Shown here: positions 1 through 64,000 of the stretch, piece after piece
Position numbering within the stretch: the first letter of the stretch is position 1
Layout of the letters: each line of letters opens with the position of its first letter
Assembly (NCBI RefSeq): GCF_963921235.1
Contig: NC_086115.1
Coordinates: 12,400,001-12,464,000, forward strand
DNA: 64,000 nt
Origin: Mobula hypostoma
Taxonomy: Eukaryota
Direction of reading: 5' to 3'
Notes under the pieces: generated by a model
The model's database searches: none
Seen by the model: only the letters and a program-made list of their open reading frames with translations
Told to the model about the DNA's origin: nothing
Position numbers and translations under genes: made by a program

Positions 1-392
1 GGCGGGTGAGAAGAGGTAAGAGGTTAGAGTGGGGAAAGCCAATGTTTATTTTTATTTTTTATAATTGCGGGCACTTCCAGGGGAATGAGCCTGCATTTAT
101 ATCCATGTGATCAATTAAACTACCGACCCATTCATTCTCAGAATGTGAAAGGAAACCAGGGCACTGGGAAGAAACCTAAGCAATCACAGGGAGAATGTAC
201 AAACTCCTTTCAGACAGCAGTGGGATTTGACCCGTATTGCTAGTGCTGTATTAGTGTTACACTAGCCGCTTCGCCCATATGCATGTACACACAAGCAGAG
301 TTCATGCATTCACGCCACACACGCACACCTACAAAGAGCACAAATACACACATTAACGTACACGAATCGGCGTGCACGTGTAAGCAACATAC

Positions 393-491
393 CTTAATGT
401 GCCCCCCCTCGTATTCATAAGGGTAACGACAATCCACAATGATGCAGCCATCAATAAGATGATCAAAGTCCCCAACGAGCAAAGCTGCCAC
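393..491 (-). CDS. cdc25: CDC25 catalytic (rhodanese) domain exon; gene continues past the left edge
   Basis: [33 protein letters not shown] contains the invariant [14 protein letters not shown]. Acceptor ttttgcag, donor AAG|GTATGT. Confidence 0.96.
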
Positions 492-599
492 CTGCAAAAC
501 ATCCCCGAGCCTCTGTGAGACCACTGCTCCATCACACAAAGCAACAGGTGTTTCCCAAGTCAACCCCAAGGTCATTTACAGACAGTCAGGGGCTAGTAG

Positions 600-1235
600 C
601 GGAGACACCAGGGACTGCAGAGACTGGAATCTAGAGGAAGGAACAGACCGGAAAAACTCAGCAGGTTGTGCAGCATCTGTGGAGGGGAATGGACAACTGA
701 TGTTTTGATCAGGACCGAATGATAGAGGGGAAATGGCCAGTATAAAGAGGTGAGAGGAGGTGGGGAGATGGACAGCAAGAACCGGTAGATGATGGGTGGA
801 TCCAGTGCGGAGAGATGATGGGCAGATGGTTAAGGGGAGAATGAGTGTAGTGACAGAGGATGGGAGGTGATGGGTGGATCCAGGTGAGGAGGGATGATGG
901 GTAGATGGAGGAGGGAGGAGTGGGAATAGAGACAGAGGCTGGGAGGTGATGGGTGGATCCAGGTGAGGAGGGGTGGTGGAATAGAGACAGAGGCTGGGAG
1001 ATGACAAGTGGAGGTGACGAAGGGCAGATGGTGGAATCTGTTTGGAGAGGAAGGTGGAACATGGAACCAAGTGAGGGTAGATAGGAACAGGGGCAGAGGG
1101 AACCCCGTGGGAGGAGTGTGTGTGGATGATGGGGGGGATGGATTAGAGGAAAGAAACAGAGTGCTTGGTGGATGTAGGAGGAACTGGGTAGATCAGGAGG
1201 AGAGAAAATAGACAGAGAGGAGCAAGCAAGAAACA
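600..1235 (-). mobile_element. Old PLE-related element with internal purine-rich repeats
   Basis: PLE-like terminus at 610-715, then several imperfect gggtggatccaggtgaggaggg units. Confidence 0.45.
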
Positions 1236-1768
1236 CAACACCATTCTATGCACAGCAAGGACTATGAAGTTATAATGACCACATTTTAAATGATGTTGAT
1301 TATGAGACAGATTGTGGAGAATCTGCTCCCTAAAGTTGGTCACTGATAATTGGTTTAGGACCCAGCCGTCCCTCTATGCACTCTATCGATACTTCTCACT
1401 GCTTCAGTCAAGAAGCCAGCACAGTCAAAGACTCCACCCGGCCCAGACATTCTCTTGACTCCATTCTTCCATCGGGCAGAGGATACAAAAGCTTGAAAGC
1501 ACGTACCACCAGGCTCAAGGACAGCTTCAATCGCACTGTTATCAGCTCTTGAACAGTCCTCTTGAAGGAGGCCAATAACAGTGAGGGAGGGTTGAAGTGG
1601 GATGGGGAGTGAAGGAGAATGAAGAGCAGGAACGGAAGTAAGGGGGAGGATGAAGAAAGAATGGAGACAGTAGTTGAGTGAAGAGGGGGCAAAGAGAAGT
1701 GAAGGGGACAGATGGTGAAGGGAACGTGTGGAGATGAGGGTTATTGGCTGTGTAGGCGGGAAGGTAAT

Positions 1769-2330
1769 ACACACAAAATGCTGGAGGAACTCAGCAGGTC
1801 AGGCAGCTTCTATGGAGGGGAATTAACACCTGATGTTTCAGGCCGAGACCCCTTATCAAGACCGGAAGGGACTGGGCAGAAGCCAGATTAAGGAGGAGGA
1901 GAGAGGGAGAAGAGAAGCTGGCAGGAGAGGGGTAAAGTGAGCGAGTGAGGGAGGGGAGATGAATTGAGAAGCTGGAAGGGGGTAGCTGGAAGAGATAACG
2001 GGTTGAAGAAGAATTACTGATAGCAGAGGAGAGTGAGCAATGGAAGAGAAGGAAGGAGGAGGGGCACCAGTGGGAGGTGAGGAGATGAGAAGGGGCAAGA
2101 GGGGAATCAGAATAGGGAATGGAAAAAGAGAGCAGGAGGGGAGAACGTACCAGAAGTTAATGTTCATGCCATCACATTTGAGACTATATGAGGTATTGCT
2201 CCTCCAACCTGAGAATGGCCCCATCAAGGTAGTAAAGGAGGCAATGGACAGACACGTCAGGAAGGGAATGGGAACTCAAATGGAAGTGGAGACCCACTGG
2301 GACATCCTGCCTTCTTGGCAGTGGATGCAT
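1769..2330 (-). mobile_element. Penelope-like element 3' fragment
   Basis: PLE terminus plus degraded C-terminal ORF (LRLEEQ..., DGMNI). Confidence 0.65.
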
Positions 2331-2464
2331 CAATGATGGAGTAGGTTTGTAAAGGTCAGCACAATATTGTGGGCTGAAGGGTCTGTACTATGCTGCATGG
2401 TTCTACTTTGTATGAGTGAGGTTGTTGAATGACGGGTGTGGCTCTGTGTGCAAATGATACTCAC

Positions 2465-2527
2465 TGACTGAGCAGTAATATATCTCAGATCCTGATGCTT
2501 TCCCTCCGCCACGGGCAAAAGACAGGT
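2465..2527 (-). CDS. cdc25: CDC25 rhodanese domain exon (TCLLPVAEGKHQDLRYITAQS)
   Basis: GKHQDL(K/R)YI motif in a 63-nt exon. Acceptor tgatctag, donor TCA|GTGAGT. Confidence 0.93.
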
Positions 2528-2623
2528 CTAGATCAAGCAGCAGAGAGAGACACCAGTTAGAGACGTGTCCTTACTCCTCTCCCAAACAGAGTCTCTTCTC
2601 AACAAGGAACAAGGACATCATGT

Positions 2624-3210
2624 CACACACACCCAGGGCAGAGACATTAGATACAGAGTGAAGCTCTCTCTACACTGTCCCATCAAACACTCCCAGGACA
2701 GGGACAGCACGGGTTAGATACAGAGTGAAGCTCCCTCCATACTGTCCCATCACACACTCCCAGGACAGGGACAGCACGGGTTAGATACAGAGTGAAGCTC
2801 CCTCTACACTGTCCCATCACACACTCCCAGGGCAGGGACAGCACAGGTTAGATACAGAGTGAAGCTCTCTCTACACTGTCCCATCAAACACTCCCAGGAC
2901 AGGGACAGCACGGGTTAGATACAGAGTGAATCTCCCTCCATACTGTCCCATCACACACTCCCAGGACAGGGACAGCACGGGTTAGATACAGAGTGAAGCT
3001 CCCTCTACACTGTCCCATCACACACTCCCAGGACAGGGACAGCACGGGTTAGATACAGAGTGAAGCTCCCTCTACACTGTCCCATCGCACACTCACAGGA
3101 CAGGGACAGCACAGGTTAGATACAGAGTGAAGCTCCCTCTACACTGTCCCATCGCACACTCACAGAACAGAGATAGCACAGATTAAATACAGAGTGAAGC
3201 TCCCTCTACA
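2624..3210. repeat. 67-bp minisatellite, about 8.7 copies
   Basis: ttagatacagagtgaagctccctctacactgtcccatcacacactcccaggacagggacagcacggg recurs at 2647, 2714, 2781, 2848, 2915, 2982, 3049, 3116 and 3183. Confidence 0.95.
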
Positions 3211-3334
3211 CCTGGAGCTGAAGGGAGGAGGTAGGGTTAGTAGGAAGGAGCAGGACAGGGAGTGAAAGGATTTTCGACAGCAGGTAGAGGGTGCTATGTG
3301 GTGGCAGGGTTGATTGCCTGTGGTGGATTCATAC

Positions 3335-3394
3335 TTGGGTATCTCCGATGACTTCCTTTCCATCTGAATCTGGAACTACTTCAGTGTCAATCTC
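3335..3394 (-). CDS. cdc25: CDC25-family exon (EIDTEVVPDSDGKEVIGDTQ)
   Basis: Matches the EI...DSD..ELIGD motif that precedes the catalytic domain. Acceptor ttgttctggtctcag, donor CAA|GTATGA. Confidence 0.8.
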
Positions 3395-3750
3395 CTGAGA
3401 CCAGAACAAACGCCGGGTATTATAGGCCTAGAAACAAGAATTAGAAATGCGAGTCAGTATGGGAATTGCATGAGGAGTCTTGTGGTTATGTTCTGGTCAC
3501 CTCATTATAGGAAGGAGGAGGAAGCTTTAGGGAGGGTGCAGAGCAGATTTACCAGGATGTGGCCTGCATTCGAGAGCATGTCTTAGGAGCGGTACAGCAA
3601 GCTAGGACCTTTCTCTTTGGAGTGAATAAATATGAGCATGTCCAGATAGCAATGTATAACAGGCAAATATTCAGAAGACAGCCAGCACCTTTTACCGGGG
3701 TGGATATGTCCTTGAGTGAGCAGAATTTTAAAGTAAAGAAACAAGATTCT

Positions 3751-3985
3751 ACAAATCCAAAGCAACTCTCACAAAATGCTGTTGGAACTCAACAGGTCAG
3801 GCAGCATCTATGGAGAGGTATAAAGAGTTTGGTACATTTCGTGCCAAGACTGTTCATCGTGGCTTTTCTTCCTGAAAAACAAGTCCTGGTGAAGGGTCTT
3901 GGCCCAAAACGTTGACTCTTTATTCTTTTCCATAAATGCTGCCTGACCTGCTGAGTTCCTCTAGCAGCTGTGTGCGTCACTCATA
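3751..3985. mobile_element. Mini palindromic Penelope-derived element (older)
   Basis: Inverted PLE termini with a degenerate hammerhead at about 3883-3918. Confidence 0.6.
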
Positions 3986-4400
3986 ACCCTACAGTAAAGT
4001 GCTTGGAGGAAAGTCTAAGGGGGATGTCAGAGGTTTCTCTTCTACAGAGTGGTGGGTGGATGGAATGTACTGCCAGGGGTGATGGTAGAGGCCGATACAT
4101 AGGGACATAAAAGAGCCCCTTAGGTAGGCACCTGGATGGATGAAAAATGGAGGACAATGTGGGAGGGAAGCATTAGATTGATCCTGGATTAGGTTAAAAA
4201 GTTGGCACAACATTGTGAGCTGAAGGGCCAGTACTATGCTGATACTGTTCTACATTCTAGCTATCCTTTTATGGTTGACTGTAAACCTACCCTGTGTCCC
4301 ATTTTAAACACAAAATAATCTGCAGATGCTGTGATCAAAGCAACACTTTCAGTACGCTGGATGAACTCAGCAGGTCGGGCAGCATCAGTTAGAAATGATG

Positions 4401-4436
4401 AGTCGACGTTTCGGGCCGGAACCCCTCGTCAGGACT
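4401..4436 (-). ncRNA. Minimal hammerhead ribozyme motif (intact core)
   Basis: agtc-CTGACGA-ggggttccggccc-GAAAC-GTC-gact: stem I agtc/gact, stem II ggg/ccc, GUC cleavage triplet. Confidence 0.75.
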
Positions 4437-5710
4437 GAAGAATGAAAGATGGGGAAGGATTTGAAGAATGCTTGTAGCTTCAGTTGAAAGACCAGTAATT
4501 TGAAAGACAAAGGGGTGGGGGAGGGGAAGCATTGATGTCATAGCCCTGAAAACAATGGGTGGTAGAAGGAGGAGGCGGAACCATGAGGGAGCTGGGGGAG
4601 GAGGTAGAGTGAAATAGGGATAGAAGAAGGGAGGGGGAGGGAATTACCGGAAGTTGGAGAATTCTATGTTCATACCAAGGGGCTGGAGACTACCTAGATG
4701 GTATATGAGGTGTTGCTCCTCTAACCTGAGTTTAGCTTCATCATGGCAGTAGAGGAGGACATGTATGGACATATCTGAATGGGAGTGGGAAGCAGAGTAG
4801 AAGTGGGTGGCTACCGGGAGATCCTGTCTGTTGTGGCAGATGGAGTGGAGGTGCTTGACGAAGCGGTCCCCCAATCTGCGTCGGGTTTCACCGATGTAGA
4901 GGAGGCCGCACCGGGAGCACCGGATGCAATAGATGCAACAGACTCACAAGTGGTGTTGTCTCACCTGGAAGGACTGTTTGGGGCCCTGAATGGTTGCAAG
5001 AGATGAGGTATAGGGACAGGTGTACCACTTACGCTTACAGGGATAAGTGCCAGGTTGGAGATCTGATCTTTCCCCACTGACTTCCAACCTGGCACTTATC
5101 CCTGTAAGCGTAAGTGCTACACCTGTCCCTATACCTCATCTCTTGCAACCATTCAGGGCCCCAAACAGTCCTTCCAGGTGAGACAACACTTCACTTGTGA
5201 GTCTGTTGGGGTCATCTATTGCATCCGGTGCTCCCGGTGTGGCCTCCTCTACATCGATGAAACCCGACGCAGATTGGGGGACCGCTTCGTCAAGCACCTC
5301 CACTCCGTCCGCCACAACAGACAGGATCTCCCAGTAGCCACCCACTTCAACTCTGCTTCCCACTCCTATTCAGATATGTCCATACATGTCCTCCTCTACT
5401 GCCATGATGAGGCTAAACTCAGGTTGGAGGAGCAACACCTCATATACTGTCTAGGTAGTCTCCAGCCCCTTGGTATGAACATAGAATTCTCCAACTTCCG
5501 GTAATTCCCTCCTCCTCCCTTCCTCTATCCCTATTTCACTCCACCCCCTCCCCTAGCTCCCTCATGGTTTCGCCTCCTTCTTCTACCACCCATCGTTTCA
5601 AGGGCTATGACGTCATTCCTTCCCCTCCCGAACCCCTTTGTCTTTCAAATTACTGGTCTTTCAACTGATGCTACAAGTATTCTTCAAATCCTTCCCATCT
5701 TTCATTCTTC

Positions 5711-5746
5711 AGTCCTGATGAAGGGTTCCGGCCCGAAACGTTGACT
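5711..5746 (+). ncRNA. Minimal hammerhead ribozyme motif
   Basis: agtc-CTGATGA-agggttccggccc-GAAAC-GTT-gact; GUU triplet, likely from CpG decay. Confidence 0.65.
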
Positions 5747-6560
5747 CATCGTTTCTAACTGATGCTGCCCGACCTGCTGAGTTCATCCAGCGTACTGAAA
5801 GTGTTGCCGTGTCTCATTTGCTGCTGAATTTAAACCCTTCCTCATTTCATGAGCACACCTCCCCCAGGAGCATCTGCTGGCCCTGGACCTATACTCATTT
5901 GAATCTAGAAGAACGACAGGGGGAATCTGATTGAAACCTATAGATTATTGAAAGGTGACAAGTGGATGTGGAGGGGATGTTTCCTATAATGGGGGAGTCT
6001 AGAACCAGAGGGAAAGAACCTCAGAATAAAACAATGTCCCTTTAGAACAGGAATGAGAAGGAATTTCTTTAGCTACAGGGTGGTGAATCTTTGGAATTCA
6101 TTGTGGAGGCCACATCACTGGGTACATTAAAAGTGGAGGTTGATAGGTTCTTGATGACTATGGACATCAAAGGTTATGGGGAAAAGGCAGGAGAATGGGG
6201 TTGAGAGGGATAACAAATTAGCCATGATGGAATGGTGGAGCAAACTCGATGGGACAAATGGCCTAATTCTGCTCCTTTGTCTTACAGTCTATATCTAAAG
6301 GGTGATGGACCCTTCCAGTTCAGGTGGAGCTAGGCGAGCTTGCATCTCTCCTGTCTTTCCCAGAAGTCTACAGTCCTACTGCACATACCATCTTTATCGC
6401 CACACGTTCCTCTGACCTACGACCTTAGACCGCCGGCAGTGGCACCATGTGTATTTACAATGTGCCAATAAGTATCAGAGCGTGTGGGAGACATCCTATG
6501 ATATAGGTTAATCAGGAACTGTAAATTAACATTAGTGTGGGACAGATTACTGTAAGGATG

Positions 6561-7777
6561 AATACTTTATACTTTATTGTCACCAAACAATTGATACCAG
6601 GGCGTACAATCATCACAGTGATATTTGATTCTGCGCTTCACGCTCCCTGGAGTACAAATCGATAGTAAATATTAAAAATTTAAATTATAAATCATAAATA
6701 GAAATAGAAAATGGAAAGTAAGGTAGTGCAAAAAAACCAAGAGGCAGGTCCGGATATTTGGAGGGTACGGCCCAGATCTGGGTCAGGATCTGTTCAGAAG
6801 TCTTATCACAGTTGGAAAGAAGCTGTTCCCAAATCTGGCCATATGAGTCTTCAAGCTCCTGAGCCTTCTCCTGGAGGGAAGAGGGACGAAAAGTATGTTG
6901 GCTGGGTGGGTTGTGTCCTTGATTATCCTGGCAGCACTGCTCCGACAGCATGCGGTATAAAGTGAGTCCATGGACAGAAGATTGGTTTGTGTGATGTGCT
7001 GGGCTGTGTTCAGGATCCTCTGCAGCTTCCTCTGACCTTGGACAGGGCAACTTCCATACCAGGTTGTGATGCACCCGAGAAGAATGCTTTCTACAGTGCA
7101 TCTATAAAAGTTAGTGAGGGTTTTAGGTGACAGGCCAAATTTCTTTAGCTTTCTCAGGAATTAAAGACGCTGGTGGGCCTTCTTGGCAGTGGACTCTGCT
7201 TGGTTGGACCAAGTCAGGTCATTTGTGTTATTGACCCCGAGGAACTTAAAACTTTTGACCTGTTCCACTTGCGCACCACCGATGTAAATGGGTCGTGCGG
7301 TCCGCTACTCCTTCTGAAGTCAACGACCAATTCCTTCATCTTGCTGACGTTGAGGGATAGGTTATTGTCTTCGCACCATGCCACCAGGTTCTTAATTTCC
7401 TCTCTGTACTCAAACTCATCATTACCCGAGATACAGCCTACAATTGTGGTGTCATCAGCAAACTTATATATTGAGTTCGATGGAAATTTGGCTACACAAT
7501 CATAGGTGTACAATGAGTACAGCAGGGACTGAGTACACAGCCTTGTGGGGCACCGGTGCTCAGAGTGATTGTGGAGGAGAGCTTGTCCCCTATTTTTACA
7601 GCCTGGGTCCTGTCTGTGAGGAAGTTGAAGATCCAGCTGGAGATCTGAGTGCTAAGGCCGAGGTTCCGGAGCTTAGGAATCAGTTTATTTGGAATAATGG
7701 TATTAAAGGCAGATCTGTAGTCAATGAAAAGGAGCCTTATGTATGCGTCTTTATTCTCCAGGTGTTCTAAGGAGGAA
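6561..7777 (-). mobile_element. Rex1/Babar-type LINE 3' fragment (RT)
   Basis: [25 protein letters not shown] and KFADDTT RT motifs; short-repeat tail. Confidence 0.85.
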
Positions 7778-8011
7778 TGAGTCTGAGGTTTCAACCCGAG
7801 ACATTGACAATCCCTACTCTTCCTCCTCACTCGCAGTACTGGATCCACTTGAGCCCTTCCAGCTGTTTGCTCGGGCAGCATAGTAGCATAGCGATTAACG
7901 TAATGCTTTACAGTGCCAGCGAGCCAGGTTCAATTCCTGCTGCTGACTGTAAGGAGTTTGTACATTTTCCCTGTGACCACGTGGGTTTCCAGCAAGTTCA
8001 AGCTCAAGTTT

Positions 8012-8411
8012 CAACTAGGGCTAGGGCTTTACTCTCTGGAGAGAAGGAGGATGAGAGACATGACAGAGATATACAAGATAATAAGAGGAATAGATAGAGT
8101 GGACAGCCAGCGCCTCTTCCCCAGGGCACCACTGCTCAATACAAGAGGACATGGCTTTAAAGTAAGGGGTGGGAAGTTCAAGGGGGATATTAGAGGAAGG
8201 TTTTTTTACTCAGAGAGTGGTTGGTGTGTGGAATGCACTGCCTGAGTCAGTGGTGGAGGCAGATACATTAGTGAAATTTAAGAGACTACTAGACAGGTAT
8301 ATGGAGGAAATTAAGGTGGGGGGTTATATGGGAAGCAGGGTTTAAGGGTCGGCACAACATTGTGGGCCGAAGGGCCTGTACTGTGCTGTACTGTTCTATG
8401 TTCTATGTTCT
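8012..8411 (+). mobile_element. CR1-type LINE 3' end
   Basis: LGLYSLERRRMR...YKIIRGIDRVD C-terminus and (tgttcta)n tail. Confidence 0.8.
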
Positions 8412-10142
8412 AAGTTTATGGTAATTCAACCATATACATGTATACTGACAAACAAAACAACATTCCTCCAGATCAAGGTGCACAACCCAGTATATACTGT
8501 ATAACTCACGCACATAACACAAAGTAATATTGCCAGAAATAAATTAGAAGAAGAGAGAATCAGGTTTATTGTCACCCACATGTGTCATGAAATTTAACTT
8601 AGCAGCAGCAGTTCAATCCAATACATAATATAGAAGAAGAAAAACAATAATAATAAATAAATAGTAAGTCAATTACAGTATACATATATTGAATAGATTA
8701 AAACTCCCGCAAAAACAGAAATAATATATATTAAAAGTGTGAGGTCATGTTCATGGACTCAATGTCCATTTAGGAATCAAATGGCAGAGGGAAGAAGCTG
8801 TTCCTGAATCGCTGAGTGTGTGCCTTCAGGCTACTGTACCTCCTACCTGATGGTAACAGTGAGAAAGGGCATGCCCTGGGTGCTGGGGATCCTTAATAAT
8901 GGACTCTGCCTTTCTGAGACACCGCTCCTTGAAGATGTCCTGGGTACTTTGTAGACTAGTACCCAAGATGGAGCCGACTAAATTTAAAACTCTCTGCAGC
9001 TTCTTTCAGTCCTGTGCAGTAGCCCCGCCCCCCCATACCAGACAGTGATGCAGCCTGTCAGAATGCTCTCCACAGTACAACTATAGAAGCTTTTGACTGT
9101 ATTTGTTGACATACCAAATCTTTTCAAACTGCCAATGAAGTACCTTGCCTTCTTTATAACTGCATTAATATTAAGGTGCATTTATCGCACGTTAAAAAGT
9201 AAACAACATAACGCTACTTGAACTTCAGGTGTGATGAGAGCTGGGTGCTGGCAGAGAGTTCAGTAGACTTACGGCCTGCAGGAAGAAGCTGTTTCCCCTC
9301 GTAACAATTCTTGTCCAAATGCTATGGTACCTCCTGCCTTCTGGTAGGGGGGAAGGGGTCAACGAGATTGTTCGATAGACGGGAGGCATCATTGACATTG
9401 CTAAAGATCCTGTGTATACACGCTCCTAAAATCTTTGACGGGTGCAAGGAAGACCCCGATGATCCTCTCAGCAGTTCTTGTTGTGGTCAGATGCCTTGTA
9501 ATTCCCCATACCAGACAGCGAAACAGTTGGCCAGGACACTCTCAATAGAGCCCCTGCAAAAATTGGTAAAAATAGGGGAAGGGGGAAGCTTTGCTCGCCT
9601 TAGTCTCCTCAGTAATTGGAGATGCTGCTGTGCTTCCTTGGCTAAAGAGGTGTTGTTGAGGGACCAGATGAGACTGTCCAGAAATCTGGTGTTCCTAACT
9701 CTCTCTACAGAGGAGCTGTTCATGTGCAGTGAGGAGTAGTCAACCTGTACCTTCCTAAGGTCCACTATCATCTCTTTGGTCTTGTCCACCTTGAGACTCA
9801 AGTTGTTGTGCTTGCACCATTCTGCTGGCAACTTCACCTCCTCTCTATACGCCATCTCATCGTCATTTTGCTGAGGCCACCCACTGTCGCGTCATCAGCG
9901 AACCTGATGATTCCCGTTGAACTGGATCAAGCAATGCAGTGGGCTAAGAACAAGGCCCTGGCGAACACCAGTGCTCAGCATGATGGAACTAGAGATCTTT
10001 CTGCCAACGTGGACTGACAGTGCCCTTTCTGTCCAAATTCAGTTAGAGAGAGAGGTGTTGAGACCCAATGATGATGGTTTACCCACCAGCTTCTGAGGGA
10101 TGATCATATTAAATGCCGAGCTAAAGTCACTGAAGGCGTATT

Positions 10143-10428
10143 GTTAAAGTTAAAGTCTGTCCCGAGCCTTATAGGCTCATCAGGCCGGTGCTTATGCTGG
10201 TTTCCATGGCGTGAAGCGAATGAGAGTATGAGACTCCGGACGCCAGTCTAACACGAGGTTAACCCCCAGCATTTTGCCAGTACCCATTTTCAGCTGGGTG
10301 GACTGGAGCAGTGTGTGGTTAACTGCCTTGCTCAAGGACACAACATGCTGCTTCGGCTGGGGCTCGAACTCACAACCTTCAGATCGCTAGTCCAACACCC
10401 TAACTACTTGGCCACGGGCCACACACCC
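10143..10428 (-). mobile_element. tRNA-derived SINE
   Basis: Pol III A/B boxes on the minus strand (gtggccaagtagtt; gagttcgagccc). TSD ggcgtattg / ggcgtactg. Confidence 0.7.
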
Positions 10429-10711
10429 TGGCGTACTGAGGCACCATTTTCCAGGTAGAACAGGACAGAGTGGTGTGCAGAGACTATGGCGTCATCAGTG
10501 GACTGAATTGAGCAAAAAGCAAACTGGAAAGCATTCAATGTAGAAGGAAGATGGGATTGGGACTTAATGCAATTGATAACCAGCCACTCAAAGCAGTTCA
10601 TTATTATTGACAAAAACAACAGGAATTCTGCAGATGCTGGAAATTCAAGCAACATACATCAAAGTTGCTGGTGAACGCAGCAGGCCAAGCAGCATCTATA
10701 GGAAGAGGCGC

Positions 10712-10747
10712 AGTCGACGTTTCAGGCCGAGACCCTTCATCAGGACT
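10712..10747 (-). ncRNA. Minimal hammerhead ribozyme motif (intact core)
   Basis: agtc-CTGATGA-agggtctcggcct-GAAAC-GTC-gact. Confidence 0.75.
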
Positions 10748-12021
10748 AACTGAAGGAAGAGTGAGTAAGGGATTTGAAAGCTGGAGGGGGAGGGGGAGAT
10801 GCAAAATGATAGGAGAAGACAGGAGGGGGAGGGATAGAGCCGAGAGCTGGACAGGTGATAGGCAAAAGGGGATACGAGAGGATCATGGGACAGGAGGTCC
10901 GGGAGGAAAGACAAGGAGGGGGGGTGACCCAGAGGATGGGCAAGAGGTATATTCAGAGGGACAGAGGGAGAAAAAGGAGAGTGAGAGAAAGAATGTGTGC
11001 ATAAAAATGAGTAACAGATGGGGTACGAGGGGGAGGTGGGGCCTAGCGGAAGTTAGAGAAGTCAATGTTCATGCCATCAGGTTGGAGGCTACCCAGACGG
11101 AATATAAGGTGTTGTTCCTCCAACCTGAGTGTGGCTTCATCTTTACAGTAGAGGAGGCCGTGGATAGACATGTCAGAATGGGAATGGGATGTGGAATTAA
11201 AATGTGTGGCCACTGGGAGATCCTGCTTTCTCTGGCGGACAGAGCGTAGATGTTCAGCAAAGCGGTCTCCCAGTCTGCGTCGGGTCTCACCGAATTAGAC
11301 CGCTTAGACGGATAAGTGCCAGGAGGGAGGAACAAGTGCTACACATGCCCTTACACTTCCTCCCTTACCACCATTCAGGGCCCCGAACAGTCCTTCCAGG
11401 TGAGGCATCACTTCACCTGTGAGTCGACTGGGGTGATATACTGCGTCCGGTGCTCCCGATGTGGCCTTTTATATATTGGTGAGACCCGACGCAGACTGGG
11501 AGACCGCTTTGCTGAACATCTACGCTCTGTCCGCCAGAGAAAGCAGGATCTCCCAGTGGCCACACATTTTAATTCCACATCCCATTCCCATTCTGACATG
11601 TCTATCCACGGCCTCCTCTACTGTAAAGATGAAGCCACACTCAGGTTGGAGGAACAACACCTTATATTCCATCTGGGTAGCCTCCAACCTGATGGCATGA
11701 ACATTGACTTCTCTAACTTCTGCTAGGCCCCACCTCCCCCTCGTACCCCATCTGTTACTCATTTTTATGCACACATTCTTTCTCTCACTCTCCTTTTTCT
11801 CCCTCTGTCCCTCTGAATATACCTCTTGCCCATCCTCTGGGTCACCCCCCCTCCTTGTCTTTCCTCCCAGACCTCCTGTCCCATGATCCTCTCGTATCCC
11901 CTTTTGCCTATCACCTGTCCAGCTCTCGGCTCTATCCCTCCCCCTCCTGTCTTCTCCTATCATTTTGCATCTCCCCCTCCCCCTCCAACTTTCAAATCCC
12001 TTACTCACTCTTCCTTCAGTT

Positions 12022-12057
12022 AGTCCTGACGAAGGGTCTCGGCCTGAAACGTCGACT
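12022..12057 (+). ncRNA. Minimal hammerhead ribozyme motif (intact core)
   Basis: agtc-CTGACGA-agggtctcggcct-GAAAC-GTC-gact. Confidence 0.75.
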
Positions 12058-13460
12058 GCGCCTCTTCCTATAGATGCTGCTTGGCCTGCTGCGTTCACCA
12101 GCAACTTCGATGTATGTTGCTCATTATTATTGACATCAGTGCCACTGGGCCATAGTCGTCGAGGCAGGTCACAGTCGCCATCTTGGGCACAGGGATGATG
12201 GTGGCCACCTTGGAGTCTGAGGGGGCAGTGGACAGTTCCAGAGAGATGTTGAAGATGCCTGTTCGAACCTCTTTTAACTGGGCTGCGCAGTCTGTCAGCA
12301 GCTGACCAGGTATGCAGTCAGATCCCGCAGTTTTACGTGGGTTGGCCCTGGCCAGGGTTTTCCTCACATCAGCTGTGACCAGATAGAGTGCCTACCACTT
12401 GGGGGTATGGGTGAGGTGGAAGGGGTTCCGTCCTCACTGGCACATTGTTCGGTGCATCAAACCCAGCGTACAAGAGATTTAGCCCATCAGGAAGAGAGGC
12501 ACCATTGTCGTTGACGTGCAGGTTTGTACTCCTTTGTGATCTGAAAGCCCTGTCGCATGTGCCTCGTGTCGCTGGTGTCACAGAAATGGGTGTATATTCT
12601 CTGTGAATAATCTTGCTTTGCTCTCCTGATGGTGTGGGAAAGCACAGCCCTTGCTGACTTATCCCCCGATCTCAAGGGCGGCCTACTTCCTTCACAAATT
12701 TCAAAGATGTACGGGTTTGTAGGTTCATTGGTTACTTGTGTGTAATGGATGGCACAGGCTTGGTGGGCCGGAAGGGAGAGAACGAGAGAGAGGGAGAGAA
12801 TAGAAAGAGAAAGAAGGTAAGAAAGAACAAAGCCAAGTCAAATCAAGTGAAGTTTATTGTCATTTAACTATATACATGTACATAATCATATAATGTATAT
12901 AGAAATGAGACAACGTTTCTTTGAACTGGGGTGTAAAGCACAGAAGTACACAGACGTTGAATATATCCGTCAACACCTCCATCAGCTGGGCTGTGCAGTC
13001 TTTCAGAACCCAGCCTGGTATACTATTGGGCCCTGCAGCTTTGCGCGGATTGACTCTGGCCAGGGTCTTTCTCACCTCAGGTTCAGCAAGAGCATCTGCT
13101 CCCCTGGGGGGGAGGGGTGCCTTCCTTGCCAACACTGGGCGTGGAAGGCATTCACCCTCTCAGGAAGTGAGGCGTCCTGCTTACTGACGCGCAGGGTAGA
13201 CTTGTACTCTGTAATCCTCTGAATTCCCTGCCACGTGTGCCTCACGTCTCTGGTATCGCAGAAGCGGCTGTAACTTCTCTGAGGATGCTCCCATTTCGCC
13301 AGTATCACGATCCCTCAGTCATGCAAGGACCTCTGCATGGCTTCTGATTTGCCCCCACCCAGATGTGTTTCACGTTGGTAACATCCTCAGTCACAGAATC
13401 CACATATTCAGCATGGTTGCCTCCCTGAACATTATCCAGTTAGTATTATCAAAGGAAAGG

Positions 13461-13706
13461 AAAGGTACGTCGCATCTGGTTAGCGGACGATTTCCCTCCA
13501 TGCCTCTCTGACGTAGTGAGGAACCACGTACGAGGCAAGTTACAGCAGTGGTTTGCCCTTGCCTTCTGCCAGGTGAGTTTCCAAAGAGATCACCAGCTCG
13601 TAATCCCGCACGGGTGGAAAGCGTGCAGGGGAGCCGGCTGGATTCGAACTCGGGACCTTTCGTCCCGAAGTCCGGCACTGATGCCACTACACCACCAACT
13701 GGGGTC
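13461..13706 (-). mobile_element. tRNA-derived SINE
   Basis: A box ggtgtagtgg, B box gagttcgaatcc. TSD agtatt(a/g)tcaaaggaaagg on both sides. Confidence 0.8.
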
Positions 13707-13794
13707 AGTATTGTCAAAGGAAAGGAAAAAAAAGTGGGAAGGAAGGAAATAAAGAAAGAAAAAAGGAAAGAAAGGACGATAGGTCAACTCTTAC

Positions 13795-13941
13795 CTTTCC
13801 CTCCTCAAAGTTTCTGTGGAATCCGCTTTTCCTTTTTTTCTGAGCCGGGGTTTGAAGCCCTTCTGCCAACTCACCACGCTTGGTGCCGCTCTGATTCGGA
13901 GGCGTTGAGAGAGCAGCTGTTGATCGCTCATGGCCATAGTC
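13795..13941 (-). CDS. cdc25: CDC25-family exon with bipartite NLS
   Basis: DYGHERSTAALSTPPNQSGTKRGELAEGLQTPAQKKRKSGFHRNFEEGK; KR...TPxQKKRKS matches the CDC25 bipartite NLS. Acceptor cctgacag, donor AAG|GTAAGA, phase 0 to 0. Confidence 0.8.
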
Positions 13942-14335
13942 CTGTCAGGATGAATGCAGCAAACTACTGAGATAGGAACATAGGATATAGGAGCAGAAGT
14001 AGACCATTCGGCCCATCGAGTCTGCTCCGCCATTCAATCATGGGCCGATCCAATTCTTCCAGTCATCCCCACTCCCCTGCCTTCTCCCCATACCCTTTGA
14101 TGCCCTGGCTAATCAGGAAGATATCTATCTCTGCCATAAATGCACCCAATGACTTGGCCCCCACAGCCACTCGTGGCGACAAGTTCCACAGATGAGATCA
14201 TCAGGAATCAACTTGGACAGAGATTATTTCGGTGAATAGCGTGCAGTAAGGAGGACAAGAGCTGAGAAATCGATTTTTCTGCAACCAGTCATAATCTCAG
14301 ATCGCGGAGAGTACGAAGTAGTTAAAGGAAAAGGC

Positions 14336-14478
14336 CCCTCTACACTGCCCCATCACACACTCCCAGGACAGGGACAGCACGGGTTAGATACAGAGTGAAT
14401 CTCCCTCTACACTATCCCATCACACACTCCCAGGGCAAGGACAGCACAGGTTAGATACAGAGTGAAGCTCCCGCTACA
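14336..14478. repeat. Second array of the same 67-bp minisatellite (about 2 copies)
   Basis: Same unit as 2624-3210. Confidence 0.9.
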
Positions 14479-14595
14479 TTGTTAAACTAAAGAATGATTC
14501 TGTAGTGACGTGGTCGTAAACATTGAAGATATCAAGGATTCTAATGGAATGGGCAATAATTTGTTGGGGGTGCAAGAAGCAGGAATCCCACTGAC

Positions 14596-14658
14596 CAGTG
14601 AGCTCTGCTGGGTACCAGAAGCATGTCTTGGACCAACTGAAAGTCTGATATTTTCCTG
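14596..14658 (-). CDS. cdc25: CDC25-family exon (QENIRLS...SSL)
   Basis: Pyrimidine tract cttttcctcccctgctcggacag with a NAGNAG acceptor, donor CTG|GTCAGT, phase 0 to 0, open frame. Sequence similarity is weak. Confidence 0.5.
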
Positions 14659-14728
14659 CTGTCCGAGCAGGGGAGGAAAAGTGACCACAAGAACAATTAG
14701 AATATACAAATAGAACATTTTGTCTCAC

Positions 14729-14794
14729 ATTTTCCTTTTCCAATTGACACAAACGTCCTTCTGAGTTCATCCGAATTTTATCCAGAAGCCTCAT
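14729..14794 (-). CDS. cdc25: CDC25-family exon ending in KEN box
   Basis: MRLLDKIRMNSEGRLCQLEKEN; xRLL...KEN mirrors the CDC25A/B exon ending in KEN. Acceptor ttcatttgtacag, donor AAT|GTGAGA, phase 0 to 0. Confidence 0.7.
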
Positions 14795-15142
14795 CTGTAC
14801 AAATGAACCAGAGAATGTTGGGTCAGCTTGGAAGTGCAGGAAGGTGAGTTGCCAGCTGCCGACTCTGCTGGTCTTGTGTACTTATTGCCTTTTTGTTCTC
14901 CCGAAGCCCGCAGTGCAGGTAAATTCGAATTCGTCGGCTAACCCCCAGTGTTTGCACTCTTCACTAATCCACTCAATTTTGCTAATTTACTGTAAAGTTA
15001 AACTATACAGAAATTTGGGGAATTCCTATGATGTTAGAACATAGATGTTGCAGACAGGATACTGCAAGGCATGACTCAACCCCTTGCTAGCACACACACA
15101 CATTCACGCACAAACTTACACCAGATTAAATATAGATGGTAC

Positions 15143-15460
15143 CTGAGGGTTAGAATGGACATGATGTTCTGAATGACCTGATTCTGTGCTGAACATTCTT
15201 TGATTCCCCAGAGCAAACCTCTTCAATACCTGCACTTTTATCCAAGTCGGAATCCATTCATTAAAGGTTTGCATCTCACTTTGCTGAGCCTTTCTGTTCC
15301 TAAAACAGCCTTTGATACTTTTGGACTTACTAGGCATGTGGAACAGAAATCAGGAACCTCGGGTTGGCTGTAGCTGCAACCTCCAACCACCAGGTGGCAT
15401 GGCAAAGCCAGCATCCGGAGGCATCAATGTACATTAAACATGAATCCATAAATCTGCTGT
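15143..15460 (-). CDS. cdc25: Region holding an unresolved CDC25 exon (phase 2 to 0)
   Basis: Frame continuity needs a phase 2 to 0 exon here. Candidates are ...HVHSNPQ ending at CAG|GTACCA (cf. CDC25A RIHSLPQ), or ...QPEVPDFCSTCL ending at the GTAAGT donor near 15330. Boundaries cannot be resolved by eye. Confidence 0.35.
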
Positions 15461-15641
15461 CAGCAACCAGCAGAGAACAGGCACCAGGGCAATTTAAGAA
15501 TATAAGACTTAGAAGCAGAATTAGGCCATTTGGCCCATCTAGTCTGCTCCACCATTCAATAACGGCTGATCCTTTCTTCCCCCTCCTCAGCCCCACAATT
15601 ACTGCTGTATTATTACATGTTGATATGTGTTCATGGCTTAC

Positions 15642-15675
15642 CGGCCTAGGGGTTGTCTGTCTTGTTGGAGTCCAG
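15642..15675 (-). CDS. cdc25: CDC25-family exon 3 (34 nt)
   Basis: Strong acceptor tgttctttccttgtag and donor CCG|GTAAGC. Phase 1 to 2 reads (A)GLQQDRQPLG(R), at the position of the D(S/A)GL exon of CDC25A/B. Confidence 0.6.
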
Positions 15676-17249
15676 CTACAAGGAAAGAACAATATTATTG
15701 TTGCTAAGGTATCCACAGTTTGACCTGGTCTCACCCGATCACAGATATTCCCTTTGTCCTATTCATCTCTGTTCCCAGATTCTTTGCAACTTAAAACCAT
15801 CCTTTTGTCTCTCTTTTCCTATTCTGATAATGGTAGCAGAGCAGCTAGGGTAACACTGTACAGTGCTAACGATCAGGGTTCAATTCCACCGCTGTCTGTC
15901 AGGGGTTTGTGCGTTCTCCCTCTGACCACGTGGGTTTCTTCCAGGTGTTCCAGTTTCCTTCCACTTTCCAAAGACGTACAGGTTAGGGTTGGTATGATGC
16001 TGACACGCAAAGAATAGCGACACTTGCGGCTGCTCCCAGCAGATCCTTGGGCTATGATGCAGACGACGCATTTCACTCTATGGTTTGACGTTTCAATGTA
16101 CATGTAACAAATAAAGCTAACCTTTTTTTTTAATCTTTTAAATGGAGTCACTGACTCTGCTTCTTTCTCCATAGATGCTGCCTGACCTGCTGAGTGTTTC
16201 CAGTATTTCTCTCCTAATGTTACGTTCACTGGGGAATCCAGAATGGGACTAGGGTTCCTCCAGCAGATCCTTACTCCAGACTCCAGCATCTGTAGTCTCT
16301 TGCGTCTCTGGAATTACAGAGCATAGCTTTAAGGTGAGAGGGGAAACTTTAAATGAGAATTCCATCACTTTTTTTTTTACAGGGAGTGGTGGATAGAAGC
16401 TGTTTTCCTTTTACGGACCGGGCAGTGTTCACGACTCTTGTGGTCTTGGGCAGGGTAGTGCGGCCTTCCATGCTGCATGGATAAAAATTGCTTACACCAC
16501 TGGGGACATGCCAAATTTATTTTGCATCCTTAGGGAGCAGAGATGTTCTTCCTCAAAGCTCAACATTTCAAAAGCAAAGTCAAAGTGGAGTTCACTGCCC
16601 TCTACACAAGTACCTCTGTACACAGGTGCAATGAAAAACTCACTGCAGCAGCACCACAGGGCACGTGGAGTCGTTAAGCATCATTCACAAGAGAAACATT
16701 TGTAAATCAATCACGATTTTTACACGAAAAAGCACAATCAAAACAAAAATAGCTAAGTTAATTTTAATGCAAAGTAATCGAAGTGTTGCTGAACTGTGGT
16801 GATGAGGGTTTTTCCATTTGGTTCAGACCCAGTGGTGGAAGGGAAGTAGCTGGTTTTGAACCTGGTGGTGTGGAGACTTCAGGCACCATACATCCTGACC
16901 GACTGTAACTGCGAGATGTCTTCCTGTTTACTGCCAACTGCCTGTTGCACCCTGTTACATCTCCATCTCCTCTCACTTTTACTCTTGTCCCTAAAGATAT
17001 TAAAAGAATGAAACATTGGAATAATCCTGGAATCGACATTTGGACAGTTCCCCGATTGGATGCAATGATCTCCCCTCACTTCTTTCACAATGGAGGTGTG
17101 TGAGCTTTGCGATGTACCAGGTTCAGCTACTGACTGAGTAAACTCTCTGACCAATGTGCATTGAATGGACCGTTTCCCAGCACAGAGAGCTCTGGCCTGA
17201 TCTTGATGGTTATGTTACTGGAGCAACAATAGAGTGGGTTCAAATTTTT

Positions 17250-19395
17250 AATCTCAAGATTGTTTAATGCCATTTCCTGTACACAAGTATAAAGGAGAAC
17301 AAAATAATTGCTACTCCAGATCCAATGCAGCACAAAACACACACACAAAAGATAAATAACACAATAATACTAGTACATAATAAATATAAATGCATAAGAA
17401 AGCTTATGTACATAGATTGACTCTATATTCATAATGTGATGCTAGGCACAGGTATAAGGTGACTAACAGGAAATAGTGGGGGTTGGGGGTGTAGAGGGGT
17501 GGGTTAGTGGGTGGAGGTGTTGATCAGCCTTATTGCTTGGGGAAAGTAACTGTTTTTGATCCTGGCGTAGATGCTACATAGCCTCCTCCCTCAAGGGAGT
17601 TGGACAAACAGTCCATGAGCAGGGTAGGTGGGATCCTTCATAATATAACTGGCCCTTTTCCGGCACATTTCTGTATATACAGTATATCCTCGGTTCTGGT
17701 AGTTTGGAGCCAGTGATGCGTTGGGCAGTTTCGACTACCTGTTGTAGAGCCTTCCTGTCTGCCAGTGTGCAGTTTCCATATCAAGCAGTGATGCAGTTTG
17801 TCAGCATGCTCTCTGCTCTGCATCTATAGAATGAGGTGAGTATAGATGTGCATAGTCCAGCCCTTTTCAGCCTCCTGAGAAAATAAAGGCATTGACGAGC
17901 TTTTTATGACTATGTAGGGTGTGTTCTGGGACCGTGAGAGGTTGTGCAGGATGTGCACTCCCAGGAGTTTGAAACTGCTCGCAGTTTTCACTGTTGTGCC
18001 GCCGATGTAAAGGGAGCTGTGTGTGGTGTGAGTTCTCCTGATGTCGATAACCATCTCCTTTGTCTTGTTGACATTGGGGAAGAGGTTATTTGCTTGGTAT
18101 CAGGCCTTGAGCCCCTCCACCTCCTCTCTGTGGGCCATCTCATCGTTGTTGGTGATGAGCCCCACCATTGTCATGTCATCAATGAGCTTGATGATGCGAT
18201 TGCTTGTGCGTTTGGCTGTGCAGTCTTGTGTGAGGACAGTGTACAGCAATGGGCTCAGGGCTCAACACACAGCCCTGGGGGCTCCCATATTTAGGATGAT
18301 GGGGAGGGAGGAGCGTTGTACATCCTGACAATCTGAGGTCTGTTCGTTAGGAATTCCAACACCCAGTTGCACAGTGGTGTCTTTAGACCGAAGGACAGGA
18401 GTTTGTTCACCTAGGCCTGTGGAGCAATAGTGTTGAATGTTGAACTGAAATCCGGAAACAGCATTCTGACATAAGTGTCTTTGTTTTCTAGATGTGTTGG
18501 AGCCAGGAGCATGACAAATGCTGTGGCACCTGTCATAGAGTGGTTCTGTCAGTCAGCATATTGGTGAGTGTCCAATGTGGCAAGAGTGGAGTTTCTGATG
18601 TGTGCCATTATCAGATGTTCAAAGCACCTCATGATGATTGGCATCAGTGCCACTGGGTGGTAGTTGTTGAGTTCTGAAAACATAGACTTCTTTGGTACAG
18701 GGTTGATGGTGGTTGATTTGAAGCATGTGGGTACAGCAGCCTGGATGAATGAAGAATTGAAGATGTCCGTGTAGATATCAGTGAACTTCTGTGCACGTTC
18801 TTCGAGCACTCAGCTTGGGATGTTGTCTGGCCCAGGTGACTCCCAACAGAGTCCTTCTCTCACATCTGCTACTCTTTCAGACAGTGGCTACTCACCTGGG
18901 AGTGGGTAGCTTTCATGGCCAGCGTTGTGTTGCATGCCTCGAAGTGTATGGGGAGAGGAGGCATCACTGGTACAGTTGGCGCTGCTTTGTCAGTAATGAC
19001 TTTGATGCCCAGCAACATATTATCGGATGGGTGCTCGTGATTTTTCTTATACATAGACGGACTTTGCCCTCTTAATGCCTATGATGAGGTTTCAACTAGC
19101 TTCCCTGAGAGCTGTGCTGACTCTGGAGTTGAAGGCAGCGTCCTGGGGATTTAGTAGGGAACGCACCTCTGTGTTCAGCCGTGGCCTCTGGTTGGGCTGT
19201 CAGATGATCAGTCTTGGGGTCCCAACGCCACCTACACGCTCACGGTGACAGGTGAGACAGATCCCTTGAGGTCCACATCTTTTCCATTTGTGGAGGCCTC
19301 CTTGAACACCATCTGCCAGTTGTTCAGTTCAAACCAGTCTTGAAGCATTGGGATTGCCTCATGAAGGTACACGGTGATGGTCCTCTTCACGGGTT
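17250..19395 (-). mobile_element. Old Rex/Babar-type LINE fragment
   Basis: VPTCFKSTTINPVPKK...NNYHPVALMPIIMRCFEHLI RT motifs, degraded. Confidence 0.75.
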
Positions 19396-20166
19396 TCTTA
19401 ATATTCTTAAAGATACAGCACGGTAACAGGACCTTCCAGCCCAGCACATGTGACCAATTCCAGCCCATCACGTGACCAATTCCAGCACATCCCTTGACCA
19501 ATTCCAGCACATGTGACCAACCGACCTACTAACCAGCATGTCTTTGGACTGTGGGAGGAAACTGGAGCACCTGGAGGAAACCTACGTGGACACTGAGGGA
19601 AGGTACAAACTCAGTACAGGCAGAGGCAGGAATTGAACCTGTGTCGCTGGCGCTGTAACGGCATCACGCAAATTGCTTCACTACTGTGCTGCCCCCCCCC
19701 CCGTAGTGTGGTGTGAATATGGGAGGAATCAGATCTACAAGGTCAAGTCTATTAGCATTCATGTATACAGCTGAACGAAACCTCGTTCCTCTGGGGCCAG
19801 GGTGCAAAACACAGTATGTATAGTCACACACAGGACATACTATTACGGCAGCACAAAGAGCCACAAAATTATTATTGGCACGAGTCCGAGTGGCATGGCT
19901 CGAAGGTTGGTGATCCACGGGATGTTGTCAAAGAGCCACGTTTCTGCAAGATCAAGTACTTTCACCAAGTTAACATGGTGAGCTTAACACATTGATGCAA
20001 TCGTGAAGACGATCTACTTTGGTAGGAGTTTGAGGAGATTCAGTACGTCACTGAGGACACTTACAGAATTTGATAGACGTCTGCCGCAGGGCATCCCGAC
20101 TGGTTGCGTTACAGCCTAGTATGGAGGCACCAATGCACAGGATCGCAAGAGGCTGCTGAGGTTTAT

Positions 20167-20958
20167 CACTCAGTGGCCACTTTATTAGGAAGACCTGCAC
20201 GCCTCATTAATGCAAATATCTTAACGTGTTCAAGATGTTAGGTTGTTGTTCAGACCAAACTCAGAATGGAAGAAATGAGATCGAAGTGACTTTGACGGTG
20301 GAATGCATGTTGGTGCCAGATGGGGTGGCTTGTGTATCTCAGAAGCTGCTGATCTCCTGGGATGTTTGCACACATCAGTTTCTAGAATTTACGGAGCGTG
20401 AGTGGCAGTTCATGTGGATGAGAGAAGTTGGAGGAGAATGACCAGACTGATTCCAGCTGAGAGGAGGGTAACAGTAACTCAAATAACCATGCATCACAAC
20501 AGCGGCGTGCAGAAGAGCATCAGTGAATGCACAGCATGTCGAACCTTGAAGCCGATGGGCTACAGCAGCAGGCGATCACAAACGTACACTCAGTGACCAC
20601 TTTCTCAGAAAGACTGTGTCCACCAACAAGGACCCCCGTCACCCAGGACATGCCCTCTTCTCAATGCTACCATCAAGAAGACATGCACTCAACATTTCAG
20701 AATCAGCTTCTTCCTCTCCACCATCAGATTCCTGATTAGGCAATGAACTAATGAATACTACCTCACTATTTTTTGACTAACTTACACACTACTTACTTAA
20801 TTTAATTTTTATATATTTCTTATTGTAATTTATAGATTTTAAAAAATTATGTATTGCAATGTTCTGTTGCAGCAAAGCAACAAATTTCATGACATATGCC
20901 AGTGATATTAAACCTGATTCTGATGCAGGAGGTAACTGATAAAGTGGCCACTGGTGTA
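20167..20958 (+). mobile_element. Tc1-type transposon relic
   Basis: TIR cactcagtggccactttattagg; HTH remnant RRMTRLI...TVTQIT...SISECT; interrupted. Confidence 0.6.
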
Positions 20959-21214
20959 GGTGAGATACATAAATAACACACAAAAAATACCAGAGGAACT
21001 CAGCAGGTCAGACAGATCTATGGAAAAGAGAAAACAGTTGAAGTTTCGGGCCGAGACCCTTCATCAGGACTGGAAAGGAAGGGGAGAAATCAGAGTAAGG
21101 GGGCAGCAGAGATCACAGATGGGGAGCAGTGAGAGAAGGTTTCACTGAACTCCCATCGAAAGGGAGATTTAAACTTCTTCAGGATAGGCATCCCTGGAAG
21201 AGACTTCATGGTGG

Positions 21215-21846
21215 GAGGAGAAGATGGTGGCGCGACGCAGCGCGCGCAGCCTCTCCGGTGAAATGATATCATATTTGTTAAATAGGGTACCATGCACAAT
21301 TCTGATTTGATGGAGACAGCCGTGAGAAGCACAGAGGAACATCTGGAGAAACTTCTGAAATGCCCGGTTCGCTGCCGCTGCTACTGTGCGATCGAGAATC
21401 TCCAGAATCTCTGGAGGGAAGGCCACAAATCCTCGGCTTTGCCTGCTGCTGACGGCCGGGGCTGGGGTCGAAGCACTTGGCAGAGATGGTGCTCGGTGCT
21501 CGGTGTCGGAGGCTCGAAGTTTTCGGACGACTCAGAGTCGGACTGTGGTCGGGCATGGCAGGGAGAGTTTTCTTCCTTTTCCCGTCTGCGTGACAGGTGG
21601 GACTTTCAAGAGACTTTGAACTTTTTTACCATCCCCATGGCCTGTTCTTCATCAAGTTACGGTATCGCTTTGCACTGTTGTAACTATATGTTATAATTAT
21701 GTGGTTTTTGTTAGTTTTTCAGTCTTGGTCTGTCCTGTGTTTCTGTGATATCACACAGGAGGAATATTGTATCATTTCTTAATGCATGCATTACTAAATG
21801 ACAATAAAGGAGGACTGCGTGTCCTCATAATCTAATCTAATCTAAT
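21215..21846 (+). mobile_element. Non-autonomous retroelement with (TAATC)n tail
   Basis: CpG-rich start aagatggtggcg, AATAAA, microsatellite tail, possible TSD atggt(g/a)g. Confidence 0.6.
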
Positions 21847-22413
21847 GGTAGTAATAGTATCACAATATTAGAAAATCTGCAGATGCTGAAAATCCAGGCA
21901 ACACACAGAAAATGCTGGAGGAACTCGGCAGACCAGCCTGCATCTGTGGAAAAGACGTTTCGGGCCGAGACCCCTCTTCAGGACTGGAAAGGAAGAAGAG
22001 AAGGGTTTTGTGGGTGTTGCTTTGGATTTCCAGCATCTTCATGTGTTTGTGACCTGCAACGTAATAAACATCTGCAAGATTACAATGCCCATTGCTCACG
22101 GTATACCTGTTGCTTCTTCTCTGCGTGTCCAGTCCATGTGGTGATCTAGGTGATCGACCTGTAAGAGTCACACAATCCATATGAGTAGCTAACATGTTTA
22201 CAGTCCATGCTTCCAGATGTTCTGAGTGTCCCTGGCATCTTTAAGACACCAGAAAGTTTTTGTCTGTAGTACAGTGTGTATGGTGCATTGTAGCCTTTCC
22301 TCAAATACACGCAGAAGTGAAAAAGTCTTGCAAAGTATTCAGTTTCCACCCTTTGCCTCCACCCTGGACAGTGACTCCATAACAACAGAATGCATCGGCC
22401 AGTTTGTACAGAC

Positions 22414-22508
22414 CTGTGGGAGTCTTGATCTCCATAGCAACGAGCAAGGCCTCTGGGCTTGGATTTCCATTCTCAGGCGATAGCTTCAGTCTGCGCTTGG
22501 GGGTGTCA
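22414..22508 (-). CDS. cdc25: CDC25-family exon 2
   Basis: DTPKRRLKLSPENGNPSPEALLVAMEIKTPT; TPKRxLxLS is typical of CDC25 exon 2. Acceptor ccatag, donor CAG|GTCTGT, phase 2 to 1. Confidence 0.78.
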
Positions 22509-23219
22509 CTATGGTTAACAACATAGATTAACACTTGGAGAAAACAGAGAGAGAGGGATAGCGTGTGCAAGGTTTCAAGTATTTCAACTTCCTGCATTTT
22601 AGGATGTCAGGCACACTGAATAAGGCCTGCTTCTTAACTTTTCTACCCAGAACTACTTTATATTTATAAACCCTTTTCCCAGGATATAAGAAATAGAAGC
22701 ATGAGCAATGTAAAGGGTCAACACCAACATTCCCTCTAATATTCTTTTTTACAGCTGCACAGACCAACCATTGCTCTAAGAAGGTATCTTTGTTTTTTTA
22801 CACAGCCTGAAAACTGAGCGACACTTTAAATTAACATATGTAAAAGAAAGCTACAGCTGTGTGACAACATTTGTGCGGAAGTATTTCAGTTACTGGGTGG
22901 CCTTGCACCCGTGTAAATTAGAGGGAACAATGGTTGGCACAACACTGTAGACCAAAGGGCCTGTCCTGGGCTGAAGTGTTCTATGTTCTAAAATCTGCTC
23001 CAGGTACTCACTGGGTCAAGCAGCATTTGTAGGGGTGAAAGGAAATGTTTGACACAAGAGGTTGTGCAGATGCTGGAAATCTTGAGCAACGCAGAGCACT
23101 AGAAGAACTCAGCATGTCGGGCAGCATCTATGGAGGGAATAACTTTCGATGTTTCGGGCCAAGACCCTTCATCAAGACTGGAAAATGTCTCGGCAGCATT
23201 TTTGTGTATATTGGAGTGG

Positions 23220-23545
23220 AACTGTTGATGTTTAGACACAAGTCTCTAGAGTTTATACCGAATGGTGTGAAAAACAAAACCAAAAAATCCAGTGAGCGGC
23301 AGTTTTGCAAGTGATAATGTTTGGCTACTGAGAGAGGTCAGGGAGAATGGCCAGACTAGTTCAAGCTGACGGGAAGGCGACTCTAACTCAAATAACCGCA
23401 CGTTAACAACAGTGGTGTGCAGAAGAGCATCTCTGAATGCAAAACATGTTGGACCTTGAAGTGGATGGGCTACAGCAGCAGAAAACCTCAAACATACACT
23501 CAGTTGCTAGGTACGGTAGTTACCAAATAAAGTGGCCACTGAGTA
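23220..23545 (+). mobile_element. Tc1-type transposon relic, same family
   Basis: Homologous to 20380-20600; ends aataaagtggccactgagta. Confidence 0.55.
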
Positions 23546-24399
23546 TACTTGTTCTGATCTTTGTTCCACTGTTTTCGATCTACACTCTATGACTCTGAGA
23601 AACACCACACCTCAGTTTTGTGGCAGTAACAGTTTTAACTTGGACTTCCTGCAGGGTGACATAATAGCATGCTGGCAAGTGTAATGCTGCATGTCGCCAA
23701 TAATCGGCGAAAGGGGTTTCAATTCCCGCCACTGCCCGTAAGGAGTTTGTACGTTCTCCCCGTGACCGCGTGGGTGCTCCGGCTTCAGTCCACAGACGTA
23801 AGGGTCAGTGGGCTGTGACCACCGCTTGCAGGCTGCCCCCAGCACATTGTCGGACTCTGGTCGTTGTTGACGCGAAACGGCATATGTTTTGAATTGTTAA
23901 TACACATGTGACAAATAAAGCTCATCTTTCAACTTCACCCTCATGCCCTGTGTGTTTAATTAAACAGTATGGACATTATTCAAGTATCACAACCGCAGAC
24001 TCTGCCTCGATGTCCGCACGCCCTCGCAGGCGGGCTGTGGAACGGGTTCAAGAAACGCACTCGTGAGAATGCACATTCCAGCCAGTTAATGTTTCAACAT
24101 GGTGGGATTTAACTCCCTTCCTCTCGTTTCAGTCTTGTCGGACGACGAAATACAAAGCAACGTCAACGCTCCCTGCTTACGGTTGTCCTGGTTCCGGGAA
24201 ACAATATTAGACTAAAGAAGTTTAGCTATTTAGGATTGAGATATCATTACCGAGCCACTATACCGGCATTAGATTTAGTTTGAAAGTTCTAGTTTACGGT
24301 CCTATTGGTCTAGAGTTTATTGTTTTTCCTTTATTTCTGCACAATTTCTATTAAAACTTAGTGAATCAGTGATCAGGGTGTTTCTCCAACTCCAGCCAT

Positions 24400-25882
24400 C
24401 TTTCTCTCTCCCCCTACCTCCCTCCCTTCTCCCCTTCACTCTGCCCTCTCCTCTTCCCCCCCTCACCCCCTCTTTCCCTCATCCCTCTCCCCTTCACTCT
24501 CCACTCACCCTACCCCTCCTCACCCCTCTTCCTCTTACCTCCCTCCCCCTCCACTTCACTCCACCCTCCTCCCCTCCTCACCCTCTCCTTCCCCCTACCC
24601 CCTCCTTCCCCTCCCCTCCACCCCCTCCTCCTCTTCCTCCTCCTCCCCCTTCCCCACTCCCCCTCCCCTTCTCCTCCCCTTTCCTTCACCTTTCTCCCTC
24701 CTTCCCCTCACCCTACCCCTCCTTGCCCTTCCCCCTCCTCCACCTCTTTCCCTCACCCTAACCCTCCTCACCCTTCCCCCTCCTGTCACAAGGAGGTAGC
24801 TAGTAACGGACCCAAGTGCAAGACACAGACACTGAAGTATAGGGACAGGACTAGGATACAGGGCAAGGGCAAGGACATGGACAGGAAAACCAGGAACCTG
24901 GAACAGGACTGGGCAAGAGAGCTAGGAGCCCGGGCTTGGACACTGAGCCACAGACTGGACAAGGACCCAGAACCTGGGTCTTGCCTCTGGCTCGGACCCC
25001 AGAACTAGGCAAGGACGAGGCCTGGCAGGAGGCTGGAGTCTTCAGGCTTGAGGCTAGAGACTAGAGGCGAGGCTTGGCAGGAGGCAGGGGCTGGAGTCTT
25101 CAGGCTTGAGGCTAGAGACTAGAGGCGAGGCTTGGCAGGAGGCAGAGACTTGAGGCAAGGCTTGGCAGGAGGCAGCACTCCTGGGCAGGGTGCGGATCAC
25201 CACCCGACGGAGGCAAGGGACAGAAAGGGACAGAACCAACCGCAGGTAACGGCAATACAGCCTGGCTTACCCAACGGAGGCAAGGGACAGGAAGGGACAG
25301 AACCAACCACAGGTAACGGCATTACAGCCTGGCTTACCCATCGGAGGCAAGGGACAGGAATGGAGCTAGGTATGGGGTGGCTCCAGGACAAGACTGAAGG
25401 CGAGACGAGGCGAGAGTTACCAGCAAGACCAGGCAGGGCTTCAGGCAAGGAAACAGAAGGCAGAGGAAGGGATACAAGGAGTAAGGACAAGAACAATCCA
25501 GCAGCCACGGCCTGGTCTCTTAAAGTATTTATGCAGCCAGCCCCAACGAGCATCAGCTGGCTCAATTGGAGCTCAACAAGAACAGAAACAGGGTAGACAG
25601 GAAAACCTGGAGCAAGGGTCGATGGACCGGACCGTGAACTGGAATATGGACTTCACGGACTGGGCCATGACACCTCCTCCCTCCTCTTTCCCTCACCCTA
25701 CCCCTCTCACCCTTCCCCCTCCTCGCCCCCTCTTTCCCTCATCCCCCTCCCCTTCACTCTCCCCTCACCCTACCCCTCCTCGCCCCCTCTTCCCCCTACC
25801 TTCCTCTCTTCACTCCCCCCTCCCCTCCACACCCCACCCTCCTCCTCACACACCCCCTCCTGCTCCTCCTCACCCCCCCCCA
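24400..25882. repeat. CT-rich low-complexity tract split by the solo LTR
   Basis: Polypyrimidine tracts at 24400-24783 and 25673-25882. Confidence 0.85.
24784..25672 (-). mobile_element. Solo LTR (889 bp)
   Basis: TGTCA...TGACA termini, 5-bp TSD cctcc, internal tandem repeats. Confidence 0.8.
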
Positions 25883-26277
25883 ACATGACAAGTTTTACAC
25901 TGTACTTCGATATTTGTGACAATGATAATCTGGACTTCCCCCGACATTCCCATAACCTGTGTTACCCACAACAGCCCTTGGCTTCCCACCTGTACCTGCT
26001 CTGACCAGCTCGGCAGGGGAGACAATCGCTGGAGACACGAGGTTGCAGAATGCGGAGCAACGCGCAATCTGTTGGAGAAATCCGGCCGCTGGAACGGCCG
26101 AGCTCCTCCAGCCGATCTCATGGGGCAAGTCCCCCACGAGTTGGCCATTTCGGCTCGGTTCGGTTCTGACGAGTTCCATTGACCTGAAAACATACACTGT
26201 TTCTCCCACCGTAGACACTGAGCATCCCCAGCACCTCACGTTTTTATTTCACGTTTCCAACATCGCCAGCTTTATTT

Positions 26278-26481
26278 TAAACACAAGAGATTCTGCAGAT
26301 GCTGGAAATCCTGAGCAACAAATACAGCACGCTGGAGGAACTCTGCAGGTCAGACAGCGTCCATGGAGAGGACGAAATCGTCGAGTCCGGATGAAGGGTC
26401 TCGGCCCTGAACGTCGACTGTTTTCCTTCTCCGCGGATGCTGCCTGACCTGCTGAGTTCTTCCAACATTTTGTGTTCGTTG
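26278..26481. mobile_element. Mini palindromic Penelope-derived element
   Basis: Inverted copies of the PLE terminus, with the tail on the left arm only. TSD cagctttattt / cagatttattt. Degenerate hammerhead. Confidence 0.75.
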
Positions 26482-26513
26482 CAGATTTATTTGCTTTGCC
26501 TTTCTGGCCGTAC

Positions 26514-26593
26514 CTTTCCTGGCAGGACAGTCCGTTGAGGTTGAAGGACAGGCTGGAAACGGGGGAGAAAGGCGGGTCCCCCAAGAAAGACAT
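26514..26593 (-). CDS. cdc25: CDC25-family phosphatase (cdc25d-like), coding exon 1
   Basis: MSFLGDPPFSPVSSLSFNLNGLSCQE resembles the CDC25 N-terminal SPV(T/S)xL motif. There is an in-frame stop upstream of the ATG. Donor AAG|GTACGG is phase 2 and joins exon 2 in frame (S-DTPKRR). Confidence 0.75.
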
Positions 26594-27293
26594 GGATTCT
26601 GTACCGCCTCTTCACTTCACACAATGCTCAGCCGGGAAGCCACCTGGAAGCCCATCCGAGTGTGTGTAAATCAAAAGGACAACAGCGTGAAACGATGCTA
26701 TCAAACCTAATCGCAGCTGGGATGCAGCTTTGCTGTGCCCAGTTCCCGAACTGCGGCGGGGGAAGTATTTTTAAGAGGGTGACGCATCCCCTGTGGTTGC
26801 TAGTGTCCCAGACCCAGCGTCGCAGCAAGCGGTTGTCAAGGACGCAGTTTTGATCCCACCTATTGTACAGTGTCCTCTCACGGGAGACGCACAAGGGCGC
26901 AATTTTTACGCGAGTTATAGATTGCAATTGCAAAAATAAAATCCCCAAGGACGATGCATTTACCCGGGCAATGAAAGCAAATTTTAATTACATTTTCAAA
27001 GGAATGAAAATTGACTGGACGGGGTACAAACCGAATCCGCTTTTAGTCCTAGTCGCTGGAAATCCAAACAACAAACACAAAATGTTGGAGAAACTTAGGA
27101 GGTCAAGCAGCATCTATGGAAAAGAGTAAACTGTCGACGTTTCGGGACATGACCCTTCTTCAGGAGTGACAAGGATGTCAGAATAAAAAGGTGGGGGGAA
27201 GGGAAATAGGCTGACTGGAAGGTGACATCCTCTATTCGATGAGATCTTTCCCAGTCTGAGCCAAAGACGTTGGCTGTCCATCTCCCGCCATAG

Positions 27294-28620
<1,327 letters not shown>

Positions 28621-31433
28621 TCTCCCTCCAGGTCGAGACCCTGATTCAGGACTGGACACTCATTTGAAGGGTACCGACTAAGACGCTCCCTGAGCCGCTG
28701 AGTAATTGCATGGGCCGACCCCGAACGCTGGAGGAGCTCAGCGGATCTATGGAGGCAGATGAGAATTCGCAGCATCTTCATCTAGAAATATAGGGGTGTG
28801 TAGTCCTGGTACATGGTCTTTAACTGAAGTGTCAACCGGCCTCGATGTTGCCTAACCTGCTGAGGTCCCCGTCAGCTCTTTTTTTTGCTTGAGATTCCAG
28901 CATCTGCTTGAGCATTTAATTCTTACCTTCCTCTGCCTGAGGTGATGTGTCCCAAATTCAATGGCTGGTTTCCATGAGTTTCACTATCAGTTTACTAGAC
29001 TGGCGTTGTAGGAGGATCAGTAGAAGTTATTCCAAAGTGGCCTCCCAGGGTTTAACAGGGAGTTTGTGTTCTTGAGAGCCCATGGTGTGCAATTACGGCT
29101 GGGAGGTTGCATGTAAATAAGTTTCTTTCAAGACTGGTTCTCGTGAATCTAATATTTGTGGTAACTTGTCTGTACGTCCGGGTGTTTGTAACTTGGAAAG
29201 GGCCAGAATATTAGAATTAAGGTCAGTAATTGGAACTGAATGGGAATTCTATGTAGTTTATTGGATGATGAGTGTGTCTGATTCATTGTTAGACCAAAAT
29301 AGATGCTACATCAGCTTAATCTAGTAAGGCATGGGACTTATTTAATAACCTGACATGATTCTTTGGTTCAAATTATGAGGACTGAGGTTCTTGTGTTTGT
29401 AATAATTCAGCAGGCTGAAGTAAAAATACAAAACCAACATGAGGTGGGCGGGAAACTCAGCACCCTTTAACATACTGCAAGATCAATCTAACCCCTAAGA
29501 AATTCTCAGCCTCAAAATGTTGACTGTTCACTCTTTTCCTCAGATGCTGCCTGACCTGCTGAGTTCCTCCAGCATTTTGCACGTGTTACTTTGGATTTCC
29601 AGCATCTGCAGACTTCCTTGCATTGGTCAATCTAACCCATCTCTCCCACATAGCCCTCCATTTTTCTTTCACCCATGTATCTACCTAATAGTTTCTTAAA
29701 TGCCTTAATGTATCTGCCTGTACCACCAGTCCTGGTAGCGAATTCCACACACTCACCACCCTCTGTTTAAAAAAAACTTCTGACAGCCCCCCCCCGCCGT
29801 ACTTTCCTTCATTCAGCTTAAATTTATACCCCCTCGTATTTTAATGTAGAGTCTTTGACCTGATGCTGCTTGACCTGAGTGCTGTCTGATATTGTCTGTT
29901 TTCATTCCAACATCTGCTGTTTTATTTTTACTGTGTCTGGGGTTAGGAAAATGAGATGAAGAGAGGTGCTGTCCTGTGATCCTGTTTTTGATTAAGTGTA
30001 AATCAATTGCAAATGCAAGATGCCAGTGAGCACGCTGTTCCATGTGTGGGGTACTAGTTTGCTCCATCTTCACTGAGTAATCCAGTCTAACACCATACTG
30101 TCTTGTGACCTTCAGTTTCACAAGTTTCTGATCAAGTGCAGGGCCTGAATCAGCTGTGATGTGCTTTTGTGGGTAAGGTGTCCAGTGAGTTCTCTTTTCT
30201 GTGTCTGGGACACTAATGTGATCTGTTCAGACTGATAAAAGCTGGCACACAACAGACAACATTGTGCACATTCTTAGGATATACTCAACTCTTTCAGCTG
30301 TTTTGTCTGCTTTAGAATGCTAGAAATCCTGATAAGGATGAAAGAGCACGTATACAACAATTAGTCACTGAAGTAACCTAAGCCATGATCTGAACTAATC
30401 TTGAATAGCAATCTCTGAAAATTGCTCCAACCCCCCTCTCTCTTCCTGCAGAATGACCAACCACAGTGCCTTTTTAAATTCTACAAACACCCAGCTCTAC
30501 CTCAGTCTCAGGTTCTTGTCCAAATTTGACACAAATTACCTCAGCTAAGAATAACCCTGTGAATTAGTGCCATCACCAAGTTGCTTCTCCTGTTCTGCAT
30601 TGCTGTCTCATTTGGATTCCACTCTACTGTCCCAGTTACCGAGGGCACATTTCCATGCAATAAAATCAATGAAATATTTTACCAAGGTCGATATGATTTG
30701 CAGATTGGAATCCATTATATAAAAGTGGTAGAAGGAGATTCAATTAAAAAAAACTAAAGGGAATCAGATTTTTAAAGGAAAAAGTAGGACTAATTGATTT
30801 TTGAAGAGCCTGTGTAGGTACATTCGAGTGAATTGTCTTTTGCTGTGTCATTCTGCTGATATATTACTTATCATATTGATTAGCTTCATCTGATGGTGCT
30901 ACTTAATGAGCTTGATACCCATTTTGTTTGTTCCCTCTGTACACAAGATTATGTGTCATGGGCATATGGTCATCTGAGGCTAAGTATCTGTTCTCTTTCC
31001 CCTGGCCCAGCATTGCGTCCTGAATATGACTACGCCTTGGCCTTTGCTGTAATAGAACTCAACTGTATTCCAAGATATTTATGTTTATTTTATAATTTAC
31101 AGTAATTTTATATCTTTGCACTGCTTAAGCTGGTGACAATTGATTATCACTATGGTGATCCATAGTTGGAATTTCCTACCAGTTTTGATTTCACTTTCAA
31201 ACCTGCCTTATACATGAACTTAGTGAGTGGGGCACATTTTTGGAACAGCTCCAGGTTTAGATGGAACGTGAAATCAATCTCAACTTTGTTTCCCGAATTC
31301 ACTTTGCATTTTCCATCCATTGCACTGAAGCCTGGGGCACTTCGGTAGAGATTACTAACAGCTGAAAGCTTCTGCTGTTGTGACACACTTCCTAGTACTA
31401 CAAGCTGTTTTATATTGGTGGTTGGAAATGTCT

Positions 31434-31476
31434 CATCACCATCACCATCACCATCATCATCATCATCATCATCATC
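31434..31476. repeat. (CAY)n microsatellite
   Basis: Run of CAT/CAC trinucleotides. Confidence 0.9.
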
Positions 31477-32598
31477 AGCATTGTGTGCCTTGTGGTATGA
31501 CGTGGGCAGTCATGGTCTATGACTATGATTGTTCTTGGCAAATTTACATAAGTGGTTTGCCATTGCCTCCTTTTGTTCAGTGACTGTAGGCCGCTGGGTC
31601 AGTCTGCCCCGGTCAGCAATTAAAAAGAGTAACCAGAAGCTAGAAACACATATAACGTGAACTGCAGGGTCCAATCTGCAAACTGCGTCTATTAAACCTT
31701 GCCCAAGTCCTAAGACTCAGGCAGCGTTGATCGAGACAGTATAGATGAGACAAAAGTCCAACTGAAATACAGCGCAAGGGTGGGGTGAATGTGAAAGAAA
31801 TAACTTTACATCCAATTTCCTCTCCCTAAGGTGGCAAAATGAACGTTGTTAATTCACGTTTAAAAAGTCATCATAATTCTGTGAATGTAAATTCTGACCG
31901 AGATTCATTTTATTAAGAGACAGATTTGGGATTGATGATGTATCCCAGAGAACATGTAAATAATGGCTAGTTTAATTTGAATGAATGAGCATGAATGGGT
32001 TGTCTTTTGGAATTCCTGTTTTCTGTGCTATTCCAGAGAGTACATGTCACTGTGTGGCAAGAACGCTGCCTCATTACAGTTTTTGGGTGAAACTTAAAAT
32101 CCTAACTGCAATCAGTCATTCACTTGTTTGATCTTGTGACTGTGGTAGCCTCTTCTACAGCACACAAAAGATTCAAAGAACTTTATTGTCATTCTAACCG
32201 TACATCAGCTCTGCAGGGCAGAATGAGACAGTGTTTCCCAGGAGCAGTGCAATCATAACATAACAAACGCAACACTAAATAATAAACATAACAATAAATA
32301 GTAAAACACAACAGCCACATGTCAGTTAAAATCAAGTTATAAGTGTCCAGTGCAAGTTAAAAGTGTCCAAAGCAGAGTTGGGTAGAGCAGCTATTTAGCA
32401 GTCTGACTGCCTGTGGGAGGAAGCTGTTTAGTAGCCTTGTGGTTTTAGTTTTGATGCTCCTGTAACGTTTGCCTGATGGCAGAAGAACAAACAGAGGGTA
32501 TGAGGGGTCTTTAATGATGTACTGTGGCTATACCTGATCCACTAAATTGGCATTAATCATGATCAGTGAACCTTTCTTCAGTGGTCGGCAAATTTTTC

Positions 32599-32889
32599 TT
32601 TTTTTCATTTTTTTTTGGCGTGTGCCTGCATCTGCGTGCGTGCGTCCGTGATGTCTTTTTCATGGCTTTTACAAGGCGCGGAGCGAGAGAGAGAGACTGT
32701 GTGGGGCGTCACTCCTCACACAGATATTTTCGCAGTAGTTTCCCTTTAGTTTACAAGGTCGAGTTGCGGTCTCGACACTCAACCCGGCACGGATGGAAAG
32801 CGTACTCGGGAGCGGACCCGACTAGTTTCGAACCCGGGAACCTCCGCTCCCGGGTCCGGCACCGATGTCATTGTGCCACCAGCCAGCCC
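32599..32889 (-). mobile_element. tRNA-derived SINE
   Basis: B box gggttcgaaac, A-rich tail, perfect 16-bp TSD ggtcggcaaatttttc (32583-32598 and 32890-32905). Confidence 0.82.
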
Positions 32890-32905
32890 GGTCGGCAAAT
32901 TTTTC

Positions 32906-33620
32906 AAGGAGATTCTTTGAGACAAGATTTATAAGCTTTTAGAGAAACAGTCTGATTAGGGATAGTTAGTATCGGTTTGTGAGGGGCAGGTCATGCCTCA
33001 TGAACCTGATTGAAGATGTGACAAAGCATTGATGAAGGTGGAGCAATTGATGTGTTGGATATGGATTTTAGTAAGGCATTTGATAAAGTTCCCCATGGTA
33101 GGCTGTAACTCTGTTTAGACCATACTTGGAATATTGTTTTCAATTCTGGTTGCCTTTTTATAGAAAGGATGTAGAAACTTTAGAGAGAGGGCAGAGGAGA
33201 TTTACCAGAATGCTGCCCGGATTAGAAGGCATGTCTTATGAAGATAGGGCGAGCAAAGGCTTTTCTCTTTACAGTGAAGGAGGGTGAGAGGTGACTTGAT
33301 AGAGGTGTAGAAGACAATAAGAGGCATAGATTAAGTACGAGAGACGTTTTCCAGTGCAGAAATGGCCAATACAAGGGGCATAATTTTAAAGTGATTAGAG
33401 GGAAGTATGGAGGAGATGTCAGAGGTAATTTTTCACACAGGGGGTGGTGCGTGCTTGGAACGCCATGTTTGAGGTGGTGGTAGAGGAAGATATATTAGGG
33501 ATATTTAAACTCTGGATGATAGAAAAATGGAGGGCTATGTAGGAGGGAAGGTTTAGATTAATCTTTGAGCGGCTTAAAGGTTGCCACTGCATTATGGGTC
33601 AAAGCCCTGTACTATGCTGT
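32906..33620 (+). mobile_element. CR1-type LINE fragments
   Basis: MDFSKAFDKVPH RT motif and a CR1 3' end. Confidence 0.7.
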
Positions 33621-33700
33621 AATATCACTTTAGAAAGTAGAGTGGTAGTATTGCCTTTTCTGATGGGAAGCATTTCTGGGCTGATCCTGCTGCTTATTGA

Positions 33701-34015
<315 letters not shown>

Positions 34016-34256
34016 TAGCTTATGTGCATTTTCTATTCTGCTTTATTTTTGATTTTTATGTCCTTCCCTTGTAGAGCAGCTCAATGCTAGTGGCAATTCC
34101 TGTCCCAAAAGTGCACAGTCATTACCTTGATAAACCATTACAGATGGCCTGCAGGTATTTGATTTTATAGGCAGCGGTGTCCAGCCTAAGCCGTCATCTA
34201 ATCACTTAAGACCAACCTGAATTGATTTCACTGGCTCCTTGCTCATATTCTCAGTT

Positions 34257-35540
34257 CAGATTGAGTACCCTTTTTCTGAAATTCCAAAATCCAAAAACCT
34301 CTGTGCACCACAGACAGTTCTGAGAAGTGACTTCACATACGTGATGAACAGAAATTATTGAAGATAGAAAACACTGCATGAAGTGAAAAATGAAGATCTT
34401 GATTGTATATTGAAAGAGTGGATTTGTCAGCTTCGGAGTGATCATATGGCACTTTACAGTATGCTGATCATGAAACAAGCAAAGATCTATCACCACAAAC
34501 TGAAAATTGAAGGTAATTGTAAATATTCAGCAAGCTGTTTACAGAAATTTAAAAGGCACAGCATTGAATTTTTAAAGATTTGTGATAAAGCATCTGCTGA
34601 TCATGAAACAGCTTAGGAATTCATTTACCAAGATCATCATTGATGAAAGTCTAACATGCTGAGTGGCTGCATCAGTACATATGTGTGACGAACAAGTGTA
34701 AGGCAAAGACTGCTTACCAGGAGCACAGATGTTCAGAGCTTAAATGACGGCAATCTCGAGCTATCTCATTATATATTCCAATATCAGAAAAAATCTGAAA
34801 TCCAGAGCACTTCTGCCCCAAGTGTTTTGGATTAGGGTATGTAGCCCCCGGTAAGCCTCAGGCTCACTCAACTCGCTTTCGTCTAGGGGGAGCAGCCTTC
34901 GGCCCCGCCAGACTGGGTAATCAAGTTTGTGTGGGTGCTGTGTGATGTACCCCACAGCCCCAGATAACAGACAGTACCCCATATGCGATTAAATGATTAC
35001 ACTTTATAGATATTACAGGAACTATGTAATTAATAGAGATAAAATATAAAAGGAAAGTAAAAGGTGCCAAACTTATCAAAGTTCAACTACTTCGTGCACA
35101 ACAGTTGGAGCTCAAGTAACGGAGTCTTCTTTCCCCCATTCGATCCCCTCCGAACCCCTCGACCCACCACCTGGGACCAACCACGGTGGTCGACCAGATG
35201 ATCCACACGAGTCTGTCTTCGTCTGCTCTCCTCGCCGAAGACCCTGGGCCTCGGACTCCCGCTCGGGGTCCGTTCCATCGGCCAGTTTACAGCATCACGT
35301 CCACTCTCTCTGTCTCCATCACGCCTTCTGCCCCAAAGCCCGCGCATCACAGTAGCTTACAGACACACAAGAAAGAATAACATCTATCTCAATTGGTTAG
35401 CAAATGAATACAACTCTCTTTATAATCCAAACAAGCTGCTAGAGAGAGAACTTTCTCAGCAGTTAACATATCAAAGAAGCCATTTTGATTAGCCTACGCA
35501 GTAACATAAAAGAAGAAACCCCTTACAGTTACTCAACCAG
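34257..35540 (+). mobile_element. Tigger/pogo transposon relic
   Basis: CENP-B-like HTH remnant (NEDLDCILKEWICQLRS). TIR cagattgagtaccct pairs with the split right end agggta|ctcaaccag. Confidence 0.7.
34840..35527 (-). mobile_element. Solo LTR (688 bp) nested in the Tigger TIR
   Basis: TGTA...TACA termini, 4-bp TSD ggta/gtta. Confidence 0.72.
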
Positions 35541-36785
35541 TACCGTTCTGGTTGAGATTACAAGTGTCTAGTGCAGATCCTTGAAGGCTGGTTGTCTCTA
35601 CATCAGGACAACACTAAATTGATTGCAGCACACAAAAATTCTGAGGAACTCAGCAGGTCAGGCAGCATCTATGGAGAGGAATAAACAGTTGATGTTCCGG
35701 CCTGAGACCCTTCTTCACAACTCCCGATTCAGAGTACTGGAGGAAAGATGGCACTGGTGAGGTGCAGCAGCATTTTCCAGGCAGCAAACAAAACTACAAA
35801 CATTCTACTAATTACACTTTTTCTTGTCTATGATCACTGCAGTCCGCAGCCTGTAATTTCCCTCTGGGAGTCGTTTTTTTTGGCTGTCTGTACATCCTGG
35901 TGTTTTTGTGGTATTCTGTAGGATTTGGCAAATTGAGCTCTTGAGAATGCAAGTATGGCCATGGTGGCCATTGCTGGAGCGAATTTGGATCCGGATTGAA
36001 ATTTTGGGCTGGATTGAAATGATGGGACCCAGGCTTGAGAGCAAAAAATGAATTGATGTTTAGCCAATTGAAGCACCAAGCCAGATTTAAAAGATCAAGG
36101 CATCAAGGCAGAGGGCAAAGGACAAATCACTGTTTGGCTCACTACTCCAGGAGGCTTTACTCGCCTCACCACTGAACTGACTTGCAGCTTTGGCCCACAG
36201 CCATCAGGCTCCTGTACCGGCTGCAGCACTGAACCCGCTCTGCGGCTGTGGCCTCCAGCCATCGTGGCTCCATGGTTGTGGACTCACTTTCAGGAACACT
36301 GGTTCTTGTTTTGTGCGTTATTTGCTTACTTTATTTTTATTGCTTGCAGGATTTGTTCTTTTTTCTCCCACATTGGATGTATGCCAGTCCTTGTGTTTTG
36401 TTTGTGTTTTATTGTGTTCTTTGTTTTGTGATTGCTCGCAAGAAGATAAATCTCAAGGCTGTATATGTGTTTTATATATAAGTGTTTTGTTTTAGGGCTG
36501 TTACCATTTCTATTGCACAACATGTTGAATTGTCTTTTGGTGCTTCTGGTAACATTCATAGGACCATATGACAATATTTTGTACACTGCAGCCAATTTTC
36601 TCTCAAACTCCTAGAAATATCAATAAAGTTAGTGTAACATGGCTATCTTAGCAACTTTTTGTCCTCATTGCAGAAGGTACACAAACAAAATGTCATTGGT
36701 TATGTAGCAAGTTTGCATCTGTTGAAAGAATCTAATAGAACAGGTTTGATACCTAGGAATACAGAATTAATGCAGGAGGCTTTGA

Positions 36786-37079
<294 letters not shown>

Positions 37080-38600
37080 TAATAATAGCATTTGATCATG
37101 TTGGTTGCTCCTTTTGCACTAAATCATACGATTATTCTACTTAATTGTGATATGGGCTAAACATAGGAAAATGAGACCAGCTCAGGTAGGCACCTTGATT
37201 GCTGATGATGGATTGGGCCGAAGGGCCTGTTTCTGTGCTGTATGATGCTGTGACTGTGTTTAACTTTTTACTCACGTGACCTCCCCTCCAAGAGGACCAC
37301 AACCTTGTCATGCCTCAGCGACCTGGAGAGCTATGTTGGCTGGAGTCAGGGCCTTGTACTTTTGCTCTTTGTAGGGTCACTCATGCCAAACAGATCAAAG
37401 GATATAGGCCGGACTAAGAGTGGTCCACTGGTCCTCCAGGTTTGGGGGTTCAGCTCAGGGCTAACAACCATGACTGGTCAGAAAACAGTTGTTAAGAAAA
37501 CAGCAATAAAGAATCCTTCTATACAAGCAGAGATAAAGGATCTTCATTGCTGCCTTAAATGCCAGCAGCATAATGGGCAGTAAGTAAGCAAGTCACATGA
37601 CTTTTGATAGCAGAATGTCAATTCTAAGACAATATATTGTTCCAAGCATCCACCCATCCTCAGTGCTAGTCGGTTTGCGTTGGTTCCAGTTCCATCAAAT
37701 TTTGGTTTTTAATGTTTAATTCAATCTCTAGCTCAGCAATCTGAGATTCACCTCTTTGAGATTATTGTCTATTTCCAATCTTGGTTGCTGTGTCAGTAAC
37801 AGTCATGTGAGTAAATAGTCAGCCCTCTTTTGTAAATCTTGCCTCTCCAAAATAATCTTTTCAAGGCTTATTGTTAATCAGGAGAAAGAAGCTGTGACAA
37901 GTATAACGCTTCAGTTCTGGTGTAATTTTTTTCCCCTTAAGTTCAAGTTCAAAGTTCTAAGTAAATTTATTATCAAGTGCATGTAACGTCACCATGTACT
38001 ACTGTAGTGGTTATTTTAAAACAAACCAAAACCACTAAGAGATGAGCCAGGGTACTCGATACTGATGCAATTCCAAATACCGAACTTTCAAATCAAAAAA
38101 GGTACGTTTGATCTTTTATTACAAAATCAACAAAGATGAATGATCTTGTAACAAAAAAACTTAACAAATCTAATTAGTGATATAATGGTCTAACTTGCAG
38201 TCTAATAGTGTTCCAATTAGCGGTAAAAAAATACCCATTCTATGTGGCTGAACTCCTCTCCACTAGACTAAACCAAACAACAAACTAACCAACGAGAAAA
38301 CGTAACTACCTGTATACTCATTTACTTCTACCATGCCCTAACCCATAATAAACACACCACAAACTGCAATACGGACAGAAAATAAATGCATGGCTCTAAT
38401 GGACAGAAATTAAATAGTACCGTGAGATTCATTTTTCTTGCCGGCATTCACAGTAACTACAAAGAAACATAAGAGAGTCAGTGAATAACCTCATACGACA
38501 AAGATGGACAAACCAATGTGCAGAGGACACCAAACTGCAAGTACAAAAAGAGGGGGAAAAAAAACAATAATAATAACTAAATAAGCAATAAATAACATAA

Positions 38601-38969
<369 letters not shown>

Positions 38970-41143
38970 TAGTGGCTGTTCTGAAGTTCCTTTCTCTTCT
39001 GCTGCAACTGAATGATGACTCCCCCTTAATGATGAGTGTGTGTGCTTAGGCATTGTGTGACAGCTCTAAAGGCCATCTTTGGGAGTGTTGAAGCTTGCTC
39101 TTACAGTCAGAGTGCAAGTTTTTGTTTGGTGAAGGCTGGGCTGGATTGGCTGGTGGCAGGAGTGTACATTGTCAGAATTTGATCCACGTCCCTCTGATTT
39201 GCATTCTCAATACATCTGGCTGCTTCATCCATCCTTTCCAATCCAAATGAAGTGTCCCCTCCATAGATGCTACCTGACCTGTTGAGTTCCTCCAGCGTTT
39301 TGTGGGACTCTGGATTTCCAGCATCTGCAGCATCTCTTGTACTTTTGATTTGCAGCAAGGTCTCTTCAATGTATGTCTACCCTGAAGAAGTTTCAATTCA
39401 CTCTTTGACAGGAGTTCATTGACACTCTCACTGTTACCTCTGTGATCTCTGCTGCCCTCTGACCCTTCAACCATGTGCTCACCCAAACTTGCTACCATTC
39501 TTTCTTCTCTGTTTCTTCCAATCCTGATGAAGGGTCTCGGACAAAAGCATCAGCTGTTTATTCCCCTCCACAGAATCTGCCTGACCTGGTGAGTTCCTCC
39601 AGCATTTTGTGTGTGTTGCTCTGACCTGCATTTTTAGTCTTGCCTATGTCTGTCTTTGTTTCCACTCCATCTTGTTAACGACGGTACAACTTTGAAAACA
39701 GCACATCACCATGGGAATCTAGGCCTCACGCTGTTGGATATGCCTCTTACCCTATCCACCCATCTGTTCCCTTCTCTTCATCTCAGAACTAACTTGCTTC
39801 CTCACTCTCTGTTCTATGATCGGCAATGCTAAGTCTGCTTCTCTCTTCACAGATGCTGCTTGACCTGTTGAGTTTCCAGCGTTTTCTGTTTTTATTTTCA
39901 AGTTCTTGCATCTGTAGTTTAGTTGAAGACCATAGAGCTCAGCTCGATATTTAAGTCATGCTGTGAAGTATTTTCTGCTCAGAAGGAGGGAGTGCTAGCA
40001 TAGACCAAAGCTTCTAACAAATTAAAAGAAAAGTTCATGTTAATATTCTTGACTAGATCTATGGGAGTAAATTGTTAATAAGATGGTAACCATTGAAACT
40101 CATGGGAAAAATAGTGATGCTGAAAGTTCAGGTCTGGGTATGGTTTTGATATGACATATTGCAAATGTGTTTCCAGGTGTTTCTCCTCTGGCCATTTGGA
40201 ATGTGTGTGCACTGCAATTCCATTCTTAATTCCACATCCACTGACTACGTTTTCACCCTTATGGTACAAATGACTCATTTTGCTGTGTGTTTTACTAGAC
40301 AGTAAAGGAGAGAGCAGCAGTTCCTATATAGTTGAAAGGTACCTATATAGATTTCAGTTATAGCTGTATATCGAAGAAGGCCATTGTCGATGATATGAAA
40401 CATGTAATCCTCATTTCAGAATTCCTCAGTGAAAACGGGCTGGCTTGAGAGGAGTGGGTGCCATTCCCACTGTGGTCAGGTTTTGGATTGACCTAAATTT
40501 CTGTTGTGGCCTTTATCAATATTCAGTTTGATGCAGAAAGGAAGTTAAAGGCAATTTCTTCCTTACTTCTTGAAAGATCCTTGGATAACTGCTGGGATTT
40601 TCATTCTCAAGCTGCACAGATCCTCTGGTGGTAATGTTGCATCTTTCTCTGACGTGACTTAGTTCCTTTTATAGGTCAAATGGACTTCATGTCCCCCTGC
40701 ACAAGTGGTATTGAAGAATGCATTTACATTTTGTAATTGTGGAGTGATGGTTAGGAGCTGAAAGTGAGTGTGCATTACTGCTACTTGTAATCTACTTGTT
40801 TGATGTCAGTTCTCAAGATTATACTTCATGTAACAATGTTAGACCCCAGTTTGTTATTGATTATAAGGAGGATGACTAAAATTTCCCCTATCATTACAAC
40901 AGCTTTGTACAAACAGCCAAATATATTTGTGCTCATTTTGATTCTAACACAAACCCATGTATATCCTGGTTCCAGTGGTTGGCTTAAGCCAAATGAACTG
41001 TTCACTTGAGATGAATGATTACATTGTTCTTTGTCCCTGTGAGATGTTAATATCTTAAAGGTGTGAGGGAAAAATGGCATTAGGCAGTGTGTGGTGACAA
41101 GTAGAATCCACAAAGTTTTTCACAAAAGTCTCTCTTTCCTTAG

Positions 41144-41205
41144 ATCGTGGTAATGATAACTGGCTGATTAAATATGACTGTCCGATGGATGGGGCTAGTT
41201 TGAAG
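41144..41205 (+). CDS. PI4K2A: PI4K2A exon 5
   Basis: (D)RGNDNWLIKYDCPMDGASLK, catalytic loop; 62 nt. Confidence 0.96.
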
Positions 41206-42485
41206 GTGAGTAGTTTTTTTTAATCTTTGATATTAGACAGGTCTTTTTATGGCGTGTATATATAAAACTTCACAACAGGATAGGATTGGACTATTCAACA
41301 TGTCTATTGGTATTTGTATTTCTTTTGCACCTCTCCACATCCTTCCTCATTTTGCTGTCTCATATTCTTTCTCCCTTATACTTAACCCAACTTCTTAAGT
41401 AACTTGTTCAGTTTGCATCAATTTTTCTGCATTCTCAGGTAAAGAGAACTCTGAAGAATTTGTTTACTGTCATAAATTGATTGTTACTAGTTTTCCTTTC
41501 CCCATAACTGGAAATCTATTTCTTCTTCTGAAATCTTTCATTATCTTAAAGACATCTATCTGACACTACCCTTTAGGATTTTCTCCTGACCCCCCTCCCC
41601 CCAAGAAAAACGCCACTACCTGATAATCCTGCACTTGTGGGGTTGCTCTTCTGTTATGATTTTCATAAATCTTCCAGTGATAAAATTTATATGGCGACCA
41701 AATTTATGCCCAATACTTGTGTTGTAGAACCACAGTACTGTATTTAGAGCAACTTCTCTACAGTCTAATCCTATCCCTCTCAAAATAAACCAACACTGTT
41801 TTATGATCCGTTATGGCCTTGCCTCTGTCTAGCTGCTTCCTCCATAGTTTTCAGGGCACATGACTAAATGCACATCCCTTTAAATGTCAATGAAGGAAAT
41901 TTTAACTTCATGAAAGTTAAAATAAGCATGCAAATTAGGTTGAGATCAGTGAGTCAAGATGTAGTATCAGATTTATGAAAATCTTTTAGACACGAGAAAG
42001 CTATATACTTTGTAGAAATGAGAAGGAAATTTTCCAATGGGAGGACTTGCCTTTCACATTTAACAAAAAAAAAGACATCGTAACAAAGGCAAGCATGCTA
42101 TTGGATGGAATATAAAACAAAGCAAGTGGCCTCAGATCCAAAATACCAAAAATAAATATGTTCTGATTGCCATTGTGGATACTGTACTTAGAGCTGAAAG
42201 CTTAGCATTCAAAGAGTTTTGACATTTAGGAAGGACAGACCAAAAAAACCAGCAAAGGATGTGGTCTGTGGAGGATGTCTGTATAGTGGGAAGAAATTAT
42301 CTTGTTTTGATAGAGCATGATGTCAAATTAAAATTAATCTGAGTTGAGCTAAAAAATGGTTGGGATAATTTATAGAAGTTCATATAAATGTTTAAGAGCA
42401 TATAACATAGAACAACAGGAGCAGGCCCTTCGGCCATAATGTACTGAACTAATTCATGTCAGAAATGGCATGATCAAAAAGTTAA

Positions 42486-42935
42486 AGATATTGTCGCCAA
42501 ACAATTGGTACTAGAACGTATAGTCATCACAGTGATATTTGATCCTACGCTTTACACTCTCTGGATTGCAAATATTAAATATTAAAAATATTAAAAATAG
42601 TTAAAATTAGTAAGTATTAAAAATTTAAATTATACATCATAAATAGAAAAATAGGAAGTAAGGTAGTGCAAAAAAACCGAGAGGCAGGTCCAGATATTTG
42701 GAGGGTACGGCGGAGATCCGGGTCAGGATTCGTTCAGCAGTCTTATCACAGTTGGAAAGAAGCTGTTCCCAAATCTGGCCGTATGAGTCTTCAAGCTCCT
42801 GAGCCTTCTCCCGGAGGGAAGAGGGATGAAAAGTGTGTTGGCTGGGTGGGTCGTGTCCTTGATTATCCTGGCAGCACTGCTCCGACAGCGTGCGGTGTAA
42901 AGTGAGTCTAAGGACGGGAGATTGGTTTGTGTAAT
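42486..42935 (-). mobile_element. Rex1/Babar-type LINE 3' fragment, same family as 6561-7000
   Basis: High nucleotide similarity to 6585-6990. Confidence 0.8.
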
Positions 42936-42964
42936 GTATATTCAGTAATCTGTTTGTGCTAGGC

Positions 42965-43116
42965 AAGTTAAAGTTAGATAATGAATTTGTGAAATGTAGA
43001 CAGGGTTGCTTGTTAAAGTTAAAGTTAGATAATGAATTTGTGAAATGTAGACACGGTTGCTTGTTACAGTTAAAGTTAGATAATGAATTTGTGAAATGTA
43101 GACTAGGTAGCTTGTT
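42965..43116. repeat. 51-bp tandem repeat x3
   Basis: gttaaagttagataatgaatttgtgaaatgtagac... at 42967, 43018 and 43069. Confidence 0.9.
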
Positions 43117-43982
43117 GGTTCAATGTGTTGAGGAAGCAACCAGGGTGATGGTTGTTTTAGGTCTTGTGCAGTGAGGAAGGGTTATATAATCTCATTGTAA
43201 AGGGATCTTCAAGGAAGAATAATCACAAAATAATATTTTACAAGTGACCTTGCAGTTCAATCTGAAACTAGGGTCATAAATATGAAGCCAAACTCTGATA
43301 CGAGAGAAAATGTTCCCTTGCTCCCCACTGCATGTGATATAGTTGTCAGGCTCAGGTTTATTATCAGGACATATGGCATGAAATTTGTTGCTTTGCAGCA
43401 GCAGGACAGTGTGATACATAAACTAATACAAGTTACAAATGTTGCATAATGTAAATAATTATGAATATGAATAGTCACGTGCCATTCAGAAGCCTGATGG
43501 CAGAGGGGAGAGCAGATGGGGCCCCATCATTTGTTCACAGGTCTTTGTGGTTGTCAGCTAAGACTCATCAATCAGTCGTCTAATCAGTTTATTAATAATG
43601 CTGCCTCTCTAACATTTTGTAAATTGGAATTGGTTTGTTAATGTCACATGTAACGAGGTACAGTGAATAACTTTAGATGCAATGCCGTCCATGCAGATCA
43701 TTTCATTATAATTCATTGAGGTAGTAGAGAAGGGAAAACAGTAACAGTGTAGAATAAAGTGTTATAGTTACAGAGAAAATGCAGTGCAGGAAGACAAAAT
43801 GGCCATAATAAGATAGATTGTGAGGTCTAGAGTCATTAGAACCTGTACTTGAGCGTGGTGCTACATGCTTTAAGGCTTTTGTATCTTCTGTTCCATGGGA
43901 GGGAGGAAAAAGAGAGAATGTCTGCGATGGGTGGGGTCAACACTGTTACAATGAAAGTGTATACAGAGTCAGTGGAGGGTAG

Positions 43983-44123
<141 letters not shown>

Positions 44124-45867
44124 TAAATCGATGTGCTGTTGTAGAATTGAAGCAGAATAAGTATTTATTTAGAGATGTAGATGCAGATGCTCTTCTGGCC
44201 CAACGAGCCTACACTGCCCAGTTACAGCCATATAACTAATTAACCTATTAAGCTGTATGTTTTTGGAACGTGAGAGGAAACTAGAACACCCGGTGGAAAC
44301 ACATGTGATTATGGGGAGAACATTCAAGTCAGCAGCGTTCCACAGCTGAGCCATTATCTCCCACCCCGCCGTCTGTGCTGCCTCTTTGAAGGCTCATCTA
44401 ATCAATCTCAATCTTCGCCTTCTCTTAAATACTGCAAATTCGCATTGAATGTGTACAAATAAATGTTGACTATGTCCTTCAGATTCCCCTTGCTAGCACT
44501 TCAGTCCTCTGATTCTATCCCTTACAGCTAGAACCCTAGCGTTAACTGGGTGAAAAGTTTAACCAAATATTAAAGGTGTTGATCTTGTTGTGATTTCATT
44601 CTTCTCCTGATGAGTAGGCAGTCTTCTCCATGAACCAACCACTGGTCACGCTTCTTAGTCACTTTTGTAATTTCTGTGGAAATATTGAGATTATGGGAAA
44701 GATTGGCAACACTTGATCTAGTTCCAGTCAGCCACAATGGATTTGAATAGCTTTCTTTTCAAAAGGCCTGATCATTCACAGCCTTTTTGGACTAATTCTG
44801 TCTGTATTTTTGGATGGGTGTAAGGATTGGATGCGGAATATTTCCAGAAAGGTAAGTGCAAAGAATGACAGATAAAAATGAAGTATAAAAGCGTTGCATA
44901 AAATGAACACAAAGGGGTTGTGCAATGACTAACAAGAGTGGCAAGTGGACCACATCAGGAGAAATATGAAATCAGAGCAAGATCAACATCTTTAACCTTT
45001 GGTTAAACTTCTCACCCAGTCAACACTAGGAACCTAGCCGTAAGGGATAGAATCAGAGGACTGAAGTGGCAGCAAAGAAAATCTAAAGGATAAATTTCAG
45101 CATTTGCTTTAGAAACATACAGCGAAATGCGATTTTTGTGTCAATGAACAATGCAGCCCGACGATATGCTCAGGGCAGTCTGCAAGTGTCGCTGTGCCTC
45201 TAGCGTTAACGAAGCATGCCCGCAATTTAGTAACCCTAATCCATATATCTTTGGAATATGGGAGGAATCCAGAACACCAGAGGAAACCTACCTGATCATG
45301 GGGAGAATGTACAAACTCCTTACATCAGCATTATTTATTTATTTATTCTATTGGTTTGAGGTACAGCCCAAAGATCCTCTCTGCCCAATTATATCTGTGT
45401 GACCTACTAGTCCGTACACCTTTGGAATGTGGGAGGAAACCGGAGTGTTGGGAGGAATGTATGAACTCCTTACAGACAGCGGTAGAAATGAACTCTGGTT
45501 GCTAGCCTTGAAAATGTATTATGCTAACCGTTACACTACTATGCTGCCCCTAAATAACACACTTACAACTTTAAAGAGCTTTGTAGCGTCAAGTAAGATA
45601 GAAATGTTTAGGTAGGTTCCATAGTCTTCAAATAACTGTTAGAAAAGGCAACTAACAGGATCAGAAGTGATTCTAGAGGTATCTTTCTCAAAGGGGAGGT
45701 TATCATTGTTAAAGATGCCTGAGTGCAGAAAGAAGTGTTCACAATCTCTTTTGCTTATTATTAACCCATTGGAACGAGATTTGGGCTATGTGACCTTGTT
45801 TGCCTTATCATGGGCAAGAGACTTGTTTGATCGTTACATGCAAAGGAACATTACAAATAAAGTGTAA

Positions 45868-46254
<387 letters not shown>

Positions 46255-46556
46255 TAAGGTGCAGAAACATAACACTGTGGGAAGCAGTTTGCTGATGACA
46301 TTTTCACTGCCCATTTGAATTAAGAGAATTGTGCTGCAGAATAACAAATATCTGAACTGATTCCACAACCTATGGACTGGCTTTCAACTCATGTTCTCAG
46401 TACTAATTTTCTATTTGCACGATTTGCCTTCTTTTACATATTGATTGTTTGACAGTCTTTATGTTTAGTTTTTCGTAAATCCTATTGTATTTCTTTATTC
46501 TCTTGTAAATGCCTACAGGAAAATGAGTCTCAAGGTAGTATATGGTAACATATAAT

Positions 46557-46937
46557 ACTATGCAAAAATCTCAGGGGCATGTCTATAGCTAGGGTGCCTA
46601 AGACTTTTGCACAGTACTGTTGGTGATTTTATGTATTGTACTGTAGTGCTGGGAAAGGGGGAAGTAGAGGGGAGGGAGCAGGATGCACCAGAGAGACATT
46701 CCATAATGATCTATAAACCAATTGTTTGGAATCAAATGATCTTGTCTGGTTCTCAGGGCTGGGTGCGTCTGCATCCGTACCACTCACTCGCCCTGGCACT
46801 CCTTCTCTGCCACCTGGTCCACATCCTTCCTACAGCACTCCACCCTCCATGTTGACAAATACAGTACTGTGCAAAAGTCTTGAGCACCCTAGCTATGCAG
46901 GATATACTGTATCTCCCTTAGACTTTTGCACAGTATT
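46557..46937. mobile_element. Tc1/mariner-type MITE
   Basis: Repeated and inverted cagtactgtgcaaaagtctt termini. Confidence 0.6.
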
Positions 46938-47084
46938 GTATATGTACTTTGATAATAAATTTTACTTTGATTTGAAATATCCCTCTGACAAACTGAGATG
47001 TCTGAAAAGAACATCTTGAGTTGTATACTGTCAATATTTAGTTCAGTGGTAGGCCTGTCAGACTTCAGTTGAAGTGTGATTCTT

Positions 47085-47700
47085 GGCGTTGTTTATCCTT
47101 GCAAGCAGAACAAGTGCTACACCTGCCCCTACACCTCCTCCCTCACTAACATTCAGGGCCCCAAACAGTCCTTCCAGGTGAGTCTGTTGGGGTCATATAC
47201 TGTGTTTGGTGCTCCCAATGTGGCCTCTTGTATATCGGTGAGACCCAATGTAGATTGAGAGACAGCTTCACCAAGCACCTGTGCTCCATCTGCCAGAACA
47301 AGTGGGATCTGCCAGTGGCCTCCCATTTTAATTCCACTTCCCATTCCCATTCTGATATGTCCATCTATGACTTCCCCCAGTCAGGATAAGGCCACACTTA
47401 GGTTGGAAGAACAACATCTTTATATTCTGTTTGGGTGGCCTCCAACCTGATGGCATGAACATCGATATCTCAAATTTCCAGCAATGCCTCTCTTCCCCCC
47501 CCGCCCCACCTTCACCATTTCCCATCCCCTTGTTCCTCTCTCATGTTATCTCCTTGCCTGCCCATTGCCTCCCTCTTGTGTTCTTCCCCTGAAATGTCGA
47601 CTACTTTTTTCCATAGATGCTGGTCTTGTGAGTTCCTCCAGCATTTTGTGTATGTTGTGTATGATTCTCAGCATCTGCAGATTTTCTTTTCTTTCTTGCT
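47085..47700 (+). mobile_element. Penelope-like element 3' fragment (GIY-YIG remnant)
   Basis: KCYTCPYTSSLT.IQGPKQSFQV, the same family as 11316-11726; ends in the PLE terminus. Confidence 0.75.
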
Positions 47701-47957
47701 GATCATGTTTTTTTAATTGCTTTATATTCTGCTATTAAGGTAGGCAGGGCCATACTGAATGCTCCCTGCCTGCAGTTCCAAGAATAGATTATTGAGGCTT
47801 TAGTATACATAGATTTAAATACTGTCTAACATGTTTTGCACTCAGTCCCCGAACATTTCCCTGTGCCCCTTTTGCAGTCATGTGGTTTCCCGAGAGCTTG
47901 TTTGAAGTCTCAAAAGTTGATACTTTGTGGAGACTGCTTCAGAAATGCCTAGTTCTG

Positions 47958-49960
47958 GGGGGTGTCACGTGATGATGTGGGATTGAGACGTGTAAATCCA
48001 GCTCTCCTGTAAAAAATCAGCAAAGTACCGTTTAATCAAAGTAAAGTTAATAAATACTTTCTGAAAACTACTTATAAACTTCGTAAGACTACTCTACGAT
48101 ATGCCTCGTAAACCGCAACAGAAGAAGTCTGTTGTTGTGAAGTCGCCGGGAGATGGGAAGAAAAAAGGGCCTACTGCAGCGACGGAGCCTCGGATTCAGG
48201 TTGGATCTCCTTCAGAGAAGACGCATTTTATCTCTGGCGTAGAAGAACGGGGAGCAATGGCGGCGGTAGTGATCTCTCAGAAGAAGATGCCGGAATTGCG
48301 CATGCGCAAATCGACACAATATAAACTACAAGAACTGATGGCCACTGCAACTGAAAGTGACTCAGAGTCAGAATTGGATATCGCAGAGAATACAGATGAA
48401 GAAGAGGAGGAAGAACTGGAAGAGATTGGAAGTAAAGGAGACGACAGAGACATAAGAGAGGCTTTATTGCAATTAACGGCTGAACTAAGAAAATTAAGAA
48501 CAGAGCTTAAAGACGTGAAGATGTGCTATGATAAAGCTATGAAAAGACAGGATAAAATGGATAAGAAACTTCAGAAGATGGAAAGAACAATCGAGCATAT
48601 TAACGATAGAGTGGAAAAAACAGAAAATAATGTGCTTGTCTGGAACACGGAAAGAAATCGACTCTTGGAGAAAGTGGACGTGTTGGAAAGTGATAGTAGA
48701 CGTAATAACATTAAAATTGTTGGTCTTAAGGAAGGTATAGAGGGAGATAATCCAATAGAATTTTTTCAAAGATGGATCCTGGAGACTTTGCAAATGAAAG
48801 AGGAAGACCGATCAATTGAAATTGAGTGGGTACATAGAGCTCTAAGACCGAAACCACGAGATGACCAATATCCACGATAAATTTTAATAAAATTCTTAAG
48901 ATTTCAAGATAAAGAAAGGATTCGACAGGCGGCTGCCCAAGCTGCCAAGAAGAGAAAAAGGCCACTGATGATAGAAGGGAAGAAAATGTTTTTGTACCCT
49001 GACATAAGTTATGAACTTTTGAAAAGAAGGAAGAAGTTTAACCCAGTGAAAAAAGCCCTATGGGATCACGGTTATCAATTTATATTGCGTTATCCTGAAC
49101 CTTGAAGATTTTTTTGCTGGGTGGAGAAAAAAGATTTTTTGACGATTACCGGAAAGCGGAGGAGTTTGTGCGAGATTCTTTGAATATTCACCAGATACAA
49201 GAACAAACTTAAGCGAGCGAGATGGATTGAAGATGAAGATTGGATCAAGGATTAGGCCTGTTGAATTTTTAGGTGGATGAATATATAAATATATTATTAA
49301 TTATATGAGGGAGGGGAAGAAAGGTTAAAATTTGAGGAATATTAGCTGGGAATAATAACATTAATTTTTTTTTCTATATATATATTTTTTTGTTATGAGG
49401 GAGCTGGAAGAAACACTGTCCAATCGCTACGTTATTCATGTGTGCAAACGTGGCAATAGCCACGACCCGCACAATGGAGGGGGGTAGTGTGTATTTTTCA
49501 TTCACAACATTAGTGGGGGGGTATTTTGTTTTTTTCTTTTTTTGTATCTTTTCTATTTTTTTCTTTTTGCCTGGATGATTGGGAGGGAAGCACATAGCAA
49601 CATGGTGAAGTTCAAAGAGATTCCCCAGGGAACTATGAGAGTTGAGAAGTTAAGTAATGTTTTAGATTTTAAGAGATAAATATGTAACATTTTTGAATAT
49701 TTGGAGCCCTTATTTATAGCTCTGATGATGAAGATCTTGGTTCCTTGGGGGAAAGTAACAAATATCTATTAAATTTATTTTTATCCCATGGAGTATGTGC
49801 AAACCTTCCAATATTCAGGCAGTTCCTTTTTTTCCTTTTTTTCTTCTTGGATAGGAGGATATATCGGTGGGGGGAAGGGTTAAGGGGAGGGGGGAGGGTA
49901 GATATTTTTTTTTCTCTTGTGTCATTTTGAAAACTCAATAAAAATTATATTAAAAAAAAA
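47958..49960 (+). mobile_element. L1-derived ORF1-only element (HAL1-like)
   Basis: 17-bp TSD agaaatgc(t/c)agttctg. L1 ORF1 (coiled coil, SRRNNIKIVGLKEG, IEIEWVHRAL) with a premature stop at 48878. Only the last ~16 codons of ORF2 remain. AATAAA plus poly(A). Confidence 0.85.
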
Positions 49961-50089
49961 AGAAATGCCCAGTTCTGTTATTTTCTGGTTTTAAAAAAAT
50001 GCACTGAATAGTTTTAGTTTCTACTGTCCAATATAACTTAGTGTCTGTGGAATTCTTTAGCAGTGATTTTAGTTATATACAGTATGTGA

Positions 50090-50239
<150 letters not shown>

Positions 50240-50614
50240 TGAAGCTAATCAACTACAGCAGCCTTACAAAGAAAGGCAGTGCACAAGGGTCTGGGAGAGA
50301 GAGAATGCCCTGTGTGTCAAGGCGTGAGTTATTGAGAGCCCAGCATGAAAATTGAGCTTGAAAGTTTCCATATTGTTCATGAATCTGAATGTTTGTATAG
50401 TTCGAAAGTGGAGTTAAGTGTAAAAATGTCTCTTCTCTTCACCTCTACCACAGCAACCTCAATATAGGGCTTCAGTTCGGTTGCCCTGACATGGATACGG
50501 TTAGCTTGGGTTGTGAGCTCAAAATGTAGCATGCAACCCGATCCTTAGTAGAGTTTGACACCTTTTGTCCACGTGCAGCTGTGGCAACCAGAACTAGAGG
50601 CACCTGTAATTATT

Positions 50615-51160
50615 GAGGCCTTAGTCTGACCACATTTGGAGTATTGTGAGCAGTTTTGGGCCCCACATCTAAGAAAAGATGTGCTGACATTGGAAAGGAT
50701 CCTGAGGAGGTTTACAAGAATGATCCCAGGAATATATGAGGAGAGTTTAGTGGCTCAGAGCCTGGACTCAATGGAGTTTAGAAGAATGGCGGGGGGGGGG
50801 GGTAGTCTTATTGAATATTGAAAGGCCTAGGTAGTGTGAAAGTGGAGAGGATATTTGCAGTACAGGGGAAGTCTAGGGCCAGAATGCCTAGCCTCAAGAG
50901 AAGGATGTCCCTTTTGAACAAAGATGAGGAGAAATTTTTTGCCAGAGGGTGATTAATCTGTGGAATTCATTGCTATGGATGGCTGTGGAGGCCAAGTCAT
51001 TGAGTGTATTTAAAGAGGAGATTGATAGGTTCTTGACTAGTAAGGGTGTCGAAGAGGAGAAGGCAGAAGAATGGGATTGGGGTGGAATAAATCAGCCATG
51101 GTGGAATAGCAGAGCAGACTCGATGGACTAAATGGCCCAATTCTGCTCCTGTGTCTGGTC
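50615..51160 (+). mobile_element. CR1-type LINE 3' end
   Basis: LEYCEQFWAPHLRKDVLTLERI motif. Confidence 0.7.
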
Positions 51161-52234
51161 TTACAGCTGGAAAAAACGTAAGTAAGACTGCCTAACAGCT
51201 GAACACAGGTGCTGTAATTTGTCACTCCAAAGAACTGGTGGTGCCTCACTTGGTATCTTGTTCACACTTTTGAACACTTGTATGCTTTCCATATGCATGA
51301 ATTTAGCAGGTTCTTATATTTTTAATCAAAAGTCACTGAAAGCAGTGAGACATCAAATGGAGTTTTAATTTTTTTTAGCTTTGAAAATTAGAAGTAAAAT
51401 TGGATAACAAATGGATGGTGTGACCTATATGTTACTGCAGGAGCTAATCAAAATGGTTCCTAATTGACTGAGCAAGGAATTTGGATGATCAGTAGATGAC
51501 TGTGAATGTGGTGAAAAATGCAACCCTTGCACTTATGCTAAATGCCCCTCACATGCCAATGTCATTGACATAGAACAGTACAACACAGTGCAGGCCCTTT
51601 GACACAATGTTGTGGCGACCTTTTAATCCACTCTGAGATCAATCAAATCCTTCCCTCCCATGTAGCCCTCCATTTTCTATCAGCTATATGTCTATCTATG
51701 TCTTTTAAATAACTCTAATGTATATGCCTCTACCACCACCCTGGCCGTGCTTTTCACACACCTACCTCCCTGTGCAAAGAACCTCTGACATCCCCCCCTC
51801 CCTACACTTTCCTTAAATCATATTAGTTCTGCCCTCTTGTATTAACTATTTCCACCCTTGGCAAAAGGTGCTGGCTGTCTACTTCTTTCAATGCCTCTAT
51901 CAAGTCACCTTGTCCTCTTACGTTTAAAGACAGAAGCCCTAGCTTGCTTAACCTTTCCTCATAAGGCATATTCATTAATCCAGGCAGTAAATGTTCTGAA
52001 TAATATTTTTTTTAATTGTGGACTAGACTCTACAGATATAATCATGCTTCTGAACAGCTGTGGTTCCTGATTTTGAGCCATTGATCTGAAAGTCCAAAAG
52101 GCTTGGGTTGTAGTAGGCAGATTGAAAGAGTACCTGCTGAAAACAGCACTATTCAAATTTCTCATCTTGTTGGGAAAAATTAGTACTGGAGGTAATAAAG
52201 GACAGCTTATTAAAGCCAAAAAAAAGACAACCTA

Positions 52235-53988
52235 CAGTTGCAAGAAAAAGTTTGAGCCCTTTGCAATCATCTGGTTTTCTGCATTAGTTACTCATAAAAT
52301 GTCTGCTCTTCATCTAAGTCACAATAATAGACAAACACAATCTGCATAAATTAATAACACAAACAATTGTACTTTTCATGTCTTTATTGAACACAATGTT
52401 TAATCATGCACTGCACAGGCTGGGAAAAGTATCTGAACACTCATGTGGCAGTGTGTTTGTGCCTTTGAGCAAGGCACTTAATCACACATTGCTCTAGTCT
52501 GTGCGAGGAGTGGTGCCCCACATAGACTTCCAATCTGCGCCTTGTAAGGCATGAAAATGCCCGACGCAGGCCTCTCATGGTCTGAGTCGACGTTCCTTCC
52601 CTCCCCCATATTTAATAACTGGTAGAACCTCCTTTAGCAGCATTTACCCCTACCAAATGTTTCTTGTAGCTGTTGATCAGACTTGCACAGTGGTGAGGAG
52701 GAATTTTAGAACATTCCTCCATTCAAAACTGTTTCAGTTCATCAATATTTCTGAGATACCTTGCATGAGCAGCCCTCTTCAGGCCGTGCCACAGCATCTC
52801 AATTGGGTTAAGGTCTGGACTCTGACTTGGCCATTTCAAAACAGAATATTTTTTTCTATTTAAACCATTCTGTTGATTTACTCTTGTGTTTCAGATCATT
52901 GTCTTGTTGCATCATCCAACTTCTATTAAGCTTCAGCTGACGGACTGCTATGACGTTCTCCTATAAAATGTCTTGATACAATTTTGAACTCATTGTTCGC
53001 TCAACGATTGCAAGCTGACCAGGCCCTGAGGCAACAAAGCAACCCCAAACCATGATGCTCATTCCACCATGCTTCACAGTTGGGATGAGGTTTTGGCATT
53101 GGTGTGCAGTGTCCTTCTTCCTTCAAACATAGCGGTGTACATTTTTGCCAAAAAGTTCACTTTTTGTCTCATTTGTCCACAAAACATTGTTCCAGAAGTG
53201 TCGTGGAACACCCAGGTGTTTTTTGTTTTTGTTTTTGGAAACTTGAGACATGCAGCAATGTTTTTTTTGGAGAGCAGTGGTTTCCTCTGTGGTGTCCTTC
53301 CAAGAACACCATTCTTGTTCAGTGTTTTTCTTATAATGGACCCAAGATCAAAGACTTTAGCAAGTTCCAGAGATCTCTGCAGGTCTTTTGCTGTTATCCT
53401 TGGGTTCTTTTTCACATTGTGCTCTTGGTGCAATCTTTACAGGGCGCCCACTCCTAGGGAGAGTAGCAACAGTAATGAATTTCCTCCATTTGTAGACATT
53501 TACTGTGGACTGATGAACACTCAGGCCTTTAGAAATGTTTTGTAGCCTTTTCCAGCTTCATGCATCTCTATAATTCTTCTTCTCAGGTCCTCCGAAAGTT
53601 GTTTTATTGAGGCCTGGTGCACATGAACAGCACTTTCTTGAGAAGAGCAGGCTTTGTCAGCAACCTGACTTTGTCCTTTTTTTAGAGCAGGGCACCTCTA
53701 CAACTCACACATCCAATCTCATCTCGTTGATTGGAATACCTGACTCCAAATAGCTTTTGTAGAAGGCATTACCCCAGAGGGTCACATACATTTTGAACCT
53801 AGACTGTGATTGTTTAAATGGTATCCTCAGTATTGCTGAGAAGAAGTACAATTGTTTGTGTGTTGTTAGTTTAGGCAGAATGTGTTTATTTATTATTGTG
53901 ACTTAGATGAAGATCAGACTACACTTATGAGTAATTAACACAGAAAAAAGGTAATTGCAAAGTGTTTACAAACTTTTTCTTGCAACTG
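52235..53988 (-). mobile_element. Full-length degenerate Tc1 transposon
   Basis: TA-flanked TIRs cagttgcaagaaaaagtttg / caaactttttcttgcaactg with long (>=140 bp) inverted repeats. Transposase remnants [12 protein letters not shown]...[13 protein letters not shown] piece inserted at about 52444-52608. Confidence 0.88.
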
Positions 53989-54369
53989 TAAATACTAGAA
54001 GTCTGAAAAAATGCTTGAAATGGGTTAGGCAGTATCTATAGAGAGAAAAGCTCCTGATGTTAATTCTCCATTGATGCAGCCTGCCCTTCGGCACACAGCC
54101 AGTGTCTTCTGGGCCCTCAGGCAAAGTAAGGTTGAAGACTGCCTCCTGAAGTTGATTGTGTAAAGAACTCAAGCATAGGAACACTTAAATACAAGAGATT
54201 CAGCTGATGCTGGAAATCCAGAGCAATACACACAAAGTGCCGGAAGAACTCCACAGGTCATGCAGCACCTGTAGAGATGTATAAACTGTTGATGTTTTGG
54301 GCTGAAATCCTTCATCAGTACTAATAGAAGCATACTTGTGATTAATCTCTTGTGTTGTTTCCAATCTGA

Positions 54370-54564
<195 letters not shown>

Positions 54565-57500
54565 CATGGCCGAATATAGGGAGAGAAACCCTGTTACATG
54601 CACTGATTGACGGTCCCGATAATTCGCATCTCCTCTGCTCTTTGCTGATGAGGACTCAGTGGACTCACTTCACGTGTGGAGAGCGAGAGAGGTCAGCTTT
54701 GTCTGTTGTCCTATGTATGACCATTGCACAAGATGCCACTACATCTCTAAGGAATGGTGAATGAAGGGGATTCTTCTGGGCAATTTGCACTTAATTCAAG
54801 CACCCTTCCCTGAAATTATCCATTGTTCCTCAATTCCTCTGATGGCTCAGATGCTTGGATACCACTGGACTCTGTAATGCTGCTTCTGTTGAGCTAATTT
54901 ATGATGTTTTGGGCACAGAATTCTGTTGGTCTGTCTTATCTCTGCCCTTTTCACTGAGCCCCAAAACTGAAAGTTTTTTCTGCACTAAAATGATATTGGT
55001 TCAAATTGCAACCTAGTGCACTTCATGATGAAATAGGTTCAAGCTAGAGCTGGAATAATCTGCAATCATGGTCCATCCCATTCCACTTTGCAGTGTATTT
55101 CTGCTTTTACAGAGGAAAGTGCATGTAGGATAAAGGAGAGCTGCGGATACAAGAAGTGATCATGCTGTACTTGTGAAGAAAATCTGTCATCAACCTCTGT
55201 TCAGCTGGCGTGTGGGAAGGTAGCTGCACAATCACTTAATCTCTCCACCCGCTTGCAACAATCTGAATCCCAGCCAGGTTAAAATGTTTCTCAGTGCTGG
55301 GTTTGGAACCCTTTGGCCTTAAATCTACAGCATGAGTTAGCGGTTCTATAGATAAAAATTGCACCCATGGCACCCTCCTCTTGCCCTCTTCCCCGACCTT
55401 CTATTTTATTACATTGTACATGTCCTATCAGGGGAAGGGATGTGCATGTAAAATGGTATTCAGTCTACATAGTTTGATTGTGATCAAGGAGTAATCTAAC
55501 TGTAATCAGAAGCTAATATAGCATGTATATATTATACATATATATATAAAAGCCAAAATAATGGTTAATGCAAAAACTTTGCACAAGGGTCCTGTAACTG
55601 CCCACTGTTTCTAGTGCACCACCTCTTGGCTTTAGTGGTTTTTATCTTGCTGTGACTGAAGTATGCTCAGCAGATTCCTATTCAGGTGGCAAATATTCCT
55701 CTTTGCCAATCTTTCTGCCTAACAGGATGCTTTTTTCTTTTGCTTTTCCAAACTTCAGTTTACTTTTTGGAGCACTGATGCCAGAGCAAGAGGAGGCGAT
55801 TCAGATCTTTTAAATTGTCAGCTCTTTGGGTGCCCAGGTGCTGGATTGTGGAGATCAGTGTCCTTTTCTTCATTTTCCCTCTCTCCCTGCCTTCTAGTTG
55901 GGTAGGAGGTGAGGGGGGTGGAGTAGATGGGATTGCCAGATATTGAGCAGAGGGGATGTCGACTGTATTTGAAGAGAAGTGATGTTCTATTTAGGTAATC
56001 TGATGGTCTCTTTGTTTAAGTAATCTGTTCCTCTTGCTTGGTCAGCTTCCTCATCCCTCTGCTTGTCACAGACAGCAAGGTTTAAAGACTCTAATATTCT
56101 GTGTCATTGTAACCATGAAATGATCACTGCACAAGAGGAGATAATGACCTTGATATTTTTTAAATGGTTAACGTGAGAAACAAGCTGCTTGGGCATTGTT
56201 TGAATTATGGACACATCCTTGTAGCTAGACTCTTTTCTGGTTTGATTGAAAAACTGGCTTACCTGTATCCAATATATTTAAACAACAATTGAAATGGTGC
56301 CCATACCCTACATTCCTCTTGTGGTGAACCAGAAGTACTCCGATTCCAGGGAGGCATATTTACCTTGTTGCCCTTAACATCACCCATTCCTGACTTGGAG
56401 AGGGAGTATGAGGGAAAGAAATGGTATCTGTGATAGCCTTTGTCAGATTCAGGATTGAGACATACATATTAAAGCTGCTGCGGTCTATACAGTTATTTCA
56501 GGAGTTGCAACTGGTCTGGAATGTATGCTTCCCTCGTCCAGTGATTATTAACACTCAATCCCGCATCATTACAGAACCCACTCCCTAATTATTATTGAGA
56601 AAGGATGGGGCCAGGTATGTGATGTACTTTCTAAATTTGCATTGATAGTGAACTTCAGTCGAGGTTGAAGGCAGGTAGTCAACATTTGAAAGCTTTTCTG
56701 TTTTTTGAAATGTTTTGTCAGCCACGTTTAAAGAAATATTCTATTAAAGTGAGGCAGTCACGAAAGTTGTAGGGCAAACTATACACTCCTTTTCCATTGT
56801 CATTGGCTACTTTAAATATTAGGGCTGCATTGATGTAGCAATTACGTTACCTCCTTATTGTAGGGCCTAGTGTGTTGCTCAGTGAGAATATGTAGTATAC
56901 CTTTCACTCAGAGTAGACCTAATTAACGTGGGAACACAAGTCGTCTTTGCATATTACCCAATCCTTTTTGTCTTTGTCAGTGAAAAACGAACCTCCTTTA
57001 ATTTGATGTGGCCACATGAATACTTTAAGGAAGAAAAACTATGCAATAGATGAGTGGGATTTTCATAATGTACCAGCTTTTTTTGTCGGTGATACAAGCT
57101 TTTCCATCCCATCTCTCCCAGCCTTTCCACATTAAAGGTGAAAGGGAATGTGGGTGTTCATTTTTTTTTTTGTTTATCAAAGGAGGCTGTTGGAGATGGG
57201 AGAACCAAAACCGGTGCAGTTAGTGATTTGGACCATCTGCTCTGAAATTTAATTTAGTAAAATTGAAGAAGTGAATGGTTTATTCCTGGTTGCCCCTAAC
57301 TGAAAACATACTTGGAATTGGGAGAGGCAGTGGAGAGTTCTGGTTATTAAGTCACAACTGTTGATTTGGCCATAGCCTGGTATCTTACCCTGGTTTTCAG
57401 TAGTGTCATTTTGAATTTAGTCAAGTAGTCTGAGTCTCTGTCATGCTGTATGTCAAGATTTTATTTTAGTTTATAAATCTTTAAACGGTAACATATGTCC

Positions 57501-60500
57501 TGTCTGACTTGTTTAGCTTCAAATTTTCAATGTTTTGGCCAAGTTGTCTGTCCATTTACTGGGTGATCTTGTTTTACACTCTGGCTGAGTTAGCAACAAA
57601 ACTTCACTAAAGAATTTCTAAAAATTTCCTTGTACAACCACTTAATGTGAACAAAGTATGCAGTGATATGTTTTATTTTCATGAACTCTAGACAGATTTT
57701 CAGGCAACACAGGACTCAAAGAGTGTCTTAGTTGCAAATGACTGGGTATTATGTATATTCTGGTCACTAATGTTTGAGCAGTAATCTGCTCAAAATGGAC
57801 TAGCTAGCTATTGAGGGGTGGGATTCTGTGTCTAGCACCTTGCAAAATAAGTGAACACATTGGGTGATAGTGAAGAAAGATGAGGTGAAGTGCACGGTTT
57901 TTTGCTTCACTCCTGGGCTGATATTTGAAACATTGTTGGAATAAATCTTCAAAGTACATTACACAATTTTGAATCTAGTAGGCATTACTTTAAAGCGTTA
58001 TAGTGAAGATGACGAATTTAAATTAGTCAGCATTCTTTTAAGAATTAAACTTCATCTGATCATTTTGTGACTCTCTCTCCCAGTGAGATGGAGAATATGC
58101 ATAATCTAGAACACTGATAATGGATGGTCACACGCATACTCAGTCTGGTTTAACTTTCCTTGGGTGTTTAAGCCTAACACACATTTGGTCTGTCTTTTAA
58201 ATTATTGCTTGGGTTTAATACTTGCCAATCTCTGGAGTAACTTTTAGTAATTCTGTATGGAAATCCTATGTGAGCAAGTCTTTAATGGGTGCATGTGTTA
58301 ATGGTGGAGATGACTGAATACAGTAAAACTGCATTCTAGTCCAGTTAGGACTGATTTTAAAATGATTACCCCATGGGTCTTTTTGCTTGCATTAGCTGAA
58401 TTCGCAGCCTTATTGAACCTTTGTGGGGTGAGGATAGAGAATGGAAAATAAAGTTAGGAAATCTTTGAGTGATTTTAGTTTTAATTTTGTAATGGGACAT
58501 TGAACTTATAATATAACCATGGCTGATCTAATGGGAGAGATGTCCTGGTGTGTACATTTCCTTTTTCCCATCACAGCCATTTTCCTGGAAGGTATATGTA
58601 CTTAAACTTCAGTCTTGTACCCTTCAGAGAAAAATAGATTGTCAATTTAGTGATTTTAGATGCAGGGTGGCGCTTAGATAGAATTCTTGTGGTTACCACT
58701 CTACAGAGATAGGAGCAAAATGTAATGGGAAGTACCTCAAGCTGTGCAACTTGAAGTCTCATTAGTTCTGTGTAACTTCTGATGCCCTTCCCTCCCTCTT
58801 AATGTCCCCCTTTTCATAATGTGCAGCTTGTTTCAAAGAGTATATCGTACTGATCCTCACTACAGCTGACCATGTTTTGGAGCAATCATTTCTGCCGATA
58901 TTTACGTTCCTTTCCTCTTCCCCAGGTGTCTCTCACCTCTCCCAGTAGAATGTGCTTAAAATCTGTGTTTTCAAGCAAAAAAAACTTCTCTTTAAAGTGG
59001 CAGATTTTATGATGTACCAATTCCCCCCACCCCAAAAAAAAACAGCTTTAAATCTCTCTACAAATCTTCGTGTGACTCATTTGGGACAACACCCACAGAT
59101 TCTTGTCCTTTACATTTAAGAGGGAGGTATCCATTTTTATCCCTTTAACTGTGTCTAAATATTATATGCATTTGATTTATCAGTCCTCAATATGTATATT
59201 CATTACTTTTGGATGAATACAGTTCTTATCTCTGCCACCTTCCACATCCTCCTTTCTGCATTCTAAGTGGAGTACACTGAAAATGGTTGTTTGAATACTT
59301 ATCCATGTGGATTAACCCTCTAAAAGTCCCATGCATTTTCTGGTCTCACCACATGCTCTCTTATGCAAAATAGTTTGGGGTGGGCAATCAGCTGTTGATG
59401 TGTCTTCCCAAATAAGTAGCCACTTTGCTTAATGATCCAGCATTTGGTTAGTCACATGTTTCTGTTAGTATATTAATCAAAAGCTACATGTACACTGTTT
59501 TGTTCCACCTTACCCTTGTCTTCTCAGATGCAGATTTGAACCTGTTCCAGGATGGCTTGTATTTTGCTCTAGTCCTAAATGTGTGCTGCAGTTTCACAGC
59601 TTGTAGAACTTTATGACCCCTTATTATCAGGTTCTTGCCCTCTGATAGAGATATGGATGTGAGAGCTTGATTCTCCAATTCCTAATATTTGTTGAGGGTA
59701 AATTGTGCCCCCTGATATGGGGGGGGGGTTGGGGTAGGTGCTTAGTGATTTCAATCCTGTCATTGTTATCTCCCATGGCAACCATCAAGAACTCCACGGT
59801 CAAAATGAATCTGGAGTCAGATCCATCAGAATACTTTGCCATTTTGTAAAACCGGTGCGTTTCCATTTCAACAGCTTTTGATTTGTTTGTTTCCTTTTGC
59901 ATATAAAGGTTCTGGTGATGGTAAATGTAAGAATTGGAACAATTCTCTTCATTTAATTTGTTGTCTGGCTCCTTTCCAATATTTTGCTCACTTAGCCAGC
60001 TAACACACAATTTGCAATTTCACCGGTGCCTATTTTAATGAGATTTCTTTCAGGTTTGCAGACGAATATATTTAAAATTACCTTGGAGAATTTTTTTGCA
60101 GGTTAGATTTTATTTGAGTCATTCTATATATAGTGTTGGAATGCAGTTAAATATGAATCCTGCTGCAGATAATAGTTGTGCCATTTGGGGAATGAAGTGT
60201 ATTTTTATCCTGCTTGGATGCAAACTTCTGTAGAAAATTCCTTTAACCACCTAACGATCTCACAAGCTATCTGTTAACTATTATGCAAGTCTCTGAACGC
60301 AGTCTTCAATTGTCCATTATGTGGGTGGGGGGGGGGATCTATGATAGAGGTACTGCTCTAGTATTCATTATGCCTTAAGATATGGAATTTATTTTTTTAA
60401 AAGATTATTTAAACTGCATTATCTAAAGTATATGTGTGGCACTATGGTGTGTACCTGCTGAAAGGGGTGGTCTGCTGTGAATGGGGCTCTCGAGATGACT

Positions 60501-61050
60501 ACTAATACCATCAGTGTATAACTGCTTCTCCTTATCAATCCACTCAATAGGCCATTCTTAATTTCTGCACTTCCTTCGGAAGTTCAGGAAAGGAGCTAGA
60601 ACTTTGTCTTAAATAGGTAGGTTGAGGTTGTACCTCAGCTTTTTATTTCTGTACCCATCGTTTAATGAAGAGATTTTGAAATTGATACCTATCCAACGTG
60701 CTTAGATTGTTGGCTCCCTTTCCAATCAGTCTTGCTTATCTCTCCTGTCAGGGAGCTTAAGTTACTTGTGAGTGGCATCATGACAGTTTAAAAGCTGCTT
60801 TCAGCACCAGTGGAGTGGAAAGACAAAATTTTCACTATGTTTCAAGTTGCCAGCAGGGGTTGCCAAGTGTGGTGTAACACTATTCGACTGTATCGGACCA
60901 TTACTTATCAGAGAAACCGTTAATGATTAATACTCTGCCAGTTTAAACTGCTTTAATTTTTTTGCTTGATACTGAATCTGTAATGTATTGTTCTGATAAA
61001 GCACTGTATACTCTAATCTATTTAAATATATAAAACAAGAACCAAATAAT
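54565..61050 (+). other. Probable long PI4K2A 3' UTR
   Basis: Unique, T-rich sequence after the stop with no recognisable repeats. AATAAA at 57940 and 58447, and GATAAA at 60995 just before repeats resume. Confidence 0.55.
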
Positions 61051-63788
61051 CATTTTCTGCAAGTATAAATCTGCCAAACTACTGTTTAGCATTTGATAAA
61101 TTTTCTAACATGACCTGTTTCAGCGCTCTGTTTATATTATTTATAATGTTTAATGATATGATTTGGGGTGATTGAGGGGGAAAATATGGGACCCAGTCCA
61201 GAGTGGTTAGATAAGCACGTGGATGAAAGAAAAATGAAGGGCTGTGTAGGAAGAAAGGGTTAGATTGAGTAGGTTTAAAGGTCAGCACAACATCATGAGC
61301 TGAAGGGCTGTATTGTGCTATGTTCTATGGTTTTTGAGCCCATTGTTGGGGTGATGGCCTTGCTCCATCACACCAGAGCCCTTGACAAGATTGGAGCCAA
61401 TCCTGGGCAAACCATGATCAATTATCACCTTGAGATAGAGAGGCTTGTGTGTTCCTGAGATATCAGGAGCGATGCCATCTGCAGTTTAGTCATCTGATGC
61501 ATAGCTCTGGTAGGGAGAAAGGTGGAGGTTCCAGACAAAGAGTGATCAAACCGAGACTTTAACAGTGGAGCTGGTGGAAGATGATGGCACATCACAATGT
61601 GGTATAGGCAGAGGAGGGCTGCAGCAGCGAAGGGTCCCCTGTCATCTCGCATTCTATGCCACTGAACCCTGACCCCGACCCCGATATGTCAAGGACTATG
61701 TAGTGGCTGACCGTGCATCAGCCTCCCAATGTTAAAGTCATACATGGGCATTCTTCACTAGGGCACCAATAGACAACCTCTTAGGAGCACATCTTACTCA
61801 ACTCAAATGATCACACTACTCCTGCTTAATTGTTGTTAACCTCAAACACTGCCAATCTTAGATTCTTGTCCAGAAGTGCAGGATATGTTAGCAGATCCTG
61901 AAGTATTGCACAGCTCTGAGGAACAAATGACTGATCCTTTCCCGTTAGCTCTTACTTATTCCTACCAGATTTGTGTCGACAGCAGATCTGGACACATTGT
62001 GCTTGGTTTTCTCTAAACTATTGATCCCATCTCAGCAAGTTCTAGACCCCCATCACTATGGGTGAGGGAGAAATGCTCTATCTCTCTTACTTACTCTGTC
62101 AGCCTCCCTTGTCCCCATAATTGTATACATACTAATTAAATGGCTCCTTTGCTTCAACTTCATCCTTTCCAATTTTTGTTCAAAATTGCAAATTTTCCTG
62201 TTCTGGCAACATCCTTATAAACCTCATCTGCATCCTCCCAACTTCCCTGTAATGTCCTGACTAGAACTATTAGTAGTAATTGTGTATAGTGAATAGTAGT
62301 ACTTGGTTAGCATGGATGAGTTGGGCTGCAGGACCGGTTTCCATGCTGAATAATAGACTACTCAAGCTCTATTCAGTCCTCTCATAGACGTTGCTTGTCA
62401 TGGTTTGTTCTGTGCCTTGACAAATATAAACAGAACATCTATATGCCCTATTTAACCACCACTTTGACCTGTACTACCACTAAGGATTAGTGGAAGCAGA
62501 TCCCAATATTCTTTTTCTTCACTTTTCAATCCCAGGAGTGGTGGTAGAAGGAAATATAGAGAGGTCATTTAAGAAACTCTTTAAAAAGACATGGATGATT
62601 GAAAATGGAGGTCTATGTGGGAGGGAAGGTTTAGGTTGATGTTAAGAGTAGGTTAAAAGGTTGGCACAACATCGTGGGCTGAAGGGCCTGTACTGTGCTG
62701 TAATGTTTGGTTCCATGATATTTATTGTGTATTACCCCAGGTTTTTTAAAGATTGTTTCATTTGCCATTTTTATGCCCAGCAGAGTAGACCAGCTACACT
62801 TTCTTGCAGTATAAAGTTTAAAAATATATGCCACAGTAACCACACAGCCAAGTTTATATCACTGCGAATTAATCTAACATTTCTCTTTTACTTCGAAGTC
62901 ATATTGTACTGAACTCTGTACAATATATAATTGAAATAATCTCAGAGTTACTAAAGCTGCAGAGCTAACTTTGGATCCAATTTGATGCTTTCCCATGATT
63001 CCAGCGGGCTGTTACTTTGACCAGTCTCTAATTTTGGAACTTGTCAAATATTCTGCTGATGTCCATGTGGGCCATGTCAAACACACTGCCATCATGAATT
63101 ATTGTTGCCTCAAAGAAAAACAAAACCCATTACAAATCGATTGCTGCTCTAAACGCCAGTGGCGTAACAGGCAGTAACTAACTAACTTATAAATCCATGA
63201 TTAATTGCTGCCCTTCTAAATGAAGATTTATCCCATCCATACCAACATAGATACAAATGCAAAGAAGGTTATTTTTCAATAGGAGCTTGAGGAGATTTGG
63301 TGTGTCACCAAAGACTAACATATTTCTATTAATGTACCATTGAGAGCATTCTAACTAATTGCATCACAGTCTGGTATTGAGGTGCCATTTATTAGGATTG
63401 GAAGAAGCTGCGGAGAATTGTAAACACAGCCGGCACTAGCATCACCACCATCAATGAAACCTTCAAATCAGCACTTCAAAAAGGCAGCATCCATTATTAA
63501 GGAACTCCACCACTTGGGATATGCCCTCTTCACACTGCTACCGTCAAGGAGGAGGTACAGGAGCCTGAAGGTGCACACTCAACATTGTAGAAATAGCCTC
63601 TCCTTGTCCTGATAAAGGGCTTCTGCTGGAAACATTGGCTCCTTACTCCACTCCACAGATGCTGCCTGACCTGTTGAGTTCCTCCAGCATTGTGTGTTCT
63701 CCTCCTCTGCCATCAGATTTCTGAATGGTCCATGGACACTACCTCACTATTTTGTTCTCTTTTTGCATGACTTAGTTTTTTTTTATAT

Positions 63789-63992
63789 AAACGCAAGAAA
63801 TTCTGCAGATGCTGGAAATCCAAAGCAACACTCACAAAATTCTGGAGGAGCTCAGCACATTGTGCAGCATCTATGGAAATGAATAAACAGTTGTTGTTTT
63901 GGGACAAGACAGTTCGCACTAAAACGTCAACTATTTATTTCTATTGATGTTGCTTGACTTGCTGAGTTCCTCCAGCATTTTGTGTGTGTTGC
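63789..63992. mobile_element. Mini palindromic Penelope-derived element
   Basis: Same architecture: tail plus gcaacac... on the left; right arm ends ...gtgttgc. Confidence 0.7.
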
Positions 63993-64000
63993 TATTTTTA

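What the first reader, a model, noticed from the sequence alone, without database searches (positions are those of the whole stretch)
10598..12135. Penelope-like retroelement inserted as one TSD-bounded 1.5-kb palindrome with a one-sided 36-nt tail
Seen: two near-identical ~640-bp inverted arms with both 3' ends pointing outward. A perfect 15-bp TSD flanks the whole unit and splits an older LINE. The left arm has 36 extra terminal nt (10613-10648) that the right arm lacks. The centre holds a short inverted fragment (11296-11328). Established: PLEs (GIY-YIG plus RT) form direct or inverted pseudo-LTRs with a short 3' tail. Inference: the palindrome arose in a single integration event, by template switching or dual priming. 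The second arm ends at a fixed site (gttgc) rather than at a random position.
Basis: partly seen in the sequence, partly recalled or inferred. Interest (0 to 1): 0.8.

Follow-up and report, generated by a model that had tools for sequence, protein, structure and literature searches.

The report
Textbook fold-back Penelope retrotransposon insertion
This is a real, recently inserted, hairpin-shaped scrap of a Penelope-like jumping gene in a ray genome. Its shape (two inverted 3' ends, one target duplication, a short tail on one side only) is already described for this class, so it is a clean example, not a discovery.

Summary
There are two 644-nt inverted arms with 6 mismatches, and a perfect 15-bp target-site duplication (TSD) around the whole unit. 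The left arm alone carries a 35-36-nt tail, and the right arm ends at GTTGC. The insert splits a LINE reverse-transcriptase (RT) frame that closes exactly when the insert is removed.

New here:
- A 305-nt contig from a related organism's sequencing run joins the two flanks with one TSD copy. This is the empty site, so the whole palindrome arrived in one event.
- Five of the six arm differences are CpG transitions, so the arms were identical at birth.
- The "central fragment" is the inner end of the left arm, next to a ~134-nt deletion.
- The window holds 24 Penelope-like element (PLE) 3' ends. They stop either at GTTGC or about 35 nt further on.
- All six head-to-head pairs combine one tailed and one tailless arm of nearly equal length.

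This architecture is published (Arkhipova 2013; Craig 2021). Frangieh 2024 showed in vitro that a PLE protein nicks and extends both strands from two adjacent internal start sites, and that the tail is the stretch between them. This scan has already noted the same shape many times elsewhere in this genome. Novelty is low. What stays open is whether the two arms come from dual priming or from snap-back.

The parts
10598..10612 (.). Left copy of the 15-bp target-site duplication (TCATTATTATTGACA)
   Evidence: It is present once in the empty-site contig of run X5.
10613..10648 (-). One-sided PLE 'tail', 35-36 nt, at the outer (3') end of the left arm and absent from the right arm
   Evidence: Homologous tails of 32-37 nt occur on 10-12 other copies in the window.
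10649..11298 (-). Left (inverted) arm. It holds the 3' part of the GIY-YIG coding region and the 3' UTR. It is 99% identical to 11478-12120.
10713..10743 (-). Minimal hammerhead (min-HHR) motif of the left arm: CUGAUGA, helix II, GAAAC, then GUC followed by the predicted cleavage point
   Evidence: The features match the PMC4209133 descriptor by inspection. Rfam did not call it.
11299..11331 (-). Inner (5'-most) end of the left arm. It is the reverse complement of the element segment just upstream of the right arm's start, and a ~134-nt deletion separates it from the rest of the left arm. The fold-back junction lies at about 11330.
   Evidence: plus the loose-end consensus at 11329.
11330..12120 (+). 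Right (direct) arm: a 5'-truncated PLE copy ending at GTTGC, with no tail
11316..11726 (+). ORF remnant encoding the C-terminal GIY-YIG endonuclease domain of the PLE (136 aa plus stop)
   Evidence: (PF01541, 24.4 bits).
12026..12056 (+). Minimal hammerhead motif of the right arm (CUGACGA variant at core position 7)
12121..12135 (.). Right copy of the 15-bp target-site duplication
10404..10612 (-). Downstream half of the interrupted LINE reverse-transcriptase frame
12136..12367 (-). Upstream half of the interrupted LINE reverse-transcriptase frame

Best explanation
A Penelope-like element (PLE) ribonucleoprotein made one integration at an ATT-rich site inside an old LINE. It left a 5'-truncated head-to-head fold-back: two inverted copies of the element's last ~0.65-0.8 kb (end of the GIY-YIG domain, then the 3' UTR with a minimal hammerhead), inside a single 15-bp TSD.

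Shown here:
- One event, proved by an empty site in a related organism.
- Arms identical at birth.
- Two fixed outer end points 35-36 nt apart.
- Inner ends of the two arms within ~30 nt of each other.

Inferred from published biochemistry of the Anolis element PAc: the GIY-YIG endonuclease nicked both strands 15 bp apart. Both target 3'-OH ends primed reverse transcription on the element's 3' region, one from the distal start site (giving the tailed arm) and one from the proximal start site at GTTGC (giving the tailless arm). A template switch joined the two cDNAs at their inner ends, and host repair finished the job.

Within the single-event reading I favour dual priming, probably with both RTs on one RNA, over snap-back of a single cDNA, by roughly 55:35. 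The confidence given is for the single-event canonical PLE fold-back reading, not for that sub-mechanism.

The insert is now dead: it has no RT and only a truncated EN ORF.
For: - Structure. GIY-YIG.
- Empty site: run X5 record 17 joins 10597 to 12121 with one TSD copy. The filled left junction is covered with no mismatch by X1 record 3 (10437-10631).
- 5 of 6 arm mismatches are CpG transitions.
- Bimodal ends across 24 copies in the window.
- Six of six head-to-head pairs in the window have one tailed and one tailless arm. Five have nearly equal arm lengths; pair e could not be placed. Solo copies split about 6 tailed to 6 tailless, two of the latter unclear.
- TSDs of 15/15, 10/11 and 10/11 for three pairs.
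- Literature. Inverted pLTR, single TSD and a 31-bp tail on one inverted pLTR: PMC3846280. The tail is often at only one end: PMC8557442, Fig. 2. PAc cleaves and extends both strands, starts RT at two adjacent internal sites with the tail being the stretch between them, and prefers ATT: PMC11167929.
Against: - Nothing contradicts the single-event PLE reading.
[quoted passage not shown] So the strict one-of-each pattern is not predicted by that work.
- Near-equal arm lengths need the extra assumption that both RTs run on one RNA.
- Which arm is contiguous with the loop differs between pairs: the tailed arm in this insert and probably in pairs b and f, the tailless arm in pair d.
- The RT domain is absent from this copy, so its PLE identity rests on the EN domain, the hammerhead motif, the tail and the architecture.
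- Run X1 may be the sample the assembly came from.
Confidence: 0.88

Rival explanations
1. Single priming followed by snap-back. One target 3'-OH primed cDNA synthesis from the distal site, giving the tailed arm. The RT stopped ~0.8 kb in, the cDNA 3' end folded back on itself, and the return synthesis copied the first arm outward. It stopped or jumped to the other target end at the GTTGC/tail boundary.
For: The inner ends of the two arms lie within 5-35 nt of each other in five of the six pairs, whatever the arm length (60 nt to 0.75 kb); pair e could not be placed. In this insert the tailed arm reaches ~30 nt further in, as expected for the first-made strand. Self-priming was proposed for PLE inverted junctions in PMC3846280.
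Against: It needs an ad hoc reason for the return strand always to stop ~36 nt before the end of its template. In pair d (26274-26482) the loop is contiguous with the tailless arm. In vitro both strands are nicked and extended.
Confidence: 0.3
2. The palindrome was not made at this site. A pre-existing palindromic master copy was transcribed as a unit, and the whole unit was re-inserted by ordinary target-primed reverse transcription starting at GTTGC.
For: An earlier follow-up in this scan (s1-141886) concluded that a 242-bp fold-back of this class had been re-copied as a unit. That mechanism would reproduce 'tailed arm, tailless arm, TSD' without a new fold-back event.
Against: A 644-bp perfect RNA hairpin is a poor RT template. 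Other genomic copies mostly continue normally upstream of position 11329, not into the fold-back (60 contigs). A search for the centre junction in public runs listed none, which is uninformative because even the source organism's runs were not listed.
Confidence: 0.08
3. Two independent PLE insertions landed head-to-head, or a single insertion was later duplicated in inverted orientation by a DNA-level rearrangement.
For: PLE 3' ends are extremely abundant here: 24 in 64 kb, with very high summed read depth. Chance adjacency does therefore happen.
Against: One perfect 15-bp TSD encloses both arms and there is no inner TSD. The empty site in organism B lacks both arms at once. The arms are 99% identical with mainly CpG decay. 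The same pattern recurs in six of six pairs.
Confidence: 0.02
4. Assembly artefact: a fold-back chimeric long read or a mis-join of repeats.
For: Palindromes of high-copy repeats are hard to assemble. No listed contig spans the whole unit or its centre.
Against: An artefact would not produce a TSD, a one-sided tail homologous to those of other copies, six arm differences that are mostly CpG transitions, or an asymmetric central deletion. The left junction is covered without mismatch by a short-read contig of organism A.
Confidence: 0.01

Closest known systems
Pen2a_Av and related Penelope copies of Adineta vaga (Arkhipova et al. 2013, PMC3846280)
   Same: An inverted terminal repeat lies head-to-head with the direct copy. 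The whole insert sits inside one short TSD (9-10 bp there). A characteristic ~31-bp tail is present at the 3' end of only one of the inverted repeats. An empty site was used there too, to prove one-step insertion of a pLTR-flanked unit.
   Different: Those copies keep a full ORF plus a direct pLTR. Here both arms are 5'-truncated inside the EN domain, so the insert is a bare fold-back of 3' ends (0.65-0.8 kb arms) in a cartilaginous fish.
PAc (Poseidon of Anolis carolinensis) in vitro system (Frangieh et al. 2024, PMC11167929)
   Same: GIY-YIG/RT protein. AT-rich (ATT) target. Both strands are nicked and extended. RT starts at two adjacent internal sites, and the spacing between them equals the genomic tail. 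A hammerhead motif lies in the terminal repeat.
   Different: That work did not follow the products to complete fold-backs, and it saw no strand preference for the two start sites. The ray copies show a strict one-of-each pairing in this window. The ray start sites lie in GU-rich RNA (TTGTGT-like) and not in an AC-rich stem-loop.
General PLE insertion scheme, including Naiad and Chlamys (Craig et al. 2021, PMC8557442, Fig. 2)
   Same: [quoted passage not shown] It also says a 30-40-bp tail is often present at only one end of the insertion.
   Different: None in kind. This is one more instance.
L1 twin-priming 5' inversions (from my own knowledge: Ostertag and Kazazian 2001)
   Same: Both nicked target strands prime reverse transcription, and the result is an inverted segment inside one TSD.
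   Different: Twin priming copies adjacent, non-overlapping parts of one RNA and leaves a poly(A) at one end. Here both arms are copies of the same 3' terminal 644 nt and there is no poly(A).

Membership tests
Canonical EN+ Penelope-like element (Penelope/Poseidon-type) | C-terminal GIY-YIG endonuclease domain | tested here: met
   Pfam PF01541, 24.4 bits against a cut-off of 22.6, for 11316-11723. The nearest Atlas clusters are eukaryotic GIY-YIG proteins.
Canonical EN+ Penelope-like element (Penelope/Poseidon-type) | PLE-clade (telomerase-like) reverse transcriptase upstream of EN | not tested
   Both arms are 5'-truncated at the start of the EN region, so this copy has no RT. I did not fetch full-length relatives.
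Canonical EN+ Penelope-like element (Penelope/Poseidon-type) | Head-to-head inverted terminal copy, with the whole unit inside one TSD of variable length | tested here: met
   plus the empty site. TSDs of 15, 11 and 11 bp in three pairs of the window.
Canonical EN+ Penelope-like element (Penelope/Poseidon-type) | 30-40-bp 'tail' extension at only one end of the insertion | tested here: met
   35-36 nt at 10613-10648 only. The same holds in all six pairs of the window.
Canonical EN+ Penelope-like element (Penelope/Poseidon-type) | Minimal type-I hammerhead motif in the terminal repeat: CUGANGA core, an extra nucleotide after position 9, helix II closed next to GAAA, a palindromic 15.2-16.2 step, and a short helix I | tested here: inconclusive
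   The motif is present on both arms and fits the PMC4209133 descriptor by inspection (AGUC/GACU helix I, ACGU palindrome). In this copy the 11.1 position is U (G-U). Rfam gave no hit, and cofolding neither supports nor refutes it. Activity was not tested.
Canonical EN+ Penelope-like element (Penelope/Poseidon-type) | AT-rich target preference | tested here: met
   The TSD contains ATT three times. The flank consensus next to tails of other copies is A/T-rich. Compare the ATT preference in PMC11167929.
L1-type twin-priming inversion | The inverted and direct segments derive from adjacent, non-duplicated parts of the RNA, with a poly(A) at the direct end | tested here: not met
   Both arms carry the same 644 nt. 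There is no poly(A) at either end.
MITE / foldback DNA transposon | Symmetric terminal inverted repeats, a family-specific fixed-length TSD, and no retroelement-derived body | tested here: not met
   The arms are 3' ends of a retroelement ORF and UTR. The ends are asymmetric (tail). TSD length varies from 11 to 15 bp.
Retrozyme (non-LTR, hammerhead tandem repeats) | Tandem direct repeats, each bounded by a hammerhead and able to give a circular RNA | tested here: not met
   The two hammerhead motifs are on opposite strands of an inverted repeat, not in tandem.

The most novel reading that the evidence does not exclude
The strict pairing of one tailed with one tailless arm (6 of 6 fold-backs in this window, while solo copies split about evenly) and the near-equal arm lengths would mean that fold-backs are made by two RT subunits of one dimeric RNP. 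Both would work on the same RNA, one from each of the two adjacent start sites. The trailing enzyme would displace the leading cDNA and then switch onto it. On this reading the 35-37-nt tail is the physical spacing of the two initiation sites in the dimer. That rule is not stated in the PLE papers I read.
Probability: 0.2. Interest if true: 0.5.

Novelty: already known. Interest (0 to 1): 0.2.

Why it matters
For the question asked, the answer is that the finding is ordinary. It is a very clean, datable vertebrate example of the published PLE insertion architecture, with an empty site in a sister taxon. Its use is practical. Loci like this, and this genome's thousands of similar ones, could serve as a natural data set for deciding how PLEs build inverted arms, dual priming or snap-back. 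The 2024 in vitro work left that step open.

Tried and rejected
- Rfam scan of 9500-13500 at E<=1: no hammerhead hit. The min-HHR has no helix III hairpin, so this is not evidence against the motif.
- Folding of the terminal 141 nt as RNA: z-score 0.11. RNAalifold on ten tailed copies gave only a weak stem at -2.7 kcal/mol. I therefore claim no conserved stem-loop at the start sites.
- RNAcofold of the hammerhead region as a dimer did not reproduce the hammerhead fold. This is uninformative.
- Pfam on the short LINE pieces flanking the insert gave no RVT_1 hit. Only ALKBH8_N was found further downstream. The LINE assignment rests on frame continuity and Atlas neighbours.
- A second run search with the 81-nt centre junction listed none, not even the source organism's runs. 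The 're-copied master' rival could therefore not be tested.
- ARAGORN found no tRNA in the high-copy repeat at 10300-10440.
- The idea that the arm contiguous with the loop would always be the same arm (which would separate the models) did not hold across pairs.
- Considered and rejected: two independent insertions, DNA-level inverted duplication, assembly artefact, L1-style twin priming, MITE, retrozyme. Reasons are given under the rival explanations and the membership tests.

Full report
**1. Observation**

- The repeat finder reports inverted arms 10648-11291 and 11478-12121, 644 nt, 99% complementary, 186 nt apart. It also reports a 15/15 direct repeat, TCATTATTATTGACA, at 10598-10612 and 12121-12135 (sequence).
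- The pairwise alignment shows the right arm ending at GTTGC (12116-12120), directly against the TSD.
- The left arm, read in reverse complement, continues for another 35-36 nt (10613-10648) before its TSD copy. One base is ambiguous, because the T at 12121 could belong to either the tail or the TSD.
- A 15-nt perfect repeat at two fixed positions is not a chance event (about 4^-15).

**2. What the arms are**

- The + strand ORF 11316-11726 matches Pfam GIY-YIG above the curated cut-off (24.4 against 22.6 bits). Its nearest Atlas clusters are eukaryotic GIY-YIG proteins.
- After the stop codon comes a ~390-nt 3' UTR. It carries a 31-nt motif, CTGAYGA-AGGGTCTCGGCCT-GAAAC-GTCGAC, found on both arms (12026-12056 on +, 10713-10743 on -).
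- By inspection this motif fits the minimal, dimer-dependent hammerhead described for metazoan PLE terminal repeats in PMC4209133. It has the core CUGANGA, an extra nucleotide after position 9, GAAA, a palindromic ACGU step in place of a helix III hairpin, and a 4-bp helix I (AGUC/GACU).
- Rfam does not call it and thermodynamic cofolding is uninformative. I treat the hammerhead as a motif-level match only.
- Neither arm contains RT sequence. Both are 5'-truncated at the start of the endonuclease region.

**3. The target**

- Deleting 10613-12135 in silico joins the minus-strand ORFs 12095-12367 and 10404-10655 into one unbroken frame (..DDYGPVAL|MSIIMNCFEWLV..).
- Atlas neighbours of the upstream piece are 'RNA-directed DNA polymerase' and RVT_1 clusters of chordates.
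- The same strand further on carries an ALKBH8_N match at 9490-9855. From my own knowledge, this Pfam family is commonly hit by fish LINE RTs.
- The insert therefore does split an older LINE.

**4. One event, with an empty site**

I laid public contigs of four runs on 10300-12450.
- In run X5 (organism B, a different species label from the best holder), a 305-nt contig at single-copy-like depth maps 10437-10597 and 12121-12263 contiguously, with 3 mismatches.
- In run X1 (organism A), a 195-nt contig covers 10437-10631 without a mismatch, so it crosses the TSD-to-tail junction. X1 may be the sample the assembly came from, so it is not independent support.
- Of the six arm differences, five are CpG to TpG/CpA transitions. 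This is what post-insertion decay of two initially identical arms would give.
- Arm divergence (0.93%) is about the same as the A-B flank divergence (about 1%). The insertion therefore dates to roughly the A/B split, as a rough estimate from small numbers.
- Two independent insertions, a later DNA-level duplication and an assembly artefact are all made very unlikely by these points.

**5. The centre**

- Contigs from other genomic copies continue upstream of position 11329 with a 30-nt consensus (loose ends). Its reverse complement is what stands at 11299-11331.
- The left arm therefore reaches ~30 nt further into the element than the right arm, which starts at about 11330. It has a ~134-nt internal deletion next to the junction.
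- Without that deletion the two arms would meet almost end to end. I cannot tell whether the deletion arose during integration (a template jump) or later (palindrome-centre instability).

**6. Is the end point fixed? A census within the window**

- BLAST with terminal modules found 24 PLE 3' ends in the 64 kb.
- Printed in register and aligned to tailed references, their ends fall into two classes. One class ends at or within a few nt of the GTTGC position. The other ends 29-37 nt further on, after a conserved tail (..GGATTTCCAGCATCTGCAG..TTGTGTTTA). Two tails are decayed or partial (3744-3814 and 27055-27175).
- Six copies pair up head-to-head:
  - a: 3744-3966
  - b: 4305-5807, a second large palindrome from a subfamily 78% identical to this one
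  - c: this finding
  - d: 26274-26482
  - e: 27055-27340
  - f: 63788-63993
- In all six pairs, one arm is tailed and the other ends at the GTTGC position.
- Solo copies split about evenly: 6 tailed, and 6 tailless of which two are unclear. If the arms chose independently at 50:50, six of six mixed pairs would have p of about 0.016. This is rough, because mini fold-backs may have been re-copied as units.
- Inner ends lie within about 5-35 nt of each other in every pair but e, whatever the arm length.
- TSDs abut the tail on one side and GTTGC on the other in pair b (10/11) and pair d (10/11).

**7. Comparison with what is known**

This is the published PLE architecture.
- Arkhipova et al. [quoted passage not shown] They used an allelic empty site to prove one-step insertion of a pLTR-flanked unit.
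- Craig et al. [quoted passage not shown]
- Frangieh et al. 2024 (PMC11167929) purified an Anolis PLE protein and showed four things. It cleaves ATT-rich DNA. It nicks and extends both strands. Reverse transcription starts at two adjacent internal sites. [quoted passage not shown]
- The TSD here contains ATT three times.
- This scan has already noted the same shape repeatedly in this genome. Two follow-ups reached the same verdict.

**8. Mechanism**

Shown:
- one event;
- two fixed outer ends;
- arms identical at birth;
- inner ends close together.

Inferred:
- staggered nicks 15 bp apart;
- priming from both target 3'-OH ends, one at each start site;
- a cDNA-to-cDNA template switch at the inner ends;
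- host fill-in.

I favour dual priming, probably with both enzymes on one RNA. That would explain both the one-of-each rule and the near-equal arms, and it fits the in vitro data. Snap-back of a single cDNA explains the equal arms equally well, but it needs an ad hoc stop 36 nt before the end of its template. Which arm is contiguous with the spacer differs between pairs, so the window cannot decide. A third possibility, re-insertion of a palindromic master as a unit, could not be tested.

**9. Verdict**

The novelty class is 'already known'. The only mildly new element is quantitative: the strict one-tailed/one-tailless pairing and the near-equal arms. A genome-wide census could turn this into a discriminating test of the integration mechanism.

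Noticed in passing
window 4305-5807: A second large PLE palindrome from a subfamily 78% identical to the first. Its arms are ~0.75 kb and differ at 33 of 705 compared positions. It has a 35-nt tail on the left arm only, and its right arm ends at GTTGC. The TSD is GTGTC[C/T]CATTT (10/11). It has the same architecture but is older.
   Followed up: partly
window 3744-3966, 26274-26482, 27055-27340, 63788-63993: Four mini fold-backs built only from PLE 3' termini (arms of ~60-120 nt), each with one tailed and one tailless arm. In pair d the junction sits at the hammerhead cleavage-site palindrome GTCGAC.
   Followed up: partly
all six head-to-head pairs in the window: In all six pairs the tailed arm is the left (minus-strand) arm (two-sided p of about 0.03). 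Solo copies show no strand bias. This could be chance, or it could be a replication- or transcription-direction effect on which nick uses which start site. Another note of this scan (s1-142373) describes the tail on the other side elsewhere, so it is not a genome-wide rule.
   Followed up: no
ends of the 24 PLE 3' modules, e.g. 12109-12120 and 10613-10624: The two end (RT start) sites sit in similar local sequence: ..TTGTGTGTTGC at the proximal site and ..CTTGTGTTTA at the distal site. The start motif looks duplicated 35-37 nt apart. The RNA here is GU-rich, unlike the AC-rich stem-loop reported for the Anolis element.
   Followed up: no
window 10300-10440: A very high-copy repeat (summed contig depth 10^5-10^6) lies inside the same LINE, next to the PLE target. 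It looks like a SINE head on the minus strand, but ARAGORN calls no tRNA there.
   Followed up: partly
window 10739 / 12030 and the helix II closing pair: The two arms differ at hammerhead core position 7 (U against C, a CpG transition). Both carry U in place of the family-typical C at position 11.1, which gives G-U in place of the conserved G10.1-C11.1 pair. This copy's ribozyme may therefore be weakened.
   Followed up: no
window 47082-47690: A solo, tailed, 5'-truncated PLE copy whose 5' end lies at about the same element position (start of the EN region) as the inner ends of both large palindromes. This hints at a preferred stop, or an RNA 5' end, at that position.
   Followed up: no
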